Part shown: piece by piece, positions 1 to 64,000 of the stretch
Numbering within the stretch: the first letter of the stretch is position 1
How the letters are laid out: each line of letters starts with the position of its first letter
Source: an uncultured bacterium
GTDB lineage: Bacteria; Actinomycetota; Acidimicrobiia; Spongiisociales; UBA5794
Assembly (NCBI GenBank): GCA_963801165.1
Contig: CAWDDT010000009.1
Location: 64,001-128,000 of the forward strand
Direction: 5' to 3'
Length of the DNA stretch: 64,000 bases
Translations under genes and position numbers: made by a program
Notes under the pieces: generated by a model
The model's input: the letters and a program-made list of their open reading frames with translations, nothing else
Databases searched by the model: none
What the model was told of the DNA's origin: nothing

Positions 1-8
1 CCCGGACG

Positions 9-275
9 GTGCTCGACCGGGCTCGAGCCCGGGGCGCCAGTATCGTCACCCGTCTTTCGTTGTTCTACAACGGCGTCAAGCTGGCGCGGTTTCGAGATCC
101 CTGGGGCAATCTGTGGTGGTTGTACGAACCGGTGCCGAACCAGCCGGAGACGGACTCTTCAAGCACGTCCTGGCACGATGCCGACCCGAGCTATGTGTAT
201 ACCACTCTAATGACGGCCATGCGCTCTCTGGCACAGGGCATTGACCGCACTGACACAAGGGAGAACCCAGCGTGA
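9..275 (+). CDS. VOC/glyoxalase family protein, C-terminal part (probably truncated by the window edge)
   Basis: 'ARFRDPWGNLWWL' VOC motif; the frame is open from the window start. Confidence 0.7.
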   Translation: MLDRARARGASIVTRLSLFYNGVKLARFRDPWGNLWWLYEPVPNQPETDSSSTSWHDADPSYVYTTLMTAMRSLAQGIDRTDTRENPA

Positions 276-283
276 CGTGATGT

Positions 284-2077
284 CTACGACGCCGGCTCGC
301 TCTCGTACATAGCGTCGAGCCGGGCCGCGTTGTGTTGCTCCACCACCCTGCGTTTTAGCTTCAGAGATGGGGTCAGCTCGCCGGTGTCTACCTCAAACTC
401 GGACGGAAGGATGCTGACCTTTTTGATCGTCTCGAACGACGGCAGTTTTCGATTCACGTCGTCGACGGCAGACTCGATGAGTTTGATCATCTCGGGATGT
501 CGAGAAATGGAGGCCATATCGCCCGGCACGTTCTTGTCGTCCGCCCAGTGGGTGATGGCGTCGGGGTCGAGGGTGACCAATGCGACGCAGTACTTGCGAC
601 GATCACCGTGGACAATCGCACTCGAGATGTACGGAGATGCCGACGTTATGAGCCCTTCGAGCTTGGCCGGGGCGATGTATTTGCCCCCTGAGGTCTTGAT
701 CAGTTCCTTCTTGCGGTCGGTGATTCGCAGATAGCCGCGCTCGTCCAGTTCCCCGATGTCACCGGTATGCAACCAACCGTCGCGAAGTGTCGCCGCCGTC
801 TCGTCGGGGAGACCGTGGTACCCGCGCATGATCGCCCTACTCCGGATCAAGATCTCGCCGTCGTCGGCGATGCGCACATCCGTCTCGGGGATAGGCGGAC
901 CTACCGTGCCGAACCGGGGCGCTTCCGGCGGGTTCACGAACGTCGACGCCGATGACTCGGTCAGGCCGTAGCCCTCGAGGATGGTCATGCCCGCTGCGTC
1001 GAAGAACTCCGCCATGCTCAGCGACAGGGGCGCCGAACCGGAGATGAAGTACCGCACACGGCCCCCGAACCGGGCCCGCAGCTTGGAGAAGACGAGACGG
1101 TCGGCGAGAGCATGCTGGAGCGTTTGAAGCCGACCCTGTGGTTGTCCCCGCTGCCGTCGTCTTACCGTCTCCAGTCCGACGCCGAGCGCCCAGCGGAAGA
1201 TCACCCACCGTAGCCCGGCCTCGGCACGGACCGACGAGACCACGACGTTGTACACCTTCTCGAAGATGCGGGGAGCCGCAGCCATCAGCGTCGGGCGGAT
1301 CAAGGCGAGATTCTCGACGATCTTGTCGACCCGGCCGTCGATTGCGGTTTCGACGCCTGCGTCGATCATCAGCACCTCGATCACCTTGCCAAATGAGTGA
1401 GAAAGGGGCAGCCACAGGAAGTGGACGTCGTCGGAACGGATGATGTCCACCCGTGATCCCCCTTCCGCCGCGTACAGCCAGTTGTCGTGAGTGAGCTCGA
1501 CCCCTTTGGGTTTTCCCGTTGTGCCCGAGGTATAGATCAGGGTTGCCAGCTGGTGTGGGTCGATGCCATCGATGACGGCTTCGATGTCATCGTCAGTGCC
1601 GAGTTCGGCAAGTTGTCGAAACGACAACGCGTCTTCGGCGGTACCATCGATCACAACGAGCTTGATCGCCTGAGGTATGTCGGCGATCACTTCCCGGATC
1701 TTGGCCAGTTGCTCGGTGTTCTCGACGATCACGATGGTGGCGTTCGAGTCCGAGATGATGAAGGAGCACTCCTCGGCGACGCTCGATGGGTAGATGGCGG
1801 TCGTGGCGCCGCCGGCGGCGAGGATGCCGAGGTCGGCGACCACCCATTCGGCCCGGGTCGAGCACAGCAGTGCCACCCGGTCCTCGCTCACCACCCCGAG
1901 ACTCCTGAGACCGGCCGCTACCCGGAGCACCTGCCGGTATAGCTCGTGCCACGTCATCGATTGCCAGGCATCGCCGGCGGGGTAGCGGAGCGATATGGTT
2001 GCCGGTGTCTCGGTGGCGCGGATCCGTAGCAGATCGGGAATCGATCCGACCGACTGTCTTTGCAGGATGTGTCCCAT
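284..2077 (-). CDS. Long-chain fatty acid--CoA ligase (AMP-dependent synthetase)
   Basis: 'LIYTSGTTGKPKGV', 'EGYGLTE', 'GWLHTGDIG', 'ELTPSLKLKR'; start placed at ATG 2077 after AAGGAAC (ORF open to 2149). Confidence 0.92.
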   Translation of the reverse strand: MGHILQRQSVGSIPDLLRIRATETPATISLRYPAGDAWQSMTWHELYRQVLRVAAGLRSLGVVSEDRVALLCSTRAEWVVADLGILAAGGATTAIYPSSVAEECSFIISDSNATIVIVENTEQLAKIREVIADIPQAIKLVVIDGTAEDALSFRQLAELGTDDDIEAVIDGIDPHQLATLIYTSGTTGKPKGVELTHDNWLYAAEGGSRVDIIRSDDVHFLWLPLSHSFGKVIEVLMIDAGVETAIDGRVDKIVENLALIRPTLMAAAPRIFEKVYNVVVSSVRAEAGLRWVIFRWALGVGLETVRRRQRGQPQGRLQTLQHALADRLVFSKLRARFGGRVRYFISGSAPLSLSMAEFFDAAGMTILEGYGLTESSASTFVNPPEAPRFGTVGPPIPETDVRIADDGEILIRSRAIMRGYHGLPDETAATLRDGWLHTGDIGELDERGYLRITDRKKELIKTSGGKYIAPAKLEGLITSASPYISSAIVHGDRRKYCVALVTLDPDAITHWADDKNVPGDMASISRHPEMIKLIESAVDDVNRKLPSFETIKKVSILPSEFEVDTGELTPSLKLKRRVVEQHNAARLDAMYESEPAS

Positions 2078-2191
2078 GTTCCTTGGCGCCGGGCTGACCA
2101 CAACGCCGGCGGCGCGTTGTGTCAACCGTACCAAGATCGGCAACGACATGAACGCCGGGCGGCGCAGCCGTCTTGCGGTGGCCGGTACCCG

Positions 2192-3640
2192 CTAGAGCTG
2201 GATCGAGGCGTAGAGCGGGAAGCGGGCCAACAGGTCGGCGCACCGCTCCCGGGACACGTCGGCGAGCCCGTTGGCGATGAGGTGCCCCGCCTTGGAGGCG
2301 GCTCCGGACGAGGTTGTGGTCGGGGTCGTGCCCCGCAATACCTCAACCACGATGTCGGCCACCTCGTCCATCTCGGCAATACCCATCCCAAGCGTGGTCA
2401 GGGCAGGTGTCCCGAGACGGATTCCCGACGTGTACCAGGCGCCGTTGGGATCGAGCGGCACCGAATTCCGGTTGGTGACCACGCCGCTCTCGAGCAGGGC
2501 CGCTTCCGCCTGACGTCCGGTCAGTCCAAAGCTCCGGGCCACATCGAGGAGGATGATGTGGTTGTCGGTTCCGTCGCTGACCAGCTTCAACCCCCGGCGT
2601 AGGAAGGAATCGGCGAGGGCGGCGGCGTTCTCCACGATCCGGTGGGCATAGTCACGGAACGACGGTTGGGACGCCTCGGCGAGGGCGACCGCCTTGGCCG
2701 CCATCATCGAGGCGATCGGGCCGCCGAGCACCATGGGGCATCCCTTGTCGACGAACTCAGCCAGGTCATCGTTGCACAGCACCATGCCGCCGCGCGGTCC
2801 CCGCAGCGACTTGTGGGTTGTGGTGGTGACGATCTGCGCATGGGGAATCGGATCGAAGTCGCCGATGAACACCTTTCCGGCTACCAACCCGGCGAAGTGG
2901 GCCATGTCGACCATCAAGGTGGCGCCGACCTCGTCTGCGATCTCCCGCATCCTGGCGAAATTGACCCTGCGGGGGTAGGCCGAGTATCCGGCGACGATGA
3001 TAAGCGGCCGGAAGTCGCTCGCGAGCCGGGCCACTTCGTCGTAGTCGAGCCGGCCGGTGACCGGGTCGGTACCGTAGGAACGCTGGTCGAAGAGCTTGCC
3101 GGAGATGTTGGCCCGGAACCCGTGCGTGAGGTGGCCGCCCGAATCTAGCGACATCCCGATCATCCTCTGATCGCCGAGCGCGGTCCGCAGCTTGGCCCAT
3201 TCCTCGTCGGAGAGGTCGTTGACGTTGCTGGCGCCGAGTCGCTCCAGTTCGGGCGCCTCGACCTCCTTGGCCAGCACCGACCAGTACGCCACCAGGTTGG
3301 CGTCGATGCCGGAGTGGGGCTGGACGTATGCGTGGTCGGCGCCGAAGAGAGCTCTCGCCAGCTCGGCGGCACGCGCTTCGACCTTGTCGACGTACTCGCA
3401 CCCGGCGTAGAACCGGTGACCCACCGTGCCTTCGGCGTATTTGTCCGATAGCCAGTTGCCCATCGCAAGCAAAGTGGCAGGGGAGGCGTAGTTCTCGCTG
3501 GCGATCAGCTTGAGCTGACGGCGCTGGTTGCCGAGCTCTCCGGCGATGGCGTCTGCGATGACCGGATCGACGGCGCGGATCACCCCGAGACCGGCGGAGA
3601 AGGGCAGTGACGGGTTGGGGGCTGGGTCTGGGCTGGGCAT
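2192..3640 (-). CDS. glyA: Serine hydroxymethyltransferase (long form with insertion)
   Basis: 'LKLIASENY', 'KYAEG', 'GGHLTHG', PLP-lysine motif '[14 protein letters not shown]', 'SGIRLGTPA'. Confidence 0.97.
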
Positions 3641-3678
3641 GGTGACTCCCTGGGACGAACGGCCGCTATTCGGTTCGA

Positions 3679-3758
3679 GCCCAGGCGCACGGCAACAGAT
3701 CCCAAGGGACCGGGCCGCTCCCTAGTGGTACTCCACCCACAACTCGCCAGTCACGGCC
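3679..3758 (-). ncRNA. ZMP/ZTP (pfl) riboswitch upstream of glyA
   Basis: Minus strand reads GGCCGTGACTGGCG...GGTGGAGTACCACTAGGGAGCGGCC...GCCGTGCGCCTGGGC, the two conserved pfl-motif blocks; lies about 40 nt upstream of glyA, a typical target. Confidence 0.92.
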
Positions 3759-3818
3759 TCGGCGCCGAGAATAGCGTCGTATGGCCCGCAAGCCGGGGAC
3801 CTCGGGACACCCGGTCCG

Positions 3819-4691
3819 CTACCGGGCGGCGACTGCGACCCGTCCGTAGCTCACCGAGCGCACGTTCTTGATCTGGAGCCCGAGACCCTGGGCGATTGTG
3901 AGCAGATCGGCGTCTCGCAGCACGTGGAAGCCCTTGCCGGCAAGCAGATCGCTCATCTCGTCGGGTTGCCAGTGTGATCGGTGCGGTTCGTGCCGGAAGA
4001 CATCGGGCCGTCTGGTCACAAACAGCATTGCCCTGGCGAACCATCGGCCGGCCACGGCTGCGACCGCCGGCACCTGGTAGTTGACGATCAGCCTGCTTCC
4101 CTCTGCCGACCCGGCACCGATCGAGCGAAGAGTTGCTGTGACGTCCGGTTTTGTCAGGTAGGGAACGACCCCTTCCCAGATCCACGTCGTCGGCGTGTCG
4201 TTGCGGTGGCCGGCCAGCTGCAACTGCGTCTCCAGCGAATCTTGCCGGAAGTCGACGGGCACGAAGCGAACCTCACCTGCTGTCGGCTCGAGATCGCCGA
4301 TCCGGTCCCGCTTGTCGGCCTGAGATGCGGGCTGATCTACTTCGAAGACCACCGAATCCGCCAACTCCGGCATCCGCCACGCTCGCCCGTCGAGCCCGGC
4401 CCCGAGGATCACCACTTGTGGCGACGGGTGCTCTCGCACGGCGTCGTCAATTGCGACCGTGCGCGGCACCATCACTTCGGCGTTTCCCCGCATCGTCTCG
4501 TAGTCCATGCGGGCATGCCAGTCGTTCGGCTCCGTCGCGGCCCGGGCGCGCGCTACGGGCTCCATTTCATCGGGACGGAGCAACTGTTCCGCGATCGGAT
4601 CAGAGAACCGTTCGGTCGCCATGCGCCCGTGGCCAAAGGCTCGCCCCTGGCACACGAGTACCGCAGTCGTGCTCGCTTCGGTCGATTCCAT
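3819..4691 (-). CDS. Class I SAM-dependent methyltransferase (LCM/Rv0731c-like)
   Basis: 'RTVAIDD', 'QVVILGAGLDGRAWR', 'FEVDQP', 'WIWEGVVPYL'. Confidence 0.88.
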   Translation of the reverse strand: MESTEASTTAVLVCQGRAFGHGRMATERFSDPIAEQLLRPDEMEPVARARAATEPNDWHARMDYETMRGNAEVMVPRTVAIDDAVREHPSPQVVILGAGLDGRAWRMPELADSVVFEVDQPASQADKRDRIGDLEPTAGEVRFVPVDFRQDSLETQLQLAGHRNDTPTTWIWEGVVPYLTKPDVTATLRSIGAGSAEGSRLIVNYQVPAVAAVAGRWFARAMLFVTRRPDVFRHEPHRSHWQPDEMSDLLAGKGFHVLRDADLLTIAQGLGLQIKNVRSVSYGRVAVAAR

Positions 4692-4782
4692 GGGACTGAG
4701 TCTGGTACTGATCGCGCAGCCGGCACGACGCATCGATGCGAACGTCGGTAGGTTTTGATCCGGTCAACGGAAAGGAATCACC

Positions 4783-5253
4783 ATGACCGCTTCACCAATC
4801 CCTGATGGCATGCACTCGGTCACACCGTCGCTGACGTGCACCCCGTGCGCCGATGCCATCGAGTTCTACAAGAAGGCCTTTGGTGCCGAAGAGATCGTGC
4901 CTCGAATGGCCGACGCCGACGGGGTGGTCGCCCACGCCGAGATGCGCATCGGCGACAGCGTGATCATGCTGGGTGACGAGTGGCCGGACGGCCCCACCAA
5001 ATCTCCCAGCACTCTGGGCGGATCAACCATGGCGCTTTTCGTCTACACGGACGACGTCGACTCCCTCTGGGCGCGAGCCCTGCACGCCGGTGCCGAGGTT
5101 GTTTTCCCTCTCGAGGTCCAGTTCTACGGTGACAAGGGAGGCAGGTTGCGTGATCCGTTCGGGCATACGTGGGGTCTCGCCCAGCACATCGAAGATGTGA
5201 GTCCCGAGGAGATGGAGCGGCGGATGGCCACCTTCTACACCGAGCAGAGCTGA
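4783..5253 (+). CDS. VOC family protein (PhnB-like)
   Basis: 'AIEFYKKAFGA', 'HAEMRIGDSVIMLGDE', 'RDPFGHTW'; RBS AAAGGA. Confidence 0.9.
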   Translation: MTASPIPDGMHSVTPSLTCTPCADAIEFYKKAFGAEEIVPRMADADGVVAHAEMRIGDSVIMLGDEWPDGPTKSPSTLGGSTMALFVYTDDVDSLWARALHAGAEVVFPLEVQFYGDKGGRLRDPFGHTWGLAQHIEDVSPEEMERRMATFYTEQS

Positions 5254-5378
5254 GCCAACAAAGAACGAACCATCCAGTCGAGTGCGTTTCGTTCGCTTCG
5301 CAGAGCAAAGGGCGATTTCCCCTATCGCTAGCCACCACGGTCGTGACATGATGATGGCGTCAGCAAGAAGGGTATCTG

Positions 5379-6446
5379 GTGCGGATTCTCCTCGTGACTC
5401 CGCCGTGGATCCGGGTACCCCCCATGGCATATGGGGGAATAGAGCTGGTTGTCAGCGGCCTGGCCGACGGGCTGGTGGACGCTGGACACGAAGTGACATT
5501 GGTGGCGCCGGGGGGCTCGGAGACACGGGCAGAGCTGAAGGCCGTCTTCGACGAGCCGATGTTCGAGCACCTGGGCGACGCCCGGATCGAAACCGTCCAG
5601 GCACTAAGCGCGTATCGGCTGCGGCACGAATACGACATCGTCCACGACCACACCGCGGCAGTCGGTCCCGCTCTTGCCTCGCTGGCCGACGGCCCGCCGG
5701 TGGTCCATACTCTGCACCACGCCTGGGACCCGGTGCAGGCGGAGCTGGCGCGGCTGGTCTCCCCGCCCGTGCGGTTGGTGGCGATCAGCCGTTCCCAGGC
5801 GCGGCTTGCTCCCGAGGACGTCACCATCCCGTTCATTGTCCACAACGGCATCCCGATGGAGCGCTACCCGTTTTGCGCCGACAAGGACGACTACCTGCTC
5901 TGGGTGGGTCGCGCCAGCCCCGACAAAGGGCCGAAGACCGCAGTCGAGGTGGCCACACGTCTCGAACGGCCCCTGGTGGTTGTGATCAAGATCAACCAAC
6001 GAGATGAGCACGAGTACTGGGAAGGAGTCGTCGAGCCATCAATCGCGGCAAGCCCGATCCCGGTCGAAGTTGTTCCCAACGCCGGGCACGAGCGGAAAAC
6101 CGAGCTGATGGCCAGGGCTTCCGCCGTACTGATGCCGGTCGCCTGGGAGGAGCCCTTCGGGTTGGTGATGCCCGAGGCAAATGCGTGCGGCACGGCGGTT
6201 GTTGCTTTTGATCGGGGAGCGGTGCCAGAGGTCATCGATGATGGGATCACTGGCTTTGTGGTTCCGCCGGGCGACATAGACGCCTTCTGCGCTGCCGTCG
6301 ACCGCACGGGTGAGATCGACCCGGAAGCGTGTCGTGCCCACGTCGAAGAGAGGTTCTCGGCGAAGCGAATGGTCGCCGGCTACGAGCGTGCTTACGAGAT
6401 GGTGGAGGCGATCGATCTGAGAGGCGGCGTCACCGTAGTGTTGTGA
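5379..6446 (+). CDS. Glycosyltransferase family 4
   Basis: 'PPMAYGGIE', 'HNGI', 'GRASPDKG', 'WEEPFGLVMPEANACGT'. Confidence 0.92.
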   Translation: MRILLVTPPWIRVPPMAYGGIELVVSGLADGLVDAGHEVTLVAPGGSETRAELKAVFDEPMFEHLGDARIETVQALSAYRLRHEYDIVHDHTAAVGPALASLADGPPVVHTLHHAWDPVQAELARLVSPPVRLVAISRSQARLAPEDVTIPFIVHNGIPMERYPFCADKDDYLLWVGRASPDKGPKTAVEVATRLERPLVVVIKINQRDEHEYWEGVVEPSIAASPIPVEVVPNAGHERKTELMARASAVLMPVAWEEPFGLVMPEANACGTAVVAFDRGAVPEVIDDGITGFVVPPGDIDAFCAAVDRTGEIDPEACRAHVEERFSAKRMVAGYERAYEMVEAIDLRGGVTVVL

Positions 6447-6477
6447 TCTGCTGCCGGTGCGGCGTAGCCTTACTCGA

Positions 6478-8601
6478 ATGGTGTACAAGGAGAGGCAGGA
6501 GAGCCGGTCGGACCAGGGTGCATGGTCGGAGATCGGACGGGTTCCTGCCCGAGCCGGACGTGAGATCTACACCATTGCCGGGCGAGCATTCTGTGTGTCC
6601 GGCCGCAGCGGCAACATCACCGCGTTGGGCCCGCAAGGCTTCTTCAACGACGACACCCGGTTCCTCTCAGGCTTCCGGCTCCTGGTAGACGGTGTCGATC
6701 CCCAGGTCGTCGACGCCACTTCGGTGGACGCAGATGAGGCCGTGTTCTTCTTGAGGACCCGGGCGCCTGAGCAAGATCCGTATGACGAGCCAGGGCTGAT
6801 AATCCGCCGGCACCGCTACCAGGGTCCCACGGTGCATGAGGACATCATCATCAGAAACCGGAGCGGTCGGGCAACGGTGGTGACAGTCGAGCTGCAAATC
6901 GACGTTGACTTCGCCGATCTCCTGGATGTGCATCTCGCGGGACCGGTTGCTGATCGCCGGATCCGAGCTCATGCTTCGGATGGTGAGCTTGTCTTCAGCT
7001 ACAGCCGGGAGGGCTTCGAGCGGGAGACGAGCGTGGCGACGTCGGAGCCGGCGACCATCGAGCGTGAGAAGCTCAGTCTCGTGTGCAGCATCGATGCCGG
7101 GGAGCAGTGGCGAACTTGCGTCGACATCGTGCCGATCGTCAATGGGACACGTTTGCCCATCGAGCGAACCTGCCGCGGTGGTCGCCGCAGCGTCGCCGCC
7201 ACCGGCACGCCCCGCCAGATGGGCCGGATTCCCGAGTTGCGCTCATCGGCCGATGCCCTGGAGCACCTGTGGGAGCACAGCCTGGCCGATCTGGCCGCGC
7301 TCGAGATACGGATGGGTGGGGTGCGGGCATTTGCTGCCGGGATCCCCTGGTACGTAGCGCTGTTCGGGCGGGACAGCATCCTCACCTCGATCGAGGCAAC
7401 TCTGCTCGATCCCGACGTCGCGTTCGGTACCGCGCAACTGCTTGGGGAACTGCAGGGCACCAAGACGGACCCTGCGATGTCGGAAGAGCCGGGCAAGATC
7501 CTCCATGAGGTTCGGTTCGGCGAGCGGAGCTACCCGCACGACCAGATGAGCCGCTACTACGGGAGCGTGGACACCACGCCGTTGTGGTGCATGCAGCTGG
7601 ACAAGATGTATCGCTGGGGTGTTGAGCCTGCACGGATCGAGCAGTTGCTGCCCAACGTGAGGGCCGCGGCCGGTTGGATACGTCGGCAGCTCGAGGTCGG
7701 TGACGGCCTCCTGGTGTACGAAGGTGACAGCACCCGGCTCAGCAACCAGGGCTGGAAGGATTCGAGTGATTCCATGGTCGCGGCCGACGGCTCGCTGCTC
7801 GAGCCTCCGATCGCGGTTGTCGAAGTGCAGGGATATGCCGTTGCGGCGCTCCGGTCGGCAGCACGGATCGAGAACGACCTGGGGGATGCGTCGGTGTCCG
7901 GCCGGCTGCGGGCTGAGGCCGACGAGTTGCAGCAGCGTATCGAGGATCGGTTCTGGCGCTCCGAGCTGGGAACCTTCGACATGGCGCTCGGTAAGGGTGG
8001 CAGACCGGCCAACACGGTGTCGTCGAACGCCGGGCACCTGCTCTGGGCGGAGGCGGTGACAGCCGAGAAGGCGGAGGCGGTTGCCGGGTCGCTGTCCAGC
8101 GACGACCTCTGGTCGGGCTGGGGGATCCGCACACTCGCCGAGAGTCATGTCTCTTTTCACCCGCTGTCTTACCACCGCGGCAGCGTCTGGCCCCACGACA
8201 CCATGCTGGCGATCGCAGGTCTGATGTCGTACGGGTTCGTCGATCAGGCTCTCGAGGTGGCTGGTGGTCTGCTGGCGGCGGCGGCGCACTTCTCCTATGA
8301 GCTGCCGGAGCTGTTCTCGGGTTTCTCCCGCAACGAGGTATCTCAGCCGGTGGCGTACCCGACCAGCTCGTCCCCGCAGGCGTGGGCCGCTGCTGTTCCC
8401 ATCTATCTCACCGAGCAGTTGCTCGGGTTACGCCCGGACCTACCCGCGGGTCGGGTTGTCGTCGATCCGCACCTCCCCGACGGTGTCCAGCTGCAGCTCG
8501 ACGATCTTCGTCTCGGTGGGGGGACCCTCTCATTACGAGCGGAGGGGCGGAGCGTCCAGTTCTTCGAGGTCCCCACCGGCGTCGACGTCGTGGTCCGCTG
8601 A
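6478..8601 (+). CDS. Amylo-alpha-1,6-glucosidase / glycogen debranching family protein
   Basis: 'AGIPWYVALFGRDS', 'EEPGKILHEVR', 'NQGWKDS', 'YHRGSVWPHD', 'PQAWAAA'; TAGCCT 7 nt before the ATG suggests a leaderless start. Confidence 0.9.
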   Translation: MVYKERQESRSDQGAWSEIGRVPARAGREIYTIAGRAFCVSGRSGNITALGPQGFFNDDTRFLSGFRLLVDGVDPQVVDATSVDADEAVFFLRTRAPEQDPYDEPGLIIRRHRYQGPTVHEDIIIRNRSGRATVVTVELQIDVDFADLLDVHLAGPVADRRIRAHASDGELVFSYSREGFERETSVATSEPATIEREKLSLVCSIDAGEQWRTCVDIVPIVNGTRLPIERTCRGGRRSVAATGTPRQMGRIPELRSSADALEHLWEHSLADLAALEIRMGGVRAFAAGIPWYVALFGRDSILTSIEATLLDPDVAFGTAQLLGELQGTKTDPAMSEEPGKILHEVRFGERSYPHDQMSRYYGSVDTTPLWCMQLDKMYRWGVEPARIEQLLPNVRAAAGWIRRQLEVGDGLLVYEGDSTRLSNQGWKDSSDSMVAADGSLLEPPIAVVEVQGYAVAALRSAARIENDLGDASVSGRLRAEADELQQRIEDRFWRSELGTFDMALGKGGRPANTVSSNAGHLLWAEAVTAEKAEAVAGSLSSDDLWSGWGIRTLAESHVSFHPLSYHRGSVWPHDTMLAIAGLMSYGFVDQALEVAGGLLAAAAHFSYELPELFSGFSRNEVSQPVAYPTSSSPQAWAAAVPIYLTEQLLGLRPDLPAGRVVVDPHLPDGVQLQLDDLRLGGGTLSLRAEGRSVQFFEVPTGVDVVVR

Positions 8602-8660
8602 GGACCGGTAACGCTGTCGGGATCAATGGTGGTGGTTGGCCCGGTGGTGCATCGGCCGTG

Positions 8661-8876
8661 CTACCCGCGCCGGGTGCGATAGCCGAGCAGGGCGCCGACG
8701 ACCGCGCCGAGCGGCACGAGAACCCCCCGTGTTGCCGGGTCCGCTACCAATTCGGCCATGCGGCCGGCCGGCATCGTCAGTACGGCGAGCATCCCGACAA
8801 ACAATGCGGCGGTGGCTCCGAAGACCACCCCTACAGAGACGCGCGCCAGCCGGTTCGCACGGGGTGTGTAATACAT
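8661..8876 (-). CDS. Small two-TM membrane protein
   Basis: GGAGG RBS, two hydrophobic segments, fills the gap between flanking genes. Confidence 0.55.
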   Translation of the reverse strand: MYYTPRANRLARVSVGVVFGATAALFVGMLAVLTMPAGRMAELVADPATRGVLVPLGAVVGALLGYRTRRG

Positions 8877-9065
8877 CACAGGTCTGCCTCCTTCGACTGT
8901 CACGTGTGTGACGCACGAGAGAGGCGAAAGGGTTCCCTCGAGCTAGATATGCGGTTTGCGAGCGGGGTCTGTTGTTCAGCAACACCATGCCGAGAGGAGG
9001 CGGCCCCGAGAAAGGGGCGGCACGTTCTGGTTGGCGGAGTGAGCGGTGGCGACGAGACTGGGCGT

Positions 9066-9911
9066 ATGAGCGAAGCACCCACCGCCGTCTCGCGAGCCGA
9101 TCTTCCCTCCGCAGACGACCTCTACGACGAGATCGCGGGCCGTCTCGAAGGAGAGCGGTCTGCCCTGTTCTTCGACTACGACGGTGTGCTGACCCCGATC
9201 ATCTGTCACCCCGATCTGGCCGTGCTGTCCGCTGAGATGCGTCGCGTGCTCACCGATCTGGCTGCGGTGACGACGGTGGCGGTGGTCAGCGGGCGGGACG
9301 TTGCCGATGTGCGTGGCAAGGTGCGGCTGCCCGGCATCTACTACGCCGGCAGCCACGGGTTCGATATCGTCGGGCCCGATGGAGAGCCTGTTGTCGACGA
9401 GCGGCTCGAGCGATTCCACGTCTACCTGGGCCCGCTCGACCAGGTCGCCGGGATGCTCGGCGAGCGGCTCGGCGATGTTGCCGGTGCCCGGGTGGAGCGG
9501 AAGCGCTTTGCGATCACCGTGCACTACCGGCAGGTCGCAGACGAGGACTATGCCGCAGTTGAAGCGGCGGTCACCGAGACGGCGCCGCACTTTCCGCTGC
9601 TCCGGGTCGAGACCGGCAAGAAGATCTTCGAGTTCCGGCCCGACTTCGCCTGGGACAAGGGAAAGGCGCTCGAGTGGCTGCTCGCCGAGTTGGATCTGAC
9701 CGGATCCGACGTAGTCCCGGTGTATTTCGGTGACGACACTACCGACGAGGATGCCTTCCGTGTCGTCGCGAGCGATGGCATAGGCATTGTGGTGGGCCGG
9801 GACGGCGACCCGTCGCTCGCCCGCTACGCCCTCGACAACACGGACGAGGTGCGGGTGTTCCTGGCCCGGCTCGCCGCTGATCTACGGCCGGGATCAGGCG
9901 AACTGCACTGA
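9066..9911 (+). CDS. otsB: Trehalose-6-phosphate phosphatase (HAD IIB)
   Basis: 'FFDYDGVLTPI', 'VSGRD', 'AGSHG', 'WDKGKA', 'FGDDTTDEDAF'; the real start lies inside the longer 8382 ORF. Confidence 0.92.
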   Translation: MSEAPTAVSRADLPSADDLYDEIAGRLEGERSALFFDYDGVLTPIICHPDLAVLSAEMRRVLTDLAAVTTVAVVSGRDVADVRGKVRLPGIYYAGSHGFDIVGPDGEPVVDERLERFHVYLGPLDQVAGMLGERLGDVAGARVERKRFAITVHYRQVADEDYAAVEAAVTETAPHFPLLRVETGKKIFEFRPDFAWDKGKALEWLLAELDLTGSDVVPVYFGDDTTDEDAFRVVASDGIGIVVGRDGDPSLARYALDNTDEVRVFLARLAADLRPGSGELH

Positions 9912-10769
9912 GCGCTTGGCGAAGCCAAACTGGAAATCGTCGATAACCGTTTGTGGTGGCTGCTCGGGGTCGGTTGCTGCCCCGAGGGCGATGAACAACG
10001 GGGTGAAGTGATCAACCGTGGGGTGGGCGTACGGCATCCCGGGAGCCGTCTCGAACGCAGCCAGCGTCTCGAGATCACCCCTTTCGAGCGCATCGGCCAC
10101 CCAGGCGTCGAACTCGGCAGACCAACCGGGTACCACGTTGTGCTCGAACATCTCGCGGGTGGCAAAGCGAAGGCCGTGGGTCATGAACCCGGAGCCGACC
10201 ACCAGCACCCCCTCATCGCGCAGCGGTGCCAGCCGTCGTCCCAGGGCCATCAACCGAGCCGGGTCGTGGGTTGGCATGCTGAGCTGGAGCACGGGCACAT
10301 CTGCATACGGGTACATCACCTTGAGTGGCACCCAGGCGCCATGGTCGAGACCGCGGGTCGGGTGTTGATAGAGCGGCTCCGCGTCGGGCATCATCGCTGC
10401 CACCCGGATCGCCAGACCCATCGCATCCGGGGTGGGATAGGTCATCTGGTAGTAGCGCGGAGCGAAGCCGCCAAAGTCATACACGAGAGGTGTACCGGCA
10501 CCGGGGGCCGACAGCGCCGGCGGGGCCGTTTCCCAGTGTGCGCTCACGATCACGATCCCCTTCGGCTTTGGCATGGCCTGCGACCAGGTGAACAGCTGGT
10601 CGATCCAATGGGGGTCGTCGAAGACCGGTGGGGCGCCGTGACTCAGGTAGAGGGCAGGCATCGGACCGTCGGCCTCGGTCCATGTTTTGGCCGTTTTCGC
10701 CTCGGGCGCCCGCCCTGCCAGGAAGGCGTCAAACGGCGCTCCCGGCATCTCAGGATGGATGATGCTCAT
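9894..10769 (-). CDS. DODA/YgiD-type extradiol ring-cleavage dioxygenase (LigB family)
   Basis: 'LSHGAP', 'VSAHW', 'YDFGGF', 'GLDHGAWVPL', 'GSGFMTH', 'AHPTVDHFTPL'. Confidence 0.92.
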   Translation of the reverse strand: MSIIHPEMPGAPFDAFLAGRAPEAKTAKTWTEADGPMPALYLSHGAPPVFDDPHWIDQLFTWSQAMPKPKGIVIVSAHWETAPPALSAPGAGTPLVYDFGGFAPRYYQMTYPTPDAMGLAIRVAAMMPDAEPLYQHPTRGLDHGAWVPLKVMYPYADVPVLQLSMPTHDPARLMALGRRLAPLRDEGVLVVGSGFMTHGLRFATREMFEHNVVPGWSAEFDAWVADALERGDLETLAAFETAPGMPYAHPTVDHFTPLFIALGAATDPEQPPQTVIDDFQFGFAKRSVQFA

Positions 10770-10912
10770 AGGATCAGGCTACCGAAGGTGGGAACCGACG
10801 GTGACGGTGTCTCCGTAGTGGGGGATACACGATTGACCGCAGGCGGGCGCAGCGCACTTCCGGAGGAGCCCCGTGCGGTCCCGGCAATAACGACGACGAA
10901 ACGGACACAGCG

Positions 10913-11656
10913 ATGTCAGGCAGCAGAAACCGGAGAATCATCGGCTATTCGATCGGCGCATTGGTGGCGCTCGGCGTCGTCGCGGTAGCGGCCTATTTCT
11001 TCTTCTTTGGATCGGCTCCCGACGAGGTCTCGCTTGGGTCCGCCGTCGAGAGTGCCCAGCAAGCCGCCGACGCCAGTCAGCCGGCCGCAACCCCGGACGG
11101 CATCGCGGGCACGTGGGTTGTCGACACGTCCGTCGGTGACTTCAGCTTCGAGGACTCGACGGCGTCGTTCGTCGGTTTCCGCATCCAGGAGCAGCTGGTT
11201 GGAGTTGGGGCGACGACGGCCGTGGGTCGTACCCCAACCATCGACGGGACGCTGACCATCGCAGGGACGACTGTCACCGGGGCAACCATCACGGCCGACA
11301 TGACCGACATCGTCACCAACAACTCGAAGCGCAACGGTCGGGTCCAGGAAGCGCTCTCCACCAGCGACTTCCCGATTGCCACCTTCACCCTGACCCAGCC
11401 CTTTGACATCGGCTCGGAGCCGGCCGACGGTGACCAGTTCTCTGTAACCGCCGTCGGGGATCTGACCATTGCCGGTGTGACCAACCAGGTCGAAGTCCCG
11501 CTCGAGGCTCAGGTCGTCGGTGACCTCGTTGTCGTGGTCGGTTCTGTGGACATCGACTTCACCGACTGGAACGTATCGGTCCCTTCCGCTCCTGTGGTCG
11601 TGTCGGCAGAGAATCAAGGGCCGATTGAGATGCAGCTGTACTTCACGAGGGGGTGA
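10913..11656 (+). CDS. YceI family lipid/polyisoprenoid-binding protein, membrane-anchored
   Basis: N-terminal TM, 'GTWVVD', 'VGFRIQEQL', 'FPIATF', 'GDLTIAGVT'. Confidence 0.85.
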   Translation: MSGSRNRRIIGYSIGALVALGVVAVAAYFFFFGSAPDEVSLGSAVESAQQAADASQPAATPDGIAGTWVVDTSVGDFSFEDSTASFVGFRIQEQLVGVGATTAVGRTPTIDGTLTIAGTTVTGATITADMTDIVTNNSKRNGRVQEALSTSDFPIATFTLTQPFDIGSEPADGDQFSVTAVGDLTIAGVTNQVEVPLEAQVVGDLVVVVGSVDIDFTDWNVSVPSAPVVVSAENQGPIEMQLYFTRG

Positions 11657-11663
11657 GCCAGGC

Positions 11664-12266
11664 TCACGCCCCCAACAGCGTGGCGACCGTCTGCTCCAGC
11701 TCGTCGTAGGCGCCTTCACCGACGTGATCGAACCGGATCAACCCGTCCTGATCGAGCACGTAGGTGCGGGGCCAGTAGGCGGGGCTGCCCTGCCAGGCGT
11801 GGAAGTTGTGTCTGTCGGTGTCGAGGGCGATGGGCCACGTCACGCCTAGATCCTGTGCTGCAGTGAGGATCGAATCGGGGTCGCGCTCGTAGTCGAACTC
11901 GGGGGAGTGGACACCGACGATCTCGAGACCCTTGTCGTGGTATTGGGCGTAGATGTCCTGAAGATAGGGGATCGTGTTCTTGCAGTTGTAGCAACCGAAC
12001 GTCCAGAACCAGACGATCACCACCTGCCCGTGCAAATCGTCGAGCGCGCTTATGTCGGTTTGCAGCCAGCCGTCCAGGTCGGAGAGAGCCAGCGCCTGGC
12101 CCAGCATCGGCGGTTCGGGTGCGGCGGTCGTGGTGGTCGCGGTCGCCGTTGTGGTAGTCGCCGGGGCGGCCTCAGTCGCGGCGACGGCCGATGGGTCGTT
12201 GCTGCGCACGGCGAGGGCGCCGGCGGCTGCCAGCACCAGAACGAGTATGGCCAGGACGATTCGCAT
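11664..12266 (-). CDS. Exported redoxin/thioredoxin-like protein (DipZ thioredoxin-domain-like)
   Basis: Signal peptide, 'FWTFGCYNC', 'GVHSPEF', 'YWP', 'HVGEGAY'. Confidence 0.88.
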   Translation of the reverse strand: MRIVLAILVLVLAAAGALAVRSNDPSAVAATEAAPATTTTATATTTTAAPEPPMLGQALALSDLDGWLQTDISALDDLHGQVVIVWFWTFGCYNCKNTIPYLQDIYAQYHDKGLEIVGVHSPEFDYERDPDSILTAAQDLGVTWPIALDTDRHNFHAWQGSPAYWPRTYVLDQDGLIRFDHVGEGAYDELEQTVATLLGA

Positions 12267-12435
12267 GACCCAACCTTGCCAGACCGGGGATCGCTCCGGG
12301 ACGAAAACCGGATTACAAAAAGCTGAACATCGCCGGCCGGCGATCAGGCACCCCTTCCAATTTCTTGTGGTTTACCCGGTCTTTCCTACGGCCCCGGCAA
12401 CAGGGTCTTCCGGCCCTAGGTAAATGGCACCGTCT

Positions 12436-12460
12436 TGGTACATTTATAGGCATGCCTAAA
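12436..12460 (+). promoter_or_regulatory. Extended -10 (TGGTACATT) with a DtxR/SirR/MntR-type palindromic operator TAGGCATGCCTA over a leaderless start codon
   Basis: Perfect 12-bp palindrome at 12447-12458 resembling TTAGG-N4-CCTAA boxes; TACATT at 12439-12444 is 7 nt before ATG 12452. Confidence 0.7.
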
Positions 12461-13171
12461 GAATCCGTCGCCGAAGTTACAGCCTTGCCCGAACTCAGCA
12501 CGACCTCGGAGGCCGAGCAGATGTACCTGATCACCGTCGCCCGGGCGGTGGAAGCCGGCACCGAGGGCCCGGTGTCGATCGCCAGAATCGCCGGGGCGCT
12601 TCAGGTCTCGGTGCCGTCGGCCAACGAGATGGTGCGCAAGCTCGACAGCAGAGGGCTGCTCGTCTACGAGCCCTATCACGGGGCGCAACTCAGCGCCGCG
12701 GGGCGCGCCCTTGCCAACCAGGTTTTGCGCACCCGCCGGTTGTGGGCCACCTTCCTGGCCGGGCATCTGGGTTTCGATGCGGCGGAGGCCGATGAACAGG
12801 CCTGCTCGCTCGAACACGCCACGACCGGCGAAGCGGCCGATCGGCTCGCCGAGTATCTGGGTAACCCCGCTGCTGGTCCGCTCGGCCAGCCGATACCCAC
12901 CAAGGGCCTCTCAGTGCCACCGCCGGCGCCGGTGCGTCTCGACGATCTGCCGGTCGGCGTCCTCGCCGAAGTCGTCGCGGTCACCGCCGTTGGCCGGAGT
13001 CGCGAGTTCCTCCGCTCGGAGAACGTCATCCCGGGCGTCACGCTGACGATCACCGCCGCGGGGAGCTCCGGGCTGCTTGTCGATCTCACCGACCGCGAGG
13101 TTCATCTCAGCAACAGGCTCGCCGCCTCGATCGACGTGCGCCGCGTAGGGGGTCATCGTGCTTCGGCGTAG
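12452..13171 (+). CDS. DtxR/IdeR/MntR family metal-dependent repressor with C-terminal FeoA/SH3 domain
   Basis: 'EQMYL', 'VSVPSANEMVRKL', 'RRLWATFL', 'ACSLEH', 'PLGQPIP'. Confidence 0.9.
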   Translation: MPKESVAEVTALPELSTTSEAEQMYLITVARAVEAGTEGPVSIARIAGALQVSVPSANEMVRKLDSRGLLVYEPYHGAQLSAAGRALANQVLRTRRLWATFLAGHLGFDAAEADEQACSLEHATTGEAADRLAEYLGNPAAGPLGQPIPTKGLSVPPPAPVRLDDLPVGVLAEVVAVTAVGRSREFLRSENVIPGVTLTITAAGSSGLLVDLTDREVHLSNRLAASIDVRRVGGHRASA

Positions 13172-13418
13172 GACATCCGGGACACCGCCTGCGACGGGCC
13201 GACGAACCCTCGAGAAGACCCGGCGTGACGAAACAGTCCGTGTGGTGCGCGTGTCGGGCCGCCCCGTGCTGATCAGGCGACTTGCGGCACTCGGGCTGGT
13301 TCCCGGGGCGCAGTTGACGGTGATGAAACCGGCGAGTCCGCTGATCGTATCCCTGGGCGGAGCCCGCATCGCCATCGGCAGAACGGCGGCGTCGTCGGTA
13401 GAGGTCGAGGTTGGCTGA
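13158..13418 (+). CDS. feoA: Ferrous iron transport protein A
   Basis: 'RRLAALGLVPGA', 'PLIVSLGGARIAIGR'; directly upstream of feoB. Confidence 0.88.
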   Translation: MLRRRTSGTPPATGRRTLEKTRRDETVRVVRVSGRPVLIRRLAALGLVPGAQLTVMKPASPLIVSLGGARIAIGRTAASSVEVEVG

Positions 13419-15704
13419 ATGTCCTGCCCCACCTGCTCGTCGAGCCAGCGGACTCGCCACAGTCACGCCGATTGCGAGGCCGGAGACGACAGGGTTCGGA
13501 CGCGCGAGCATCCCATCGTCGCCGTCGCCGGATGTCCCAATGCGGGTAAGACCTCGCTGTTCAACCAGCTGACGGGTCTGCAGCAGAAGGTCGGCAACTG
13601 GCCGGGCCAGACCGTCGCCCAGTACACGGGACAGTTCCGGGTTGGGGAGCAGGAGTTCGCAGTGGTCGACCTTCCGGGCACCTACGGTCTGGTTGCGGTA
13701 TCCGCAGAAGAAGCAATCGCCGCAACGTACCTGGCGGAGGAACGGCCCGATGTTGTCGTGTCGGTGGTAGACGCGTCCAACCTGACGGGCAGCCTCCATC
13801 TCGTCGCGCAGATCGCCGAGGCCGGGCACCGGCAAGTCATCGCGCTGAACATGACAGACGTGGCCGAGCGAAGAGGCATCGAAATCGACGAGTCTGCACT
13901 GGCCCGCAGGCTGGGCGTCGAGGTGGTGCGGACCGTCGCCAGGAAGGGAACCGGCCTCGCCGAGCTGAGGCAGGCGATTGACCGGTGTCTGGAGCGCTCG
14001 CCGCAGCCACTGCGGGTGGACTACGGCCCGGTGGTCGAGCGTCACCTCGAGCGTCTGGTCGCCAACATCACCTCGAGCCCGGTCGCCGTCGAGCTCGGCT
14101 CCCCGCGATGGGCTGCGCTCCAATTACTCGCAGGGGACCACGGTCTACGGCGGAGACTCGCCGGAAGCGACGGCGGACGCGTGGTGCTGGAGGCCGCCGC
14201 CGCCGATCGGGACGGTATAACCGCCGAGGCCGAGTCCGAGTGTGAGATGGAGCTCGCCGAGCATCGGTTCAACTGGATCTCCGAACTCGTCGACGAGATG
14301 ACGGGATCGCTTCCCGCGGTCACGACATGGTCGGATCGGGCCGATCGGGTCTTGACGCACCGGTTCGTCGGTGTTCCCATATTCCTCGCGGTGATGTGGG
14401 TTGTTCTCCGGGTCACCGCCGACGTCACCGCACCGTATCTCGACTGGATCGAGAGCACCATCTCCGGGCCGATCTCCCGGTGGGTGGTGAGCCTTCTGTC
14501 GGTTGTCAGGCTGGGCGGTGGATGGGTAAAGAGCTTGATCGTCGATGGGGTCCTCGCCGGCGTCGGCAGCGTGCTGACCTTCGTGCCCGTTCTCTTCGGT
14601 CTGTACCTGATGCTTGCATTGCTCGAGGATTCCGGGTACATGTCGCGGGCTGCCGCCGTCATGGATCGGGCGATGCGCGCCATCGGCATCCCCGGCAAGG
14701 CCTTCCTGCCGATGATGGTGGGTTTCGGCTGCACCGTCCCGGCTGTGTATGCCACGAGGACACTCGACTCGCCACGGGATCGGCTGCTCACCGGTCTGAT
14801 CACCCCGTTCATGTCGTGTGGTGCCCGGCTCCCCGTCTACGTTCTCCTCGCCGGAGTCTTCTTTGCCAGGACCAAGAGCATGGTGGTCTTTGCGATGTAC
14901 CTGATCGGGATCGCAGTAGCGGTCGCCATCGGGTTCCTGCTCAGCCGCACCGTCATGCGCGAGGACGATCCCGCACCTTTGGTGATGGTGATGCCCGAGT
15001 TCCGGCTCCCCAGCATGAGAACCGTGTGGATCCTGGTGAAACAACGCACCGCGTCATTCATCAAGGGTGCCGGGACCACCATCCTCGTGGCGAGCATGGT
15101 GGTGTGGCTGCTGCTCTCGATCCCGCTGGGCGGCGGCGGTCACTTCGCAGACACGGATGTCGAGCACAGCGCCTTCGGGGTCGTCAGCAAAGGCATCGCG
15201 CCGATCTTGCGTCCGCTCGGTTTTGGCGATTGGGAGCAGTCCGGGTCGCTGCTCTCCGGCTTCGTTGCCAAGGAGGTGGTCGTCAGCACCATGGCCCAGC
15301 TCTACAGCACCGAAGGGCAGGCCGTCGTCGGTCCCGCTCCCAGCCTGGGCGACGATTTGCGTGATATCGGCAGATCGTTTGTCACCGCGGGCGTCGACAC
15401 GGTGCGCGCCATCCCCCGGGTGGTCGGTCTGGACTTCGTCGACCTCAACGACGACACAGGCACGGGTCTACAGACCGCCGTCCGCGACTCCTTTGCCGGG
15501 AGCAGCGGTGGTCACGGTGCTCTCGCGGCGTTTGCATTCATGGTCTTTGTTCTCCTCTACACGCCGTGTATGGCTGCAGTTGCCGCGTTCCGCCAGGAGT
15601 TCGGGACCAGGTGGATGTGGGTGAGCGTGATCGGTCAGTTTGCGATCGCCGGCGCCGGCGCCTTCGTCGTGTTCCAGGGCGGCAGATTGTTGGGGATCGG
15701 ATGA
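13419..15704 (+). CDS. feoB: Ferrous iron transport protein B
   Basis: G1 'GCPNAGKTSLFN', 'VGNWPG', 'DLPGTY', 'LEDSGYMSR', 'GFGCTVP', 'PFMSCGARLP', 'LYTPC'. Confidence 0.96.
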   Translation: MSCPTCSSSQRTRHSHADCEAGDDRVRTREHPIVAVAGCPNAGKTSLFNQLTGLQQKVGNWPGQTVAQYTGQFRVGEQEFAVVDLPGTYGLVAVSAEEAIAATYLAEERPDVVVSVVDASNLTGSLHLVAQIAEAGHRQVIALNMTDVAERRGIEIDESALARRLGVEVVRTVARKGTGLAELRQAIDRCLERSPQPLRVDYGPVVERHLERLVANITSSPVAVELGSPRWAALQLLAGDHGLRRRLAGSDGGRVVLEAAAADRDGITAEAESECEMELAEHRFNWISELVDEMTGSLPAVTTWSDRADRVLTHRFVGVPIFLAVMWVVLRVTADVTAPYLDWIESTISGPISRWVVSLLSVVRLGGGWVKSLIVDGVLAGVGSVLTFVPVLFGLYLMLALLEDSGYMSRAAAVMDRAMRAIGIPGKAFLPMMVGFGCTVPAVYATRTLDSPRDRLLTGLITPFMSCGARLPVYVLLAGVFFARTKSMVVFAMYLIGIAVAVAIGFLLSRTVMREDDPAPLVMVMPEFRLPSMRTVWILVKQRTASFIKGAGTTILVASMVVWLLLSIPLGGGGHFADTDVEHSAFGVVSKGIAPILRPLGFGDWEQSGSLLSGFVAKEVVVSTMAQLYSTEGQAVVGPAPSLGDDLRDIGRSFVTAGVDTVRAIPRVVGLDFVDLNDDTGTGLQTAVRDSFAGSSGGHGALAAFAFMVFVLLYTPCMAAVAAFRQEFGTRWMWVSVIGQFAIAGAGAFVVFQGGRLLGIG

Positions 15705-15985
15705 GGCTGGCCGCACTACTGGACGAGTTGGAGCGAGCCTCCGGGCCGGTCACCGGCATCGAGTTGGCCGACCGTCTTGGCGTCCCTCCGTCCCGGGTGG
15801 CTGCCATGCTCGACGCACTTCGCGCTTCCGGGAGGCTGGGTCTCGAGTCACGACGGACGACCGCTCCGGGCAGCTGCGCTACATCGGGGTCGTGCTCGAT
15901 GAGTTGCCCCGGGCCGGATGAGTGCGCTCTGACGGTGGACCTGAGCGTCACAACCCTCCAGATCCAACCCTTCACCCGGCGCTGA
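15701..15985 (+). CDS. FeoC-like winged-HTH protein with Cys-rich tail
   Basis: ATGA overlap with feoB; 'ELADRLGVPPSRVAAMLDAL' HTH and four Cys (SCATSGSCSMSCPGPDEC). Confidence 0.72.
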   Translation: MRLAALLDELERASGPVTGIELADRLGVPPSRVAAMLDALRASGRLGLESRRTTAPGSCATSGSCSMSCPGPDECALTVDLSVTTLQIQPFTRR

Positions 15986-15986
15986 A

Positions 15987-16685
15987 TCAAGGCGCGACGA
16001 GCGCTCCGGCAAAGGGGACCGAGAATCGCTTGCACCAGACGAGGGCATAGTGATGCACAGACGGGTCGTATTCCGCAGGCAGCTCGTAGTTCTGGCCACC
16101 GACGTTGCCCTTCAGGTTCCCCAGGTCGAGGTAGGCGCCGAGGTTGTTTGGCTCGTAATCGTCCTTGTTGAGCAGGTATACATACAGATCGGGGCCGTTG
16201 AAGATCTCGGTGTCATCCTCGAACCGCAGCACGTAGGCGCCGTTCTGCTCGTAGATCGTGGCTGTGCCGGACGCCTCGTGGGCGAAGCTCGTTATCGGCC
16301 CGGTGGCGACGACGGTCGGCTCGGAAGACGCAGCTGCTGTGGTGCTCGTCGTGGACTCGTCCTCGGTCATGGCCTCGGTGGTCGTTGTGGTTGTCTCTTC
16401 TCCGGTCATGTCCTCGTAGGTCGTGGTCGTCTCGTCTTCGGTCATGGCCTCGGTGGTCGTTGTCGTCTCGTGTTCGGTCATGGTGGTAGTGGTTGTGGCG
16501 GGTTCGATGGTTGTCGTGGTTGTCACCGTCGAGACCACTGGGAAGGCGTCTTGCAGCGACTCGTCGACCCGATCGTCGACGAACAGTTTGTCGGGCCGGA
16601 ACGCCAGGAAGGCCACCAGGAGCACAACTGCCGCCACTCCGCCGAGCACCCATTTGTATCTTTTCAAGAAATCCATCATCTTCAC
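15987..16685 (-). CDS. DM13 domain protein, membrane-anchored, with Thr/Glu/Met-rich linker
   Basis: 'HEASGTA', 'NGPDLYVYL', 'LKGNVGGQNYELP', 'WCKRFSVPF'. Confidence 0.9.
   Translation of the reverse strand: MKMMDFLKRYKWVLGGVAAVVLLVAFLAFRPDKLFVDDRVDESLQDAFPVVSTVTTTTTIEPATTTTTMTEHETTTTTEAMTEDETTTTYEDMTGEETTTTTTEAMTEDESTTSTTAAASSEPTVVATGPITSFAHEASGTATIYEQNGAYVLRFEDDTEIFNGPDLYVYLLNKDDYEPNNLGAYLDLGNLKGNVGGQNYELPAEYDPSVHHYALVWCKRFSVPFAGALVAP
16340..16500 (-). repeat. Imperfect in-frame repeats encoding (T)4-6-E-A/D-M-T-E/G-D/E-E
   Basis: TCGGTCATGGCCTCGGTGGTCGTTGT occurs twice, with degenerate copies between. Confidence 0.7.
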
Positions 16686-16779
16686 CCCGTTTGGACGACT
16701 CTACGGGCGCAAACGGTCACACGACCCACGGTTGTTCCTCCTGGAGAGGAAGTTCTCCTTTTGTTCATACTCGAGCCGG

Positions 16780-17805
16780 TCAGATCGTTCTCGTGACCTT
16801 TGTCAATCCGCGGGGTCGCTCGGGGTCGAGACCACGGGCCTCCCCGAGGTGCAGGGTGAACAGTTGGGCGGCCACGATCGCCGCGATTGGTGTCATCCAC
16901 TCCGGCATGTCGGGCAACATCACGCCGGAATGCACCGCATGGAGCGCTTCCGATCGGTTGGTGATGGCGACGGTGCGTGCGCGATGTATCGTGGTTGCTT
17001 TCTGTAGTAGGTCCATCATGTCACCAAACAGCGGGCCCGCCATGGCGACGGCCAGGATCGGGAAGCCGGGCTCGACGACGGCAATCGGCCCATGTCTGAA
17101 GTCGGCGCTCGAATAGGGATGCGCCAGGGTGTAGGTGACCTCCTGGAGCTTCAGCGCCCACTCGAATGCGGTGCAGTGGTTGTAGCCGCGCCCGAGAACG
17201 GCGCACGCGCCCATGTCGGCGAATGCACCCGTGAGCGCCGCGATGTGCTCTTCGGCGTCGAGAACGGATTGGGCATGCCCGGGCAGCGCCGTCAGTTGGT
17301 CCGCCCATGCACCCGGGTCGAGCGCTGCCGAGAGCATGGCGATTGCCAGCAGCTCGGCCGTGTAGGTCTTTGTGGCGGCGATGGCCATCTCGCGGCCCGC
17401 CATGATGTCTATGACCGCGTCCGCTTGCCCGGCGAGCGGTGACTCCGGCTCGTTGGTGATCGCAATTGTCGGTCTTCCCTGGTGGCTTGCTTCCTCGAGC
17501 ACCGCGATCAGGTCTGGTGACTCGCCGGACTGTGAGATTCCGATGACGAGCGCCCCGTCGAGGCGTGGTGGCCGGTCGTAGCTGGTGAAGAGCGACGGAG
17601 CCGCCAATGCCACCGGGATCCGGTTGTGCGCCGCCAGCAGGTATTTCCCATAGCGTGCGGCGTTGTCCGAGGTGCCCCGGGCGGCGATCATCGCGTAATT
17701 GAAGTCGTGCGATGTGACGGCGGCCGCCACGTTGGCGATTGGCTCCCGGTTGGCTTCCAGGGCGTGCCGCAACACGCCCGGCTGCTCCAGGATCTCAGCA
17801 CGCAT
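16780..17805 (-). CDS. SIS-domain protein (isomerase-only GlmS-like / glucosamine-6-phosphate deaminase-like)
   Basis: 'EILEQP', 'ARGTSDNA', 'ISQSGES', 'ATKTY', 'ALKLQE', 'DFRHGP', 'PRGLTKVTRT'. Confidence 0.9.
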   Translation of the reverse strand: MRAEILEQPGVLRHALEANREPIANVAAAVTSHDFNYAMIAARGTSDNAARYGKYLLAAHNRIPVALAAPSLFTSYDRPPRLDGALVIGISQSGESPDLIAVLEEASHQGRPTIAITNEPESPLAGQADAVIDIMAGREMAIAATKTYTAELLAIAMLSAALDPGAWADQLTALPGHAQSVLDAEEHIAALTGAFADMGACAVLGRGYNHCTAFEWALKLQEVTYTLAHPYSSADFRHGPIAVVEPGFPILAVAMAGPLFGDMMDLLQKATTIHRARTVAITNRSEALHAVHSGVMLPDMPEWMTPIAAIVAAQLFTLHLGEARGLDPERPRGLTKVTRTI

Positions 17806-17824
17806 GCTCACGTTGCCACCACCC

Positions 17825-18676
17825 TCAGCAGAGACGATCGATCCGGGCGGTGATCTCATCTCGCATCCGTGCGATGTGGGCGGTGACGTGGTCGGCAACG
17901 TCCGCCGCCGGGTCTTGGATCAGCGGCGTCAGATCCATGGCGATGATGATTGCCCCGGCCGTGTCTACCTCATGGCTCTGCAAGTAGGTGGCGTGTGCCA
18001 ACCTGCGTCCGGAGACAGCGAGGTCGTAGCGCTTCCCTCCGGACACCTGCGAGTCGTATACGCCGACGAGAGCAGCGGAGAGATTTGGGCGAAGCGTGAC
18101 GTCGAAAAGCACCTTGTCTGTGTCGGTCATCCAATCGAGGTCGCGCCAGACCTCACAGCCGTACAGCTTCTCGGGTTGCTCATCGGCGGCGAGGCTGCGG
18201 ATTGCGGCGATCGTGCGCAGAGCGGTAGCGACGTGGGTGTCGTGCTTGTCGGCCGGGTTGTGGGTGTACACGACCCGTGGTGCGGCTGCGGTGATGATGC
18301 CTGCCAGCTCCGTGACGACATCAGATGACGATCCGTCTTTGGCGACCGCACTCGGGTAGTCGAGCTGGATAGCGGCGCTGTACTCGCCGACGTAGGCGGC
18401 CTTGTTCTCCTCGCCGGCGCGAACACGTCGCATCTGTTCGTCACTGTGGTCGGCGTAGAGGTCTGCTCGGGGGCTGCCCGCTCCGTCGGTCACGGTGACT
18501 GCCAGGAACCACCGATCGCTCTGCCCGAAGCAGTGCAAGATCCCGTCGCAAGCCATGATCGCGATGTCGTCCTGGTGTGCGCCTACGGCGAGGTGGGTCG
18601 TCCGGGACAGCGCAATCTCCGAAGCCGCCCCGTCGGGAACGAAGATCTGAGCACCCGGGTTGCGAAACTCCATCAT
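17825..18676 (-). CDS. PIG-L family deacetylase
   Basis: 'GAHQDD', 'VTDGAGS', 'YTHNPADKHDTH'. Confidence 0.85.
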   Translation of the reverse strand: MMEFRNPGAQIFVPDGAASEIALSRTTHLAVGAHQDDIAIMACDGILHCFGQSDRWFLAVTVTDGAGSPRADLYADHSDEQMRRVRAGEENKAAYVGEYSAAIQLDYPSAVAKDGSSSDVVTELAGIITAAAPRVVYTHNPADKHDTHVATALRTIAAIRSLAADEQPEKLYGCEVWRDLDWMTDTDKVLFDVTLRPNLSAALVGVYDSQVSGGKRYDLAVSGRRLAHATYLQSHEVDTAGAIIIAMDLTPLIQDPAADVADHVTAHIARMRDEITARIDRLC

Positions 18677-18765
18677 CCGATCTCCTTGTCGCGTCGGGGC
18701 AGGCCGACCGTTGCAGGCTGTGTTTGACCAACATATCAAGTTTGCCGCAGCTCGCAGGCAACCCG

Positions 18766-19851
18766 GTGCGAAGGTCCGAGATATCGCATCATGAGGCCGT
18801 GTATGGTTCCGTCATGGTGCACCGTCTCGTTTCGGTTCTCGAGCAATCGCTGGGCGTCTACGGGACAGCCCCGACCTGCTATCTGTCGGCTCTTGCCCGG
18901 GTGCCCCACTTCTCCATCGCCAGCTTCGACGCCGCCATCGCCGGACAGATGCTGGTGCGGATCCGGGCGATGCGCTACTCGGTGTACACGCTCCCCGTCG
19001 GGATGGTCGCCATGGTTGCGGCGGCTACCCGGAGCATCGGGCGAAAGCAGAACGTCAGGCGAAGGCGGATCGAGAGGCGCTACGAGCGGCTCTCTTTGGC
19101 GATCGAGGAAGCGCTGGCCGGTGGGCCCCGAGCAGCCTCAGAGATCCGGGACATCGTGGATCCCGAGCACGAACTCGATGACGAATTGGGCATCGTCATC
19201 GGAACAATGCTGTCCGACTTCCGGCTGGTGCGGGCGACGTCCACAGGCACCTGGCGCTCCGATCGCTACCTGTATGCGCGCTGGGCGGACTGGATCCCGG
19301 AAGTCGATCCGGAGGCGATCGGCGAGCTGGATGCGAAACGGGAATTAGTGGAGCGGTATGTCGCCGCCTACGGTCCGGTCACCCTCGACGACGTCAAATG
19401 GTGGACGGGATGGACCAAGACCGAGTCCTTGGAGGCGGCCGACGGCATCGATCTGGCTCGTACCGGAGATGCAGCGGTGCTGCTCGAGGGGACGAGGCTG
19501 CTGCCGGTATGGGATGCGCTCATGGTCGCCTATCGCAAACGCGATCGGCTGCTTGATCCGAGCTTCGCCCCGCTGGTATACGACCGGTATGGAAACGCCA
19601 CCTCCGTCGTACTCGACGACGGGCGGGCGGTCGGTCAGTGGGACCTCGGCAGCGCCGACTCCCCGCTGGCGCTGAAGGTGGCACCGTTCGAGGAGTGGTC
19701 GCCCGCGCGCTGGGATCGGGTCGAGGAGCAGGCCAACCTGATCGCCACCCTTGCTGGCGCGGCGTCGGTCACGGTCACCCGGCTCGAGGAGCCAACGGAT
19801 TTGCTCGACTCGTCACGCAATCGCTTTCTCGCCCCGCTCTCACGACGGTGA
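18766..19851 (+). CDS. AlkZ/YcaQ-like (HTH_42) DNA glycosylase family protein
   Basis: 'YLSALAR', 'AMRYSVY', 'RYVAAYGPVTLDDVKWWTG', 'LLPVWD..MVAY', 'DGRAVGQW'; start uncertain (18766-18814). Confidence 0.8.
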   Translation: MRRSEISHHEAVYGSVMVHRLVSVLEQSLGVYGTAPTCYLSALARVPHFSIASFDAAIAGQMLVRIRAMRYSVYTLPVGMVAMVAAATRSIGRKQNVRRRRIERRYERLSLAIEEALAGGPRAASEIRDIVDPEHELDDELGIVIGTMLSDFRLVRATSTGTWRSDRYLYARWADWIPEVDPEAIGELDAKRELVERYVAAYGPVTLDDVKWWTGWTKTESLEAADGIDLARTGDAAVLLEGTRLLPVWDALMVAYRKRDRLLDPSFAPLVYDRYGNATSVVLDDGRAVGQWDLGSADSPLALKVAPFEEWSPARWDRVEEQANLIATLAGAASVTVTRLEEPTDLLDSSRNRFLAPLSRR

Positions 19852-19899
19852 CGTCGCGCCGGTAGGTACGCTGGCCTCGTCAATCAAGGAGCGCACACA

Positions 19900-20619
19900 A
19901 TGCGAGATCTCACTGGTCGGATCGTTGCCATCACAGGTGGGAGCTCGGGGATCGGGGCGGCCACGGCACGGGCGCTCGCCGGCCGCGGGGCCAAGTTGGT
20001 GCTGGGGGCGCGGCATCCCGAGCGGCTCCGCACAATCGTTGATGAGCTCGATGGGGCGGCTGTCGCCGTCGAGATGGACGTTTGCGACCCCGAGGGGGCT
20101 CGTCGTCTCGTCGCCACGGCGGTCGGTTCGTTTGGTGACCTCGACGTGCTCGTGGCCAACGCGGGAGTCGGAACATACGGCGGGATCATGGACAACAGCG
20201 ACGAGCGGCTCCGCGACATGATGGACACAAATGTCGCCGGTACGGTATGGACGGTCCGCGCCGCTGTGCCGCATTTTCTCGAGAGGGGCGAAGGCGACAT
20301 CGTGATCGTGGCGTCGACGGCCGGTCTGCGCAGTGGTCCGAACCAGGCCGTGTATGCGGCGACGAAGTACGCCCAGGTGGGTCTGGCCGGTGGTCTCGAC
20401 CAGGAGCTGCGGCAGAAGAACATTCGGGTAAGCGCCATCTGCCCCGGCGGTGTCGAGACGGAGTTCGCAATGGGTTTCGGGCGGACCCCGGACATGCCCG
20501 TCCTCGCAGAGATGATGCGCCCGGAGGACATCGCGGACGCCATCGTCACGATCCTCACCCAACCCAAGACCATGCGAACTCTGATCTGGTCGATGCGGGG
20601 CATGTACGAACCGGACTGA
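19900..20619 (+). CDS. Short-chain dehydrogenase/reductase
   Basis: 'TGGSSGIG', 'VANAG', 'YAATK'; RBS AAGGAG. Confidence 0.92.
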   Translation: MRDLTGRIVAITGGSSGIGAATARALAGRGAKLVLGARHPERLRTIVDELDGAAVAVEMDVCDPEGARRLVATAVGSFGDLDVLVANAGVGTYGGIMDNSDERLRDMMDTNVAGTVWTVRAAVPHFLERGEGDIVIVASTAGLRSGPNQAVYAATKYAQVGLAGGLDQELRQKNIRVSAICPGGVETEFAMGFGRTPDMPVLAEMMRPEDIADAIVTILTQPKTMRTLIWSMRGMYEPD

Positions 20620-20689
20620 CCTCTCAGCGTGTTGCGGATTTCTGACGCCTCGAAAGCCCGCCGATGTCCGCAAGAACCGGGAGCGAAAC

Positions 20690-20744
20690 TCTCAGGAACC
20701 TCTTAGGTTCTCATTCGGCTGGTCTCAGGTTGGGGAGAGATGAT
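20690..20744 (+). promoter_or_regulatory. Phased TCTCAG/TCTTAG direct repeats (OmpR-family, MprA-like boxes) plus a putative -10
   Basis: TCTCAG 20690, TCTTAG 20701, TCTCAG 20723 (11- and 22-bp spacing); GATGAT at 20739-20744. Confidence 0.55.
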
Positions 20745-20750
20745 GAACGA

Positions 20751-20928
20751 GTCATGGAAACATGACAGACAACCGAATATCGCACGCAGGAGCATCGGGC
20801 TCACTCTCTCCCCTTCCTCCCCTCCCGGCCAATAATCACCGTGAAAACGATGATGAGGCGCCCCGAGAGACCTGCGTGCGAACTCTTCCCCTCAGCCCCG
20901 GAGTCACTACACCGGGGCTGAGTCTCGT
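20751..20928 (+). ncRNA. Candidate structured small RNA (~175 nt)
   Basis: 5' hairpin GTCATG-GAAA-CATGAC; 11-bp stem 20780-90/20871-81; second GAAA hairpin at 20835-54; CU-rich loop at 20804-26; terminal 11-bp hairpin at 20891-20922. Confidence 0.6.
20891..20928. terminator. GC-rich hairpin, probably a bidirectional terminator
   Basis: CTCAGCCCCGG/CCGGGGCTGAG stem between the sRNA candidate and the convergent stop at 20934. Confidence 0.65.
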
Positions 20929-20933
20929 CCGGG

Positions 20934-21158
20934 TCAGTACGGCGCCGGGCCCGTCAGTGCGAGATCCTCAGCGGTGATCGGTGGGATGTCGCCACACACG
21001 ACGGGGAGAGCCGAGCGGCAGGGCTCAGAACCTCGCGAGGGCAGATCCCAGACGAGCACGGTGCCGCACTCAGGGCACCACTCGTACCCCTCATCGCGCA
21101 GCTCGTCGTGGTGACGCTCACGCTCTGCAGTGTGCATGCGCTGGTAGGTATGTTCCAT
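20934..21158 (-). CDS. Small hypothetical protein with CPECG zinc-ribbon-like motif
   Basis: 'GYEWCPECGTVLVWD', two further Cys and a His-rich N-terminus; start chosen at ATG 21158. Confidence 0.5.
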   Translation of the reverse strand: MEHTYQRMHTAERERHHDELRDEGYEWCPECGTVLVWDLPSRGSEPCRSALPVVCGDIPPITAEDLALTGPAPY

Positions 21159-21234
21159 GCAGTGAATGTCGGCAGATTGCATAGAAACTTGAAGTGCCTC
21201 CGTGTATATTTCCATCGTACCTCGTGGGTAGGCT

Positions 21235-22161
21235 ATGTCGATGGGTTTTGCATCCGAGGCAACGGGCTGGCTCATAGACGGCGATGCCTCCATCAGCTGG
21301 CAAACGATGCAGGACCTGCTCAATCGGGCACCCGCGACGGTGGCACGGGAGCGGGCCCGGGTTGCGACCACCGGCTGGGGAAAGCGGCTGTTGGAGAAGC
21401 AGGACGCGGAAGGTACCTGGGCGCATGGCGTCTACGGCCCGAAGTGGATCTCCACCACATACACGCTCTTGCTGTTGCGCCGGCTCGGTATACCGCCCAA
21501 CAGCCTTGACGGCAGGCGAGGCTGCCGGGCGCTGTGGGACCGGATCATCGTCGACGGAGGGGTCACCTGGGCGAACACGGCGGTGATGCCCGATGTCTGT
21601 GTGACGGCAATGTTTCTCGCTCTCGACTACTACTTCGACAACCGCGACCCGCGCCGCGAGGAAGCGCTGGCCTGGATGCTCGATCAACAGCTTCCCGACG
21701 GGGGCTGGAACTGCTCGGCGAGACGCTCCGGGTCGAGCCACGGGTCCTTTCATACGACGATCTCCGTGCTCGAGGCCCTCGCCGAGATCGGCGATCCTGC
21801 CAGTGACACAGCGGCCGGGCGGGGCCGCGAGTTCTTTCTCGGTCACCGGATGTACCGCTCACACCGCACGGGCGAGGTGTCGCACCCGTCCTTCACCAAG
21901 CTGTCGTTCCCGCCGCGCTGGTACTACGACGTGCTGCGTGGTCTCGACTACTTTCGCCTGGTCGACGCCCCCTACGACGAGCGGCTCGACGACGCTCTCG
22001 AGCTCCTCGTCACCAAGCGACGCAAGGACGGTAAGTGGCCCGTGCAGAACAAGCACCAGGGCCGGGTGTGGTTCGACATGGAGACGGGGCGCGAGCCCAG
22101 CCGCTGGAACACGTTGCGGGCGCTCCGCGTGCTCGACCGCTATCAGCCGAGCGCCCGGTGA
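21235..22161 (+). CDS. Hypothetical protein, prenyltransferase/squalene-cyclase-like alpha/alpha toroid
   Basis: QW-like repeats 'QDAEGTW', 'QLPDGGWNC', 'RRKDGKW'; 'PSRWNTLRALRVL'. Confidence 0.72.
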   Translation: MSMGFASEATGWLIDGDASISWQTMQDLLNRAPATVARERARVATTGWGKRLLEKQDAEGTWAHGVYGPKWISTTYTLLLLRRLGIPPNSLDGRRGCRALWDRIIVDGGVTWANTAVMPDVCVTAMFLALDYYFDNRDPRREEALAWMLDQQLPDGGWNCSARRSGSSHGSFHTTISVLEALAEIGDPASDTAAGRGREFFLGHRMYRSHRTGEVSHPSFTKLSFPPRWYYDVLRGLDYFRLVDAPYDERLDDALELLVTKRRKDGKWPVQNKHQGRVWFDMETGREPSRWNTLRALRVLDRYQPSAR

Positions 22162-23921
22162 AGGAACGCCGCCATCTGGCCGCGGGTCACCGACTGTGTC
22201 GGGCAGAACCGGTCGTTGGCCGGCGGGTTGCAGCCCTTGGTGATCCCGGCGCCGGCCAGTAGCTCAATGCTCGTCTCGAAGACAGACCCGTTGTCGTCCA
22301 CGAATTGGGTACCGTCTGCGTCACCCGTGAGATCAAGCGCTCGCACCAGGAACGCCGCCATCTGGGCGCGGGTCACCGGGTCGGTGGGGCAGAAGTGGTC
22401 GTTGGCCGGCGGGTTGCAGCCTTTGGTGATCCCGTCCGCCGCCAGTGTGTTGATATTGGCGAAGTGGACCGAGGACCCCGTGTCGGTGAAGGGGTTGCTC
22501 GTCACCGCCGGCAGATCGAGTGCCCGAACCAGGAACGTGGCCATTTGTTCCCGGGTGACGACATCGTCCGGGCAGTACAGATCGTTGATCGGCGGGTTGC
22601 AGCCCTTGGTGATGCCCTGGTCGGCCAGCCAGCTGATGTCGTTCTCGAAGAGGTAGCCGGGCGGCACGTCCCGAAACCCGGAGGCGGGTAGATCATCTGT
22701 CGATCCGTACTCGTCAGCACCGATGTCGGCGGCTGCCCCGACCGGCCGATAGTTCCCATCGAAATCGTCGTCGACGAGCGTGACACCAGCGGCGGCGTCG
22801 ATGGCTCCGGTGGCCGCTGCGGTCAGGTGCAGATCGCCGCTCCCGAAAAACCAGCCGGCGGGCGCGTTGGTGACGTTGCCCTGGAGCGTCCCCGTGGCGC
22901 CGTCCCGCTGCCAGATCGGCCCATCGGTGAGATTGTTGGCGATCGTCGCCGTGGTCGATGAGAAGCGGTACTCGATGGTCCCCGACGGGAACGTGCCATT
23001 CTGGATGACCGTGTTGTGATAGATCGCGACGTCCCGTGCGTAGTTGACGGTGATGCCGATGTCGCCGGAGCCTTCCCGGTAGATCATGTTGTTGCGGATC
23101 TCACCGCCCTGGAAGTCATAGGTGCTCTCGCCGTCCCTGGAGTTGACGTCGGGCGCCGACAATCCGAGAGCGATGGACCGGTCGCACTCGATGAACAGGT
23201 TTCGTTCGACGACGGTGTTGATCGAGTTGCGCCACATCAGCACGGCCGGCCCGGCGAGCTGGCCCTCGGGAGCGCGAATGTTGCGGAACTCGTTGTCCCT
23301 GATGATCCACCCCGACCCGGCGAGCACGTCGACGCCGTTGGTGTAGTCGCTGCGAGCCCGGTCGGTGTACTCGAACAGAGAGCACTCGACGACGCCGTCG
23401 TCTGCATAGGGTCCCGGGTTGCCCGCCGTCGATCCCTTGACGAATTGCTCACCGGCGTCGACCAGGTGAAGGTTGTACAGATGCACTCCGTCGGCGTCAT
23501 CCTCCCCGTGGATCTGGATCAGGTGGTAGTAGGCGTCACGCAGCGTGAGGTCGGCGATCAGCACTTCCTTGGCGTCGTAGACCGCCATCACGTGTGGCAC
23601 GTTGCCGTAACTGGTGTTCGACATGCCCCGTCCGCGCAGGACGACCGCATCGCGGTTGCCGCTCGCCGAGCGGATTGTCACGTTGGATACGCCACGGATG
23701 TTGAGCGTGTTGGTCAGGTCGTAGGTGCCGTCTGCGATGAGGATGGTGGTGCCGGAGGTGAGGTTGTTCACCGCGTCCTGGAGATCGGCGGTGGTGGCGA
23801 CGGTCACCACGTTTCCCGTCGCCGATGACAGCGGGCCACACGCGGAAGCCGCCCCAGCTTGCGGCGAAGGGAAGGTGAAGAGGGCGGTGGCGACCAGGAT
23901 CAGTGGAAGGGATCGTTTCAT
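22143..23921 (-). CDS. Secreted right-handed beta-helix protein with three C-terminal SLH-like repeats
   Basis: Signal peptide, 'ILIADGTY', Asn-ladder repeats, 'DIGADEY', three 'GITKGCNPPxND.F/YCP..VTR.QMA.FL.RAL' units. Confidence 0.85.
   Translation of the reverse strand: MKRSLPLILVATALFTFPSPQAGAASACGPLSSATGNVVTVATTADLQDAVNNLTSGTTILIADGTYDLTNTLNIRGVSNVTIRSASGNRDAVVLRGRGMSNTSYGNVPHVMAVYDAKEVLIADLTLRDAYYHLIQIHGEDDADGVHLYNLHLVDAGEQFVKGSTAGNPGPYADDGVVECSLFEYTDRARSDYTNGVDVLAGSGWIIRDNEFRNIRAPEGQLAGPAVLMWRNSINTVVERNLFIECDRSIALGLSAPDVNSRDGESTYDFQGGEIRNNMIYREGSGDIGITVNYARDVAIYHNTVIQNGTFPSGTIEYRFSSTTATIANNLTDGPIWQRDGATGTLQGNVTNAPAGWFFGSGDLHLTAAATGAIDAAAGVTLVDDDFDGNYRPVGAAADIGADEYGSTDDLPASGFRDVPPGYLFENDISWLADQGITKGCNPPINDLYCPDDVVTREQMATFLVRALDLPAVTSNPFTDTGSSVHFANINTLAADGITKGCNPPANDHFCPTDPVTRAQMAAFLVRALDLTGDADGTQFVDDNGSVFETSIELLAGAGITKGCNPPANDRFCPTQSVTRGQMAAFLHRALG
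22146..22680 (-). repeat. Three ~185-bp in-frame SLH-like repeats
   Basis: GGCGGGTTGCAGCCYTTGGTGAT at 22222, 22408 and 22591. Confidence 0.85.
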
Positions 23922-24014
23922 AGGCACATTCTGGCTTGGCCGGGTTTCCTACCGGAATCCGACGGCGTGTCCCGGTGCGACGCTCTACGATCCGCTCCGG
24001 TCTGCGAGGAGCCA

Positions 24015-26069
24015 ATGCCCGATTACCCGGTGACACGACGAGACGAGACGGTCGACGACTACCACGGCATGGCGGTTGCCGACCCTTACCGATGGCTGGA
24101 GGCGACTGACTCCGCCGAGACGCTCGCCTGGGTGGATGCGCAAAACGAGGTCACGTTCGCTCATCTCGATGCCATCCCGCAGCGGTCCGCGTTGCGGCAC
24201 CGGTTCGAGCAACTGTGGAACTTCCCACGGGAGTCGACGCCGATGCGCCGGGGAGACTGGTATTTCTTCACCCGGAACGACGGTCTGCAACCTCAGCCGA
24301 TCCTCTATAAACGTCCAGCGGCCGGCGGTGATCCGGTCGTCGTGCTCGACCCCAACACCATGTCCGACGACGGTACCGTCGCCCTGATGACTCTGTCGTT
24401 CACCAGCGACGGTGGGCTGCTGGCATATACCGTTGCCGAGGCAGGCAGCGACTGGCAGGTAGCCCGGGTGCTCGATACCGAGACCGGGGAGCACCTCCCC
24501 GACGAGCTGCAACGCATCAAGTTCACGACCCTGGCGTGGACCCCGGATGGGGAGGCGTTCTACTACGCCCGGTTCCCGGAGCCCGGCGAGTTCCCCGGCG
24601 CCTCGCCGTCGACCAACCAGCGTGTCCACCTTCACCGGCTCAGCGACGACCAGACCGAGGACGAACTCGTATACGCCCGTCCGGACGAACCGGACTTCGG
24701 CTTTCAACCCATTGTCACGGATGACGGTCGGCTGCTGGTGCTTCATGTCTGGCACGGAACCGACACGCGTAACCGCCTCTACTACCGGGAGGAGGGCGAC
24801 GGCGGGGTGTTTGTCGAGCTTCTCGACGACTTCGATGCCAAGTATCAACTCATTGATCACGTCGACGGGTGGCTCTACCTCCTGACCGACAGGGACGCAC
24901 CGAGGGGCAAGGTCATCGCCATCCCGCTCGCCCGGCCCACCGTCGAGAATTGGCGTGAGATCGTTCCTGAGGGAAAGGACACCATGGAGTTCGCCGCCGT
25001 CGCCGGCGGGCGGCTCGTCACCTTCGTGCTGCGTGACGCCAGCCACGCGGTCTCGGTCTACAGCCTCAACGGGGAGCCTGTCGCATCGCTTGATCTCCCT
25101 GCACTCGGCAGCGTCACCGAGTTTGCCGGAAAGCCCGGCCACAACGAGTTCTTCATCAGCTTCGAGTCGTTTGTCCTTCCCCCAACTGTGCTCCGTTACG
25201 ACCTGGTCGGCGGTTCGCTCGCTGCGGTCGCCGGGGCCGATGCCAGGATCGATCCCGATCGGTATGTCACGAAGCGGATTTGGGCGAGGTCGGCAGACGG
25301 CACCCCCATCCCGATGTTCGTCAGCCACCGCACAGATGTTGTTCTCGACGGCACCAACCCGACCATTCTGTTCGGCTACGGCGGTTTCGATATCTCCATG
25401 ACCCCGATGTACGCCCCCGATCGGCTCGGGTTCGTCGAAGCAGGCGGCGTCTTCGCCCTGGCCAACCTCCGGGGCGGCGGCGAGTATGGCAGGAAATGGC
25501 ATGAAGCGGGCATGTTCGGCGCCAAGCAGAATGTCTTCGACGACTGTATCGCTGCCGCCGAGCACCTGATCGCTTCCGGCTATACGTCAAACGAGCATCT
25601 CGGCATCTACGGTCGATCCAACGGTGGCCTGCTGGTGACGGCGTGTCTGGTGCAGCGGCCCGATCTGTTCGGCGCCGCGGTGGCGATGGTGCCGGTCACC
25701 GACATGCTCCGCTATCACCGTTTCACTGCCGGCCGCTATTGGACGGCGGAATGGGGCAGTGCCGACGACGGTCCTATGCAATTTGAATACCTGCATGCCT
25801 ATTCGCCGTTGCACAACGTGACTCCGGCGACCTATCCGCCGACGCTGGTCACCACCGGTGACACCGACGACAGGGTGGTGCCGCTTCACGCCTACAAGTT
25901 CATTGCCACGCTCCAGGCCGCCGTCGGCGGCTCCGGACCGGCCCTGCTTCGTGTCGATCGGCGCGCCGGTCACGGTCTCGGCAAGCCCATCTCGAAGCTC
26001 ATAGACGAGGCAGCCGACATCTACGCGTTTTTCCTCCACCACCTGGCAAAGGCGCCGGGGGCTAGTTAG
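24015..26069 (+). CDS. Prolyl oligopeptidase (S9A)
   Basis: 'DPYRWLE', 'GYGGF', 'NLRGGGEYG', 'GRSNGGLL', 'DDRVVPLHAYKF', 'AGHG'. Confidence 0.95.
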   Translation: MPDYPVTRRDETVDDYHGMAVADPYRWLEATDSAETLAWVDAQNEVTFAHLDAIPQRSALRHRFEQLWNFPRESTPMRRGDWYFFTRNDGLQPQPILYKRPAAGGDPVVVLDPNTMSDDGTVALMTLSFTSDGGLLAYTVAEAGSDWQVARVLDTETGEHLPDELQRIKFTTLAWTPDGEAFYYARFPEPGEFPGASPSTNQRVHLHRLSDDQTEDELVYARPDEPDFGFQPIVTDDGRLLVLHVWHGTDTRNRLYYREEGDGGVFVELLDDFDAKYQLIDHVDGWLYLLTDRDAPRGKVIAIPLARPTVENWREIVPEGKDTMEFAAVAGGRLVTFVLRDASHAVSVYSLNGEPVASLDLPALGSVTEFAGKPGHNEFFISFESFVLPPTVLRYDLVGGSLAAVAGADARIDPDRYVTKRIWARSADGTPIPMFVSHRTDVVLDGTNPTILFGYGGFDISMTPMYAPDRLGFVEAGGVFALANLRGGGEYGRKWHEAGMFGAKQNVFDDCIAAAEHLIASGYTSNEHLGIYGRSNGGLLVTACLVQRPDLFGAAVAMVPVTDMLRYHRFTAGRYWTAEWGSADDGPMQFEYLHAYSPLHNVTPATYPPTLVTTGDTDDRVVPLHAYKFIATLQAAVGGSGPALLRVDRRAGHGLGKPISKLIDEAADIYAFFLHHLAKAPGAS

Positions 26070-26150
26070 CACGGAGCAGCGGAAGATGCCACCATATAGC
26101 CCCGGCCACCGGTTCAGCGGTGGCGAGTCCCTGTCGATGTGAGGGAGTAC

Positions 26151-27518
26151 ATGGCTCTGACCCGTGCCAATCAGTCGCGTGCCCTGTGGTGGACCATCGC
26201 CGGTGTTGTCGCCGTGGCTCTGCTTGCCCTGGGAGCGTTTCTGTTCGTCAACTCGTTCACGACGGGACGGGCGCTCGACAAGGCCGAGACGTTGCACCGG
26301 GCCGACCTCGCTCTTGCTGCTCAGGACGTGGCGATCAAGTCGATCGGGCAGCTCGTCCTCGTTTCCCAGGATGCCGCACTCCAGGTGGCGACCCCCGCCG
26401 ATGTCGAGGCCGCCGCAGGTGAGGCAGATCGAGCCGTTTCCGACCTTGGTGAGCGGTTCGAGGCCCTGGATTCCGGTCTGGTGGACAAGCTCACCCCCGC
26501 TTTCGACGCCTGGCAGGCGGCTGCCCTGGACGTGACCTCGGCGGCGTCGTCCGGCGTTCCGCAACAGGCAGCTGACGCGTTGACGGGATCCCTGGCGCAG
26601 GCTTCAGACCGCTTCGTCAACGAGCTCTCTATTGAGCGTGACTCCGCGGCTCAGGCTGTGTCTGACACCACCGATAGCGTGAGCTCTCTGACCCGCCTCG
26701 TTGGTTTTCTCACGCTTTTCCTCATTCCCCTGGTGGCGGTCTTCGTCTACTGGCTGATTGCCCGCCGCCAGCTCCGCGACGCTACGGCCCATCTCGATGC
26801 CCGCATTGAGGCAGAAAAGACGTTGGGCCGAGCCAAGGATCAGTTCATCGCCAACTTCTCGGAAGAGTTACGGACACCACTCACCTCGATCTACGGCTTC
26901 TCCGAGGTGCTTCTCGACAAGGGGTTCATCGACCCGCAGGCGGGTGATCTGGTCGGTCTGATCAACCAGGAGTCCGGCGAGCTGGCGCGTATGGTTGAAG
27001 ACCTGCTGGTGGCTGCCCACGATGAGAGCGCCCCGCTCCCAATCGGTCTCGAGACCCTCGACATGGATGAGCAGATCCGCGAAGTGATTGCGCCGTTCGA
27101 GAAGCGTGGGCGTGCCGTTGGTGGGACATGGGGTGGTGGTGCGGTGCGGGCCGACGCGCTCCGGGTAAGGCAGATCCTACGCAACCTCATCACCAACGCC
27201 ATCGAGCACGGTGGTCCCGACATCAGGATCTTCGGAGACGCGGCGGGCAGTAAGTATGTCGTGTCGGTGGAGGACAACGGGCCTGGTGTCCCCGAGGAGA
27301 TCGTCAATCAGTTGTTTGCCCGTTTTGTGAGCGGTGGGGAGCCTTTGACAACGGGAACACCCGGTCTGGGTCTTGCGGTGGCACGACTGCTGGCCCGGGC
27401 GATGGGTGGATCGCTCGAATATCAGCGAGTCGCCAACCGCACAGCGTTTGTCGTCTCCCTGCCGCTGGCGACGCAGGCCGACGACGATGCGGGCCCGGCT
27501 CCAGCGTCTGACCGATGA
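26151..27518 (+). CDS. Two-TM sensor histidine kinase-like protein with H-box His replaced by Glu (pseudokinase candidate)
   Basis: 'FIANFSEELRTPLTSIYG' versus canonical SHELRTPL; N box 'QILRNLITNA', G1 'EDNGPG', G2 'GTPGLGLAVAR'. Confidence 0.85.
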   Translation: MALTRANQSRALWWTIAGVVAVALLALGAFLFVNSFTTGRALDKAETLHRADLALAAQDVAIKSIGQLVLVSQDAALQVATPADVEAAAGEADRAVSDLGERFEALDSGLVDKLTPAFDAWQAAALDVTSAASSGVPQQAADALTGSLAQASDRFVNELSIERDSAAQAVSDTTDSVSSLTRLVGFLTLFLIPLVAVFVYWLIARRQLRDATAHLDARIEAEKTLGRAKDQFIANFSEELRTPLTSIYGFSEVLLDKGFIDPQAGDLVGLINQESGELARMVEDLLVAAHDESAPLPIGLETLDMDEQIREVIAPFEKRGRAVGGTWGGGAVRADALRVRQILRNLITNAIEHGGPDIRIFGDAAGSKYVVSVEDNGPGVPEEIVNQLFARFVSGGEPLTTGTPGLGLAVARLLARAMGGSLEYQRVANRTAFVVSLPLATQADDDAGPAPASDR

Positions 27519-29758
27519 TGGCCGGTCTTCGTCGTATCGCGACTGCCTTTGCCGCAGCAGCCCTTGTGGCTGCGTTGCCCGGTGCCGCGGTAGCCGATTT
27601 CGGCAACGGTCCCTCGCTCGAGCCCATTCCGGATCAGACCGTTGCCGAGCTGAGCCAGATGCGGGTGACGGTCGAAGCAAGCGACCCCGATCTACCCAAT
27701 GACGTGCTCCGCTTCTCTCTGGCCGGAGGCCCGCTCGGTGCAGTCATGGCGCCGGGCGGAACCATCACGTGGACCCCTTCGGAGGCCAACGGTCCTGGTA
27801 CGTATACGATCGTCGCCCGCGTGGCGGATGCGTCGGGGCAGACCGACCAGGAGTCCTTTCAGGTGACGGTCACCGAGGTGAACACCGCACCCAAAATCGG
27901 ATCCATTCCGGATCAGGCGCTCGGACCGGGCGACGAGCTCGAGCTTGAAATCCCGGTTACCGATGTCGACCAGCCGGCCAACTCGTTCACGTTCGCGGCA
28001 ACCGGGCTTCCCCCGGGAACGAGCATCGACAGCACTACGGGGAAGATCAGCGGGACTGTGTCGAGCGTTGGGGACGCCACCTCGGGTACCGCCGTTATCA
28101 CCGTGACCGACGACGGCAACCCTCCCGCCCGGGCGACGCGTTCCTTCTCGTGGTTGGTAACGGCCGGCAACCATGCTCCGACCATGCAGCCGCTCGGCGA
28201 GCAAACGGTTCTCGAGGACGGTGTGGTCCGGTTCACGGTTTCTGCCCTGGACGCCGACCCGGGTGACGCGCTCATCTACTGGCTGGCAGAGGGTGTCGAC
28301 CCGGTGCCGGCCGGCGCCACGATCGACGAGAAGGGTGGGGTGTTCACCTGGAAACCGACGCAGGACCAGTACGGGGCTACCTACCGGTTCAACGTGATCG
28401 TGTCGGATTCGGGGTCGCCGCGACTATCCGATACCCAGCTGATCACGGTCGTCCTTCCTGAGTACAACACGCCCCCCGAGATCGGCGCCGTTTCCGACCA
28501 GCATTCGGCCGAGGGCGACAGCGTGCTGGTGAGAGTGACCGCAACCGACGTGGAACGCAACGCCCTCACCTTTTCGGCGGCGGACCTCCCTGCAGGGCTC
28601 GAGATCGATCCGGCCACAGGCGTGATCAGCGGCGAAGTCGGATACGAGGCCGGGGCGCGATCGCCGTATAGCGTCGTAGTGACGGTCACCGATGATGGGC
28701 GGCCTGCGGCGTCCAGTCACGCTTCGTTCAGCTGGGCGATCGACGAGACCAACCGGCCGCCGGTGGTCACGCCGGTGACGGTGGCGGCGATGGTGGGGAG
28801 AACGACACCTATCGAACTCGACGTATCCGACCCCGATGGCGACCCGCTCACGTTCACGATCGTCGACCAGCCGAGCAACGGCAGGCTCAGCGGAGTGCCG
28901 CCCACACTGACCTACCTGAGCGATGGGGGCACGAGCGACGCGTTCACCTTCACCGTCACCGACGGTGAGTTCGAGGTTGAGGGGACCGTGCTGATCGAGA
29001 TCAGAGAGAGCAATGCTCCGCCGGAGCCGGGTGTCGACGAGTACCAGCTGACGAGCGGCGAGACGCTTCAGGTCGACGCCCCCGGGGTGTTGGGCAATGA
29101 CCACGATCCCGACAGCGAGCAGCTGACCGCGGTGCTGGTGGCCCGACCCGACCACGGTGAGCTGACCCTAAACGCCGACGGTTCTTTCACCTATACCCCC
29201 GAAGCCGGCTACGTCGGGGCCGACAAGTTCACCTATGCCGCCGTCGACGAGCTCGGGGAGGAGTCGACGGCAACCGTCGTCCTGACCGTGGTGGCCGCAC
29301 AGACACCGGGCGAGGTCGAGCCCCCGGCAGGATCGCGGGCGGCGGTCGTTGCCGCCACTGCGGCGGCGTGGCGGCCGCCGGCCGAGGAGGACGGGGCTTT
29401 GCTCCCGCGGGTTGGCCGCGCCGTGACCGACGCCTTTCACAGTGGCGTTGCCGCGATTCCGCAGATCGCCTATCCGTTGTTGTTGCTGATCGCAGCACTG
29501 GTGCTGGCACTCACCGTCGGCAAGGTTTCGCTGCTGCCGGTGGGCAACGGGCGCACCCAGGGTGAAGGGACGGTGGACTGGTACGACCCGGCCCGCGGTT
29601 TCGGCCGCATCTTGTCCGATGACCGCGGTGACGAGGTCTTCGTCCACGCCGGCTCGTTCGAGAAGGGGGAGACCCCGGTACCGGGCCAGCGGGTCGAGTT
29701 CATCGCCGCCACCATCCGCGACCGCAAGATGGCCCTCAAAGCCTGGCAGGCGTCTTGA
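27515..29758 (+). CDS. Secreted Ig/cadherin-repeat protein with TM helix and C-terminal cold-shock domain
   Basis: Signal peptide; about six NxxP-led Ig/cadherin-like repeats ('GLPPGTSIDSTTGKISG', 'GVLGNDHDPD', 'DGSFTYTP'); TM at ~29465-29520; CSD 'GTVDWYDPARGFGRI...EVFVHAGSF...GQRVEF'. Confidence 0.85.
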   Translation: MMAGLRRIATAFAAAALVAALPGAAVADFGNGPSLEPIPDQTVAELSQMRVTVEASDPDLPNDVLRFSLAGGPLGAVMAPGGTITWTPSEANGPGTYTIVARVADASGQTDQESFQVTVTEVNTAPKIGSIPDQALGPGDELELEIPVTDVDQPANSFTFAATGLPPGTSIDSTTGKISGTVSSVGDATSGTAVITVTDDGNPPARATRSFSWLVTAGNHAPTMQPLGEQTVLEDGVVRFTVSALDADPGDALIYWLAEGVDPVPAGATIDEKGGVFTWKPTQDQYGATYRFNVIVSDSGSPRLSDTQLITVVLPEYNTPPEIGAVSDQHSAEGDSVLVRVTATDVERNALTFSAADLPAGLEIDPATGVISGEVGYEAGARSPYSVVVTVTDDGRPAASSHASFSWAIDETNRPPVVTPVTVAAMVGRTTPIELDVSDPDGDPLTFTIVDQPSNGRLSGVPPTLTYLSDGGTSDAFTFTVTDGEFEVEGTVLIEIRESNAPPEPGVDEYQLTSGETLQVDAPGVLGNDHDPDSEQLTAVLVARPDHGELTLNADGSFTYTPEAGYVGADKFTYAAVDELGEESTATVVLTVVAAQTPGEVEPPAGSRAAVVAATAAAWRPPAEEDGALLPRVGRAVTDAFHSGVAAIPQIAYPLLLLIAALVLALTVGKVSLLPVGNGRTQGEGTVDWYDPARGFGRILSDDRGDEVFVHAGSFEKGETPVPGQRVEFIAATIRDRKMALKAWQAS

Positions 29759-30944
29759 CCATTCCCAGCTGGTGGACATCGATCCTCCCGGTGCGGAACC
29801 CGGCCTCGCAGTACGCCAGGTAGTAGCGCCACGTTCGCCGGAACCGCTCGTCGAGGCCCAGGCTGCGCAATGCCGGCCAGGAGTTTTCGAAGCGCTCCCG
29901 CCAGGTACGCAGCGTCCGTGCGTATGAGGCGGCGAACGAGTCGACAGACCTGACGGTCAAACCTCGCTCTCCGGCGAGGTCGCGCAGCTTTTCCACCGAT
30001 GGGAGGGCGCCACCCGGGAAGATGTGCTTGCTGATGAAGTCGTCGCGGCCGAGCAGTGAGTCGAAGAGCCGGTTGTCGATGGTGATGGCCTGCATGGCGA
30101 CCGCCCCGTTGGGGCGGAGCCGGGCCTGGATCTGGTCGAACAGCGTGGGCCAGAGATCTGCGGGAATCGACTCGATCATCTCGATTGTCACGATCTTGTC
30201 ATACAGCCCCGTCTCATCGCGGAAGTCCTGGAGCCTGATTTCTGTCCGGTCGGCGACACCGGCCCTGGCGAGCCGTTCCCTGGCGTAGGTCGCCTGCTCA
30301 CCGCTGAGAGTGAGCCCGGTCACCGACGCGCCCATCTCGGTGGCCGCGTATTCCGCGAAGCCTCCCCAGCCGCAGCCGATCTCGAGCACTCGGTCGCCCG
30401 GCCCAACCCCGGCGAGCTCGGCGAGACGCTGGTACTTGGTCAACTGCCCCTGGGTGAGATCGTCGTCTTCCGACCGGAACACCGCCGATGAGTACGTCAT
30501 AGTGGAGTCGAGCCAGGCGGTGTAGAAGTCGTTGCCGAGGTCGTAGTGGTCGCCGATGCTGGGGATCTCGGAACGGCGCCGTACCGTCAATCGTTGCCAT
30601 AGCCGGCGGGCGGCTGTGATGACACGGCCGGGATTGCGGTCCCTCACACGGGCGTCGAGGTTCCTCGCCATCGCTTCCAGGGTCGCTGCCAGGTCGGGGG
30701 TGTCCCACAGACCGGCCATGTAGGCCTCGGCGAACCCGACGCCGCCGCCTGTGGCGAGCCGCCACAAGAACCGTATCGGACGGTAGACGGTGACGCGCCC
30801 GCTTGGCCCCGGCTCGGCGCCATGTCCTACCAGGATGGCCGAGCCGGGTAGTTCGACGGTGATCTCGCCGACTCGAATCCGTCGTAGCAGCGCTCCGTAG
30901 CCGGCTCGCACCGGTTTCATCGTGATCGACGCAAAGACGCTCAC
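29736..30944 (-). CDS. Cyclopropane-fatty-acyl-phospholipid synthase family methyltransferase (UfaM/UfaA1-like)
   Basis: 'HYDLGNDFY', 'MTYSSA', 'LEIGCGWG', 'IFPGG', 'YYLAYCEAGF'; GTG start overlaps the DUF1365 stop. Confidence 0.92.
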   Translation of the reverse strand: MSVFASITMKPVRAGYGALLRRIRVGEITVELPGSAILVGHGAEPGPSGRVTVYRPIRFLWRLATGGGVGFAEAYMAGLWDTPDLAATLEAMARNLDARVRDRNPGRVITAARRLWQRLTVRRRSEIPSIGDHYDLGNDFYTAWLDSTMTYSSAVFRSEDDDLTQGQLTKYQRLAELAGVGPGDRVLEIGCGWGGFAEYAATEMGASVTGLTLSGEQATYARERLARAGVADRTEIRLQDFRDETGLYDKIVTIEMIESIPADLWPTLFDQIQARLRPNGAVAMQAITIDNRLFDSLLGRDDFISKHIFPGGALPSVEKLRDLAGERGLTVRSVDSFAASYARTLRTWRERFENSWPALRSLGLDERFRRTWRYYLAYCEAGFRTGRIDVHQLGMVKTPARL

Positions 30945-31714
30945 GGCTGGGCCACCATGCTCTCGATCCGCACCGGTACCTGCGGTGGTTCCGGGACCCG
31001 GTGATACCGGCCGCCTTTCATCAGGATACGCAACGCATGCCAGTGGATGGCCGAGATCACCTTCAGTGTGAGCAAGGGGTGAGTGAAGAAGGCGGTGAGC
31101 AGGTTGCGGTCGGTGAATTCGTGCCGGGCCCCCACCATCGTTGCCGTTAGTCGATCTTCCGTTGGCGTGGTGTAGCCGATCGAGATCGAGAAGCGCTCCC
31201 CCGGGGGGCGGAGGGTGAACGTATAGCCACCCTCCCGGTCGAAGAACGGGGAGACGTGGAACTCCTTGCCGAAGCTGTGCCGGTGGGGTTCGCGTCCTTC
31301 GACCGGGATCAGGTGACTGTGGCTGTGCCCGAACGTGTTGTGGATCTCGTAGAGGACGGCGTCCAGGGAGCCGTCGGCATCGCGACAGAACCAGACCGTC
31401 AGGGGGTTGAACTGGTAGCCGAGCATGCGCGGATAGAGGAGTACTTCGATCCGCCCTCCGGGAAGATCTATACCGGCGAGTCGCAGCTGCTCGTGTATCC
31501 ACATTCGCATGCTGGTGCCGTCTCTGGCTCCGTGATCGCGATCGTGCACCGACAGGAGGTTCCAGCGGTTGTGGGAGAACCAGCGGCTGCCGTCGGCGAG
31601 CTCCTCGAGCTCGTCCAGGTCGACGAGCAACGAGAAGGTGCGGTAGGCCAGTTCGTGCCGGAACGGCGCCTTGCGGCGATGGGCGACCCGGCCGACAAAG
31701 ATGCCGCTATTCAT
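30941..31714 (-). CDS. DUF1365 protein (UfaO-like)
   Basis: 'HRR..P..H...Y', 'PRMLGYQFNPL', 'EIHNTFG', 'KEFHVSPF', 'IHWHALR'. Confidence 0.9.
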   Translation of the reverse strand: MNSGIFVGRVAHRRKAPFRHELAYRTFSLLVDLDELEELADGSRWFSHNRWNLLSVHDRDHGARDGTSMRMWIHEQLRLAGIDLPGGRIEVLLYPRMLGYQFNPLTVWFCRDADGSLDAVLYEIHNTFGHSHSHLIPVEGREPHRHSFGKEFHVSPFFDREGGYTFTLRPPGERFSISIGYTTPTEDRLTATMVGARHEFTDRNLLTAFFTHPLLTLKVISAIHWHALRILMKGGRYHRVPEPPQVPVRIESMVAQP

Positions 31715-33036
31715 GCCGTCACCAGGGATCGCCTGCGCAACGCAACGGACGCGGCCGGGCTGCGGCGCACGATTCGATCTGCCCACGGGGCCGCTGCCCC
31801 GAGCTGGGCGGCGACGGTGAGTCCGGCCTGGAGCCCGTCCTCATGGAAGCCGTATCCGCAGTAGGCGCCGGCGAACCAGGTGCGACGTTCCCCCTGGATC
31901 GTGCCGAGATCACGCTGGGCTCGGGCCGACGCGGCATCGAATTGGGGATGAGAGAACCAGACCTCGTCAACAACGGTGTCCGGGTGTGGCTCGATCGCCG
32001 GGTTCAGCGAAACGAAGACTTGACGATCCCCAGGCAACGACTGAAGTCGATTCATCCAGTAGGTGACAGCGACGGCGCGGTCGGCGTCACCGGTCACGGC
32101 GCCGGCTACGTTCCACGAGGCCCACGCCCGGCGTCGACGTGGCATGAGCCGCTCGTCGCTGTGCACCACCGCCCGGTTGGGGGCGTACCGGAACGCGCCG
32201 ATGATGCGTCGCTCGGATGCGGTGGCCGCGGCACCCAGGATGCGCGTCGTCGTGTCGGCATGGGTGGCGAACACCACGTGGTCGTATTCCCGGGTGTCGC
32301 CGCGGGCGGCGGTCAAGAGCACTGCATCAGGGCGACGGTCTACTGCGACTACCGGCGTGTCGAGCAGGATCTCGTCGACGTGGCCCAACGCTTTGTCTAC
32401 GTACGTCCGGCTGCCTCCCGCCACGGTGCGCCATTGGGGGCGATCGGTGAGGCGGAGCAGACCGTGGTTGGCGAGGAAGCTGAGAAAGGTCTGTGCGGGC
32501 ATGTCCGAGACGTCCTCACCGGCTCCGGACCAGACGGCGGCGGCCAGCGGGAGCAGGTAATGCGAGGCGAAGGCGCTCGGGTAGCGGCGGTGGGTCAGGT
32601 ACTCGCCGATGGAGAGCCCGTCGGGCACCTCACCGGCTTCGAGACGCTCGTGTTCGGTTCGGAACTCCCTGATGGCCCGGAGCAGCGACCACATGCGGGG
32701 TCGCACCAGGTTCGATTTGTCGGCAAGGATTCCGGCGAGGCTCCCCGCGTACTCGAGGCCGGTGGCCGGGTCGCTTACCGAGAACGACATGCTGCTCGGC
32801 TTGGTCTCGATGCCGAGTGTGCGGAAGAACTCGACCAGGTTCGGGTAGTTGCGGTCGTTGTAGACGATGAATCCGGTGTCGACGGGCAGGTGGTAGCCAC
32901 CCATATCTACGTCGATGGTTCTGGTGTGACCGCCCGGTCGATTCTCCGCCTCGTAGACGGTGACCCGATGTTCCCGGCTGATTGCCCAGGCGGCTCCGAT
33001 TCCGGTGATCCCGGAGCCGACGACTGCGATGTTCAT
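31711..33036 (-). CDS. FAD-dependent oxidoreductase (UfaD/Rv0449c-like)
   Basis: 'IAVVGSGITG', 'GGHTRT', 'VDTGFIVYN..NYPN', 'AWASWN', 'TYWMN.LQ', 'GYGFHEDG'. Confidence 0.92.
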   Translation of the reverse strand: MNIAVVGSGITGIGAAWAISREHRVTVYEAENRPGGHTRTIDVDMGGYHLPVDTGFIVYNDRNYPNLVEFFRTLGIETKPSSMSFSVSDPATGLEYAGSLAGILADKSNLVRPRMWSLLRAIREFRTEHERLEAGEVPDGLSIGEYLTHRRYPSAFASHYLLPLAAAVWSGAGEDVSDMPAQTFLSFLANHGLLRLTDRPQWRTVAGGSRTYVDKALGHVDEILLDTPVVAVDRRPDAVLLTAARGDTREYDHVVFATHADTTTRILGAAATASERRIIGAFRYAPNRAVVHSDERLMPRRRRAWASWNVAGAVTGDADRAVAVTYWMNRLQSLPGDRQVFVSLNPAIEPHPDTVVDEVWFSHPQFDAASARAQRDLGTIQGERRTWFAGAYCGYGFHEDGLQAGLTVAAQLGAAAPWADRIVRRSPAASVALRRRSLVTA

Positions 33037-33061
33037 TGACTCTCCTTGATTTCGCTACTGG

Positions 33062-33088
33062 TTCGGAGCGGGGGCGCCGCTTGGATTG
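33062..33088 (-). promoter_or_regulatory. Putative SigK-type ECF promoter for the oxidoreductase-DUF1365-cfa operon
   Basis: Minus strand CAATCC-N16-CCGAA, similar to the recalled mycobacterial SigK consensus (CCATCC...CCGAA). Confidence 0.55.
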
Positions 33089-33153
33089 CCGAAGGCACGT
33101 ACAGAACGGCGTCGGCTCCGAACAAGAAGGGAGAAACCAAGGAGAACAACACC

Positions 33154-33594
33154 ATGACCCGTCTTGTCGAGACAGCGCACACGTCGCTCGATCCGGCTGC
33201 GGCCTTTGCCAAAGTTGCCGAGTTCGCCAATATCGAACAGTGGGACCCCGGTGTCACTCGCTCTGTGAAGGTATCCCCGGGACCTACCGACGTCGGCACC
33301 AGCTATGCACTGGAGCTCGAGTACGGCGGACGGAAGCTGGATATGACGTACACGGTCACCGAGTACCGGCCGAACGAACGGGTCGTACTCCGCAGCCACG
33401 GCGGCCGTGTTGAAGCTGTCGACACGATCACTTTCGGGGCCAACGGTGCCGGAACCCTCGTCACCTACGAGGCCGACCTACAACTCACCGGTATGGGGCG
33501 ACTGGTACAGCCCCTCCTGAAGAATCGTCTCGAGGCTATCGGCCGGGCTGCCGGTGACGGCTTGCGTGAATGGCTAGCCGGGTTGGAAGGCTGA
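33154..33594 (+). CDS. SRPBCC (START-like) family protein
   Basis: 'AEFANIEQWDPGV', 'VTEYRPNERVV', 'GTLVTYEADL'; RBS AAGGAG. Confidence 0.85.
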   Translation: MTRLVETAHTSLDPAAAFAKVAEFANIEQWDPGVTRSVKVSPGPTDVGTSYALELEYGGRKLDMTYTVTEYRPNERVVLRSHGGRVEAVDTITFGANGAGTLVTYEADLQLTGMGRLVQPLLKNRLEAIGRAAGDGLREWLAGLEG

Positions 33595-33683
33595 CTCCCG
33601 TCGGCCCGTCTGAGTAGGCCGGCGGCGTCGAGGCGAATGCATGGGTCGTTGGCTTCGAGGCGGTCGCGGGCAATCATGCGGGC

Positions 33684-34802
33684 ATGGAGTCGCGAATTCT
33701 CCGTTGTTCTCATGAAGGCTCAGTCTCCGTCGCGGCCGAGCTGCCCGAAGGTGCCGTGGCCGGCAGATGGGTGTGGCTCGATATCGTGGCCGCCACCGGG
33801 GACATGGAAGCAGTAGCCGACCTGACCGCCACTTTCGACTTCGACAAGATGGCGCTGCGTGATGTGGTCGAGGATGTCGACCTCTCCAAGGTAGACGACT
33901 TCGGTCGGCACCTGCTCGTCATCCTCCACGGTCTCCGGGAGGACGAGATCGAGACGTACGATGTCGGGTGCTTCGTCACCGAGCAGTATCTGGTGACGGT
34001 GCACCGCTGCCCTTCGCCCGCGCTCGATTTCCTCTGGGACCGGATTCTCGAGAATTCCGAGCTGGCCAACGGAGGCGTCGATCATCTCCTGGCCCGCATC
34101 GCCGACGTGTTGACCAGGCGGCTGCTGGCAGTGGTCGATGCGTTTGACGACGCGGCCGATGCGCTCGTCGACGGCGCACTCGCCGCCGACCCGGAGCTGC
34201 TCACCGAGCTGACCGCGATCCGAGCGGATCTGGCAACGGTACGCCGGGTGGTGCATCCCCAGCGGGAGACGCTGGACCTGTTGCGGCAGAGCCCGTCCGC
34301 GCTCATCACCGATACGGGTCACCGCCGCTTCTCAGATGTGTTTGACGTTGCCGTGCGTGCCACCCAGGGTCTCGAGGCGGCCCGGGCTTCGCTTGCGGAG
34401 ATCCTCGACGCCTACCGGGGTGCCGAGGCTCACAAGGCGACCGACGTGACAATGGTGCTAACCGTCTATGCCGCGATCATGCTGCCGCTGTCGCTTGTCG
34501 CAGGGTTCTTCGGGATGAACTTCGTCAATATCCCCGGTTTCAACAGCAATTGGGGCTGGATCGTCGTAACGCTCATCATGGCCGCGATCGCCGTGATCTC
34601 ACTCGGCATATTCATCTCCGTCGGCTGGGTACGTCGCCCCTCCGGCCGGCGAGCCGGACGGGTGCTGGGCCGTGGTCTCATCGAAGCAGCCCGGGCGCCG
34701 GCACAGATCGTGGGCGCCGCGTACGAGATTTCGACGATGCCACTCCGGGCAACGGTGCAGAGAAACCGCCGCGGCGGCGAAGGGCCCGGCATCGAAGACT
34801 GA
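33684..34802 (+). CDS. CorA family divalent cation transporter
   Basis: 'WVWLDI', 'KVDDF', 'LVTVH', signature 'GFFGMNF'. Confidence 0.9.
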   Translation: MESRILRCSHEGSVSVAAELPEGAVAGRWVWLDIVAATGDMEAVADLTATFDFDKMALRDVVEDVDLSKVDDFGRHLLVILHGLREDEIETYDVGCFVTEQYLVTVHRCPSPALDFLWDRILENSELANGGVDHLLARIADVLTRRLLAVVDAFDDAADALVDGALAADPELLTELTAIRADLATVRRVVHPQRETLDLLRQSPSALITDTGHRRFSDVFDVAVRATQGLEAARASLAEILDAYRGAEAHKATDVTMVLTVYAAIMLPLSLVAGFFGMNFVNIPGFNSNWGWIVVTLIMAAIAVISLGIFISVGWVRRPSGRRAGRVLGRGLIEAARAPAQIVGAAYEISTMPLRATVQRNRRGGEGPGIED

Positions 34803-34874
34803 GTGTCTTCGCATATCGGGTTTCCTCCTTCCATACCGGGAAGTCGTACACCGGAAGCGAAAATTAGGGCAGAT

Positions 34875-35882
34875 TCATCTCCCGCCGGCCAGCTGATCCG
34901 CCGTCTCGGTGAGCTTCGCCCACAGCCGGTCCCGATCGGCCGGGGTCTCGACGGTGCTCTTCAGGCGGTACTCAGCCCGCACAGCCCGGTCGTGCCACAG
35001 CTTCCCGGTCGCTTCCACCCCGACCGGCGACGTCGCCAGCCACAGCACCGTGTCGGCTCCCTGCTCGGGAGTTCTCAGCAGCGGTCTGGCGATGCGATGG
35101 AACATAGGGAGAGAGTTGCGTACTCCCGGGGTGTCTACCCAGCCGGGGTGAACGGCATTTGCGGTGACCCCGGTGCCGGCAAGCTGGTCCGCCCATATCT
35201 TGGTGAGCACCATCATCCCGCGCTTGGCTCGGGCATACGCAACGCTGCCGTGGTAGTCGCCCTGTGCGTAGTTGGGATCTTCCAGCTCGAGCCCCTGTGT
35301 GTACATGCCTCCGGATACAACGCTGATGATCCGCGCCGGCGCCGAATCGACCATCCGCTTCCTGAGACGGTTGGTGAGGAGAAAGGGCCCGAGGAGATCT
35401 GTGGCGTAGGCAAGCTCGAGGCCCTCCGGGGTCTCGATCCGCTGTTGCGGAAGGACTCCCACGTTGTTGATGAGGACGTCTATCCGGGGCTCGGTGTCGA
35501 GTATCTGTTGGCTCACGGCCGAGACCTGTGACATGACCGAGAGGTCGGCAAGGTAAAAGCTGATGTCGCCGTGGGGCGACTGCTCCCGGAGAAGGCGCTC
35601 GAGGTCGGAAGCCTTGTCGGGATCGCGGGCGACAAAGCGCAGCCGGGCACCCAGACGTGCGGCCCCGGTTGCCACTGCTCTCCCGATTCCGGAGGTCGCT
35701 CCGGTGATGACGACGACCCGATCGGCGAGCGCATCGCCCGGTATTCGCTCCCAATCGGGCGAGCGGAGTCTGTATCCGATCGAGCCGAAGCTGCCGACGA
35801 CGGACCATTCGAGAAGGGCGTCGCAGCGGCCGTGGCGGGATACCACGCTCCCGGTGCGGTCACCCGGCGGGATGGTGGTCAT
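34875..35882 (-). CDS. SDR family oxidoreductase (DHRS12-like)
   Basis: 'TGATSGIG', 'SGGMY', 'YARAKR', 'HPGWVDTPG', 'GADTVLWL'. Confidence 0.9.
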   Translation of the reverse strand: MTTIPPGDRTGSVVSRHGRCDALLEWSVVGSFGSIGYRLRSPDWERIPGDALADRVVVITGATSGIGRAVATGAARLGARLRFVARDPDKASDLERLLREQSPHGDISFYLADLSVMSQVSAVSQQILDTEPRIDVLINNVGVLPQQRIETPEGLELAYATDLLGPFLLTNRLRKRMVDSAPARIISVVSGGMYTQGLELEDPNYAQGDYHGSVAYARAKRGMMVLTKIWADQLAGTGVTANAVHPGWVDTPGVRNSLPMFHRIARPLLRTPEQGADTVLWLATSPVGVEATGKLWHDRAVRAEYRLKSTVETPADRDRLWAKLTETADQLAGGR

Positions 35883-36154
35883 ACGGATGCCTCAGGAGGC
35901 GATGTCGAGTCGGCCGTGCGGTGGGTGCGATTGGCACTGATCCCGGACGATTCCGCGATGCGATCCCAGAGCGCCTCGGAAACGGGCGGGGCGATTTCGG
36001 GTAGACCGTCTATCAGAACGCCAGCGACCCTTCGGAAAGAGGCGAGCGCGCCTTCGAGATCCGCGGACAGGCCGTGCTCGAAGCTTGCTGCCTCGTCCGC
36101 GGGCAAAGCGTGTACTGCGTGTGTCGCCGCGGTATCCAGCTCAAACCATTCCAT
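35879..36154 (-). CDS. Short anti-sigma factor (RskA N-terminal-like, no TM, no Cys)
   Basis: Overlaps the sigma stop; 'HAVHALPADEAASFEH.L', 'PP.SEALWDRI' resemble the RskA anti-sigma domain. Confidence 0.65.
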   Translation of the reverse strand: MEWFELDTAATHAVHALPADEAASFEHGLSADLEGALASFRRVAGVLIDGLPEIAPPVSEALWDRIAESSGISANRTHRTADSTSPPEASV

Positions 36155-36737
36155 GTAGCTCGGTTCCCAGCATGTCGCGAAGTTTCGCCAACCCGGAACG
36201 AATTCGACTCTTCACGGTTCCCTCCGGGACCCCGAGCACTTCGGCGACCTTGCGGTAGGAGTAGCCGAGGTAGAAGGCCATAGCGATCGGTTCCCGCTCG
36301 CTGTCTTTGAGCAGGGTGAGCGCGCTACGTACCCGTTCCGAGGTGATTCTGCTCATCGCTTCCTCTTCGGCGCCGACCTGATGTTCGGATGAGCGCCGCT
36401 CTTCGGCGTTCTCGCGTCGACTGCGAGCCTCTTCGCTGCGGATCAGGTCGATGCTACGCCCGTGTGCGTCGAGTTGGAGGAACGAGGCCAGCGACCCCCG
36501 GTAGGGATCGAAGCGTTCCGGCTTCCGCCACAACCGGACAAACACATCCTGGGTGATGTCCTCGGCGAGCTCTTCGCGTCGCAGGAGCCCGTAGGCGACC
36601 CGGTACACGCGCCGGCCGTGACGGCGGTAGGCCTCGTGGAGGGCGTCGGGGTCGCCAGCGCGGAGCTGTGAGGCGATCGGGGCGTCGTCTTCCCGCCGGG
36701 TGAACGCCGTGTGGTCCTTGTGCAGAGTCTGTGTCAT
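36141..36737 (-). CDS. ECF RNA polymerase sigma factor (SigK-like)
   Basis: 'AEDITQDVF..LW', 'FDPYRGS', 'GYSYRKVAEVLGVPEGTVKSRIR'; RBS GGAGG before ATG 36737. Confidence 0.92.
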   Translation of the reverse strand: MTQTLHKDHTAFTRREDDAPIASQLRAGDPDALHEAYRRHGRRVYRVAYGLLRREELAEDITQDVFVRLWRKPERFDPYRGSLASFLQLDAHGRSIDLIRSEEARSRRENAEERRSSEHQVGAEEEAMSRITSERVRSALTLLKDSEREPIAMAFYLGYSYRKVAEVLGVPEGTVKSRIRSGLAKLRDMLGTELHGMV

Positions 36738-36748
36738 GTCCCTCCGAG

Positions 36749-36860
36749 ATTTAGTACTAAATAAAGCACAGACTGATGAGATAGTCAAGACCTGAAACTC
36801 AGCCTCTGTGGCCGGAACGTCGGTATAGGCACTTGCATAGCGCGACATTTGGCACTAAAT
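36749..36860. promoter_or_regulatory. Divergent promoter region with two palindromic operators
   Basis: ATTTAGTACTAAAT (perfect, 36749-62) and ATTTGGCACTAAAT (36847-60); -35-like TTGACT (minus strand, 36783-88) and TTGCAT (plus strand, 36832-37). Confidence 0.72.
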
Positions 36861-36869
36861 AGAGGGATC

Positions 36870-37679
36870 ATGAAATCAATGACCCTGCACGAGGTCGCCG
36901 CTGAGTTGGGCGTCCACTACATGACCGTCTACCGATATGTGCGTCTCGGATACCTGGACGCACACAAGGAAGGCGGCACGTGGCGTGTTGAACACCAGGC
37001 ACTCGTCGACTTCAAGAAGCCGCCGGCGGCGGCCGGGCACGGCGATGGCTCGGCCGCCTGGGATCAACGGTTGCTACAACGCCTGCTCGCCGCCGATCAA
37101 GCGGGTGCGTGGAGAGTCGTGGAGGCCGCCCAGGCGTCCGGCAAGGCGCTACGTGAGCTGTACGTCGAGATGGTCATACCCGCCATGTATGCGGTCGGCA
37201 AGAGATGGGAGCAGGGAATCGTGACGGTCGCCGAGGAGCATGCCGCCACGCAAGTGATGATCAGAATCGTGTCGCGTCTATCGGCGCAGATTGCCAGAAG
37301 GGGCATCTCGAAGGGCACCGTCGTCATGGGTACGACGGCCTCAGAGCTTCACGTGCTGCCCCTCATGATCGCCGCCGATCTGATCCGGTGCGAAGGTTTC
37401 GAGGTCCTCGACCTCGGCTGCAGACTCCCGGCAGACTCGTTCGCCGCGACCGCGGCCAAGCAGCAACGGTTGGTTGCTGTCGCGGTGAGCGCCACCTCGC
37501 CCGGTCAGGTCGGTGAGATCCAGGCGACCATCCATGCGTTGCGCAATTCAGTCGATGCGCCCATCTTCCTCGGCGGTGCGGCAATCGACGGTCCTGAACA
37601 CGCCAAGCTGTTGGGCGCCGACATCGGTGCCGCCACCGTCGACGAGGTAATCCCCCGACTACTCAGCCTCGTGGGGTGA
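36870..37679 (+). CDS. Cobalamin-binding transcriptional regulator (HTH_17 + B12-binding_2 + B12-binding; CarH/LitR-like)
   Basis: 'EVAAELGVHYMTVYRYVRLG', W-x9-EH motif 'WEQGIVTVAEEH', 'ELHVLP', 'VLDLG', 'FLGGAA'. Confidence 0.9.
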   Translation: MKSMTLHEVAAELGVHYMTVYRYVRLGYLDAHKEGGTWRVEHQALVDFKKPPAAAGHGDGSAAWDQRLLQRLLAADQAGAWRVVEAAQASGKALRELYVEMVIPAMYAVGKRWEQGIVTVAEEHAATQVMIRIVSRLSAQIARRGISKGTVVMGTTASELHVLPLMIAADLIRCEGFEVLDLGCRLPADSFAATAAKQQRLVAVAVSATSPGQVGEIQATIHALRNSVDAPIFLGGAAIDGPEHAKLLGADIGAATVDEVIPRLLSLVG

Positions 37680-37750
37680 GGCCCCCCAAATACCGCTTCT
37701 GGCGTAGCTTGTGCCGGTATCCCGGCACGGTCTACGCACGAAAAGGACTG

Positions 37751-39961
37751 CTAGCCCGCGGCCAGGCCCGCCGCCATCTGGCGGAAGGACTCGAGACCCT
37801 GGGACAGGGACTCGGCCAGGGTGGCCAGCTCGGTCTGGGAGATGTCGATGGAGATGGGGACGTCGAGGTCGACCGGAACCTCCGTCTTGATCGGGATCGT
37901 CTCGTTGACCGGGATGGCGACGGTGAGGTCGATTGGCAGGTCCAGCTTGATCGGCACGGTGATGTTGAGGGGGATATCGATGCCGAACGGTCCGTTGACG
38001 GTAATCGTTGTGTCGAACTGCTCGTCGATGGGGACCGTCGTGTTGATGGGCACCTGGAGGGTCCGGTCGAGCACGATCTCGGTGTCGATCGGCACGGTTT
38101 GGTTGATGCTCACGTCGAAGGTGATCGTCGAGTTGGCGAACTCGTCGATGCCGCTGACTGCATCTCCGAGCGCCGAATCGATTGCCGGCCCCAGCTGGCC
38201 GAGTTTGTCCTGAAAAGCGGTCACCTGCGCCGCGTAGATCGCGGCGCCGCCCTCGACCCGGCTCATGTCCGTGGTGAGTTGCTCTTGCTGCGCCCTGGTC
38301 TCGTTCAGCTCGCTCGACAGTGAGCCAACCCTGGCGACGAGGAACAGCGTCGTCACCACCAGCACCGCAAGCAACACCCCGCCCGCGATGATGATGGGTG
38401 TCAAGTTGCGGTTGGGCTTCATGGGTGCTCCCTCGGCTTGGTCCGTCGCGGCGGGCGGCGATTCCGGTGACATGTGATGGGGGGCCCGGCGCATCATGGT
38501 CGCCACCAGCCAGGCAACGATCAGGACAAATCCGGCTGCGACAAAGGTCTGGGCCATCGCCCTGGTGGTCAGGTCGGCGGAGGCCTCTGCGGCCAGCTTG
38601 CCGTAGTTGGGGTCGCTGAGCGACGGGAGGTCGATCTGGCCGCGTAACTGGTTGAAGCGGTACAGACCCCATGCAGTCAAGCCTGAAAGACCGACGGAGA
38701 GACCGATCAGCCGCATCACCATGACCAGGCTGGCGGCGCTGCCGCGCCGATCGGGCGGGGCGGAATCGACAACTGCCGCGGTGGTGGGCGCCATCACCAG
38801 CCCGAAACCGACTCCGAGGAAGGCGAGTTGCCACGCCATCACCCAGTAGCCGGTGCTGGTGTCCCAGCCGTATCCCATCAGAAGAAAGGCGAGAGACGCC
38901 ACCCCCAGCCCGATCAGCACCGGGGGCCGGTACCAGCGGCTCTCAGTGACCCGGCCGCCGACATACGACGCCAGCGACATCGAAGCCGTCATGGCGCTCA
39001 GCACCCAGCCGGTGATCACCGCGGCGCGCTCCAGATCTACCTCGACCACGTTGATGAACAGCGGGACGTTGACCATGGCGATGGCCAGGGTCCCACCCAG
39101 CAGGAAGTTGACCGACACGGCGGAGACCAGGTTCCGCCCCCGGAACAGGTATGGGTCGATCAGCGGGTCGTCGATTCGTTTTTGCCACCACACGAACGCC
39201 GCTCCGGCGGCGATGGCCAACAGATACAGCCACCGCAATGCGCCCCGGCTGCCGCCGGTGAGCTGTTCGAGGCCGGTGACGCTCTGAATCTGCGCGGGGC
39301 CGAGTAGCGCCAGGTTCAACGAGACCAGCCCGATGGTCAGCAGCGCAGCACCCACCCAGTCGATATGGGCGTGCCGGTCCTCCTCGGGGGCGTCACCGAG
39401 CACGAACCAGCCGGCGACGATGCCGATAATCGCCAGTGGGATGTTGAGGTAGAACTGCCAGCGCCACGCCAGGAAGCGGATGAGCATCGCCCCGTACAGC
39501 GGCCCCCATACCCAACCCAGTGTGTCGATCGCCGCCAGCACCCCGAGCGCCCGTGCCCGGCTGCGTGGCTCGTAGGAGTCGCTGACGGCCGCCATCCCGA
39601 TCGGGACCAGCGCCCCGCCGCCCATTGCCGTCAGCACCCGTCCGACGAGGAAGGGGCCGAGCGTGTGCGTCGTGGGGATGATGACCGAGCCCACGAGGAA
39701 CAACGACAGTGCCCCGATGAACACCCGGCGGCGCCCCAGCACGTCGCTGAGCCGGCCCATGAACGGCATCACCGCCACATAGGCAATCAGGTAGACGTTG
39801 ACGATCCAGGCGGCATCGCCGATACCGTCGGGCAGCACGATGTTGAGGTCGTTGATGATCGGCCGCAGCATCGTCGTCACCACGGTCAGGTCGTCGGCGG
39901 CGATGAAGATGCCAAAGGCGACGACGATCAGGATGGCGCGAGGTGAGGCCAGCTTTCTCAT
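37751..39961 (-). CDS. DHA2-type MFS transporter (P55/Rv1410c-like) with C-terminal TM, coiled-coil and beta-repeat extension
   Basis: 'GRLSDVLGRR', 'WRWQFYLNIP', 'AWGLYRFNQ'; extra ~220 aa of P-I/V-x repeats. Confidence 0.88.
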   Translation of the reverse strand: MRKLASPRAILIVVAFGIFIAADDLTVVTTMLRPIINDLNIVLPDGIGDAAWIVNVYLIAYVAVMPFMGRLSDVLGRRRVFIGALSLFLVGSVIIPTTHTLGPFLVGRVLTAMGGGALVPIGMAAVSDSYEPRSRARALGVLAAIDTLGWVWGPLYGAMLIRFLAWRWQFYLNIPLAIIGIVAGWFVLGDAPEEDRHAHIDWVGAALLTIGLVSLNLALLGPAQIQSVTGLEQLTGGSRGALRWLYLLAIAAGAAFVWWQKRIDDPLIDPYLFRGRNLVSAVSVNFLLGGTLAIAMVNVPLFINVVEVDLERAAVITGWVLSAMTASMSLASYVGGRVTESRWYRPPVLIGLGVASLAFLLMGYGWDTSTGYWVMAWQLAFLGVGFGLVMAPTTAAVVDSAPPDRRGSAASLVMVMRLIGLSVGLSGLTAWGLYRFNQLRGQIDLPSLSDPNYGKLAAEASADLTTRAMAQTFVAAGFVLIVAWLVATMMRRAPHHMSPESPPAATDQAEGAPMKPNRNLTPIIIAGGVLLAVLVVTTLFLVARVGSLSSELNETRAQQEQLTTDMSRVEGGAAIYAAQVTAFQDKLGQLGPAIDSALGDAVSGIDEFANSTITFDVSINQTVPIDTEIVLDRTLQVPINTTVPIDEQFDTTITVNGPFGIDIPLNITVPIKLDLPIDLTVAIPVNETIPIKTEVPVDLDVPISIDISQTELATLAESLSQGLESFRQMAAGLAAG

Positions 39962-39965
39962 TGCG

Positions 39966-40673
39966 CTAGCTCCCGGTGTCGGGCGGTGTTATCTCGACCG
40001 GCTTGCCAAACTCGGAGAACTCGATGAGCCAGTCGGTCGTTTGACCCTCGAAAACTGTGGGAAGTTCCGCTTCTCGCACATACCCCGTCTCGGGGTCGAT
40101 CCACATGTCGAGCTCGACGGGTTGCTTGTCGATCAGTCCGGCGAGGATAAGCGCTACCCGGTCCTCGTCGGCGGTGGCCCGGATGTGGTAGCGCGGCGCC
40201 CCGTTGTGATCTTCCGCGCCGATCCACACGACGTCGCTGAGACCCTCGGCGAGCAGGGGTCGCCAGCCCTCCTCCGGGTCGAACAGCGTCGCCGGGTCGA
40301 ACTCGTATCCCGCGGGCGCTTCTTCCCAGTCACCGGAAATAGGGTTGGTCAGCCAGGTCTGACCGTTGATGGCGATCGCCCCGATCTGGGCGTTGATGTT
40401 GCCGACCGCGAGCGTCACCACCGCGTCGGCGGAGCTCGGTGCGGCGAATTGGCCCTCGGCGAGCTTGAAGTTGAGGGTGTCCAGCGGGTCGATGTAGACG
40501 GGAGCTCCGCTTCTCTCGATCTTGAACCTGACGTAGTCGATGGTTCCCATCGCCTGGGCGGCGGCGTCGAGCACCGGCCCCGGTTCGGGGGGGAGTGTGG
40601 TCGCCGGTGCCGCCCCACCGCACGACGAGGCGAAGAGAGTGGCCGCAACCAGAAGACGCCACGCGGTTTTCAT
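39966..40673 (-). CDS. LppX/LprAFG (LprG-like) lipoprotein
   Basis: Lipobox 'LFASSC', 'LKLAEG'-like strand, 'FDPATLFDPEEG', 'FSEFGKPVEITPP'; 4 bp upstream of the MFS gene. Confidence 0.82.
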   Translation of the reverse strand: MKTAWRLLVAATLFASSCGGAAPATTLPPEPGPVLDAAAQAMGTIDYVRFKIERSGAPVYIDPLDTLNFKLAEGQFAAPSSADAVVTLAVGNINAQIGAIAINGQTWLTNPISGDWEEAPAGYEFDPATLFDPEEGWRPLLAEGLSDVVWIGAEDHNGAPRYHIRATADEDRVALILAGLIDKQPVELDMWIDPETGYVREAELPTVFEGQTTDWLIEFSEFGKPVEITPPDTGS

Positions 40674-40756
40674 GGCGTCACCCTAACCGACCAACGTTCT
40701 TGCGGATATCCGTCGCCCTCTGCTGTTGTGGCGGTCGATTGAGCGAGAATAGAGGG

Positions 40757-41269
40757 ATGATAACCCCCGTGAACATCCGTGCGGCGGACGCTGCCGACGT
40801 CGGCGCTCTGGCGTCTGTGCAGCTCAACAGCGCCCTGGCCGCATTCGCCCACATCTTCCCGGCCGCGATGCCAAAGCCGACCCGGATCGGATTGGAGAAG
40901 GAGTGGCTGGCGAGGCTCGCCGATCCCGAGCAAACCGTGCTCGTTGCCGAGACCGAGGACAGCCAGGCCGGGGTCGTCGCCTACGGGCTGACCCCCGAAG
41001 TGGCCATTGCCGGTGGCATCCTGACCAAGCTGTACGTCGCGCCGGAGCACGAAGGGCGCGGTATCGGGTCGAGGTTGCACGACGAGGCGGTCGCCGGTCT
41101 CCGTGTCTCGGGCTGTACCAGCGCACACTTGTGGGTACTAGAACGCAACATCGCGGCGAGGCGGATGTATCTGCGACGGGGATGGAAGCTACAGCCGCGG
41201 TCCAAGAACCTGTGGCCGGGGAGTGGGATCCTGGAGCTGTGCTACATCCTGGATCTGGTCGGCTGCTGA
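40757..41269 (+). CDS. GNAT family N-acetyltransferase
   Basis: 'KLYVAPEHEGRGIGSRL', 'LWVLERNIAARRMY...GW'. Confidence 0.88.
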   Translation: MITPVNIRAADAADVGALASVQLNSALAAFAHIFPAAMPKPTRIGLEKEWLARLADPEQTVLVAETEDSQAGVVAYGLTPEVAIAGGILTKLYVAPEHEGRGIGSRLHDEAVAGLRVSGCTSAHLWVLERNIAARRMYLRRGWKLQPRSKNLWPGSGILELCYILDLVGC

Positions 41270-41359
41270 ATACCTGGGAGACACACGCGATGACGTGGTT
41301 GACAACACTGGGCGCCGGCGGGGTTGCCCCCAACGCCGGTCGCGCAACGGCTGGATGAT

Positions 41360-41596
41360 CTATTCGTCCTCGACGTACCGATCGATGTGCTCGTGGATCC
41401 ACTCCATGACACCGATTTCCAGACCACGTAACACCCTGACAACGGCCAGATCGTACGCGATTCGGTCATCGCTGTGGTTCTCTGGAGCGTGTGCATTCAT
41501 CCGGTACGTCTTTCCGGATAGCTCCAACGCTCCTGTCGCATCGACGCCGGCGTCGGTCTCCTCCAACTCGATCGAGATCGCAATTGCCTCGCTCAT
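41360..41596 (-). CDS. Small hypothetical protein (DUF1876/dsRBD-fold-like)
   Basis: RBS AGGAGG; 'RIAYDLAVVRVLRGL' helix after beta strands. Confidence 0.55.
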   Translation of the reverse strand: MSEAIAISIELEETDAGVDATGALELSGKTYRMNAHAPENHSDDRIAYDLAVVRVLRGLEIGVMEWIHEHIDRYVEDE

Positions 41597-41686
41597 GCGA
41601 GCCTCCTGTCGCGTAGGTATCCACAATCATCGGTTGCCGGACCCCGTGTGTTTAGTGCCGTATGGCACGAGTTCCGCGCTGGCCGG

Positions 41687-41878
41687 CTACCGGTCGTCAC
41701 GGTCCCCGGTCCGGCCCCCGACCCCGGACAGCACTCCGATCCCGAGGGCGATGAGCAGGAGCGGCCAGAGCGTTGTCGGGGACAGTTCGTAGAGGCCGAG
41801 CGCCTCGAGCAAGAACATCACCCCCAATGCGAGGAAGACGATGCCGGATACAAGCGTGCGACGCTGGCTCGGTGTCAT
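41687..41878 (-). CDS. Small two-TM protein (DUF5668/LiaI-LiaF TM-like)
   Basis: 'GIVFLALGVMFLLEALG...LWPLLLIALG'; ATGA overlap. Confidence 0.78.
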   Translation of the reverse strand: MTPSQRRTLVSGIVFLALGVMFLLEALGLYELSPTTLWPLLLIALGIGVLSGVGGRTGDRDDR

Positions 41879-42516
41879 CGGTATACCTCTACCTTTCCGA
41901 CTCCGACCCGTGCGTCGATGATCAACCGGTTGGACGCCTCCGCGAAGCCCGGATCGACTGCCTGCTGCTCGATGCTGACCCCATCCTGGAGGGAGTCGAG
42001 CAAAACCAACTCACCCGCCGCCGCCCTGCCGTCGATGGACACGGCGACGTCCGGGCCGATCCCGTCGATGACGATCCTCCCAAAGGTGACGCCCACGGAG
42101 AGTTGAGTCTCCCCGGCCGGGAAAACCACGTCGTCAAGGTGGAGAAGCAACTCCCCGGCGACCAGGTGGTAGTCGGCATCGAGCGTCTCGATCGTCGGCT
42201 GGTAGCTGCGATTCCCGACACCGCCCGAAAGCGGGACGGAAAACGCGGCGCTGAATGTGCTCATCAGCGCCAGGATGATCGACAGTGCGATGCCCGCACC
42301 GAACAAACCTTCCGGGCGATCCTCACGGTTTGAGGCCGCGACCATGACGATCCCGACAATGGCGAGAACGGCCGCAATGAGGGCTCGCCACGGAACGTCG
42401 GCGATGTCGAGAGCGCCAAGCAGCCACCCGGAGCCAACCACGACGAGGATGGCTCCCCAGACCAGCGGTCCGTAGGCGATGGTCCGGGCGTGCTCGGGCG
42501 AGTACGGATCTCTCAT
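41875..42516 (-). CDS. LiaF-related membrane protein with toast-rack C-terminal domain
   Basis: Three TMs, then 'AGELLLHL', 'FGRIVI', 'VGVGKVEV'. Confidence 0.72.
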   Translation of the reverse strand: MRDPYSPEHARTIAYGPLVWGAILVVVGSGWLLGALDIADVPWRALIAAVLAIVGIVMVAASNREDRPEGLFGAGIALSIILALMSTFSAAFSVPLSGGVGNRSYQPTIETLDADYHLVAGELLLHLDDVVFPAGETQLSVGVTFGRIVIDGIGPDVAVSIDGRAAAGELVLLDSLQDGVSIEQQAVDPGFAEASNRLIIDARVGVGKVEVYR

Positions 42517-42920
42517 TTCTTCAGCGAGTAGATGATCACCCCGGTGCCTGCCGCGATCAGTACGGCCGGGAGCCAGAGATCCTTCATCCAGGGCAGGTAC
42601 CTATTGGCCAGCATCGACGTGCCCCCGAGGATGAGCAGACCGCCCAGGATGATCTTGCCGTTGTCACCTGTCGAGACGGCCCGCACCCGGGTTGCCGTGT
42701 CGTTGTCGGCTTCCGGGATCGCGATCCAGGCAATGATGTAGAGGGGCACGCCCGGGCCGAGGAATAGCAGGACGAGCCAGGCGAGCCGCACCCATGCCGG
42801 GTCGATGTTGAGGTAGGCCGCCATGCCACCGGCGACGCCGGCCACCATCCGATCGCCCCGACTCCGGGTCAGCCGCGCCGGCTGGGTCGGTTGTTGGGTC
42901 ACTTCAGCCTCCCTGGACAC
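42513..42920 (-). CDS. PspC domain protein
   Basis: 'LTRSRGDRMVAGVAGGMAAYLNIDPAWVRL', 'YIIAWIAIPE'. Confidence 0.92.
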   Translation of the reverse strand: MSREAEVTQQPTQPARLTRSRGDRMVAGVAGGMAAYLNIDPAWVRLAWLVLLFLGPGVPLYIIAWIAIPEADNDTATRVRAVSTGDNGKIILGGLLILGGTSMLANRYLPWMKDLWLPAVLIAAGTGVIIYSLKK

Positions 42921-42935
42921 ACGAAGTCGCAGCGC

Positions 42936-43154
42936 CTACCGGACCGTGAATGCCAGCTTCACGTCGGCCTTGTACTGGACGACCTTGCCGTCGCTGACCC
43001 GGGCGCTGAAATGCTGTACCTCGACACCGGTGATGCCGCTGATGCTCTCCGCCGCCTTCGTAACGGCGTTGGATACCGCCGCCTCGAAGCTCTCCGCTGA
43101 GATGCCGATGACTTCGATGACTTTGACCGCACCCGAATCGATGAAGTCACCCAT
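42936..43154 (-). CDS. Dodecin family flavin-binding protein
   Basis: 'KVIEVIGIS.ESFEAAVSNAV..A', 'GKVVQYKADVKLAF'. Confidence 0.9.
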   Translation of the reverse strand: MGDFIDSGAVKVIEVIGISAESFEAAVSNAVTKAAESISGITGVEVQHFSARVSDGKVVQYKADVKLAFTVR

Positions 43155-43245
43155 TGTGTTCCTTCCGGTAGCTCGAAGCCCGATGCTACTCGGCCGTTGG
43201 TGCGGAGAATCGGGCTGAATTCCGGCAGCGGTTAGCCTTGCGTTC

Positions 43246-43656
43246 GTGACCACCGGCATTGACTTCACGGGACGCCACCGAGGTCTCCCCCGCTGGGTCG
43301 GGGGGATCCTCGCCTTTGCTTACCCGCTCATTCTGGTGGCCGGTGCACTCAGTGTCGGATTCAGCCGAACGGGCGACATGGCCGACCTGGCCGCGTCGGT
43401 GCTGGCGGTGGGGTTGTTCCTCATCGCAGCACCGACGGCCTGGGTGTTCACCGCAGACTTCATCGTGGCCGGCCGGCTGTTGATCGTGACCTCGGCGCTC
43501 GTCACGTCGCTGCCGTTGTGGTACCTCGTCGGCTCCCGGCTCGCCTTTGCCGCAAACGGTTGGCTCGCCTGGCTGAGGCACTACATCATCATCTGCATCG
43601 TCTGGAGCGTTATCAACGTTCTGGTGTTCGTCCTGATCGGCTCTATCGCCGGCTGA
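43246..43656 (+). CDS. Hypothetical four-TM membrane protein
   Basis: Four hydrophobic segments; fits between flanking genes. Confidence 0.65.
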   Translation: MTTGIDFTGRHRGLPRWVGGILAFAYPLILVAGALSVGFSRTGDMADLAASVLAVGLFLIAAPTAWVFTADFIVAGRLLIVTSALVTSLPLWYLVGSRLAFAANGWLAWLRHYIIICIVWSVINVLVFVLIGSIAG

Positions 43657-43659
43657 CGG

Positions 43660-44112
43660 TCAGCCCACGCCGAGCTTGCTCACCATCGCATAGATCGTGA
43701 GTGCGACGAGGGCGGTGTCGAGGTAGCCCCACATCGCCAACCTGCTCTGGACGGCAGCGGCGCCCTGCTCGTCTCCGCTCTCGTGGAGATCGGCCGCCTT
43801 GCGGCCCAGCGGGCCGAAAATACGGGCGCCTAGCACGCCGCCGACGATGACGGTGATGATCCCGAGGGCTACGAAGAACTGCTCGAACTGGTACTGGGGC
43901 TCACGAAACACCATCCAGAACCCGGTGATCAGAGCAACTACGGCCGCGGGCGTGTAGAGGACGACACCCATACGCACGGTCTGCCGCATCCATGCGGCCG
44001 CGGGTGCGCCTCCGGTCTTCTGCATGATCGGGTTGACGACGATCTGTGTGGCGTTGGCGCCGAGCCAGGTGGCGGCGGCGAGGATGTGGATGAAGAGCAG
44101 TACGTTGTGCAC
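43660..44112 (-). CDS. DUF2269-like four-TM membrane protein
   Basis: 'LLFIHILAAATWLG', 'LITG', C-terminal 'MVSK'. Confidence 0.75.
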   Translation of the reverse strand: MHNVLLFIHILAAATWLGANATQIVVNPIMQKTGGAPAAAWMRQTVRMGVVLYTPAAVVALITGFWMVFREPQYQFEQFFVALGIITVIVGGVLGARIFGPLGRKAADLHESGDEQGAAAVQSRLAMWGYLDTALVALTIYAMVSKLGVG

Positions 44113-44183
44113 CTGAGTCTCCGGTGGTGGTTTGCGGTCGGGCCCGTCAGCCTACGGCAAATCGACAGCCACGCAGCCGCCTG

Positions 44184-44693
44184 TCAGCTCTCGCGCCAGA
44201 TCGTTTCCGGCGGCGAGTCCCCGAACGCAGCGAGGGTGACCCAACCAAGAGTCTTGCCCGTCCAGGAGCGCCATCTGCCGGGGGTGATCTCGATGCATAC
44301 GTCGTCGAGATCGTCCCACAACCCGTTGACCACCGGCAGGGCCTCGTCTATGACGTACTTGGCCCGCAATCGGTGGTTGATTTGATTGGCGGTGTCGCCG
44401 GTGAGGATTCGCGTCGTTCCCGATGCGGTCGCCATGAGATGCGTGCCCGTCGCTGCTGCCCCGTCCACGATGAATGAGATGGTCGGGTTGGCGGCGACGT
44501 TCTTCGCCTTGCGTGTCGACGATCTGGTCTCCCAGTAGATCTTGCCGGACTCGAACAGGAAGAGCACGTAGGCGAGATGGATCGACCCGTCCGGATTGAG
44601 AGTTGCCACCACCCCGTTGATCGACTGGCCGAGAACGTCGTCGATCTCCTCCTGGGTTGGGCGTGCGGTATAGATCTCACTTGCGACTGACAT
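44184..44693 (-). CDS. Pyridoxamine 5'-phosphate oxidase family protein (PPOX class, possibly F420-dependent)
   Basis: 'VATLNPDGSIH', 'KAKNVAANP', 'EITPGRWRSW'; RBS GAGGAGG. Confidence 0.85.
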   Translation of the reverse strand: MSVASEIYTARPTQEEIDDVLGQSINGVVATLNPDGSIHLAYVLFLFESGKIYWETRSSTRKAKNVAANPTISFIVDGAAATGTHLMATASGTTRILTGDTANQINHRLRAKYVIDEALPVVNGLWDDLDDVCIEITPGRWRSWTGKTLGWVTLAAFGDSPPETIWRES

Positions 44694-44762
44694 GGTTCCC
44701 CTCCTCGGATACCCGGCCGACCCTACCCGACCATCGTCGGTTAGGACCCTGAAATATCCCTG

Positions 44763-44793
44763 TTGACTCTCGAGTAGCTGGAGACTGCATACT
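44763..44793 (+). promoter_or_regulatory. MerR-type promoter (19-bp spacer with dyad)
   Basis: TTGACT-N19-CATACT with dyad TCTCGAG..CTGGAGA in the spacer. Confidence 0.82.
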
Positions 44794-44838
44794 GGGTCCG
44801 AAGGCCTTCACGAGACAAGAAGGAAGCGGAGGTGGTTC

Positions 44839-45651
44839 GTGCATCGGATAGGTGAGTTCTCAAAGCTGAGCCGCGTGCCCGTATCGGCTCTGCGCTACTA
44901 CGGCGACCTGGGGCTTTTGCCCGCGGCGGTCATCGACCGGGAGTCCGGATACCGGTATTACACGGCCGCACAGCTGCCCCGGCTCAACCGGATCCTCGCA
45001 TTGAAGGATCTCGGGCTCTCGCTCGATGAGATCGCATCGATCCTCAATGACGAGCTCACCGCCGAGGAGTTACGCGGGATGCTTCGGTTGAAGCGTGCCG
45101 AGATCGGCCAGGCCGTGGCCGACCAGCAAGCTCGGCTGACCCGGGTCGAGAATCGGCTCCGCCTGATCGAGAGGGAAGGAACCATGCCAGATCAGGAGAT
45201 CGTCCTCAGGGAGGTCGAACCTACCCATGTTCTCTTCCTACGTGAGACCCTGCAAGGCGTCGACCGGATCCCGGCCATGATCCAGGACGGATATATCGGC
45301 CTCATGTCGAACGGAGTCAACCCGACCGCACCGGCGTTCTCCGTCTACCACGATCCCGAGTTCAAGCCCGAGGAATTCGATCACGAGATTGCCTACCCGG
45401 TCCCCGATGGGACTCCGCCGTTGGAGACGCCGGCCGGCCGCAAGTTCAGCGAGCGGGTCGTCCCCGGCGGCACGCACGCGATTCTCGTCCATCGGGGGCC
45501 CTACGAGGAGATGGACGAAGCCTATGGGCGGATCGGGCAGTGGATCTCGGACAACGGTCTGCAGATCGCCGGCCCTCCCCAGGAGGCATATTTGACCGCA
45601 CCCGACGACCCCGCCGGGCCGATCACCGAGATCCGTTGGCCGGTGGCCTAG
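44839..45651 (+). CDS. MerR family regulator with GyrI-like effector domain (BmrR-like)
   Basis: 'IGEFSKLS...ALRYY', 'SGYRYY', 'LKDLGLSLDEI', 'HRGPYEEM'. Confidence 0.93.
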   Translation: MHRIGEFSKLSRVPVSALRYYGDLGLLPAAVIDRESGYRYYTAAQLPRLNRILALKDLGLSLDEIASILNDELTAEELRGMLRLKRAEIGQAVADQQARLTRVENRLRLIEREGTMPDQEIVLREVEPTHVLFLRETLQGVDRIPAMIQDGYIGLMSNGVNPTAPAFSVYHDPEFKPEEFDHEIAYPVPDGTPPLETPAGRKFSERVVPGGTHAILVHRGPYEEMDEAYGRIGQWISDNGLQIAGPPQEAYLTAPDDPAGPITEIRWPVA

Positions 45652-45660
45652 CCGCCTCTA

Positions 45661-45696
45661 GCGTCGCAAACCGGAACATATTCCGGTTTGCGACGC
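45661..45696. repeat. Perfect 16-bp inverted repeat between two co-oriented genes
   Basis: GCGTCGCAAACCGGAA-CATA-TTCCGGTTTGCGACGC. Confidence 0.85.
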
Positions 45697-45715
45697 CAAA
45701 GCGAAAGGAGCAACG

Positions 45716-46324
45716 ATGGCGAGCATCGACCTCAAGAAGGTCTACAAGGAGTCGTACACCGCCCGGGTAGGCGAGCCGGCACTGGTGAAGCTGCTGCCCC
45801 GGAGGTTTCTCATGATCGACGGCGCAGGTGATCCGAACACAGCTTCGGAATACGCTGATGCGGTTGCCGCCCTGTACCCGATCGCCTATGCGTTGCGCGC
45901 CACGATCAAGGCCGAGACAGGAGACGCCTACACGGTGATGCCACTCGAGGGTTTGTGGTGGGCAGACGATATGGACACCTTCTCCCAGGGTCGCAAAGGC
46001 GACTGGAGGTGGACGGCGATGATCGCGGTGCCTGAGGTGGCAACGCCTGCGGGCGCGGCCGGTGTCATTGCCGAAACCACGAGCGAGAGGGGCCTGGTCG
46101 CCGGCCGGAGGGTCCGCTTCGAAGTGCTCGACGAAGGGATGTCGGCCCAGGTGATGCACGTCGGTCCCTATACGGCAGAGATGCCGACGATTGATATGCT
46201 GCACCGGTACATCGCCGGGCAGGGGTTGACGCTTCGTGGCCACCACCACGAGATCTATCTCAGTGATCCCCGCCGCACTGCTCCCGAGAAGCTGAAGACG
46301 ATCATCCGCCAGCCCGCCGCCTGA
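45716..46324 (+). CDS. GyrI-like small-molecule-binding protein
   Basis: 'FLMIDGAGDPN', 'VMPLEGLWW', 'HVGPY', 'HHEIYLSDPRR...KLKTIIRQP'. Confidence 0.9.
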   Translation: MASIDLKKVYKESYTARVGEPALVKLLPRRFLMIDGAGDPNTASEYADAVAALYPIAYALRATIKAETGDAYTVMPLEGLWWADDMDTFSQGRKGDWRWTAMIAVPEVATPAGAAGVIAETTSERGLVAGRRVRFEVLDEGMSAQVMHVGPYTAEMPTIDMLHRYIAGQGLTLRGHHHEIYLSDPRRTAPEKLKTIIRQPAA

Positions 46325-46344
46325 TACGGCCTCTTCTTTGGGGG

Positions 46345-47124
46345 TCAGCGACGGCGGCCGACCACCCAGGCCGCCAGGAGCCAGGACAGGCAGGTCCAGA
46401 TGGCGAGAACCAGCCAGGAGGTAGCAACGGAGTCGACGAGACCTGTGCTCAGCCCCGCCCGGATCACGTTGGCCATGTGATAGAACGGCAGGACGCGGTG
46501 CACCGCCGCCCACCAACCGGGGAACTGATTGATCGGCACCACGATCGGGGAGAACATCAACGCCAGGAAGATGATCAGGTTCGTGACCAGATTGGTGAGG
46601 CGCGGTTCGGGGATAGCGTGGGCGAACGAGAACCCGACCGATGTCGCCATCAACGATGTGAGCAGGATCGCCGGGACGATCGACCAGGAGATATCGAGCG
46701 TCACCGCATAGCGGATGTGGGCAATCCACAGCGAGACGATGGTGCCCGGGATCGCCAGCGTCGTGAACAGGGTGAATGTCGCTGCGGCCGAGGCCAGCCG
46801 CGGGACAGGCAACGACCACACGAAGTCGTAGGTGTCTTTGATCTTGTGGTTCATGATCGCACCGGGAACCATGACGAACCCGACCGGGATCAGTGCCAGC
46901 GCCGGGATGCCAGTGACGATGAAGGTCCTGGCCACATTGGAGATGTCCCCGAAGTAGAAGCCGTACATGTAGGCCATGCCGCCACCCATGAGGATCTGGA
47001 CCACGAGAACCAACCCCAGGTATATCCGTAGGTTCACCATCTCGAACCGAAGCATGTTCCCGTACGACGCCAGCCAGTAGCCGACTCCGGAGCGGATCCT
47101 CACCTCAGCTGTGGCCGTCGTCAT
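46345..47124 (-). CDS. ABC-2 type transporter permease
   Basis: Six TMs, 'FSPIVVP...FPGW...HRVLPFYH'; ATGA overlap. Confidence 0.88.
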   Translation of the reverse strand: MTTATAEVRIRSGVGYWLASYGNMLRFEMVNLRIYLGLVLVVQILMGGGMAYMYGFYFGDISNVARTFIVTGIPALALIPVGFVMVPGAIMNHKIKDTYDFVWSLPVPRLASAAATFTLFTTLAIPGTIVSLWIAHIRYAVTLDISWSIVPAILLTSLMATSVGFSFAHAIPEPRLTNLVTNLIIFLALMFSPIVVPINQFPGWWAAVHRVLPFYHMANVIRAGLSTGLVDSVATSWLVLAIWTCLSWLLAAWVVGRRR

Positions 47125-47915
47125 TTCCGCCTCCTCAAGACTGCTGCGCTGACTGCTATCGCCACAACGGACCAAATGGCGAGCACGAGATAGGAGTGGG
47201 CGACGTCGGTGGCGATCCCGTCGACGAGCGAGTCGCGGATGATGTTGGCCATGTGGACAAAAGGTAGATACTGGTGCGTGGTCGCCATCCAGCTCGGCAG
47301 GTTCTCTGCAGGGAAGGCGATGGGCGCAAAGCCGAAGATGACGAAGATGAGTATCTGCGATACCAGCAACGTCACCTCGGGTTTGGGGATGGCATGCGAC
47401 AGCGCATATCCGAGGAGGGTGCCACTGACGATCGTGATCAGCACTGCTGGGACCACCATCGGGGTGATGGCGAAACTCACGTCGAATCGCAGGGCGCCCG
47501 CGACCAATGCGGCCACCATCCCGGGGACCGCGATGATCGCGTTCAATGTCACCCAGGACATCGCGGCGGCGCTTCTCGGAACCGGAAGCGACCACATGAA
47601 GTCGTACGACCCCTCCATCTTCTGTTGGGCAACCAGCTGAGGGCCGACCGCGGCGCCGACCATGATCAAGGTCACGACGGCCGCCCCGGTGACCAGGTAG
47701 GCCGCGACGAGCGGTGGCAGCGATGGTATGAGCAGACCAAAGCCGAGCACGAGACCTGCCCCGCTGATCGCCTGGGCGAACGCGAGGATGGGAATCATGA
47801 GACGGGTGTTTGTCATGTCCCACCGCAGCATTGCCAGGTACGACCGAACCCAGTTGGCAACGCCTCTGCGTTTCATGGGAAGGGGAATGCCGTCGGCGAG
47901 CGATACGGCCGTCAT
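47121..47915 (-). CDS. ABC-2 type transporter permease
   Basis: Paralogous to the neighbour ('YDFMWSLPVPR', 'FAPIAFPAENLPSW'). Confidence 0.88.
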   Translation of the reverse strand: MTAVSLADGIPLPMKRRGVANWVRSYLAMLRWDMTNTRLMIPILAFAQAISGAGLVLGFGLLIPSLPPLVAAYLVTGAAVVTLIMVGAAVGPQLVAQQKMEGSYDFMWSLPVPRSAAAMSWVTLNAIIAVPGMVAALVAGALRFDVSFAITPMVVPAVLITIVSGTLLGYALSHAIPKPEVTLLVSQILIFVIFGFAPIAFPAENLPSWMATTHQYLPFVHMANIIRDSLVDGIATDVAHSYLVLAIWSVVAIAVSAAVLRRRK

Positions 47916-48913
47916 GTCTCTACCTCAATGGCGGAGGCATGGCCGGTCAGGCGGACATACACGTCCTCGAGGGTGATCGCTCCGAGCGCGTACTCATCGG
48001 CGACACCGAGTTGCATCTGCTCCTGAGCCCAGGCGATGCCGGTTGCCGCCGCGTCCTCGCTGATGACTGTGATCAGGTTGTTGCCGACGCGTGTGTCGTG
48101 GGCCACGAACTCGGGCAGCGACGGGGTGTCGGTCCCCGGGCTCAACATGAGTTGCAGACGGAGATGCTGGCGGTCTTCGGCCTTCAACGAGGACGGAGTC
48201 CCCTCGGCAACCAGCTTTCCCTGGTCGATGATGGCGAGCCGGTCGACGGACTTCTCCGCCTCCATGACGTTGTGTGTCACCAGGAAGACCGCAACCCCGT
48301 CGTGGGCGAGCTTGCGGATCTGCTCCCACATGAGACGGCGGCGGAGCGGATCGACGTCGTTGGTGGGCTCATCGAGGATGACGACCCGTCCGGGCCACAC
48401 CGTCGTCATGATGAAGCCGACCAGCCGGCGCACGCCACCCGACATCTTGGTGCCCAGCGTGTTCCGCCACTCCTCGAGCTCCAGCGCCGCGATCAGCTCG
48501 TCGGTTCGTTCCCTCACGGCCTCAGGCGGGCCGCCGCGGATCGCACCGGTGATGGTGATCGCCTCGTGTGCCTTGAACGAGTCGATCGGCATTTGCGCCT
48601 GCGGCAGATAGGAGCACAGCTGACGGGCCACGTCGGGATCCTCGATGAAGTCGTAAGGACCCAGGGTGATCGACCCGGAAGTCGGCTTGAGCAGACCGAT
48701 GACCTGCTTGACGAGCGTGGTCTTGCCGGCGCCATTGGGGCCGAGCAGCCCGTAGACCTCACCCGGGTGCACCCCGAGGGTGATCCCGTCGTTTGCGAAC
48801 GTCTTGCCGCCGTCGTAGGTCTTGACGACATCGGTCGCCTGAAACGCCGACGAACCGACGTTTCGAGGGGGCGGTGGGGGGGTACTGCCGTTCACTTCGA
48901 TCCTCGTTTTCAA
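47912..48913 (-). CDS. ABC transporter ATP-binding protein
   Basis: Walker A 'GPNGAGKT', 'MSGG', 'ILDEPT', 'VTH'; start uncertain. Confidence 0.93.
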   Translation of the reverse strand: MKTRIEVNGSTPPPPPRNVGSSAFQATDVVKTYDGGKTFANDGITLGVHPGEVYGLLGPNGAGKTTLVKQVIGLLKPTSGSITLGPYDFIEDPDVARQLCSYLPQAQMPIDSFKAHEAITITGAIRGGPPEAVRERTDELIAALELEEWRNTLGTKMSGGVRRLVGFIMTTVWPGRVVILDEPTNDVDPLRRRLMWEQIRKLAHDGVAVFLVTHNVMEAEKSVDRLAIIDQGKLVAEGTPSSLKAEDRQHLRLQLMLSPGTDTPSLPEFVAHDTRVGNNLITVISEDAAATGIAWAQEQMQLGVADEYALGAITLEDVYVRLTGHASAIEVET

Positions 48914-48924
48914 TCCTCGACACT

Positions 48925-48967
48925 ATGGTGACGTCACAATGATGTCATAGCGATGTCCCCTTGTCAA
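48925..48967 (-). promoter_or_regulatory. Promoter with three tandem 11-bp direct repeats (GAC(A/G)TC core)
   Basis: Minus strand TTGACA (48962-67), then GACATCGCTAT-GACATCATTGT-GACGTCACCAT. Confidence 0.7.
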
Positions 48968-49052
48968 TTGGTGTCTCGTTCTTGCGTCCGGAATGGCTCG
49001 ATATGGCGGGTTTGGATGCCGGCGATGACCGCTGCGCGGTTGCCGGGCGCAA

Positions 49053-50051
49053 TTAGAAGAGTCGGGGGCGGTACAGGTGGTCGTGGGTGTGGATTGCAAA
49101 GCGATCTGTCATGCCGGCGACATAGTCGATGACCTGGGTGAGTGTGTCGGCCTCGTTGTGGCGGTAGCTGTCGGGGATCTCGGTCGGGTAGGTGACGAAG
49201 TAGTTGACCAGATCCCTGACGATTCCCATCGCCCGCCGGCGCTGGTTCTCGGTACCAGCGCGCAGGTACACGTTCTGAAACATGAAGTCGCGTAACTCGT
49301 TCATCACCTCGAGTGACTCACCGTCCATGGCGATGGCGCCGCGGGTGAGGGACTCGTTGACGACGGCGCGGATCATCGAGGCCACCCACTCCCCGCCCGG
49401 CTCGCCAAAACGGGCCAGCGCCGCAGTCGGCAGATCGTCCCGCTTTGTAATGCCCGCACGCATCGCGTCGCCGACATCGTGGGTCAGGTAGGCGATCCGG
49501 TCGGCAAAGCGGCAGATCCAGCCTTCGGCAGTTGCAGGTGGGGCCACGATCTTCCACGAATGAGCCCGCACCCCGTCGAGCACCTCCCACGTGAGGTTCG
49601 CCGGTTCGAGAACTTCGAATACGCGCACCCCCTGCTCTGAGTGCAGCCACTCGCCATCGACGAACTCGCTGAGCGCGTCTTCCCCCGTATGCCCGAATGG
49701 GGAGTGACCCACGTCGTGGGCAAGACATATCGCTTCTGTGAGGTCTTCGTTGAGCGACAGGTTTCTGGCGATGCTTCTGCCGATTTGAGTGACCTGCAGG
49801 GTATGGGTGAGACGGGTGACGTAGTGGTCACCCTCCGGGTTGATGAACACCTGGGTCTTGTGCTTGAGCCGGCGAAACGCCTTGGAGTGAACGATGCGGT
49901 CGCGATCACGCTGAAAGACGGTGCGGTAGGCGTCCGGTAGCTCAGGCAGCCTGCGCCCCCGTGACCCGGCCGCCCGGGTGGCCGCGGGTGCGAGCGTCTC
50001 GGTCTCGAGACGCTCGCTGTCCTCGCGGGTCCTCCTCCGGAACTCAGCCAT
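49053..50051 (-). CDS. dgt: Deoxyguanosinetriphosphate triphosphohydrolase (HD domain)
   Basis: 'FQRDRDRIVHSKAFRRLKHKTQVF', 'TRLTH', 'HDVGHSPFGH.GE', 'DYVAGMTD'. Confidence 0.93.
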   Translation of the reverse strand: MAEFRRRTREDSERLETETLAPAATRAAGSRGRRLPELPDAYRTVFQRDRDRIVHSKAFRRLKHKTQVFINPEGDHYVTRLTHTLQVTQIGRSIARNLSLNEDLTEAICLAHDVGHSPFGHTGEDALSEFVDGEWLHSEQGVRVFEVLEPANLTWEVLDGVRAHSWKIVAPPATAEGWICRFADRIAYLTHDVGDAMRAGITKRDDLPTAALARFGEPGGEWVASMIRAVVNESLTRGAIAMDGESLEVMNELRDFMFQNVYLRAGTENQRRRAMGIVRDLVNYFVTYPTEIPDSYRHNEADTLTQVIDYVAGMTDRFAIHTHDHLYRPRLF

Positions 50052-50062
50052 GCGGCCGGGCC

Positions 50063-52279
50063 CTAAACGAGCCGCTCACGCAGCCGGGCGCTGATCCAGT
50101 CCATCGTCGCCACCACAATCGCGATGGCCAGCATCTGCGCCGCGGCATCACGATAGTGGAGAAGGTTGATGTTCTGCTGAAGCAGGAACCCGATACCTCC
50201 GCCGCCGGCGAATCCGATGATGGTCGACATGCGGACGTTGATGTCCCAGCGGTACATCGTGAACGACATATAGGGCGGGACGATCTGAGGCACGACACCG
50301 TAGATGATCGTCTGCATCCTGGTGGCGCCGGTGGCGCGTACCGCCTCGATCGGACCGGTTGCGATGCTCTCCACCTGTTCCGAGTAGAGCTTGGCAAGCG
50401 AGGCCGCGGTGTGCAGGGACAGGGCCAGCGAACCGGCGAACGGTCCGAAGCCGACCCACACGACGAACACGATGACCATGACCAGCGGCTCGATCGAGCG
50501 CAGGGTGTTGAACAGGGTTCGTGCCATGTAGTACACGATCATCCCGACACTCACTCCCTCCGACCGTTTTCGTCCCGCCAGGTAGAGACCGATGAGCGCT
50601 CCGACGATCATGGGGATCCAGAACGTCGGCAACGAGCTCTCGAACTCGTAGAACCAGTCGACGATGGCCCCGAGCATCACGGCGATGATCGCTCCGGCGG
50701 CTGCTGCAAGGGGCAGATTGATCGACCGGATCGCCGTCTCGGACATGTGGTCGTTGAGGGCGAACCCCAGCTTGGACCCGAAGTTCATCATCAGGCCGAT
50801 GGTGCCTGCGATGGCCAGGACCGGGAGCAGCAGTTTCCCGACCTCACCGATGATGGCGATCAAGTTCCCGATGAAGCCCAATAGCCCGAGGTGGGGCTGG
50901 ATCGCACGCCCGACATGCTGCAGCAGCGACCCGGTGACATATGTCCAAATAGCAACCACGAACCCCGACGCGATGGTGATCCCCATGGTGATGGCGCGTT
51001 CCCGGCTGGTCGGGGCCGTCGTGTCCTCCTCTCTCAGTACCGCCCGGAGTGTCATCACAAGCGCGATCGGGAGCGCGATGGCTAACAACAGGTTCAACCA
51101 ATCACTGCCGACCAGACCCGCCAACCCCCGTGCCCAGCGGCTCACCCACAGCCCGACGAACCCGCCGACCGGGATAGCCAGGAGGTTGAGGGCCAGGTTG
51201 GTCACAGTCGTCCTGATGTCACGCATCAGGTTGCGTGCCGCCATGAAGGAGAGGGGGAGTGCGATGAGCGTACCGAGGGTCGTAGCCAGGAAGGCCATGA
51301 ATACTGTCTCGATGATCTTGTCGAGAGTGTCGGTTCCGTTCTTCGAGATCCGTGGCGACAGCTCGAAAGAGTCCGTTATCGCCTGGATCGCGGTTCGCTT
51401 GCTGTTGGAAGGGTCGTACACCTGGATCTCGGCGCCGCTCAGTTCGGTGCCGGGCGGAGCCGCGATAACGACCGATCCCTCCGGTGTGACCGACGCGATC
51501 GTCAATGCGGGATCGCCGATGATTCCGGCATTCATTTGCATACCCGCGGCGGGGCCGTCGAGCGCTGTGAAGTCGCCCCCGGTGGTGATGGTCTGCACCA
51601 CAGCCTCGTGAACGACCAGGGCGAGACCGGCTCCCGGGATCCCGGCTGCCGCCGGTACCTCGAGAGTCAGTTGCCCATCGGGCCCCATCTGTTCCTCGTC
51701 GCGGACACCGTTGTTGTTGGCGTCGGTCCACACCGTCACCCGATGCAGCCACGAACCGACCTGGACGCGTGTCGTAGCTTCGATCTTTTGCGGGATGTCC
51801 GACTCCCGATTGGGGACTTCGGCGGTCGTTGCGAAGTTGCCGTCGGCGTCTGCTGTGAACGTCCCGATCCGTCTCGTCACGTCGAAATCCGAGTCGGGCC
51901 GGAATTCGATGGTGCCTTCGCTCTCGGGCTCGAAGCCGTGACCCTCGATCGTCACCGTGTCACCGGGGGCGATACAGGACGGCGTTACCAGCAGATACGT
52001 GTTCTGGCTGGTGTCGACAGGCGGGACGTCGCCACCGTCGGGGCAGGGTACGAGTACGTCCGCCGATACGATTACAGCCTCGGTGTCGTACGTTATGAGG
52101 TTGGGGTGTGCGAGCGCACGCATGATGCGCACCAGGCTCACGCGACGCTGGGCGCTCTGAATCTCAGCAAGATCTACTCTGGTCTTCTGCACGGCGACGC
52201 CGTAGAGCAGAAACACAATCAGCCCGCCCAGGATGAGTATCCGCCGCCGCCGCCGCTTTTTCGGTTTTTGGTCAGCCAA
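50063..52279 (-). CDS. phnE: PhnE-family permease, greatly enlarged by extracytoplasmic and TM insertions
   Basis: 'ETVFMAFLAT', 'LRSIEPL', 'KLYSEQVESI..GPIEAVRATGA', 'RWDINVR.STIIG..GGGGIG'; TTG start overlapping phnC. Confidence 0.85.
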   Translation of the reverse strand: MADQKPKKRRRRRILILGGLIVFLLYGVAVQKTRVDLAEIQSAQRRVSLVRIMRALAHPNLITYDTEAVIVSADVLVPCPDGGDVPPVDTSQNTYLLVTPSCIAPGDTVTIEGHGFEPESEGTIEFRPDSDFDVTRRIGTFTADADGNFATTAEVPNRESDIPQKIEATTRVQVGSWLHRVTVWTDANNNGVRDEEQMGPDGQLTLEVPAAAGIPGAGLALVVHEAVVQTITTGGDFTALDGPAAGMQMNAGIIGDPALTIASVTPEGSVVIAAPPGTELSGAEIQVYDPSNSKRTAIQAITDSFELSPRISKNGTDTLDKIIETVFMAFLATTLGTLIALPLSFMAARNLMRDIRTTVTNLALNLLAIPVGGFVGLWVSRWARGLAGLVGSDWLNLLLAIALPIALVMTLRAVLREEDTTAPTSRERAITMGITIASGFVVAIWTYVTGSLLQHVGRAIQPHLGLLGFIGNLIAIIGEVGKLLLPVLAIAGTIGLMMNFGSKLGFALNDHMSETAIRSINLPLAAAAGAIIAVMLGAIVDWFYEFESSLPTFWIPMIVGALIGLYLAGRKRSEGVSVGMIVYYMARTLFNTLRSIEPLVMVIVFVVWVGFGPFAGSLALSLHTAASLAKLYSEQVESIATGPIEAVRATGATRMQTIIYGVVPQIVPPYMSFTMYRWDINVRMSTIIGFAGGGGIGFLLQQNINLLHYRDAAAQMLAIAIVVATMDWISARLRERLV

Positions 52280-53024
52280 CTCGCTCGGCCTCCTGCCCAT
52301 AGATGTCCCGGAACTTCTCGTCGTCCAATTCCGCGGCCGTTCCCTGGAAAACGAGCCTTCCCTCGTTCAGGGCGATGACCTGCTGCGAATAGCGCTCAAC
52401 GAGGTCGAGGAAGTGGAGGCTGCAAAGGACAGTCACCCCGTCCTGCTGATTTATCTGCTCGAGGTACTGCATGATCGAGTGGGCGAGCACCGGGTCGAGG
52501 CTGGCCACCGGCTCGTCGGCCAGGATCATCTCGGGCTCCTGGATCATGGCTCTTGCGATGCCGACTCGTTGCTGTTGACCGCCGCTCAAAGCGTCGGCGC
52601 GATGGTGATCGCGGTCGATCAGACCGACCCGGTCGAGTTGCTTGCGGGCTCGGTCGTGGTCCTCCGCAGAGAAGCGGTTGAGCAGGGCGAACGCCGGGTT
52701 GGTATAGCCGAGACGACCGGCCAGCACGTTTGTCGTGACCTTGGAGCGGTTGACCAGGTTGAAGTGCTGGAAGACCATCCCAATCCTGCGCCGGATGCGG
52801 CGAAGGTCCTCTTGCGATGCGCTGGTGACGTCGACCCCGTTCCAGATGATGCGCCCCTCGGTCGGCTCGATCAACCGGTTGATGCAGCGGAGCAGGGTCG
52901 ACTTACCCGATCCGCTCAAGCCGATCACCGCGAGAAACTTGCCGTCTTCGACCTCGAAGGAGACATCATCGAGGGCGAGTGTCCCTCCCTCATAGATCTT
53001 TGTCAGGTGTTCGACTTTGAGCAC
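52272..53024 (-). CDS. phnC: Phosphonate/phosphate-ester ABC transporter ATP-binding protein
   Basis: 'GLSGSGKSTLLRCIN', 'FQHFNLV', 'LSGGQQQRVGIARA', 'ADEPVASLDP'. Confidence 0.92.
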   Translation of the reverse strand: MLKVEHLTKIYEGGTLALDDVSFEVEDGKFLAVIGLSGSGKSTLLRCINRLIEPTEGRIIWNGVDVTSASQEDLRRIRRRIGMVFQHFNLVNRSKVTTNVLAGRLGYTNPAFALLNRFSAEDHDRARKQLDRVGLIDRDHHRADALSGGQQQRVGIARAMIQEPEMILADEPVASLDPVLAHSIMQYLEQINQQDGVTVLCSLHFLDLVERYSQQVIALNEGRLVFQGTAAELDDEKFRDIYGQEAERVG

Positions 53025-53078
53025 AGCACCTTCCTCACGCGGCTGCGCACATTCAAGTCTGGCAAGTCGGAAAATGCC

Positions 53079-53110
53079 ATACGGGCGGGGCAGTGATGCC
53101 CCGCCCGTAT
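53079..53110 (-). terminator. 14-bp stem-loop between phnD and phnC (partial terminator or stabiliser)
   Basis: ATACGGGCGGGGCA-GTGA-TGCCCCGCCCGTAT. Confidence 0.7.
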
Positions 53111-53133
53111 AGGAGCGTGAATGGGTCGTTCGT

Positions 53134-54267
53134 CTAGAAGTCTTCGAGCGAGAAGCCGAGGGCGTTCAGCAGAGCCCGGATCGAGTCGAACTCCGAGTCG
53201 CTCGTTGTCGAGACGCCGTTCCAGCTGTACGCCGCGAAGGCGGCCGCAAAACCCTCAGGATCGTTGGTGGCGAAGTCCTGCATCGCCTGGACGATCTGGT
53301 CCTCGAGATCCGACGGGAAGTCCGGACCGAAGGCCATGCCATCGTTCGGGATCTCGTCGGACAGCGTCAGGATCGCAACCTTCTGGATCACATCGGGCGC
53401 CTCGGAGGCGAGGTTGGCACGAGCGTCCTTGGGAAGAACGCCATTGCACTCGATCGCTCCGTCTGCGTTCACGGCGCACGAGTCGACATCGTCTGGATTG
53501 ATGTCGGCGTTCTCCTTGGTGCCGTCCCAGGCGACCTCGCCCTCGGTGGTCACCGGCGGGCTGTAGTAGACGGTACCGAAGTCGGCTTCGCCGTTGTAGA
53601 CCGCACGCACCGCCTCGGTGTGGCCGCCTGCCTCGAACGAGTCACCAACCTTGATACCCGACTTGGCAAACTGGCCGGAGGGGATCAGATAGCCGGACGT
53701 CGACGCCGGATCGGGATACGCCCACTTCTTGCCCGCCAGATCGAAGATGCTGGTGTAGCCGGAGTCACGCGGAACGATGTACTCGGTCCAGTAGACGTCG
53801 AATCCGAACCGCTGTGCTTTCAGCCTGATGTTGACGTTGCACAGGTCGCTGGCCAGCACGTAGCCCTGCGCCGGGATGAAGCCGATCGACTTGTCAGGCG
53901 AGGCGCACATCTCCTCGATGGTGGCCGCATAGGACGACCCGACCTTCACGTCGAATGTGAGGCCGGTGGCATCGTTGAGCGCCTTAGCGAGCAACTCGCC
54001 GCCGCTTGTGATCTCGTCGGCGCTGACCGAAGGAACGTACAGCACCTCGATTGGGTTGTCGGCGGTGCCGATGGTCGGCTCTGCCATTGCCGTTGTGGTT
54101 GTCTCTGCCATTGCCGTTGTCGTTGTCTCTGCCATGGCGGTGGTTGTGGTCGCAGCCGGTGCTGCTGTCGTGGTCGTCGACGAGCTGCTCGAATCATCGC
54201 CGCCTCCACAGGCGGCAACGAGTAGCGCGAAGACGGCAAATAACAGAGATATCTTCCGAACTGTCAT
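53134..54267 (-). CDS. phnD: PhnD-family substrate-binding lipoprotein
   Basis: Lipobox 'LVAAC', 'DPASTSGY', 'GGHTEAV.AV..G..D', 'IPND'. Confidence 0.88.
   Translation of the reverse strand: MTVRKISLLFAVFALLVAACGGGDDSSSSSTTTTAAPAATTTTAMAETTTTAMAETTTTAMAEPTIGTADNPIEVLYVPSVSADEITSGGELLAKALNDATGLTFDVKVGSSYAATIEEMCASPDKSIGFIPAQGYVLASDLCNVNIRLKAQRFGFDVYWTEYIVPRDSGYTSIFDLAGKKWAYPDPASTSGYLIPSGQFAKSGIKVGDSFEAGGHTEAVRAVYNGEADFGTVYYSPPVTTEGEVAWDGTKENADINPDDVDSCAVNADGAIECNGVLPKDARANLASEAPDVIQKVAILTLSDEIPNDGMAFGPDFPSDLEDQIVQAMQDFATNDPEGFAAAFAAYSWNGVSTTSDSEFDSIRALLNALGFSLEDF
54079..54150 (-). repeat. Three 24-bp tandem repeats encoding TTTTAMAE
   Basis: CTCTGCCAT(T/G)GC... three times in frame. Confidence 0.85.
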
Positions 54268-54416
54268 TGCGAATGTACTCCCTTTGGTTAGCCCGCGTTT
54301 GTCTCACTCGCGTGTGCCCCTAACACTAGACCCGATGACAGGTTGCGCCTATTCACTTGCCCGCGTTTTCGCGACTCTGCCCGGGGGCTTGCAACGCACC
54401 GCAGTAGGCTGCCGGA

Positions 54417-55634
54417 ATGAATCGGCTCGCGTCGCGGCGCTCCCTCATCGCCGTGTCGTTCTCACTCTTCATCATCCTGGGTGTCTCGACCGGAGTGACC
54501 GGGGTCGTGTGGCCCTCGCTACGGTCTGACTTCTCCCGACCCCTCGCGGATCTGGGGGTGCTGCTCGCCGTCGGCACCGGTGGGTACTTCCTCGCCGGGC
54601 TAACCGCCGGATGGTTGACGCGACGGTTGGGGATAGGCCGGGTCCTCATCGTCGTGCTTGCCCTCGGCTCCGGTTGTCTCGGTGGATATGTATTGGTGCA
54701 GTCGTGGCTGTTGTTGCTGGCGTGCTCGGTGGGCGTCGGCTTCGCCGGCGGCACGATCGACTCGCTGATGAATGCCTACGTCGCCCTGCGCCACGACACG
54801 AGAATGATGAATCTCCTCCACGCGTTCTTCGGGATTGGGGCGACGACCGCCCCCCTGCTGGTGACCGTGGTTCTGTCGGGCGGTTTGTCATGGAAGGTCT
54901 CGTATCTCGTCGTCGTCGCCGCCGAGCTGGCGCTTCTCGTCGCCGTGATCAGGATGCGCAGCCGGTGGCCGGATTCAGCTGCGCTGGTCCTGCCCGGAGA
55001 GGGACACCATCGACTGGGCGGTTCGGTAATCGGGCTGCTTGGCATGTTCTTTCTATATGTGGGCATCGAGATCACCGCCGGTCAATGGTCCTTCTCTGTG
55101 CTGACGGAAGGCAGACGAATCGGGGAGTTTGGCGCCGGTATCTGGGTGGCGCTGTTCTGGGGCGGGCTCACCGGGGGTCGTCTTGCTCTGGGGGTGATCG
55201 GCGACCGGTACCCCCCGCGTCGCCTCCTGCTCGTAAGCATGGCCGGGTCGGTCGCGGGTAGCGGCCTCTTCTGGCTCGATCCGCTTGGTCTCGGGGTCGT
55301 GGGATTACCGCTGCTCGGATTCAGCCTTGCCGGCATATTCCCGATCCTGGTTGCCTTGACGCCTGGTTGGGTCGGCGAGGAGAGAGCGGAGACGGTGATC
55401 GGATTTCAGATCGCCGCCGCCGCGGCGGGCACTGCTCTGATGCCATGGTTGGCGGGCCGGATCATCGCAGCAGGAGGTCTCGAGTCACTCGGCCCGTATC
55501 TCGTCGTTCTCTGCCTGGCGATGGCGAGCCTCAACTGGCTCGTCGGTGTTGTGGTGCGCCGTCAGACCGGTACGGAGCACTCTCGCTCGGCCGCCACCCG
55601 CTCCACGAGGGACACGAACTCGTCCCAGTCGTAA
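54417..55634 (+). CDS. MFS transporter
   Basis: About 12 TMs, 'GGTIDSLMNAY', 'LHAFFGIG', 'FLYVGIE'. Confidence 0.88.
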   Translation: MNRLASRRSLIAVSFSLFIILGVSTGVTGVVWPSLRSDFSRPLADLGVLLAVGTGGYFLAGLTAGWLTRRLGIGRVLIVVLALGSGCLGGYVLVQSWLLLLACSVGVGFAGGTIDSLMNAYVALRHDTRMMNLLHAFFGIGATTAPLLVTVVLSGGLSWKVSYLVVVAAELALLVAVIRMRSRWPDSAALVLPGEGHHRLGGSVIGLLGMFFLYVGIEITAGQWSFSVLTEGRRIGEFGAGIWVALFWGGLTGGRLALGVIGDRYPPRRLLLVSMAGSVAGSGLFWLDPLGLGVVGLPLLGFSLAGIFPILVALTPGWVGEERAETVIGFQIAAAAAGTALMPWLAGRIIAAGGLESLGPYLVVLCLAMASLNWLVGVVVRRQTGTEHSRSAATRSTRDTNSSQS

Positions 55635-56137
55635 ATGTCGGTGGCGCCCGGCACGGGGTCGTTCCAAGCGCGGACGTAACGACAGACGATTGCTTCCGGC
55701 CGGTGCTTCGCCAGGGCCGGGAGGGTGAAGGGAGAGTCGTCGAGGTAGAGGTCGCAGCCGACTTTCCATTTGTCGCGGAGTAGATGGACCTCGCGGGTCG
55801 GGATGTGTTGGTCGCCGATCCACTTATAGGTGTCTGCTGCCGCCCAGTCGCACTTCATCGACAGGATGACGAGGTCGTGGTCTCGAGCCAGTTCGGCGAG
55901 GGCCGCGATGGCGCCGGGGTACGGCTCGAGGTTGCGAAAGACGGTTGGACCGTTTCCGGATGCTCCCGCCCATTGCCAGAAGTCGTCCAGGTTGTCGAAG
56001 TGCGTGAGGTCGAGGGCGGCATCCCAGTGAGTGACCTGCGCCTCGGTGAGATGGGTGCCGAATTCCAGGTTGTAACGCAGCATCCATCCCCTGATGAAGT
56101 TGGCGACGACACCGTCCAGATCAATTCCGAGTCTCAT
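55562..56137 (-). CDS. 5'(3')-deoxyribonucleotidase-like HAD phosphatase (NT5C family)
   Basis: 'GIDLDGVVANF', 'LEPYPGA', 'YLDDSP', 'AWN'. Confidence 0.82.
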   Translation of the reverse strand: MRLGIDLDGVVANFIRGWMLRYNLEFGTHLTEAQVTHWDAALDLTHFDNLDDFWQWAGASGNGPTVFRNLEPYPGAIAALAELARDHDLVILSMKCDWAAADTYKWIGDQHIPTREVHLLRDKWKVGCDLYLDDSPFTLPALAKHRPEAIVCRYVRAWNDPVPGATDIYDWDEFVSLVERVAAERECSVPV

Positions 56138-56987
56138 GTTCGCTCTCCGTCGGCCATCCGTTTGCGAGGCATTGCCCCAAGCCCTTTGTCTGTTGCATCA
56201 TCACCGGTGCAGGCTGTCCCGCCCCGGGGCACGCCGCGTGGCCCCTGCCCAGGAAGTGACCTACCTCGTGGTTGATCAGGTACTGCCGGTACGTCGTGAG
56301 GTTTCCCCGGTAGTCATCGGTCCCCGTCTCCCATCTCATTAGGTTGATGACGACGCGATTTCCCCGACGGCACGAGTAGATGCCTGCGGTGTCGGCCGGG
56401 GAGCAGAGCCTGTCTGTGGTCGCCGGCGACGCCAGCACCAGACGCAGGTCGTAGGACTCATCGGCGACCGCTGCGAACGCGGCGCCCCAGCTTCTCGCAT
56501 CGTTGAGAATCTCGAGCACTTCACCGGCAAAGCATTCGCCGTCGATGCCGAGCCCGCGTTCTACCTCGATGCGAATCCGATAGGCCCCCTCGGGAACCGG
56601 GCCGTCGGCGGGGATGGTGTCGGTGGTGCCGGTCGGGGTCCGGGTCTCTCCGTCGGCGCAGGACCCCACCACGTCTTTCGGTGTGGTTCGAGGCGCCGGC
56701 ACCCCGTCGCAGTAGTCGCGCGCGAATGCCTCACACGGGTCGTCCGGATCCGTGGCGGCGGTGGGCACGGCAACCGCGACGCGGGCCGACGTGGGGCCCG
56801 CGACGGCATCTGGAGCGACACCATTGGGCGCGATAGGGTTTGTGGTCACCGCGACGACGGGACTAGTGAAGTCCGCAGTGTCGAGGCCAACGACGACCGT
56901 AGATGATGCTATTGAGGCGAATACTGTTGCGCCCACAATGGCTGCTCGTGCCATGCGGAGGCGCCGGGTACCCGGGGAAGCGCCCAT
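56121..56987 (-). CDS. DUF3152 domain protein (zincin-like HExxH)
   Basis: 'ILND.RSW', 'LASP.TTDRLC', 'YRQYLINHEVGH', 'APVMMQQT'. Confidence 0.88.
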   Translation of the reverse strand: MGASPGTRRLRMARAAIVGATVFASIASSTVVVGLDTADFTSPVVAVTTNPIAPNGVAPDAVAGPTSARVAVAVPTAATDPDDPCEAFARDYCDGVPAPRTTPKDVVGSCADGETRTPTGTTDTIPADGPVPEGAYRIRIEVERGLGIDGECFAGEVLEILNDARSWGAAFAAVADESYDLRLVLASPATTDRLCSPADTAGIYSCRRGNRVVINLMRWETGTDDYRGNLTTYRQYLINHEVGHFLGRGHAACPGAGQPAPVMMQQTKGLGQCLANGWPTESEHETRN

Positions 56988-57069
56988 GAGGGGAAGGGTA
57001 AGCGCGAATGAATGACACGCGTGTTATTTCGCGGCGTCATGTCACCGGTGTCGGTTACCATCGCCGTCG

Positions 57070-58782
57070 ATGGAGTATCAGGCGTTATACCGCAAATACC
57101 GGCCGCAGCGGTTCGACGAGGTGGTGGGTCAAGACCACATCACGGGGACATTGGCCAGGGAAGTCGTCGACGGCAAGATCGCCCACGCCTACCTTTTTGC
57201 CGGCCCGCGTGGCACCGGCAAGACGACTACCGCACGCCTGTTGGCCAAGTCGCTCAACTGTGTCAACCGGGGCGCGGACGGCGAGCCCTGCAATGTGTGC
57301 GACTCCTGTGTTGCGGTGACCGTGGGCAACTCGCTCGACGTCATCGAGCTCGATGCCGCCTCCCACAACAAGGTCGAGGACGTGCGCGAGATCCGGGCCA
57401 ACGTGGGGACAGTCGCCGTCGCTGGTGGCGCCAAGAAGATCTACATTCTCGACGAGGCCCATATGCTGTCGCGAGCCGCGGGCAACGCCCTACTCAAGAC
57501 GCTCGAAGAGCCGCCCGAGCACGTTGTCTTCGTCCTGGCCACGACCGAGCCATACAAGCTGCTCGACACGATCCGTAGCAGGGCCCAGCGTTTCGACTTT
57601 CTCCCGGTCCCGGTCGAGGTGTTGATCGACCATCTCCAGGACATCGCCGCACGGGAGAGCTTCACGGTCGCGGCCGATGGTTTGGCGAGTGTGGCTACCC
57701 ATGCTCGGGGTTCCGTCCGCGACTCGATGAGTCTCCTCGAGCAAGTAGCGGCGCTCGGTGGTGGCACGGTCGAAGCCGAGACGGTCGTGCGGGCGCTGGG
57801 TCTCGCCGACCGCGACGCCTTCACGAGGCTTGCAGCCGCCATCGCCAATCAGAACGCACCCGCGGCGCTGACGCTCGTTGCCGAATTGGCGGCGCGTGGC
57901 GGTGACCTGCGGCGTTTCGTCGCGGAGGCGATGGCCTTCTTCCGCGGCGTGTTCCTCGCCCAGTACACCCCGAACATCGAAGAGATCGTCGACGAGCCGG
58001 TCGACGTGATCGAGGAATGGCGGCGTCAGGCCAAGACACTGTCGGCGGTGGAGGTGCTGCGGGCGGTCGATCAGCTGTCCGAGGCGCTCGTGCAGCTTCG
58101 GCAGGGCCGCGAAGAGCGTCTGGTCACAGAGCTGGCACTGATCCGGCTGACCAGACCGGAGACGGCATTTGACCCTGAGGCACTGGCGGTGCGTCTGGAG
58201 CGTCTCGAAAAGCGCGGTGCGGCCCCGCCTGCAATGCCTGCGCCGGTGACAGCGCCGGTGCCGCCTTCGAAGACGAGCACGCCGGAACCGGTTGTGGTCT
58301 CACCGCCGGCTGCAGCGGCGACTCCGCAGCAGTCGGCGCCACCGATACCGGATGTGTCTCCACCGACACCGGGAGCAGCGGCGGACGTTGACATCGCCAA
58401 GTACCAGGCGGCCTGGCCGGCGATCGCGGCCAGAATGCGCGATCTGGCTGGTCCTTCGAAACATGCTCTGCTGCTCGAGGCCAGTCCCGCCACGGTCGCC
58501 GACGGAACCGTGACCTTCGAGCTGCCGTCGCACCTGCCTTTCCATCTCGAACGGCTAAAGGTCGATACCCAGCTCCACCAGCTGTTGGCCCAGGCCTCCG
58601 CCGAGTTCGTCGGAGGGAGCCTCCGGGTCGATTTCCGCGCAAAGGGCGACCCCGTTGCCGACGGCGAACATGAGCCCGAGCGAGCTCCTGAAAAGGAAGA
58701 CCTGGACGAAGGGGACGAAGGCGCTATAGACCCGACCTCGCTGATCGTCGACATGCTCGACGGCGAGATCATCGACGAGTGA
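57070..58782 (+). CDS. dnaX: DNA polymerase III subunit gamma/tau
   Basis: 'YQALYRKYRPQ.F.EVVGQ', 'GPRGTGKTT', 'IELDAAS', 'DEAHML', 'KTLEEPP'. Confidence 0.97.
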   Translation: MEYQALYRKYRPQRFDEVVGQDHITGTLAREVVDGKIAHAYLFAGPRGTGKTTTARLLAKSLNCVNRGADGEPCNVCDSCVAVTVGNSLDVIELDAASHNKVEDVREIRANVGTVAVAGGAKKIYILDEAHMLSRAAGNALLKTLEEPPEHVVFVLATTEPYKLLDTIRSRAQRFDFLPVPVEVLIDHLQDIAARESFTVAADGLASVATHARGSVRDSMSLLEQVAALGGGTVEAETVVRALGLADRDAFTRLAAAIANQNAPAALTLVAELAARGGDLRRFVAEAMAFFRGVFLAQYTPNIEEIVDEPVDVIEEWRRQAKTLSAVEVLRAVDQLSEALVQLRQGREERLVTELALIRLTRPETAFDPEALAVRLERLEKRGAAPPAMPAPVTAPVPPSKTSTPEPVVVSPPAAAATPQQSAPPIPDVSPPTPGAAADVDIAKYQAAWPAIAARMRDLAGPSKHALLLEASPATVADGTVTFELPSHLPFHLERLKVDTQLHQLLAQASAEFVGGSLRVDFRAKGDPVADGEHEPERAPEKEDLDEGDEGAIDPTSLIVDMLDGEIIDE

Positions 58783-60000
58783 ATGCGAGCCAGCCGCGTT
58801 CGTCGAGCGACTCTGCGTGTCGTGGCGGAGTGCCCTTGCGATTGTCGCCCTCTCGCCGACCGCGGTGTGGTGGATCGAGCGGTTGGTGGCGATCCCGACA
58901 TCAGGCTGGTTCGCCGGTGCGACGACATTTGGCATCGGTGGTGACTTCGCGACTTTCCATGCGGCTGCCGCACTCGTCGTGACCGGACGCGGAGATGTCA
59001 TCTACGAGCCGGCTGTCTTCCAATCGATCTTGCGGCCGGAGCTCGGGGTGTACGGCCCGTTCGGGAATCCACCTCCGCTGGCACTCTTGCTGTCACCGCT
59101 TGGTCATCTGTCGTTCGAGACAGCCTGGTTCGTGTGGTCTGCCGTCGCAGTGATCGGGATCGGCGTGGCCGCTTGTCTGCTGGGATCGAAACACCCTCTG
59201 ATTTTCATAGCTTGGTCGTTGCTCCTTCCCGCCCGTGTACTACACGCTCACTTTCGGCCAGCTGAGTGTGTTGTGGCTGGTGATCCTGTCGGGTACGTTA
59301 TCAGCTGCTGAAGCGACGGACATTTCATCGCGGGCGGAGCTGTTGCGGGCCTGCTGGTCATGAAGCCGACCCTGGCGGTGGGCCTCGCGGTATGGTGGCT
59401 CGTCCGGTGGCGAAAATACCGACTCGCCGTGGTATCAGCCCTCGGCACTGCGCTAATCGCTCTTGGAGCCAGCTATGTCATTTACCCGGCTATCTGGACG
59501 AACTACTGGGTTCGGTTTCTGCATTCGTATCGTTGCGCGATGTCGTAGAGACCAATGGGCACAGTTCTCGCTGTGGGTGGCGTGGGGACCTCCTCTCCCC
59601 GGTGCCGTTGCTTGCCATGGTTCTCGGGATGGTGTCCGCGGGATCGGCATCTTTGCCTGTCCCGCTATTGCGGTGTGGCAGCTGCGCAGGATGAATCGTT
59701 GGACCGGTTCGATGATCGTTGCGGTGCTATTCACGCCTTCTCGTCATGCCTCATCTCCTGGCCTCGACTGGATGCTGCTTCTGGTTGCCCCGGCGTCGCT
59801 CCTGGTCGAGAGGTCGAAATCGGGATGAGCTTGCATGGTTCGTGGTCGCCGGGTTCAGCGTGATCTCTGCTGCACTTGGACTCGTTCTGACTGATTGGAT
59901 GCTTGCTTCGGCGGGTTTGCCGTTCAGATGGCACCACTGGCGCTACTCGGCCGATATGGCTGCTGGGCACAGTGGGAAGATCTCAGGCGCGATGTCATAG
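58779..60000 (+). pseudogene. Glycosyltransferase family 87 (DUF2029) gene broken by several frameshifts
   Basis: GT87 motifs fall in different frames: 'GGDFATF..AA', 'PFGNPPPLALL', 'TFGQ', 'AGLLVMKP'. Confidence 0.72.
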
Positions 60001-60061
60001 AGCGGAGCGAGCGCCTACGGTGACAACGGCCGCGCCGCTCATTGCATCTACTCTCTTACCT

Positions 60062-60388
60062 ATGGGACGATTGCCAAAAGACATGCGCCAGCTCATGCAG
60101 CAAGCGCAGAAGATGCAAGAACAGATGCAGCAGGCGCAGGCCGACCTCGCCGAGCGCACATACGAGGCAACCGCCGGTGGCGGTGTCGTCAAGGCTGTGG
60201 TCAAGGGAACGGGCGAGCTCGTCGCGGTCGAGTTCGATCCGTCGGTGCTCGATCCGGATGACCCGGAGATGGCCGGTGACCTGGTCGTTGCGGCCGTCAA
60301 CAGCGCACTCAAGCTCGCCTCCGACGATGCTGGAACCGCGATGGGAGGTCTGGCCGGAGGTCTTGACCTGGGTGGTTTGCTCGGCTGA
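60062..60388 (+). CDS. ybaB: YbaB/EbfC nucleoid-associated protein
   Basis: 'LMQQAQKMQ', 'ATAGGGVV', 'DPEM..DLVVAAVN'; between dnaX and recR. Confidence 0.93.
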   Translation: MGRLPKDMRQLMQQAQKMQEQMQQAQADLAERTYEATAGGGVVKAVVKGTGELVAVEFDPSVLDPDDPEMAGDLVVAAVNSALKLASDDAGTAMGGLAGGLDLGGLLG

Positions 60389-60981
60389 TGTTCGAGCCTC
60401 CAGTGCAACGTCTGGTCGATGAGCTCGCCCGGCTCCCCGGGATCGGGCGCAAGAGCGCCCAGCGGTTGGCCTTTCATTTACTCAACGTGGAGCAAGCCGA
60501 CGCCGAGCGGCTCGGCCAAGCCATCATCGATCTCCGCCGGCAGGTGCGGTTGTGCGATCGATGCTTCAACATCACCGCAGGGATGGAGTGTTCGATCTGT
60601 CTCGACCTGCGGCGTGATCCAACCACGGTCTGTGTCGTCGAGCGTGCCCAGGACATCGCGGTTCTCGAGCGGACCCAGGAGTTCTCCGGTCGCTACCACG
60701 TGCTGGGCGGTGCAATCTCGCCCATCGCCGGCATCGGACCCGAACAGCTGCGGATGAAGGAGCTCGTGGCCCGCGTCGGCGCCGAGTCGATCCAGGAGGT
60801 CATCGCCGCCACCAACCCCACCGTGGAGGGCGATACGACCGCGATGTACATCGCCAGACTCCTCAAGCCGCTCGGGGTGCGCGTGTCCCGGCTCGCCAGT
60901 GGCTTGCCCGTCGGCGGCGATCTCGACTACGCCGACGAGATAACCCTCGGCCGCGCCATCTCCGGTCGCAAGGACCTCTAG
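60388..60981 (+). CDS. recR: Recombination mediator RecR
   Basis: 'LPGIGRKSAQRLAF', C4 zinc finger, 'YHVLGG.ISP', 'ATNPTVEGD.TA', 'GLPVGGDLDYAD'. Confidence 0.97.
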   Translation: MFEPPVQRLVDELARLPGIGRKSAQRLAFHLLNVEQADAERLGQAIIDLRRQVRLCDRCFNITAGMECSICLDLRRDPTTVCVVERAQDIAVLERTQEFSGRYHVLGGAISPIAGIGPEQLRMKELVARVGAESIQEVIAATNPTVEGDTTAMYIARLLKPLGVRVSRLASGLPVGGDLDYADEITLGRAISGRKDL

Positions 60982-61075
60982 CCCCGCATTCTGGTGCAAA
61001 TCACTTCCGCATTTGGGAGTGCGCTACACACTGGCAGGGAGGGCGTAGCGGATCGGGGTCGCCTATCGTTGTCGC

Positions 61076-62164
61076 ATGAGGATTGCGATTGTCGAGCCGT
61101 ATTTCGGGGGGTCACATGCGGCCTGGGCGGATGGGTATCGCCGCTTCTCGGAGCACGATGTCGCCGTCTTCTCGCTGGCCGATCGTTTCTGGAAATGGCG
61201 GATGCATGGTGGTCATGTGACGCTGGCGGGCGAGTTCATGGCCGCGGTCCAGGTTGGCGGTCCCTTCGACACCATCGTCTGCTCCAGCATGCTCAACGTC
61301 CCGGGCTTCCTCGGGTTGGCCCGGTCTGCGGTGGGCTCAGCCCGAGTGGCGCTGTTCATGCACGAGAACCAGCTCGGCTACCCGCTATCTCCCCGGGATC
61401 ACTCCGACCTCACCTACCCGATGATCAACTGGACCTCGATGCTCGCCTCCGACCTGGTGGTGTTCAACTCGCGCTACCACCATGACCAATGGTTCGAGGA
61501 CATACCCGGTTTTCTCCGGCAGTTCCCCGATCACTCCCAACACGGTCTGATCTCATCAGTTGCGGCCCGGTCGACAGTCGAGCCCGTCGGCGTCGACCTG
61601 CGGCGTTTCGACACGACGGTGCCGAAACAAGGTCCCGTACCCCGGATCATCTGGAATCAGAGATGGGAGTACGACAAGGGGACCGATGACCTGGTGGCGG
61701 CATTGCTGGCGCTGGAGCGACGGGGTGTCGATTTCGAGGTCGTGCTCGCCGGCCAGCAGACGCCGACGGACCCGGACGAGATGGTGAAGCTGCGAAGCGA
61801 GCTCGGCGATCGGGTCATTCACTACGGGTGGGCCGAGGACGACGAGTATGTCCGGCTGCTGAGCTCTGGCAGTGTCGTCGTCTCGACCGCTCATCACGAG
61901 TTCTTCGGGATATCCGTTACGGAGGCCGTGTACGCCGGGTCGTTCCCGGTGCTTCCCAACCGGGTGGTGTACCCCGAACGGATACCCGAGCATCTCCACG
62001 CCCACTGTCTCTACGACGACTCGACCGACCTCATAGACAAGCTCACCTGGGCGACGACGCACGACGTGGCCGCAAGCGAGATCGTTGCCGCGCTCAAACC
62101 GGTGATGCGGAGGGCCGACTGGAGTGAGGTCGCGCCCCGCTACGACGAACTGTTCCTGGGCTAG
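61076..62164 (+). CDS. DUF3524-containing GT4 glycosyltransferase (GTDC1/QTMAN-like)
   Basis: 'EPYFGGSH', 'WKWRM', 'MHENQL.YP', 'FNS', 'WNQRWEYDK', 'HEFFGISV.EA'. Confidence 0.88.
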   Translation: MRIAIVEPYFGGSHAAWADGYRRFSEHDVAVFSLADRFWKWRMHGGHVTLAGEFMAAVQVGGPFDTIVCSSMLNVPGFLGLARSAVGSARVALFMHENQLGYPLSPRDHSDLTYPMINWTSMLASDLVVFNSRYHHDQWFEDIPGFLRQFPDHSQHGLISSVAARSTVEPVGVDLRRFDTTVPKQGPVPRIIWNQRWEYDKGTDDLVAALLALERRGVDFEVVLAGQQTPTDPDEMVKLRSELGDRVIHYGWAEDDEYVRLLSSGSVVVSTAHHEFFGISVTEAVYAGSFPVLPNRVVYPERIPEHLHAHCLYDDSTDLIDKLTWATTHDVAASEIVAALKPVMRRADWSEVAPRYDELFLG

Positions 62165-62757
62165 CCCGCCGGCGATAGGCTGGTCAGGGCTTCCCGGCGT
62201 GCGTAGAGATCGCGCAGCAGGGCCACCTCGGCCATGTGGTGGATGAACTCGCGATTGACCCAGCGCACGATGCCAATGAACGGGAGCTGCGGGTCGAGGC
62301 CCCACGGATACTGCCCGAAACCCGGTACGTCGAGTTGTTCCGCGGTCATTGCCTCGACGGATGCGATCCACCGTTCGGTTGTCGACCACAGGGCTGTGAG
62401 CGTCTCGCCGGCTCCTGGGGAGAACTCGACTAGCTCGGCCGGGTCGATCGAGCGCGAGCCAAAGGTCCATTCCCACCTGCCCGCGATGCCCGACAGCAGG
62501 TGGTTGAGACGCCAGGCGATCGTGGTGAGCGGGCCGGGAGCAAACGGGTCGATCCGCTCCCGGTCGAGTTTCCATCCGCCCGGGCCATAGGCCGCGCCGG
62601 TGCGAACATCGGCGGTGCGGCGGAGCGACCACATGGCGGGTGCGGGTTCCCACAGGCACTCGGCGTCGCTGAGCCCGTCCACCCGGTCTTTCGACAGGTT
62701 CATCGAGTCTGCCAGTTGCTCGACCAGCAGCCCGACACGATCCGTCCGAATCTCCAT
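62161..62757 (-). CDS. DinB family protein
   Basis: 'GLSDAECLWEP', 'TTIAWRL.H', 'EFIHH.AEVALLRDLY'. Confidence 0.88.
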   Translation of the reverse strand: MEIRTDRVGLLVEQLADSMNLSKDRVDGLSDAECLWEPAPAMWSLRRTADVRTGAAYGPGGWKLDRERIDPFAPGPLTTIAWRLNHLLSGIAGRWEWTFGSRSIDPAELVEFSPGAGETLTALWSTTERWIASVEAMTAEQLDVPGFGQYPWGLDPQLPFIGIVRWVNREFIHHMAEVALLRDLYARREALTSLSPAG

Positions 62758-62821
62758 TCTGCGCTCCCCGGCTTGTCTCGTCGCAGCCTACGGCGTAATG
62801 CGGCCGGCGTCTGTCCGCATC

Positions 62822-63871
62822 TCAATCGAAGAGCCGTAGCGCCGGCTGTGTTCTCGGAGCGACCTCGTCCAATGGGATGTAGCCGGGTACCTCGCGGTGC
62901 GGGGTGTCCAGGTACACCTTCGCTTCGGGGGAGGGTCCGAATCGACCATGCGACCACCTGATCTCGACGTGGCCCTCGACCGTTTCGTCCAGCCCGGTCG
63001 TGGTGTTGCGGACGACGGCTTTCCAGTGGACGACCGGCTGCTGTGCCTCGCGATTCGGCGACACGAACAGATCCCGGAAGCTGTACCGGAGCCGGAAATC
63101 CCATGGGGTGGCGACCCGGTAGCGGAGCGGTTGGTTGTCCGCCGACTCGCCGAGCACGAAGTACGGCGCCGACTCCAGCCGGAGCAGACGCCACAGCATT
63201 GTCTCCCGGCGCCGCGCCGTCGTCATGTTGGAGGCCCAGCGCTTGGCGGTGGCGGCGGCAACGGTGTGGGAGAACTCGGTGTAGGCGCGGCCCAGGTCTC
63301 CCCCCAAGCGAGCGGGCAGGCCGTCACGGATGTGTTTCAGATCGCGGTCGCCGAGTTGGGAGACCTGCGGCGGGAGATCTGCGTCGATCTCGGCGCGGCA
63401 TGCGGTGTAGAACACCTGGTAGGCATCGGGCGCAACCTCCTCGTACCAGCCGTTCTCACTGCGGTAGTCACGATCGAGAAGCAGGTTGACGAATAGGTTG
63501 CCGGGTGAAGGGTTGTGCAGGATGTTCGATCCGTATTTGCACGAGATCAGATAGACGTGATCGATGCGAAGGTCGGCCGGGATCTGCTCGTAGCCCGGCG
63601 GGCGCTGGTTGCCTTTCCACTCCACCGACCATGGTGGTCGCCCCCGCAGACCGTCGGCGGCACGGGCAAAGGCGATGCCGTTCGCCCAGGCTGTGGCGAA
63701 CTCAGATGCGAACTCGCCGGCGGCAAACGACTCGGCGAGGGCGTCGTAGTGGCTGTCCTCGACGTTGAGAAAGTTGCGCGGTCGCACCTCGAGGGCCCGG
63801 GCGACATCCGGGAAGCCCATGGTTGCCATGCCGGTGATTATCTCGGTGACCTCGGTTCGCGGCGCCGGCAT
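62822..63871 (-). CDS. Hypothetical protein with PD-(D/E)XK-like motif (restriction-endonuclease-like)
   Basis: 349-aa ORF; 'PADLRIDHVYLISCKY' gives a D...SxK arrangement. Confidence 0.55.
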   Translation of the reverse strand: MPAPRTEVTEIITGMATMGFPDVARALEVRPRNFLNVEDSHYDALAESFAAGEFASEFATAWANGIAFARAADGLRGRPPWSVEWKGNQRPPGYEQIPADLRIDHVYLISCKYGSNILHNPSPGNLFVNLLLDRDYRSENGWYEEVAPDAYQVFYTACRAEIDADLPPQVSQLGDRDLKHIRDGLPARLGGDLGRAYTEFSHTVAAATAKRWASNMTTARRRETMLWRLLRLESAPYFVLGESADNQPLRYRVATPWDFRLRYSFRDLFVSPNREAQQPVVHWKAVVRNTTTGLDETVEGHVEIRWSHGRFGPSPEAKVYLDTPHREVPGYIPLDEVAPRTQPALRLFD

Positions 63872-63873
63872 GG

Positions 63874-64000
63874 CTAGGGCTCAGCGAACAGCGGGGAGAA
63901 CTGCATCTGGACACCCAGCAGCGCCGGGGGGAACTCCTCGGCGGTGAAGACGTCCTCGGTGTAGACGTCGATGGGGATACCTGTGTTCTTTATCCACATG
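63874..64000 (-). CDS. C-terminus of a gene running off the window
   Basis: Frame ending '...QMQFSPLFAEP' with TAG at 63874, 2 bp upstream of the next start. Confidence 0.5.
   Translation of the reverse strand, partial: MWIKNTGIPIDVYTEDVFTAEEFPPALLGVQMQFSPLFAEP

Follow-up and report, generated by a model that had tools for sequence, protein, structure and literature searches.

Pyrimidine-rich loops are a recurrent design among bacterial small RNAs, as in 6C, RsaE/RoxS, LhrC and the cuckoo RNAs. The cuckoo RNAs, which include ar14/NfeR1 (RF02344) and CcsR of Alphaproteobacteria as well as RepG of Helicobacter, carry loops of the CCUCCUCCC type. In the Actinomycetota, C-rich loops are reported to be used for mRNA pairing by 6C/B11 of M. 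tuberculosis (PMC6486639) and by 6C of C. glutamicum (PMC5014011). Among the Bacillota, a UCCC motif is likewise reported in RsaE (PMC2790875) and, for LhrC of Listeria, expression driven by a two-component system (PMC4132741). Among the papers listed by a full-text literature search on small and non-coding RNAs of Acidimicrobiia, none dealt with this subject.

The DNA analyzed here, hereafter the window, is a 64,000-nt stretch from the genome of an uncultured member of the Acidimicrobiia (genome G000). Its plus strand contains, at approximately 20751-20928, a conserved, structured, non-coding small RNA gene with a conserved promoter architecture, predicted to yield a transcript of ~178 nt. 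The RNA belongs to a new family, albeit of a familiar kind, namely that of 6C, RsaE/RoxS, LhrC, and the cuckoo RNAs. An earlier note, prepared from the letters of the window alone, had proposed an unannotated, structured, non-coding plus-strand RNA gene at this position; this proposal is supported by the fold, the relatives, the covariation, and the broken reading frames described below, and all sequence features listed in that note are present as described.

The element lies within a 314-nt intergenic gap, flanked upstream by a co-directional short-chain dehydrogenase (SDR) gene (19900-20619, plus strand) and downstream by a convergent, conserved gene for a 74-aa protein with a CPEC motif (20934-21158, minus strand). 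It is present as a single copy in the window's genome by both BLAST and covariance model search, and a repeat or mobile element was ruled out on the basis of this single copy. A leader or riboswitch of the downstream gene was ruled out within the genus because the next gene is convergent. When the whole window was searched with Rfam 15 at gathering scores, nothing was found at the element, the sole match being a ZMP/ZTP riboswitch (RF01750) elsewhere, at 3672-3764 on the minus strand (51.9 bits versus a gathering score of 39). Searching 20550-21050 with all 4227 models at E ≤ 10 produced only chance-level matches to mir-BHRF1-1 (E 4.3) and sR3 (E 4.8), with no model match at the locus for RF01820 (RsaE/RoxS) or any other Rfam sRNA family. 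Similarly, nine relative loci scanned whole at E ≤ 1 gave a single match, a sub-threshold 6C in genome G131.

The minimum-energy fold of 20751-20928 on the plus strand (-71.9 kcal/mol) reproduces the noted architecture, and none of 200 shuffled sequences folds as well (-49.1 ± 4.1 kcal/mol, z = -5.5). The reverse strand also folds well (z = -4.4), so that folding alone cannot assign the strand. At the 5′ end, the hairpin P1 (GUCAUG-GAAA-CAUGAC, 20751-20766) begins 6 nt after a GATGAT hexamer and is followed by a single-stranded motif, ACAACCGAAUA (20769-20779), that is almost invariant in the family, with a mean unpaired probability of 0.45-0.99. The P2 domain (20780-20881) is closed by a perfect 11-bp outer helix, P2 (20780-20790/20871-20881), and contains the inner helix P2b (TCGGG/CCCGA, 20795-20799/20862-20866), a CTCA/TGAG pairing, the short helix P3a (20828-20830/20857-20859), and the GAAA-capped hairpin P3b (20835-20854). 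Between P2b and P3a, the folds leave open a 23-nt CU tract, CUCUCUCCCCUUCCUCCCCUCCC (20804-20826), with two anti-Shine-Dalgarno-like CCUCC cores. A second CU tract, CTCTTCCCC / CUCUUCCCC (20883-20891), forms the linker to a terminator-like hairpin with an 11-bp stem, CTCAGCCCCGG/CCGGGGCTGAG (20891-20901/20912-20922), the loop AGUCACUACA, and a conserved UCUCGU tail to 20928; both this tract and the stem behind it are thus as first described. The hairpin at 20891-20928 also forms the end of the convergent gene. The linker is pyrimidine-rich in most close relatives, with G008, G004, and m78 as exceptions.

The same plan recurs across the family. From 5′ to 3′, it consists of ACAACNGAAUA, a 5′ motif common to nearly all relatives, P2, P2b, 14-27 nt of pyrimidines that invariably include CCUCCC, and a GGCC/GGCU helix with a variable hairpin, followed by the return strands of the helices, an often CU-rich linker, and the terminator hairpin. 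When divergent members were folded separately by minimum energy, the same nesting of helices was obtained. P1 is an optional module, found only in G000, G005, G014, G011, m58, and m61/m64; in members lacking it, either the RNA begins 6-15 nt ahead of ACAAC or the leader is longer and of another kind. The GNRA tetraloops of the earlier note hold for this sequence, where both loops read GAAA, but do not extend to the family, since relatives carry GAGU, CUGAA, CAACA, and other loops instead.

The pyrimidine tract, with its CCUCCC, occupies the same place in all 23 members folded, and its unpaired probability in these folds is 0.52-1.0, versus a molecule mean of 0.37-0.52, in keeping with the initial view that it is unpaired. 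Because the 3′ end of the 16S rRNA of the window's genome reads GGATCACCTCCTTTCT, the tract contains the same anti-Shine-Dalgarno core, CCUCC, as the ribosome of the organism itself, which bears out the anti-Shine-Dalgarno loop proposed from the sequence. CCUCC pairs with any good Shine-Dalgarno sequence, however, and complementarity alone therefore says little.

Among described RNAs, 6C is one of the closest in kind. Both occur in the same phylum; the present RNA would, like 6C, be a short, stand-alone RNA, with a predicted promoter of its own and a terminator-like hairpin. Both also have unpaired C-rich sequence, which in 6C reportedly pairs with G-rich mRNA sites with no known chaperone (RF01066; PMC6486639, PMC5014011). 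In contrast to 6C, whose model consensus comprises two hairpins with about six C or more in each loop, the present RNA holds its pyrimidines in one long internal loop of a ~100-nt covarying domain, has a terminator loop that is not C-rich, and carries an additional invariant 5′ motif. It gives no match to RF01066 even at E ≤ 10 (cut-off 47 bits), and the initial impression that it does not match 6C is in agreement with the Rfam scan, in which no family was found at the locus. RsaE/RoxS and LhrC share with it several unpaired C/U-rich stretches mirroring the Shine-Dalgarno sequence, in Hfq-independent lineages (PMC2790875, PMC4132741). LhrC offers the further parallel of a two-component system, one of which adjoins the RNA gene on its upstream side in 11 of the 17 genus loci, although the window's genome lacks that regulator. 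These RNAs of another phylum nevertheless show no sequence or model similarity to the present RNA and have a different fold, without the single long internal-loop tract. With the cuckoo RNAs, it shares anti-Shine-Dalgarno loops of the CCUCCUCCC type on stable stems, a likeness of design that does not imply descent, and RF02344 (ar14; two or three hairpins with CCUCCUCCC loops) gave no match on 20550-21050 at E ≤ 10.

Searches for 6C and 6C-like RNAs were also extended beyond the locus. 6C was not found in the window's genome; the control missed or under-scored known carriers, so this negative says little. Elsewhere in the same genome, at C5:273369-273486 (locus L124, 220-337, plus strand), lies a second sRNA candidate with CUCCUCCC / UCCUCCUCC hairpin loops, which scores 33.8 bits to ar14 (cut-off 58.8) and whose orthologue in G005 scores 39.4 bits to 6C (cut-off 47). 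The presence of this 6C-like or ar14-like RNA elsewhere in the genome indicates that the RNA at 20751-20928 is not the 6C orthologue, and the organism has at least two anti-Shine-Dalgarno-like RNAs, the second being a candidate. In genome G131 (genus g17), hairpins with CCCCCC and UCCCCCC loops (locus L103, 1573-1661) score 34.2 bits to the whole 6C model (cut-off 47), suggesting a composite or divergent 6C in that genus. These hairpins directly follow a hairpin with a 24-nt CU loop.

Relatives were collected in successive steps. BLAST with the intergenic gap identified relatives at 72-82% identity in three further genomes, all of this genus, so that 4 of the 133 genomes of the family, the window's own included, carry a match; these four sequences were used to build the covariance model R1. 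With R1, 10 of 15 genus genomes matched at E ≤ 1, and for six the E-value was 1e-8 or lower; G002 and G009 were thereby added and, weakly, G008 and G004. The model R2, built from 13 sequences, matched 12 of the 14 other genus genomes, with no match in G003 (66% complete) or G007 (95% complete). Outside the genus, R2 matched weakly in five genomes (G020, G122, G120, G133, and G131, from three genera; E 5e-5 to 0.08) among the 118 that represent the rest of the family. In the order sample, a single genome (G213, of another family; E 0.0012) matched among the 131 from outside the family, and a class sample of 150 genomes added no new relatives. A pattern derived from the alignment retrieved 12 loci from the genome contig collection, of which three were true and already known (G011, G002, G004) and nine were due to chance, as well as 46 loci from metagenome contigs, of which seven carry the RNA and 39 are chance occurrences. 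Six of these seven score with the model; the seventh, L083, was first identified from its CU tract and promoter, a score of 53 bits being obtained afterwards.

The weak matches within the genus (G010, G001, G012, and G006) are considered real because independent marks agree: all four carry the ACAAC motif and the CU tract, share promoter and neighbors with the other members, and have an outer helix that has wholly changed yet is still complementary. G133 and G131, which lack the 5′ motif, may contain a different or 6C-related RNA; a 6C scan of G133 gave no match. In G122 (locus L098), a 16-nt 5′ motif, ACAACTGAATAGCCCG, is tandemly duplicated just upstream of and at the start of the RNA relative.

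The homologue search and covariation analysis that the earlier note had proposed as a check thus yielded relatives, and the stem covaries among them. In the R2 alignment (27 rows, 24 modelled pairs, comprising P2, three P3a pairs, and the terminator), 92.9% of cells pair, and both sides change in 18 of 24 pairs. None of 500 shuffles reaches the observed value, and with the partners slid, no more than 41.8% of cells pair. These figures are to be read with the knowledge that the alignment is model-fitted and leans towards the model, and that four of its rows are reverse-strand matches to the terminator only. Changes on both sides affect 8 of 11 pairs in P2, and 8 of 10 modelled pairs of the terminator hairpin covary. 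MAFFT did not align the inner helices column by column, and they rest on the separate folds and on visible swaps, for instance between UCGGG/CCCGA and CUCUGA/UCAGAG, CCGGA/UCCGG, or CUCGGGG/CCCCGAG.

The region upstream of the RNA is conserved in a manner of its own. Direct repeats with an 11-nt period (20690-20728), consisting of TCTCA (20690-20694), TCTTA (20701-20705), a degenerate third unit, and (G)TCTCA(G) (20722-20728), with the consensus TCTYA, recur with the same boxes and spacing in 17 genus-type loci (16 by a three-box pattern, with visual reading of the first two boxes in G011). These boxes are presumed to be transcription factor binding sites. The array is partially matched in G122, where the promoter design is in common. 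Exactly 10 nt after the last box, all 17 loci have a NANNNT hexamer, here the -10-like GATGAT (20739-20744), in which positions 2 (A) and 6 (T) are conserved, and the intervening spacer is variable in sequence. The distance from the hexamer to ACAAC is 6-10 nt in seven loci without the 5′ hairpin, 15 nt in one, 23-24 nt in the six loci with P1, and 62-75 nt in three loci with another leader. These distances fit a -10 element with a start ~6-7 nt downstream, here at 20751, in agreement with the start and the -10 element first read from the window. ACAAC is kept at any distance from the hexamer, be it 6 or 75 nt, showing that it is a feature of the RNA rather than part of the promoter.

The transcript start was accordingly placed from the promoter, and the end from the terminator hairpin together with the conserved TCTCGT tail. 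A sigma-70 consensus scan and a terminator scan of the locus flagged neither this promoter nor this terminator, and the terminator of the window's genome has no U run. A minus-strand RNA was rejected: it folds well, yet it is disfavored by the 20 G-U cells versus 9 A-C cells in the modelled pairs, by the U-rich tails that follow the hairpin on the plus strand in G131, G133, G008, and G004, and by the side on which the promoter lies. The G-U wobbles of P1 in G005 and G014 are also consistent with the plus strand.

A pattern search of the genome for promoters of this type gave three sites with the loosest pattern, including the present locus. One site, C3:78041-78095 (locus L112), has the same phased TCTCA boxes and a NANNNT hexamer (AAACTT), followed by a ~85-nt leader and a gene for a predicted 208-aa lipoprotein; this gene has no Pfam match and may share a regulon with the RNA.

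The reading favored here, with a probability put somewhat above even, is that of a stand-alone sRNA under its own regulated promoter, whose CU tract pairs in trans with Shine-Dalgarno regions of one or more mRNAs. In this analysis, the RNA would be transcribed from ~20751 to the hairpin at ~20922-20928, and its long covarying stem would keep the ~23-nt pyrimidine tract and its two CCUCC cores exposed in an internal loop, with the single-stranded ACAACCGAAUA on the 5′ side of the stem and the second CU stretch on its 3′ side. The open tract would most likely pair with purine-rich Shine-Dalgarno regions, and the pairing would block ribosome binding or alter mRNA decay, as C-rich-loop sRNAs of other Gram-positive bacteria do, the analogues being 6C, RsaE, and LhrC. 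The transcript ends, the action in trans, and the translational repression are what we infer from the architecture.

The search for targets, by duplex scan and orthologue comparison, yielded no specific conserved target. The genome-wide scan returned thousands of purine-rich sites. The best non-self duplex (-48 kcal/mol) involves a purine tract just before the gene for a 777-aa LPG_synthase_TM/kinase-like membrane protein (C6:214888-217221); this tract is kept only in a 93%-identical orthologue and lies within the coding region in the 43%-identical homologue of G009, and with such limited conservation the gene is a candidate target only. Complements of the 5′ motif occur in the genome at one exact site and 39 sites with one mismatch, at or below rough chance.

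The absence of a specific conserved target in these searches is one of the observations that would fit an RNA working mainly through protein or ribosome binding rather than specific mRNA pairing, either by imitating the anti-Shine-Dalgarno tail of 16S rRNA and so titrating Shine-Dalgarno-led mRNAs globally, or as a sponge for a pyrimidine-binding protein such as S1 or a KH or cold-shock domain protein. Such a mode would also be consistent with a CU tract that is long (14-27 nt), offers several CCUCC registers, and is the best-kept loop in 23 of 23 members, and the lack of enriched genomic complements for the invariant ACAACNGAAUA fits a protein site. On the other hand, no partner protein is indicated by any analysis, the 74-aa neighbor gene occurs without the RNA in three other genera, and published RNAs of like design reportedly act by mRNA pairing (PMC6486639, PMC2790875). 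This mode of action is considered unlikely, though it fares best among the alternatives.

A second alternative concerns the origin of the transcript, which could be the processed 3′ part of an upstream operon mRNA. Genes for a HisKA_3 kinase and a NarL-type (REC-GerE) regulator immediately precede the RNA in 11 of the 17 genus loci (loci L113-L119, e.g., L113 3039-4936, plus strand), and these pairs are 72-86% identical among themselves; in G000, G005, G014, G010, and G013, a dehydrogenase gene, the SDR gene in the window, is found there instead. Reading in the same direction, the upstream gene stops 60-150 nt short of the RNA, and no terminator was seen in between, which would allow such an origin. 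Transcript data bear on the same point. Two salt-marsh metatranscriptomes contain parts of the stretch, and the RNA is partly covered in one of them (X1) by a 265-nt contig of depth 2 from a G005-like relative, which spans 20720-20841 plus 98 nt upstream and 48 nt downstream. This contig shows presence in an RNA library, the contigs by their nature giving neither strand, ends, nor level. It crosses the presumed promoter and stops before the terminator, and therefore fits read-through or DNA carry-over as well as expression; gaps in coverage, such as 20842-20933 in X1 or the entire RNA in X2, do not argue for absence. While passage of the contig through the promoter would suit an operon tail, the upstream gene varies between an SDR and a response regulator, whereas the box and hexamer architecture is kept in 17 of 17 loci, and the fixed 10-nt spacing between box and hexamer, together with the 6-10 nt from the hexamer to the core in seven loci, fits a promoter. 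An operon-derived RNA is thus given only a slightly smaller chance than action through a protein or the ribosome, and both routes to the transcript may coexist.

Control of the RNA by the neighboring NarL-type regulator was considered separately and is unsupported here: no orthologue was found in G000, G005, G014, G010, or G013, where the best matches are 39-46% identical, and these five genomes retain the boxes despite its absence. The region upstream of the kinase itself, compared in seven loci, contains no two-box motif.

The convergent 74-aa gene raises the possibility that the RNA is its cis-encoded antisense partner, with read-through across the shared terminator hairpin allowing pairing that controls stability. 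By tblastn, the gene lies beside the RNA in 15 of 17 genus-type loci, in convergent orientation and usually with 10-30 nt between hairpin and stop codon, and it is covered by contigs from both metatranscriptomes. RNA and gene are both present in 13 genus genomes and neither was found in two (G003 and G007), although genomes of one genus are not independent samples. Against such a partnership, a gene intervenes in G013, where the 74-aa gene is 1.6 kb from the RNA, and in m83, and the RNA is still kept; RNA relatives in genera g7 and g16 have no 74-aa neighbor; and genera g42, g10, and g47 have the 74-aa gene but no match to the RNA (best model score 9.8 bits, filters off). Moreover, the best-conserved parts of the RNA, the 5′ motif and the CU loop, are far from the overlap. 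An antisense role is therefore regarded as improbable.

Within the family, 4 of 30 genera carry the 74-aa gene itself. Its product has a CPEC motif and a GDxPPLT tail, and no Pfam family matched it above threshold. The G005 match is split into two pieces, which looks like a frameshift. No Shine-Dalgarno sequence precedes its conserved ATG, and the gene may therefore be leaderless; a GACATT lies 6 nt upstream. In the genus, it is followed by a gene for a 308-aa prenyltransferase-repeat protein, and the AT-rich region between the two (window 21182-21241), a divergent promoter region, contains two sigma-70-like sites, versus 0.1 expected from shuffles.

A bolder version of ribosome mimicry would make the RNA a signal-controlled, global anti-Shine-Dalgarno mimic, induced by a response regulator through the four-box promoter, soaking up Shine-Dalgarno-led mRNAs with its multi-register CCUCC loop and perhaps partnered by the 74-aa protein, in a lineage that is not known to have Hfq or ProQ. 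This is held to be quite improbable; were it true, translation would tilt towards leaderless messages, which are common in Actinomycetota.

The 71-aa ORF at 20762-20977, which the earlier note had set aside as noise, is open in the window's genome, has no Pfam match, and is broken by indels and stops in relatives; compared frame by frame, no frame is open in all of them, with stops in G005, G014, and G011. That the region encodes a small protein, be it this ORF or a 31-codon frame from the ATGATG at 20740 directly preceded by the Shine-Dalgarno-like GGGGAGAG, or is conserved DNA without RNA function, is very improbable, since frames shift and stop in relatives (the latter frame ends after nine codons in G005 and eight in G014), no Pfam match was found, and substitutions preserve base pairs rather than codons.

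This study adds a well-supported RNA family, with a covariance model, a structure, and a promoter architecture, for the Acidimicrobiia, a widespread class of bacteria from soil, sediment, and salt marsh, most of them uncultured. The family opens no new principle, and provides one further independent case of the pyrimidine-loop design beside 6C, RsaE/RoxS, LhrC, and the cuckoo RNAs. Its four-box promoter, together with the two-component system that adjoins it in most relatives, offers a handle on the controlling signal.

Follow-up and report, generated by a model that had tools for sequence, protein, structure and literature searches.

What is a cold-shock domain doing at the C-terminal end of a cell-surface protein? 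Cold-shock domains (CSDs) are known as small soluble chaperones of RNA and single-stranded DNA (ssDNA), or as modules of soluble eukaryotic RNA-binding proteins, and the receivers in which bacterial two-component systems are known to end bind DNA, act as enzymes or bind proteins. The 64,000-nt stretch of DNA analysed here (hereafter "the window") raises this question through a gene that joins an Ig-repeat ectodomain, a transmembrane (TM) helix and a CSD in one frame. The authors of an initial annotation knew of no characterised protein with such an architecture, and we likewise found none in the published literature. The host organisms are uncultured Acidimicrobiia represented by metagenome-assembled genomes (MAGs), and the family is small.

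Architecture and Predicted Topology

The gene is a single unbroken frame on the forward strand, and its parts are as follows.

27515..29758, + strand: whole CSD gene, 747 aa (P0001), Ig-repeat ectodomain, TM helix and predicted cytoplasmic CSD (Pfam, AlphaFold2)
27515..27595, + strand: signal peptide, aa 1-27, with RR n-region, hydrophobic core and AVA/DF site
27611..29293, + strand: six Ig-like beta-sandwich domains (Pfam, NCBIfam, model secondary structure)
29294..29464, + strand: stalk and juxtamembrane segment, aa 594-650, low-confidence model and least conserved part
29465..29563, + strand: TM helix (aa 651-669) and predicted cytoplasmic linker (aa 670-683), most conserved segment
29564..29755, + strand: CSD, aa 684-747 (Pfam CSD, five-stranded beta-barrel in AlphaFold2)

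Pfam matched Big_9 (7.6e-44) and He_PIG (5.5e-40), each in four stretches of the protein, together with Cadherin_4, Cadherin_5 and Cadherin_3, and the Ig domains run as four of He_PIG type followed by two that are Big_9/cadherin-like. The last of them matches the NCBIfam tandem-95 repeat NF012211 (102 bits, cut-off 90), and a partial NCBIfam match to the BapA/LapF family lies below cut-off. In the full-length AlphaFold2 model, a signal-peptide helix at aa 6-18 precedes six beta-sandwiches (aa ~33-593), a helix (aa 652-668) and a five-stranded barrel (aa 681-745), and hydropathy finds just two hydrophobic segments, the signal peptide (aa 8-30) and aa 643-677. Thirteen orthologues have N-termini of this signal-peptide type too. 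Pfam, hydropathy and AlphaFold2 agree with the initial annotation, which had read the protein as a signal peptide, about six Ig/cadherin-like repeats, a TM helix and a CSD, and its coordinates fit as well, the TM at 29465-29520 corresponding to aa 651-669 and the CSD at 29561-29755 to aa 683-747.

The product is predicted to be a type I single-pass membrane protein, N-out/C-in. Because it has a signal peptide, an Ig-type ectodomain and a single TM helix, the CSD is placed in the cytoplasm; the C-terminus, which the annotation had wanted checked for a position outside the cell, is thus on the inner side by prediction, and the positive-inside signal is weak, with one K/R before the TM versus two after it. 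Two other classes were rejected: a sortase-type protein with a C-terminal sorting signal, as no LPXTG precedes the TM and 78 residues of linker and folded domain follow it in place of a short tail, and a one-component regulator of the ToxR/CadC type, as the parts come in the opposite order and a CSD replaces the winged helix.

Sequence identity differs by segment, with 69-93% in the TM and linker, 57-83% in the Ig domains, 47-87% in the CSD and 31-59% in the stalk. The stalk segment holds a conserved 'W-x-P-P' motif and, next to the membrane on its outer side, an amphipathic helix; the TM-region helix spans residues 36-59 of a separate tail model (AlphaFold2), and the linker carries the motif 'L-T-x-G-[KR]-[VI]-S-x-x-P'. 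Of 17 sequences, 15 retain a Pro six residues after the TM, which the L051/L024 clade lacks. Judged from these alignments, the conservation of TM and linker is unusual for a mere anchor.

Distribution of the Fusion

The Ig-TM-CSD fusion recurs in about 35 loci of relatives from four families. Within the genus, the TM and CSD close open frames in 12 of 14 congeners, the exceptions being a decayed remnant (G013) and a frame broken to 340 aa (G005), and they do so in other genera as well (670-2325 aa overall); protein length varies widely with repeat number, from 750 to 2300 aa. Five further clusters (746-918 aa) carry the same Pfam set. Of ten representatives scanned, nine share this tail region and belong to the He_PIG/Big_9 proteins; the Pfam CSD model scores seven of the nine at E<=0.001. 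The annotation had also raised the case of homologues in which the CSD is a separate gene; the domain is fused in 5/5 clusters and in every full-model match, the G013 remnant excepted. Another study yielded a salt-marsh contig (8599 nt) that covers 26139-29758 without a gap and differs by 52 substitutions, and the TM-CSD junction is also crossed by contigs from two additional runs.

The gene lies in a cassette, described below, whose observed range is limited to four families within a single Acidimicrobiia order: it turned up in 24 of the 301 genomes sampled from that order and in none of the 400 sampled elsewhere in the phylum.

A Sensor Kinase and a Single-Domain Receiver

Upstream of the CSD gene, the window contains the following features.

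23859..26069, + strand: prolyl-oligopeptidase/oligopeptidase B-like gene (S9 family), longest open reading frame, the true start probably being later
26139..27518, + strand: sensor histidine-kinase-like gene, 459 aa (Pfam, hydropathy)
26862..26864, + strand: Glu242 codon, at the phospho-accepting His position of the H-box (alignments)
27515..27518, + strand: ATGA overlap of the CSD-gene start with the kinase stop (translational coupling)

The kinase has two TM segments (aa 13-43 and 180-210) flanking an extracytoplasmic helical region of ~140 aa, and its C-terminal part matches HisKA (aa 232-293, 49.5 bits) and HATPase_c (aa 339-444, 78.6 bits) in Pfam. In 30 of 31 assessable related loci, made up of 14/15 in a first set, 12/12 in a second set and 4/4 metagenome loci, the gene immediately before the CSD gene on the same strand encodes an orthologous kinase, and the same 4-nt overlap is found in eight further loci (L015, L017, L018, L019, L020, L023, L027 and L028). 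Beyond the genus, this kinase and a receiver were the sole repeat neighbours of the CSD gene seen. This kinase linkage, the chief clue to the protein, and the receiver that follows in most lineages were absent from the initial annotation.

The receiver is a single-domain protein (Pfam Response_reg, 98.7 bits). In 13 of 32 loci, which represent families f1, f8 and f11 of the four, its gene is the next one downstream of the CSD gene on the same strand, and the two genes frequently overlap. It lies upstream of the kinase at L090 (f12), is convergent at L095, and was not found within the fetched stretch in 17 of the 32. No response regulator adjoins the kinase and CSD genes in the window, nor was a clear orthologue of the receiver found elsewhere in genome G000 or five relatives, where the best matches reach 37-42% identity (39% in G000).

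Of the 30 orthologous loci examined, 23 encode a kinase with the phospho-acceptor His. The window kinase has Glu242 in its place, the H-box reading 'NFSEELRTPL' versus 'N[IV]SHELRTPL' in relatives, and retains the ATP-binding N, G1 and G2 boxes. The seven His-less kinases carry E (window and L048), R (L050), T (L015), Y (L049) or a degenerate box (L051 and L024) and form two well-supported clades (support 100/99 and 100/100); none of these loci has an adjacent receiver. On the sequences compared, the loss of His is recent and clade-specific. Since the receiver is not adjacent and the His is lost in the window's clade, the pair there would either work without phosphotransfer or include a kinase on its way out. 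In the metagenome contig L048 (98-99% identical), the kinase gene has a 40-nt frameshifting deletion and a premature stop next to an intact CSD gene, which hints that the kinase may be dispensable in this clade; four other runs did not show the deletion.

The Cold-Shock Domain and Its Nucleic-Acid Face

Pfam assigns aa 684-738 to CSD PF00313 (31.6 bits, cut-off 27, E 1.6e-7), and the same domain scores 36.3 bits in a six-frame genome search. A phmmer search of the PDB matched 30 solved CSD sequences at E<=0.01, among them the AtGRP2 CSD (7.4e-7) and Mycobacterium tuberculosis CspB (9.9e-7). The AlphaFold2 tail model has strands at 69-79, 84-89, 95-99, 114-122 and 125-133 (tail numbering), with CSD pLDDT >90, and by Foldseek it matches Escherichia coli CspA (2l15/1mjc, TM-score 0.87/0.83, rmsd 1.7 A) as well as the CSDs of YB-1 and Lin28, so that the C-terminus models as the CSD/OB barrel that the annotation had expected. 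Genome G000 and three of four congeners searched (G002, G006 and G007) yielded no CspA-type protein of normal score; the top CSD match in each of these four genomes is the tethered domain.

The motifs of CspA-type proteins are KGFGFI (RNP1) and VFVHF (RNP2). Both counterparts named in the annotation, 'RGFGRI' and 'VFVHA', are present, and measured against the CspA-type motifs its observation of two replaced aromatics holds: the second RNP1 aromatic is R698 and the last RNP2 aromatic is A712, and Phe occurs at neither position in any of 17 family members (one Trp at the former, no aromatic at the latter). As Phe is absent in 17/17, the replacements are a family trait and not a local change. The position of Y690 is aromatic in 16/17, that of F709 in 16/17 and that of F696 in 10/17, H711 is kept in 11/17, and the W689 position is aromatic in just 5/17; the window CSD has kept the GFG turn, the VFVH strand and an aromatic beside the W11 position. 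Within the genus, conservation is strong across the beta4-beta5 region 'RVEF.A..I.GRR.ALKVW'. We infer that the domain may bind single-stranded RNA or DNA; its nucleic-acid face is partly eroded, and it may bind protein instead.

Comparison with Known Systems

The window CSD shares the fold of the CspA family and passes the PF00313 cut-off. CspA-family proteins are small and soluble, whereas this CSD is the tail of a 747-aa protein predicted to be of type I membrane topology, and in contrast to them its family never has Phe at the two RNP1/RNP2 positions.

Several sensor kinases work with accessory membrane proteins, such as YycH/YycI with WalK, LiaF with LiaS and LpqB with MtrB. QseG-QseE is reported as a further pair of this kind (PMC12691602). 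Like such proteins, the CSD protein has a large extracytoplasmic part and is encoded in the kinase operon, and its conserved TM segment suggests a helix-helix contact with the kinase. The operons of accessory proteins encode a DNA-binding response regulator, whereas the receiver linked to the CSD cassette has no output domain, and, unlike accessory proteins, the CSD protein carries the only candidate output of its cassette. To our knowledge, none of YycH/YycI, LiaF, LpqB and QseG has a cytoplasmic nucleic-acid-binding domain.

DivL of Caulobacter has Tyr in place of the His, as does the kinase of a sister species (L049). RocA of group A Streptococcus is reported to be a pseudo-histidine kinase (PMC7028121). 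Like these proteins, the window kinase has DHp/CA and the ATP-binding boxes without a phospho-acceptor His, and unlike RocA and DivL, its proposed partner is the CSD protein and not another kinase.

ToxR and CadC are single-pass proteins with an N-terminal cytoplasmic winged-helix DNA-binding domain, a C-terminal periplasmic sensor and no signal peptide. Like the CSD protein, they cross the membrane once, with a sensing part outside and a domain of nucleic-acid-binding type inside, but they act alone, whereas the CSD protein sits in a kinase cassette and has the opposite topology. CSD-DUF1294 proteins have a CSD N-terminal to a small multi-pass membrane domain, with no ectodomain or signal peptide; on this description their CSD is attached to the membrane as in the window protein. 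We know of no kinase linkage for them, and our literature search found no paper on them. Lastly, adhesins of the Bap/BapA/LapF type and tandem-95 adhesins have He_PIG/Big_9/cadherin-like repeats in common with the window protein. They are secreted or anchored to the wall or outer membrane and end outside the cell, whereas the window protein ends in a domain predicted to be cytoplasmic.

Possible Roles of the CSD Protein

We give about an even chance to the reading that the CSD protein is both a co-sensor and the membrane-tethered CSD output of the kinase module. The cassette would run from a two-TM sensor histidine kinase through the Ig-repeat/TM/CSD protein to the single-domain receiver. The ectodomain would bind some ligand at the cell surface, and the TM helix and linker would couple to the TM bundle of the kinase through a putative contact. 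The CSD, ~14 residues from the predicted inner membrane face, would bind ssRNA or ssDNA at the membrane (the receiver being a less likely partner) under the control of the kinase and, putatively, of the receiver. In the window's clade, the module would be a pseudokinase-CSD pair with the ATP-binding boxes kept.

The protein could instead be a surface adhesin or envelope repeat protein whose CSD is a cytoplasmic stopper or anchor, with a kinase that merely shares the operon without direct interplay and might, for example, regulate adhesin expression through an unlinked regulator. We regard this as unlikely. Its ectodomain of large-adhesin type (He_PIG, Big_9 and cadherin-like, with the partial BapA/LapF match below cut-off), a repeat number that varies as widely as in adhesins (750 to 2300 aa) and the partly eroded aromatic face of the CSD all fit. 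However, a folded, conserved CSD and a TM and linker more conserved than the ectodomain are unexpected for a passive anchor, and the overlapping kinase-CSD gene pair persists in four families while other neighbours change.

Single-domain receivers work by protein contacts, and it is conceivable, if quite improbable, that the CSD now serves as a protein-docking module that binds the receiver or the kinase DHp/CA and so recruits the receiver to a membrane complex. The receiver gene directly after the CSD gene in 13/32 loci, the two canonical aromatic positions that are never Phe and the conserved beta4-beta5 region would agree with docking; against it, the best-kept CSD residues (Y690, F709, the GFG turn and H711) belong to the nucleic-acid face, the CSD holds 47-87% identity in a clade without an adjacent receiver or phospho-acceptor His, and no REC-CSD or kinase-CSD fusion was found among 10 multi-domain CSD proteins scanned.

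Regulated proteolysis, an idea of the initial annotation in which surface contact leads to cleavage in or near the membrane and sets free a soluble, Csp-like CSD that acts as an RNA chaperone or regulator, seems decidedly improbable to us, and none of our results points to it in particular. In its favour, the genus appears to be without a free CspA-type protein, a gap that such a freed CSD would close. A speculative variant has the prolyl oligopeptidase of the upstream gene cutting after the linker Pro found in 15/17 sequences. The peptidase gene (NCBIfam oligopeptidase B 1.8e-51, below the cut-off of that model) belongs to a cluster (c2) found in 11 loci of the genus, in the same direction as the kinase gene and immediately before it, but this cluster is absent from the clustered loci outside the genus (L026-L032), and the Pro itself is missing in the L051/L024 clade. 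Prolyl oligopeptidases, moreover, cut short peptides and not folded proteins, a preference that speaks against the variant. The neighbours scanned or clustered included no intramembrane protease, be it a site-2 protease, a rhomboid or another type, and no internal start codon able to yield a free CSD is conserved.

Finally, the probability of a chance fusion, lost stop codon or misassembly of an adhesin gene and a separate csp gene is practically nil; nothing was found in favour of such an origin, and it is ruled out by the about 35 loci in four families and, as to misassembly, by the gapless salt-marsh contig and the two runs that bridge the junction.

Implications

If the CSD is the membrane-tethered output of the kinase module, one could go further and propose a two-component pathway whose output is a membrane-fixed CSD, neither a transcription factor nor an enzyme, a proposal that we consider unlikely as a whole. 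Surface contact through the ectodomain and kinase would set the state of the receiver, or of the ATP-bound pseudokinase in the His-less clade, and this state would decide whether the tethered CSD captures specific mRNAs or ssDNA or lets them go. If true, post-transcriptional control would be localised at the membrane, in a genus apparently without a free CspA-type protein. We found no published description of the kinase-CSD-receiver cassette, and its gene order suggests an undescribed wiring of a surface signal to an output of nucleic-acid-binding type. A CSD tail on a surface Ig-repeat protein, encoded between a kinase and an output-less receiver, would be new wiring with the function proposed here. 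Within one genus the cassette also forms a natural series, of a His kinase with receiver, a His kinase without adjacent receiver and a His-less pseudokinase, which could show how such a module changes once phosphotransfer is lost.

Architecture and Fold of the Cold-Shock Domain Protein

Genes of the locus (window coordinates)
23859..26069 (+), S9 prolyl-oligopeptidase-like peptidase
26139..27518 (+), sensor histidine-kinase-like protein with HisKA and HATPase_c
27515..29758 (+), Ig-repeat protein with a C-terminal cold-shock domain (CSD)
29736..31502 (-), cyclopropane-fatty-acid-synthase-like ORF (CMAS 5.4e-80)

The CSD gene is a single open frame of 747 aa, in which Pfam assigned four stretches to Big_9, four to He_PIG and others to Cadherin_4, Cadherin_5 and Cadherin_3, and placed a cold-shock domain (PF00313) at aa 684-738 with 31.6 bits against a cut-off of 27. 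Hydropathy revealed two hydrophobic segments only, one at aa 643-677 and one at aa 8-30, the latter signal-peptide-like with AVA|DF. A full-length AlphaFold2 model, built on a 6-row alignment (mean pLDDT 73), predicted six beta-sandwich domains from aa ~33 to 593, a disordered stalk after these Ig domains, then a helix (652-668) and a barrel of five strands (681-745), and this barrel reached pLDDT >90 in a separate model of aa 613-747 (19-row alignment). The top Foldseek match was E. coli CspA (2l15, 1mjc; TM-score 0.87, 0.83 on target; rmsd 1.7 A), with YB-1, Lin28 and other CSDs ranked lower. By sequence only, the last 70 residues matched 30 solved CSD sequences at E<=0.01, the best being the AtGRP2 CSD (7.4e-7) and M. 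tuberculosis CspB (9.9e-7). The initial annotation had proposed a surface Ig/cadherin-repeat protein fused through a TM helix to a CSD; the positions it gave for the helix and the CSD are correct, and the motifs 'RGFGRI' and 'VFVHA' that it named are present. The modelled fold and the profile match assign the C-terminal domain to the CSD family, with nucleic-acid binding as a putative function. In orthologues of ~1000 aa (P0006; L017-L024, L027) the signal peptide is followed by an additional N-terminal stretch bearing the motif 'RDEF..IS[YF].G.DGS..W'; this stretch is missing from the window's ~750-aa clade.

Recurrence and Distribution of the Fusion

When aa 625-747 only were searched among proteins of 410-1308 aa, five more clusters (746-918 aa) were found with the same Pfam set, alignable end to end and 53-85% identical in the tail, i.e., the TM helix plus CSD end of the protein. 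Six-frame searches located the TM helix and CSD in 12 of 14 congeners and also in other genera, at the C-terminus of open frames 670-2325 aa long; in G013 the match is just a decayed remnant, and in G005 the frame is broken to 340 aa. A HMMER search of 1.84 billion representatives gave 749 matches at E<=0.001; among the best 150, those that also spanned the TM part were, where scanned, He_PIG/Big_9/cadherin proteins (nine of 10) or else short fragments of these, and the Pfam CSD model scored seven of the nine at E<=0.001. Furthermore, an independent salt-marsh contig of 8599 nt covers 26139-29758 with 52 substitutions and no gap, and the TM-CSD junction is bridged by contigs from two further runs. 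Recurrence in relatives and in independent assemblies thus rules out a chance fusion or misassembly, an explanation to which we attach virtually no probability.

All that is left in congener G013 (L025, G013:C304; tail match at 6497-6766) is a TM+CSD remnant interrupted by a TAG in frame, and the peptidase gene is followed by the next cluster without a kinase gene in between; in this congener the cassette has apparently degenerated. At the G005 locus (L016, G005:C4, 4796-8434), the kinase is split into two overlapping ORFs and the Ig-repeat/CSD gene into ORFs of 405 and 308 aa, which could be real pseudogenes or assembly frameshift errors. Many of the best CSD matches in the representative search (e.g., P0009, P0024, P0151) contain 2-7 tandem CSDs, and some occur in other contexts (cNMP-binding plus HEAT, alpha-kinase, AAA ATPase); these proteins are unrelated to the membrane family.

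Full-length tail matches to the profile of tail alignment A2 were obtained in 24 of the 301 genomes sampled from the order, source genome G000 included, with 11/74 in family f1, 2/8 in f8, 8/14 in f11 and 2/22 in f12, and none among the genomes sampled from the other eight families. The class sample yielded such matches in only 7 of 301 genomes (again including G000), all inside that order; the remaining matches were ordinary small CSDs, which is also all that was matched in three genomes of this tally flagged unpublished (G238, G279, G300). Among 400 other genomes sampled from the phylum, the A2 profile matched none at E<=1e-18. These figures describe genome samples, and absence means no match in the genomes searched. 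The relatives seen are all MAGs, and the DNA runs containing the stretch are labelled soil and salt-marsh metagenomes; no RNA run was listed as containing it. A single-tail query for related loci matched only an unrelated CSD in a Brevundimonas MAG, and a query with another alignment (A1) gave metagenome loci.

A Kinase Gene Coupled to the CSD Gene

The main new finding is the genomic context. Directly 5′ of the CSD gene lies the kinase gene, whose product has two TM segments flanking a ~140-aa extracytoplasmic region by hydropathy, and whose stop codon shares ATGA with the start of the CSD gene. We fetched loci around TM+CSD matches in a first set of 18, a second set of 14 from other genera and families, and four metagenome loci. 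An orthologous kinase gene immediately precedes the CSD gene on its strand in 14 of the 15 assessable first-set loci (three are cut by contig ends, and the lone exception is the decayed G013 remnant), in all 12 assessable second-set loci and in 4/4 metagenome loci, and the 4-nt overlap was seen again in eight related loci. Loci of the genus are arranged as peptidase, kinase, CSD gene and then a convergent cyclopropane-fatty-acid-synthase cluster, and in distant loci the kinase-CSD pair alone is retained.

At their 3′ ends (29736-29758) the CSD gene and the convergent cyclopropane-fatty-acid-synthase-like ORF share 23 nt, so that the ORFs as listed leave no space for a terminator between them. 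A promoter/terminator scan of 23500-30200 returned no promoter-like site and one terminator-like site, inside the peptidase gene and below the shuffle mean. The convergent cluster (29736-33036, minus strand), kept downstream within the genus as clusters c3, c5 and c4 in L015-L024, consists of three genes, a CMAS-type methyltransferase and two more which, by eye, may be DUF1365-like and amine-oxidase/FAD-oxidoreductase-like. Upstream of the cassette, at a distance of 2-4 kb, two congeners encode a further histidine kinase, a paralogue (L017, 2-820, plus strand; L019, 10739-12001, minus strand), which is 38% identical over the catalytic half, keeps the His and forms the outgroup of the kinase tree.

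A third gene, encoding a single-domain response-regulator receiver (Pfam Response_reg, 98.7 bits in L028), lies directly 3′ of the CSD gene on the same strand, often overlapping it, in 13 of 32 loci (L026, L028-L031, L089, L091, L094, L098-L102) belonging to families f1, f8 and f11; elsewhere it is found upstream of the kinase in L090 (family f12) and convergent in L095. This linkage points to a three-gene cassette as the widespread form, made up of the kinase, the Ig-repeat/TM/CSD protein and an output-less receiver. Searches of G000, G001, G007, G009, G014 and G018 gave no clear receiver orthologue elsewhere in these genomes, the best candidates being 37-42% identical and indistinguishable from unrelated receivers. 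L089 (G263:C39, 599-2095) shows three receiver-domain matches in a row by the CSD-gene 3′ end, two co-directional and one on the opposite strand.

Loss of the Phospho-Acceptor Histidine

The H-box of the window kinase reads 'NFSEELRTPL', with Glu242 at the position of the relatives' His, so that the kinase of this lineage would not autophosphorylate on the canonical residue.

H-box residue in kinase orthologues
L048 (same species): E
L050: R
L015: T
L049: Y
L051 and L024: degenerate box
Remaining 23 of the orthologues examined: H

All orthologues examined keep the N, G1 and G2 boxes. A maximum-likelihood tree resolved two well-supported His-less clades (100/99, 100/100) nested among His-containing kinases of the genus, and none of the seven His-less loci has an adjacent receiver. 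The pairing of His-less kinase and CSD gene has been maintained across several speciations, at 64-68% identity. Counter-evidence to this persistence in the window's own lineage is the broken kinase of L048 (98-99% identical DNA), in which a 40-nt deletion at about 3168 (~ window 27196-27235) removes the N-box and shifts the frame, so that the reading frame closes after 383 aa, about 190 nt short of the CSD gene, which is itself intact. The deletion, not seen in contigs of four other runs covering the site, may be peculiar to one population or result from faulty assembly. In this genome the kinase is a histidine-kinase homologue without the defining His. It resembles the pseudokinase RocA of group A Streptococcus (PMC7028121). 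Another pseudokinase that it resembles is DivL.

A Membrane-Tethered Output?

What the analysis establishes is the architecture and fold of the protein, its predicted topology, the order and coupling of the genes, their distribution and the His loss. We give about an even chance to the CSD protein acting both as co-sensor of the kinase cassette and as its membrane-tethered output. In this reading, contact with the kinase would be made through the TM helix and linker, the CSD may bind ssRNA or ssDNA at the membrane, and gating would fall to the receiver or, where the kinase lacks the His, to a pseudokinase that binds ATP. The best-conserved segment of the protein is the TM helix together with a 14-residue linker (L-T-x-G-[KR]-[VI]-S-x-x-P).

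Identity to five homologues
TM helix and linker: 69-93%
Ig domains: 57-83%
CSD: 47-87%
Stalk: 31-59%

Such conservation in a single-pass protein argues for specific helix-helix contacts, for which the TM bundle of the kinase is the obvious candidate partner. Complex prediction of the full-length kinase with aa 613-747 (17-row alignments each) scored 0.00 and was counted neither way.

Aromatic residues are kept in 16 of 17 members both at Y690, next to the W11 position, and at F709, the first RNP2 aromatic; F696 is kept in 10/17 and H711 in 11/17, and the W689 position is aromatic in 5/17. R698, at the second RNP1 aromatic position, is never Phe in the 17 members and is basic in eight, and A712, at the last RNP2 aromatic position, is never aromatic. 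This pattern suggests that the nucleic-acid face is partly retained and partly remodelled. In G000, which is 98% complete, a whole-genome CSD search found no CspA-type protein of normal score; the one other match is a degenerate CSD of 29.5 bits directly downstream of an rpmB-like gene (L002, G000:C10:113856-117041, ORF 1477..1866, minus strand), compared with 36.3 bits for the tethered CSD. The tethered CSD is also the best CSD match of the genome in three of four congeners searched (G002, G006, G007), and G008 has an additional two-CSD ORF on a small contig.

An adhesin in which the CSD is an inert cytoplasmic stopper is unlikely. Somewhat less probable still is that the CSD now serves as a docking module for the receiver or kinase. 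In 10 long CSD proteins of the representative search, Pfam showed the CSD in contexts of the multi-CSD, cNMP/HEAT, alpha-kinase and AAA types, and in none of them together with a receiver or kinase domain. Proteolytic release of the CSD is the least likely of these readings: it is weakly suggested by the linker Pro, conserved in 15/17, and by the peptidase gene that lies upstream in the genus, whereas no intramembrane protease was seen among the neighbours scanned or clustered and the clustered loci from outside the genus showed no such peptidase. The sole in-frame candidate just upstream for an internal start producing a free CSD, a GTG at V676 (29540-29542), was rejected because it has no obvious ribosome-binding site and its column is not conserved in relatives.

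For the co-sensor and tethered-output reading, the closest functional analogies are the accessory membrane proteins of sensor kinases and membrane regulators of the ToxR/CadC type, from which the present cassette differs in topology, in domain type and in having no DNA-binding regulator. Full-text literature, supplements excluded, gave no description of a membrane-anchored CSD of such architecture, NCBIfam has no model naming the family, and the ESM Atlas returned no usable look-alike of aa 630-747. We rate as new a membrane-tethered CSD component within a two- or three-component signalling cassette.

Follow-up and report, generated by a model that had tools for sequence, protein, structure and literature searches.

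Two overlapping genes for membrane proteins

The window, that is, the whole stretch of 64,000 nucleotides analysed here, carries on its forward strand two adjacent genes, A and B, and each product is a membrane protein with a part outside the cell and a cytoplasmic domain, as an initial annotation of the sequence had proposed and as hydropathy, Pfam and AlphaFold2 agree. Gene A (26151-27518; ORF and Pfam) encodes a 455-aa membrane homologue of HisKA-type sensor kinases without the phospho-acceptor His (a histidine pseudokinase), and a Shine-Dalgarno-like GAGGGAG can be read upstream of its ATG at 26141-26147. Gene B (27515-29758; ORF and Pfam) encodes a type-I membrane protein of 747 aa, whose Ig-like repeats lie outside the cell and whose cold-shock domain (CSD) lies inside. 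The two overlap by the letters ATGA at 27515-27518, which join the stop codon of A (TGA, 27516-27518) to the start codon of B (ATG, 27515-27517), again as first described.

A hydropathy scan finds two hydrophobic segments in A, aa 9-39 (TM1, 26175-26267) and aa 176-206 (TM2, 26676-26768), both of them helical in the AlphaFold2 model and enclosing an extracytoplasmic, all-helical sensor domain of four helices (aa 40-175, 26268-26675). The modelled helices span residues 3-71, 77-99, 103-128 and 132-251 (model numbering; add 5 for the protein), with pLDDT 91-96 over the sensor part, and the last of these is one single helix that runs unbroken from TM2 into the DHp domain. This DHp (HisKA) domain (26832-27017) matches Pfam PF00512 with an E value of 4.3e-13 (49.5 bits against a cut-off of 26.9), and the HATPase_c (CA) domain that follows (27153-27470), with its N, G1 and G2 boxes, matches PF02518 with an E value of 6.2e-22. 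In the family alignment, NLITNAIEHGG, DNGPGV and GLGL line up with the corresponding motifs of relatives that bear His; the ATP-binding motifs of A are intact and ATP binding itself is predicted. Pfam finds no HAMP domain in A and no match for its sensor domain, A scores under every NCBIfam equivalog cut-off, and a Foldseek search with the whole model returns kinase cores only (HK853, DivL and AdeS), giving the sensor domain no name. Within the genus, orthologues of A are 51-66% identical.

The same scan finds two hydrophobic segments in B, aa 8-30 and aa 643-677. The first marks a signal peptide (aa 1-27, 27515-27595) that ends in AAVA at a putative cleavage site, and a similar hydrophobic N-terminus is present in all family partners; the second covers the single transmembrane helix (aa 648-675, 29456-29539), which is also a helix in the AlphaFold2 model. 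Between them, the extracellular region of Ig-like repeats (27611-29299) is matched in Pfam by He_PIG (four stretches, E value 5.5e-40), Big_9 (four stretches, E value 7.6e-44) and the cadherin-like Cadherin_4 and Cadherin_5, and in NCBIfam by the tandem-95 repeat. Full-length orthologues of B are 40-61% identical. The transmembrane helix, with the motif PLLLL..AL.L.LT.G[RK], and the tail are kept over three families of the order while the length of the ectodomain ranges from 747 to about 2300 aa, and the majority-residue frequency over 19 tails is 0.62 for this helix and 0.52 for the CSD (0.64 for TM2 of the kinase). A locus scan with B alone returned only two distant Ig-repeat matches, one in a MAG and one in Nocardioides limicola, neither of which is a family member.

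The tail of B is a cold-shock domain

The cytoplasmic domain of B (aa 684-745, 29564-29749) was recognised by Pfam, phmmer and Foldseek, which bears out the CSD that had been read from the sequence on this Ig-repeat transmembrane protein. Pfam PF00313 matches aa 684-738 above its cut-off (31.6 bits against 27; 36.3 bits in the genome-wide search), and the best phmmer match of the tail in the PDB is a CspB (E value 9e-7). In the AlphaFold2 model of the tail, the transmembrane helix is followed by a five-stranded barrel (strands 43-54, 59-64, 70-74, 89-97 and 100-108; pLDDT 88-96) that Foldseek places on Escherichia coli CspA with a TM-score of 0.87 on the target and an rmsd of 1.7 Å. A profile built from the family tails picks up ordinary Csp ORFs of 65-80 aa throughout the class at E values of about 1e-11.

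KGFGF-type and VFVH-type motifs are the nucleic-acid-binding motifs of Csps. The canonical Csps of the class have KGFGFI and VFVH, against RGFGRI, VFVHA and a Trp in strand 1 in the window's genome, where the tail thus retains the Trp, the first Phe of the KGFGF-type motif and the Phe and His of VFVH. In most orthologues of the same kinase group (group A, below) the canonical aromatics are replaced (for example, HGLGM with the Trp absent), and in the distant members G263 and G131 the motifs are near-canonical. By homology and model, B carries a genuine cold-shock domain with putative nucleic-acid binding. The genome of the window has one other CSD-like ORF, which is degenerate. A word-based protein search with the tail found 6 proteins against 24 representatives at E ≤ 1e-30 in the full profile search, and about 35 of the best 150 profile matches are single-stretch C-terminal TM+CSD tails, the rest being multi-CSD proteins.

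Kinase and CSD-bearing partner are conserved as a pair

A gene-neighbourhood survey, as the initial annotation had suggested, covered 22 loci that encode a TM+CSD tail and places a kinase of the A type directly upstream of the partner and on the same strand in 19 of them. Of the other three, two are truncated at contig ends and one is divided between two contigs, consistent with adjacency, so that none of the 22 contradicts the pairing; conversely, no family kinase without an Ig partner was found among the family loci surveyed. The four-nucleotide overlap (ATGA or GTGA) recurs in 12 of the 16 family pairs examined, among them those of the window's genome and of G014, and the remaining four comprise two overlaps of other lengths (11 and 1 nt) and two gaps. 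Adjacency inside the genus is partly plain synteny, and in G018 and G020, which belong to other genera, the pair alone is common and the flanking genes differ. The family was detected only in the window's own order, in 8 of the 401 genomes of the class.

Together with a kinase phylogeny that follows the type of partner, these counts uphold the two-gene unit first suggested from the overlap, and the comparison of loci supports the view that A and B form a conserved functional unit by more than a single overlap. Upstream of A, a gap of 81 nt separates it from a peptidase gene, with which A may be transcribed: a promoter and terminator scan of 23500-30500 returned a single promoter-like site, on the opposite strand, and a weak terminator-like site within the peptidase gene. 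A look-up of RNA runs containing the stretch returned none. A predicted complex of the kinase dimer with the TM+CSD tail scored 0.01 and 0.00 (mark 0.32), which speaks neither for nor against binding.

Loss of the phospho-acceptor histidine in a small clade

The H-box of A reads FIANFSEELRTPL (SEELRTP), and in an alignment of 20 family kinases its codon GAA at 26862-26864, encoding Glu238, stands at the position of the phospho-acceptor His of the relatives, as the H-to-E reading of the initial annotation had it. His occupies this site in 16 of the 20; the exceptions are Glu in the window's genome (G000; other G numbers denote relatives in the family comparison), Thr in G014 and G005, and Arg in G009. 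The codons are CAC in G002 and G008, GAA in G000, ACC/ACG in G014 and G005, and CGA in G009. Across the whole genome of the window, a scan for the H-box motif gave 22 hits, 21 with His and one, gene A, with Glu.

The kinases without His cluster in the kinase tree (support 91/90), and their genomes do so as well in the tree of a neighbouring amine-oxidase (97/94). On this evidence a small clade lost the His secondarily (to Glu, Thr, Thr and Arg), its relatives being mostly His-bearing, and canonical His phosphorylation is, judged from its residues, impossible for A. Since three different residues occupy the site, constraint on it was probably lost rather than Glu selected, and the Thr and Arg of A's relatives make it improbable that Glu is a selected phospho-mimic. 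The N, G1 and G2 boxes are present in all the His-less kinases of the alignment. The DHp domain of G000 is still 88% identical to that of the His-bearing G002 orthologue, the conserved LRTP motif has Ala for Thr in G014 and G005, and in G009 the DHp domain is down to 20% identity with the CA domain still at 49%. G009 has long branches for both kinase (2.38) and partner (0.98), and this fast evolution of the two proteins also fits decay.

An independent strain is provided by a salt-marsh metagenome contig from another study, which covers A, B and their junction at 98.6% identity, with 52 differences and no indels; no difference at the Glu238 codon appears among 40 of the 55 rows listed for it. 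In gene A, 9 of the 18 changed codons are synonymous and half thus non-synonymous; on these small counts, constraint inside the species seems no more than moderate. We relied on identities per domain and on this strain comparison instead of dN/dS between species, for which synonymous sites are saturated at 51-66% protein identity.

Receivers beside related pairs

The kinase tree splits by type of partner into group A (support 100/100), a receiver-bearing clade (82/90) and a clade whose partners have a different tail (100/99); it is midpoint-rooted, and the forks that bear on whether the receiver arrangement is ancestral or derived have support of 80-90. Stand-alone receivers of about 125-135 aa adjoin the pair in six loci of relatives (G002, G006 and G008 (second copy), G263, G034 and G131), and two of these that were checked with Pfam contain Response_reg only, with no output domain. 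Such a regulator gene is absent from the locus studied here and from its group-A orthologues. None of the 54 Response_reg matches of the genome falls inside the window, the nearest (C9:142015) lying 14 kb past its end; a response regulator encoded at a distance could serve as the partner of A. An ORF at C10:52161-52514 was considered as the orthologue of the module's receiver in this genome, and its 36-43% identity and unrelated neighbourhood amount to ordinary similarity among receivers. Kinases related to A are often followed by secreted proteins of other kinds, anchored at the C-terminus and differing widely in size.

These loci change how the CSD is to be read. The initial annotation had it substituting, by design, for a response regulator, which finds no support in the family: 16 of the 20 kinases keep His, six loci have a receiver beside the pair, and as one family clade encodes a receiver next to the kinase and its Ig-CSD partner, the CSD is no general replacement of response regulators. 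At the locus itself the kinase has no His and the window has no receiver. No receiver was found within the 12-19 kb examined around His-bearing group-A orthologues either, and its absence alone thus does not imply a missing relay.

A putative membrane module and its alternatives

We favour, with moderate confidence, the reading that A and B are a unit of lineage-restricted membrane modules of two-component type, in which B is a co-receptor or accessory protein and A, in this clade, a pseudokinase. The kinase, with its two transmembrane segments, helical outside domain and TM2 running into DHp, would be made together with the type-I surface protein B, whose long Ig-repeat ectodomain, conserved transmembrane helix and small CSD about 10 residues from the membrane would let it act as a 'third component' in contact with the kinase, within the membrane or at its surface. 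The signal would, in one family clade, leave through the stand-alone receiver encoded next door. In the clade of G000, His would have been lost once, with the receiver absent nearby and the ATP-binding domain retained; A would then run no His-Asp relay and most likely be a signal-dependent conformational partner of B, and the membrane-tethered CSD would be the only effector-like domain left. That A touches B, which way the signal runs and what the CSD binds are inferences.

Read to the letter, the initial annotation makes the tethered CSD the designed output of a phosphorylation-independent trans-envelope pathway, which would bind RNA or ssDNA at the membrane under the gating of a kinase-like protein. 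The fold is real by Pfam, phmmer and Foldseek, the G000 tail keeps some aromatics and those of G263 and G131 are near-canonical, the genome has only that one further, degenerate CSD-like ORF, and A has neither His nor a receiver nearby; moreover, the receivers of relatives carry no output domain, so that some other effector is needed. We nevertheless consider it unlikely, given the His of 16 of the 20 aligned family kinases, the receivers of six family loci, the replaced Csp aromatics of most group-A orthologues and the three H-site residues, which signal loss of constraint and not selection for Glu. Slightly less probable still is the more specific proposal that the tethered CSD is the true output throughout, with Ig ectodomain and helical sensor controlling RNA or ssDNA binding at the inner membrane face, in relatives through a receiver docking on the tail and in this clade free of phosphorylation through the pseudokinase.

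To the same slight degree, the module may instead be losing its function in this clade, the loss of His being the first step of a pseudogene and the pair being kept by inertia. The variable H-site, the Ala of LRTP in G014 and G005, the fully degenerate DHp and long branch of G009, the half of changed codons that are non-synonymous between strains and the occurrence of both genes in pieces in G005 would all fit; the breaks in G005, however, may be assembly errors, as its neighbouring peptidase gene is likewise incomplete (415 of 685 aa recovered). G000, G014, G009 and the 98.6% identical strain, which has no indels, have both ORFs whole, the ATP-binding motifs are kept even in G009 (CA 49% against DHp 20% identical), the DHp of G000 is 88% identical to that of a His-bearing orthologue, and the four-nucleotide overlap is kept in G000 and G014. 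More doubtful again is a pair with no physical link, in which B is a plain surface adhesin that the kinase regulates or that simply shares its transcript, with a tail that serves for anchoring or export. The ectodomain of B does consist of adhesin-type repeats (relatives are named 'VCBS repeat-containing' or 'large repetitive protein'), related kinases do often precede those other anchored secreted proteins of widely differing size, and the CSD aromatics are degenerate in many orthologues; but the conserved four-nucleotide overlap exceeds what co-regulation needs, the transmembrane helix and tail of B are conserved over three families as the ectodomain varies in length, and the phylogeny of the kinase follows the tail type of its partner.

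Relation to known systems and significance

Accessory envelope proteins that act with a kinase are familiar from three-component systems such as LiaFSR, HbpS-SenS-SenR, MtrAB-LpqB and QseG-QseE. Like these, the favoured module has an extra envelope protein, presumably a modulator, in the operon of a sensor kinase, and it shares their receiver too, but only in relatives of this locus. It differs in that the accessory protein is of type I and joins Ig repeats outside to a CSD in the cytoplasm, that the receiver, where the family has one, is a stand-alone REC, and that G000 has neither a nearby receiver nor a phospho-acceptor His.

Histidine pseudokinases are known as well, among them DivL of Caulobacter (Tyr for His), PsmA of Streptomyces venezuelae and the ChrS pseudokinase variant of Corynebacterium. 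Like these, A keeps the DHp and CA fold with the phospho-acceptor His replaced, and the C-terminal part of DivL (4q20) is among the Foldseek matches of the A model (TM-score 0.73-0.75 on the target). A is, however, a two-TM envelope sensor and not a cytoplasmic PAS protein, its loss of His is recent and clade-limited with three different residues at the site, and it has no known partner receiver or second kinase. The CSD of B shares with CspA and CspB (PF00313) its fold and detectable sequence homology; Csps, however, are free proteins of about 70 aa, whereas this CSD is the C-terminus of a 747-aa membrane protein, and it departs from canonical Csps in that Arg replaces the KGFGF-type motif's second Phe and Ala follows VFVH. 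The Glu of A at the phospho-acceptor position has a counterpart made in the laboratory: the His-to-Glu mutant DesK H188E was studied in a complex with DesR that was proposed as the phosphotransfer state (PMC7005713), DesK being a HisKA_3 kinase and H188E engineered, unlike A.

Kinase accessory proteins and histidine pseudokinases are thus already known; in the literature searched we found no type-I surface protein with Ig repeats and a cytoplasmic CSD, translationally coupled to a kinase. Should the pair prove no more than a kinase plus an adhesin-like co-sensor, it would extend the three-component systems modestly. Binding of RNA by the tail, or docking of the stand-alone receiver on it, would bring a new output logic to bacterial transmembrane signalling, and if the CSD is indeed the output, bacteria would have a so far undescribed kind of post-transcriptional trans-membrane pathway. 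The host order is poorly studied and known mostly from metagenomes, and in it the family provides a natural series for asking what an unphosphorylatable histidine kinase does: from His with a receiver next door, through His without a nearby receiver and no His with an intact DHp, to no His with a decayed DHp.

A conserved kinase and surface-protein gene pair

Gene A (26151–27518, forward strand) and gene B (27515–29758, forward strand) are co-directional and overlap by four bases, ATGA, which hold the stop codon of A together with the start codon of B. The initial annotation had drawn a functional link between the two from gene coupling alone, and the gene-neighbourhood survey that it proposed now strengthens that link considerably. 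We searched 40 genomes of relatives with A and B, and used a profile of the C-terminal transmembrane (TM) and cold-shock domain (CSD) tail on 401 genomes of the class. This gave 22 loci encoding such a tail, and at 19 of them the gene immediately upstream, in the same orientation, encodes a family kinase. In G004, kinase and tail gene are on different contigs, each at an end, in a layout compatible with adjacency; contig ends truncate the tail loci of G034 (contig C31) and G139, and none of the 22 contradicts adjacency. Across 16 junctions, 12 are 4-nt overlaps (ATGA or GTGA), one is an 11-nt and one a 1-nt overlap, and two have a gap.

Within the genus, the syntenic order is peptidase S9, kinase, Ig-CSD gene, DUF1365-like gene and amine oxidase, so that adjacency there is partly inherited with the whole neighbourhood. 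In G018 and G020, from two other genera, the pair alone is common with the window's locus, and the surroundings are different again for the second copies of the pair in G002, G006 and G008 and for those found in two further families of the order (G263 and G034; G131). In a maximum-likelihood tree of 27 kinases, clades match the type of partner, with support of 100/100 for orthologs of the window's locus, 82/90 for receiver-carrying loci, 90/96 for receiver-less ones and 100/99 for those paired with proteins that carry another cytoplasmic tail. As kin share history, this indicates co-inheritance and is no proof of co-evolution. One tree row and one H-box come from G027, a genome flagged as unpublished, on which no claim rests.

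Full-length matches to the tail occur in 8 of the 401 genomes of the class, every one in the window's own order, and also in most species of its genus. A search of 1.84 billion cluster representatives returned 24 at E ≤ 1e-30; among the best 150, about 35 carry one TM+CSD tail at the C-terminus, in proteins reaching 2108 residues. Close relatives carry source names such as ‘VCBS repeat-containing protein’, ‘large repetitive protein’ and ‘cold shock CspA family protein’, and DNA of the stretch is present in soil and salt-marsh metagenomes. No description of a kinase-coupled, membrane-anchored CSD was found in the literature searched, which included few subscription journals. The kinase/Ig-CSD pair is a real, conserved and so far undescribed module.

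Gene A is a histidine kinase homologue with glutamate at the phospho-acceptor site

The ATG of gene A follows a GAGGGAG site by three bases, and its product matches HisKA and HATPase_c in Pfam but reaches none of the NCBIfam equivalog cut-offs. Its AlphaFold2 model has a mean pLDDT of 77.6, with values above 90 in the outside domain. TM1 leads into a first helix, followed by two more, and a fourth extends unbroken across TM2 to form the first DHp helix; the sensor is thus all-helical with four helices and, judging from this secondary structure, probably a four-helix bundle. A Pfam scan found no HAMP domain in gene A, and the family kinase alignment places the N-box, G1 and G2 motifs in its ATP-binding domain.

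The H-box of gene A reads FIANFSEELRTPL, and alignment with 19 relatives puts its first Glu (Glu238; GAA, 26862–26864) at the position of the phospho-acceptor His, two base substitutions away from the CAC codon of the relatives. A whole-genome motif scan of the window's own genome (G000) found 21 H-boxes with His and only that of gene A with Glu. An 8.6-kb salt-marsh metagenome contig from a separate study spans both genes and their junction at 98.6% identity without an indel and, among the 40 of 55 differences listed, shows none at the Glu238 codon, so an assembly error there is unlikely. Of the 40, 38 fall within 26965–27893, which comprises the end of the kinase gene and the beginning of gene B; the 750 bases preceding this interval have only 2. 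With the His tested for and absent, gene A fails as a working HisKA kinase; by anatomy it fits the pseudokinase class.

SHELRTP is found in 16 of 20 aligned family kinases, the exceptions being SEELRTP in G000, STELRAP in G014 and G005, and, in G009, an Arg at the site within a DHp that is degenerate throughout. G000, G014 and G009 form one group in the kinase tree (support 91/90, with a long-branch warning for G009); the tree of the neighbouring amine-oxidase gene joins all four His-less genomes (97/94), and that of the peptidase gene joins the same four weakly (61/36). The simplest reading is a single loss of the His in this clade, followed by drift at the site. In G005 (locus L081, contig C4, 216000–232000; a 10-contig assembly), the kinase, Ig-CSD and adjoining peptidase genes are all fragmented, and since the peptidase gene is also split, assembly indels are likelier than three real pseudogenes.

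Gene B carries a true cold-shock domain at the membrane

The product of gene B begins with a hydrophobic signal, continues with some 570 residues of He_PIG, Big_9 and cadherin-like repeats, and has one hydrophobic segment (aa 643–677) before a CSD match above the Pfam cut-off (aa 684–738). AlphaFold2 models the last 110 residues as one long helix and then a five-stranded barrel (pLDDT 88–96), which Foldseek superposes on the cold-shock domains of CspA, CspE, YB-1 and Lin28 (for CspA, rmsd 1.7 Å with a TM-score of 0.87 on the target). Searched with a profile of 15 TM+CSD tails, genomes across the class yield ordinary Csp open reading frames of 65–80 residues at E of about 1e-11. The tail is a true CSD homologue and, with the evidence from sequence, Pfam, AlphaFold2 and Foldseek combined, the His-to-Glu kinase, the ATGA overlap and the CSD on a membrane protein that the initial annotation had described are all confirmed.

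In G000 the CSD keeps RGFGRI, VFVHA and the strand-1 Trp, compared with KGFGFI and VFVH in canonical Csps of the class. G014 resembles G000, G263 and G131 are near-canonical, and most orthologs of the window's locus lack the Trp and one or both Phe (for example, HGLGM). Because binding-face residues vary in this way, nucleic-acid binding is predicted to be possible in G000 but not family-wide.

PF00313 has only two matches in G000, the gene B tail being the better at 36 bits. The other, outside the window, is a degenerate CSD-like reading frame of 69 residues (contig C10, 115356–115541; locus L080, 2336–2776, minus strand) that lacks the Trp and the FGF motif. This genome search revealed no canonical small Csp in G000; other families of the class have them. 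The N-terminus of gene B (27515–27700) is about 270–440 residues shorter in G000 and G014 than in other orthologs, including L040:9027–9950; these have open frames of 1014–1164 aa. In the G002 ortholog, the first 200 or so residues of the extra N-terminal part have no Pfam match.

Response regulators adjoin the pair in part of the family

The genome has 54 receiver-domain matches, all of them outside the window, and none was found in the 12–19 kb examined around the orthologs of the window's locus. Elsewhere, a receiver gene directly follows the Ig-CSD gene (the second copies of G002, G006 and G008; G034; and G263, with two in tandem) or directly precedes the kinase (G131). These receivers span about 125–135 residues with common motifs; the two that were scanned match only Response_reg in Pfam. 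The receivers that occur beside the pair lack an output domain of their own. In G020, a NarL-type regulator is convergent to the pair. Since some loci of the family have both a CSD tail and a receiver, the CSD is no general stand-in for a regulator, and the initial proposal that it acts in place of one is unsupported as a rule; for the window's clade only, it survives as a minority possibility. The locus fits a three-component system only through its relatives.

Related modules and neighbouring genes

A second kind of module appears to combine a kinase with a single-pass Ig protein. Outside the window, at G000:C13:18000–38356 (L025), a paralogous kinase (33% identical, His kept) precedes several giant Ig-repeat genes, the last with TM segments at about aa 780–820 and a cytoplasmic part of about 250 residues without a Pfam match; its type of C-terminal tail recurs in G032 (contig C8, L030) and G039 (contig C21, L033). 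A further 12 loci hold more distant kinases of the family, 31–37% identical to A. The gene after the kinase there frequently codes for a signal-peptide protein, which also has a C-terminal TM helix at L089, L093 and L097 (367, 643 and 411 aa) and exceeds 1680 aa, running off the contig, at L100 and L102. A same-strand receiver is found upstream at 2 of the 12 loci, and an opposite-strand one at 2.

The gene at 22143–23927 (minus strand) encodes a secreted protein with a right-handed beta-helix and, at its C-terminus, three SLH-like repeats; it is syntenic with the locus in four relatives, incomplete at the edge of the locus in three of them. The 3′ end of gene B overlaps a convergent cyclopropane-fatty-acid-synthase-like frame (PF02353) by 23 bases (29736–29758), and a terminator scan found no terminator-like hairpin between them.

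Proposed role of the module

Kinase accessory proteins (LiaF, HbpS, LpqB and QseG) are an established kind, as are histidine pseudokinases (DivL, PsmA and a ChrS variant). In DesK, a His-to-Glu mutant has served as a stand-in for the phosphotransfer state (PMC7005713). The reading we lean towards is a two-component-type module in which B, as co-receptor or accessory subunit, touches the kinase at the membrane. Majority residues reach frequencies of 0.62 in the TM helix of the partner, 0.64 in kinase TM2 and 0.52 in the CSD; such conservation in a single-pass protein suggests a specific contact within the membrane. That B is an adhesin merely co-expressed with the kinase would suit its adhesin-type extracellular repeats, and is the least probable of the readings considered.

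A pathway designed to signal through the CSD without phosphorylation, as first modelled, is improbable, and ranks highest among the alternatives. The CSD of G000 retains part of its binding face; receivers beside other pairs and the altered CSDs of most orthologs weigh on the other side. Ongoing decay of the module in the His-less clade is also doubtful, slightly more so. The G009 and G000 kinases are 49% identical in the CA domain and 20% in DHp; the ATP-binding motifs are kept in all four His-less kinases, and the G000 DHp is 88% identical to the His-bearing one of G002. Gene A differs from its counterpart in the 98.6% identical strain at 18 codons, 9 of them by synonymous changes; on these small counts, that is about a threefold excess relative to neutrality.

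As a co-receptor or accessory subunit, the gene B product would be produced at a fixed ratio to the kinase, contacting it in or at the membrane. In the window's clade the kinase would act as a pseudokinase, still able to bind ATP and change shape but not to relay phosphate, and the CSD tail would be the only effector-like domain remaining.
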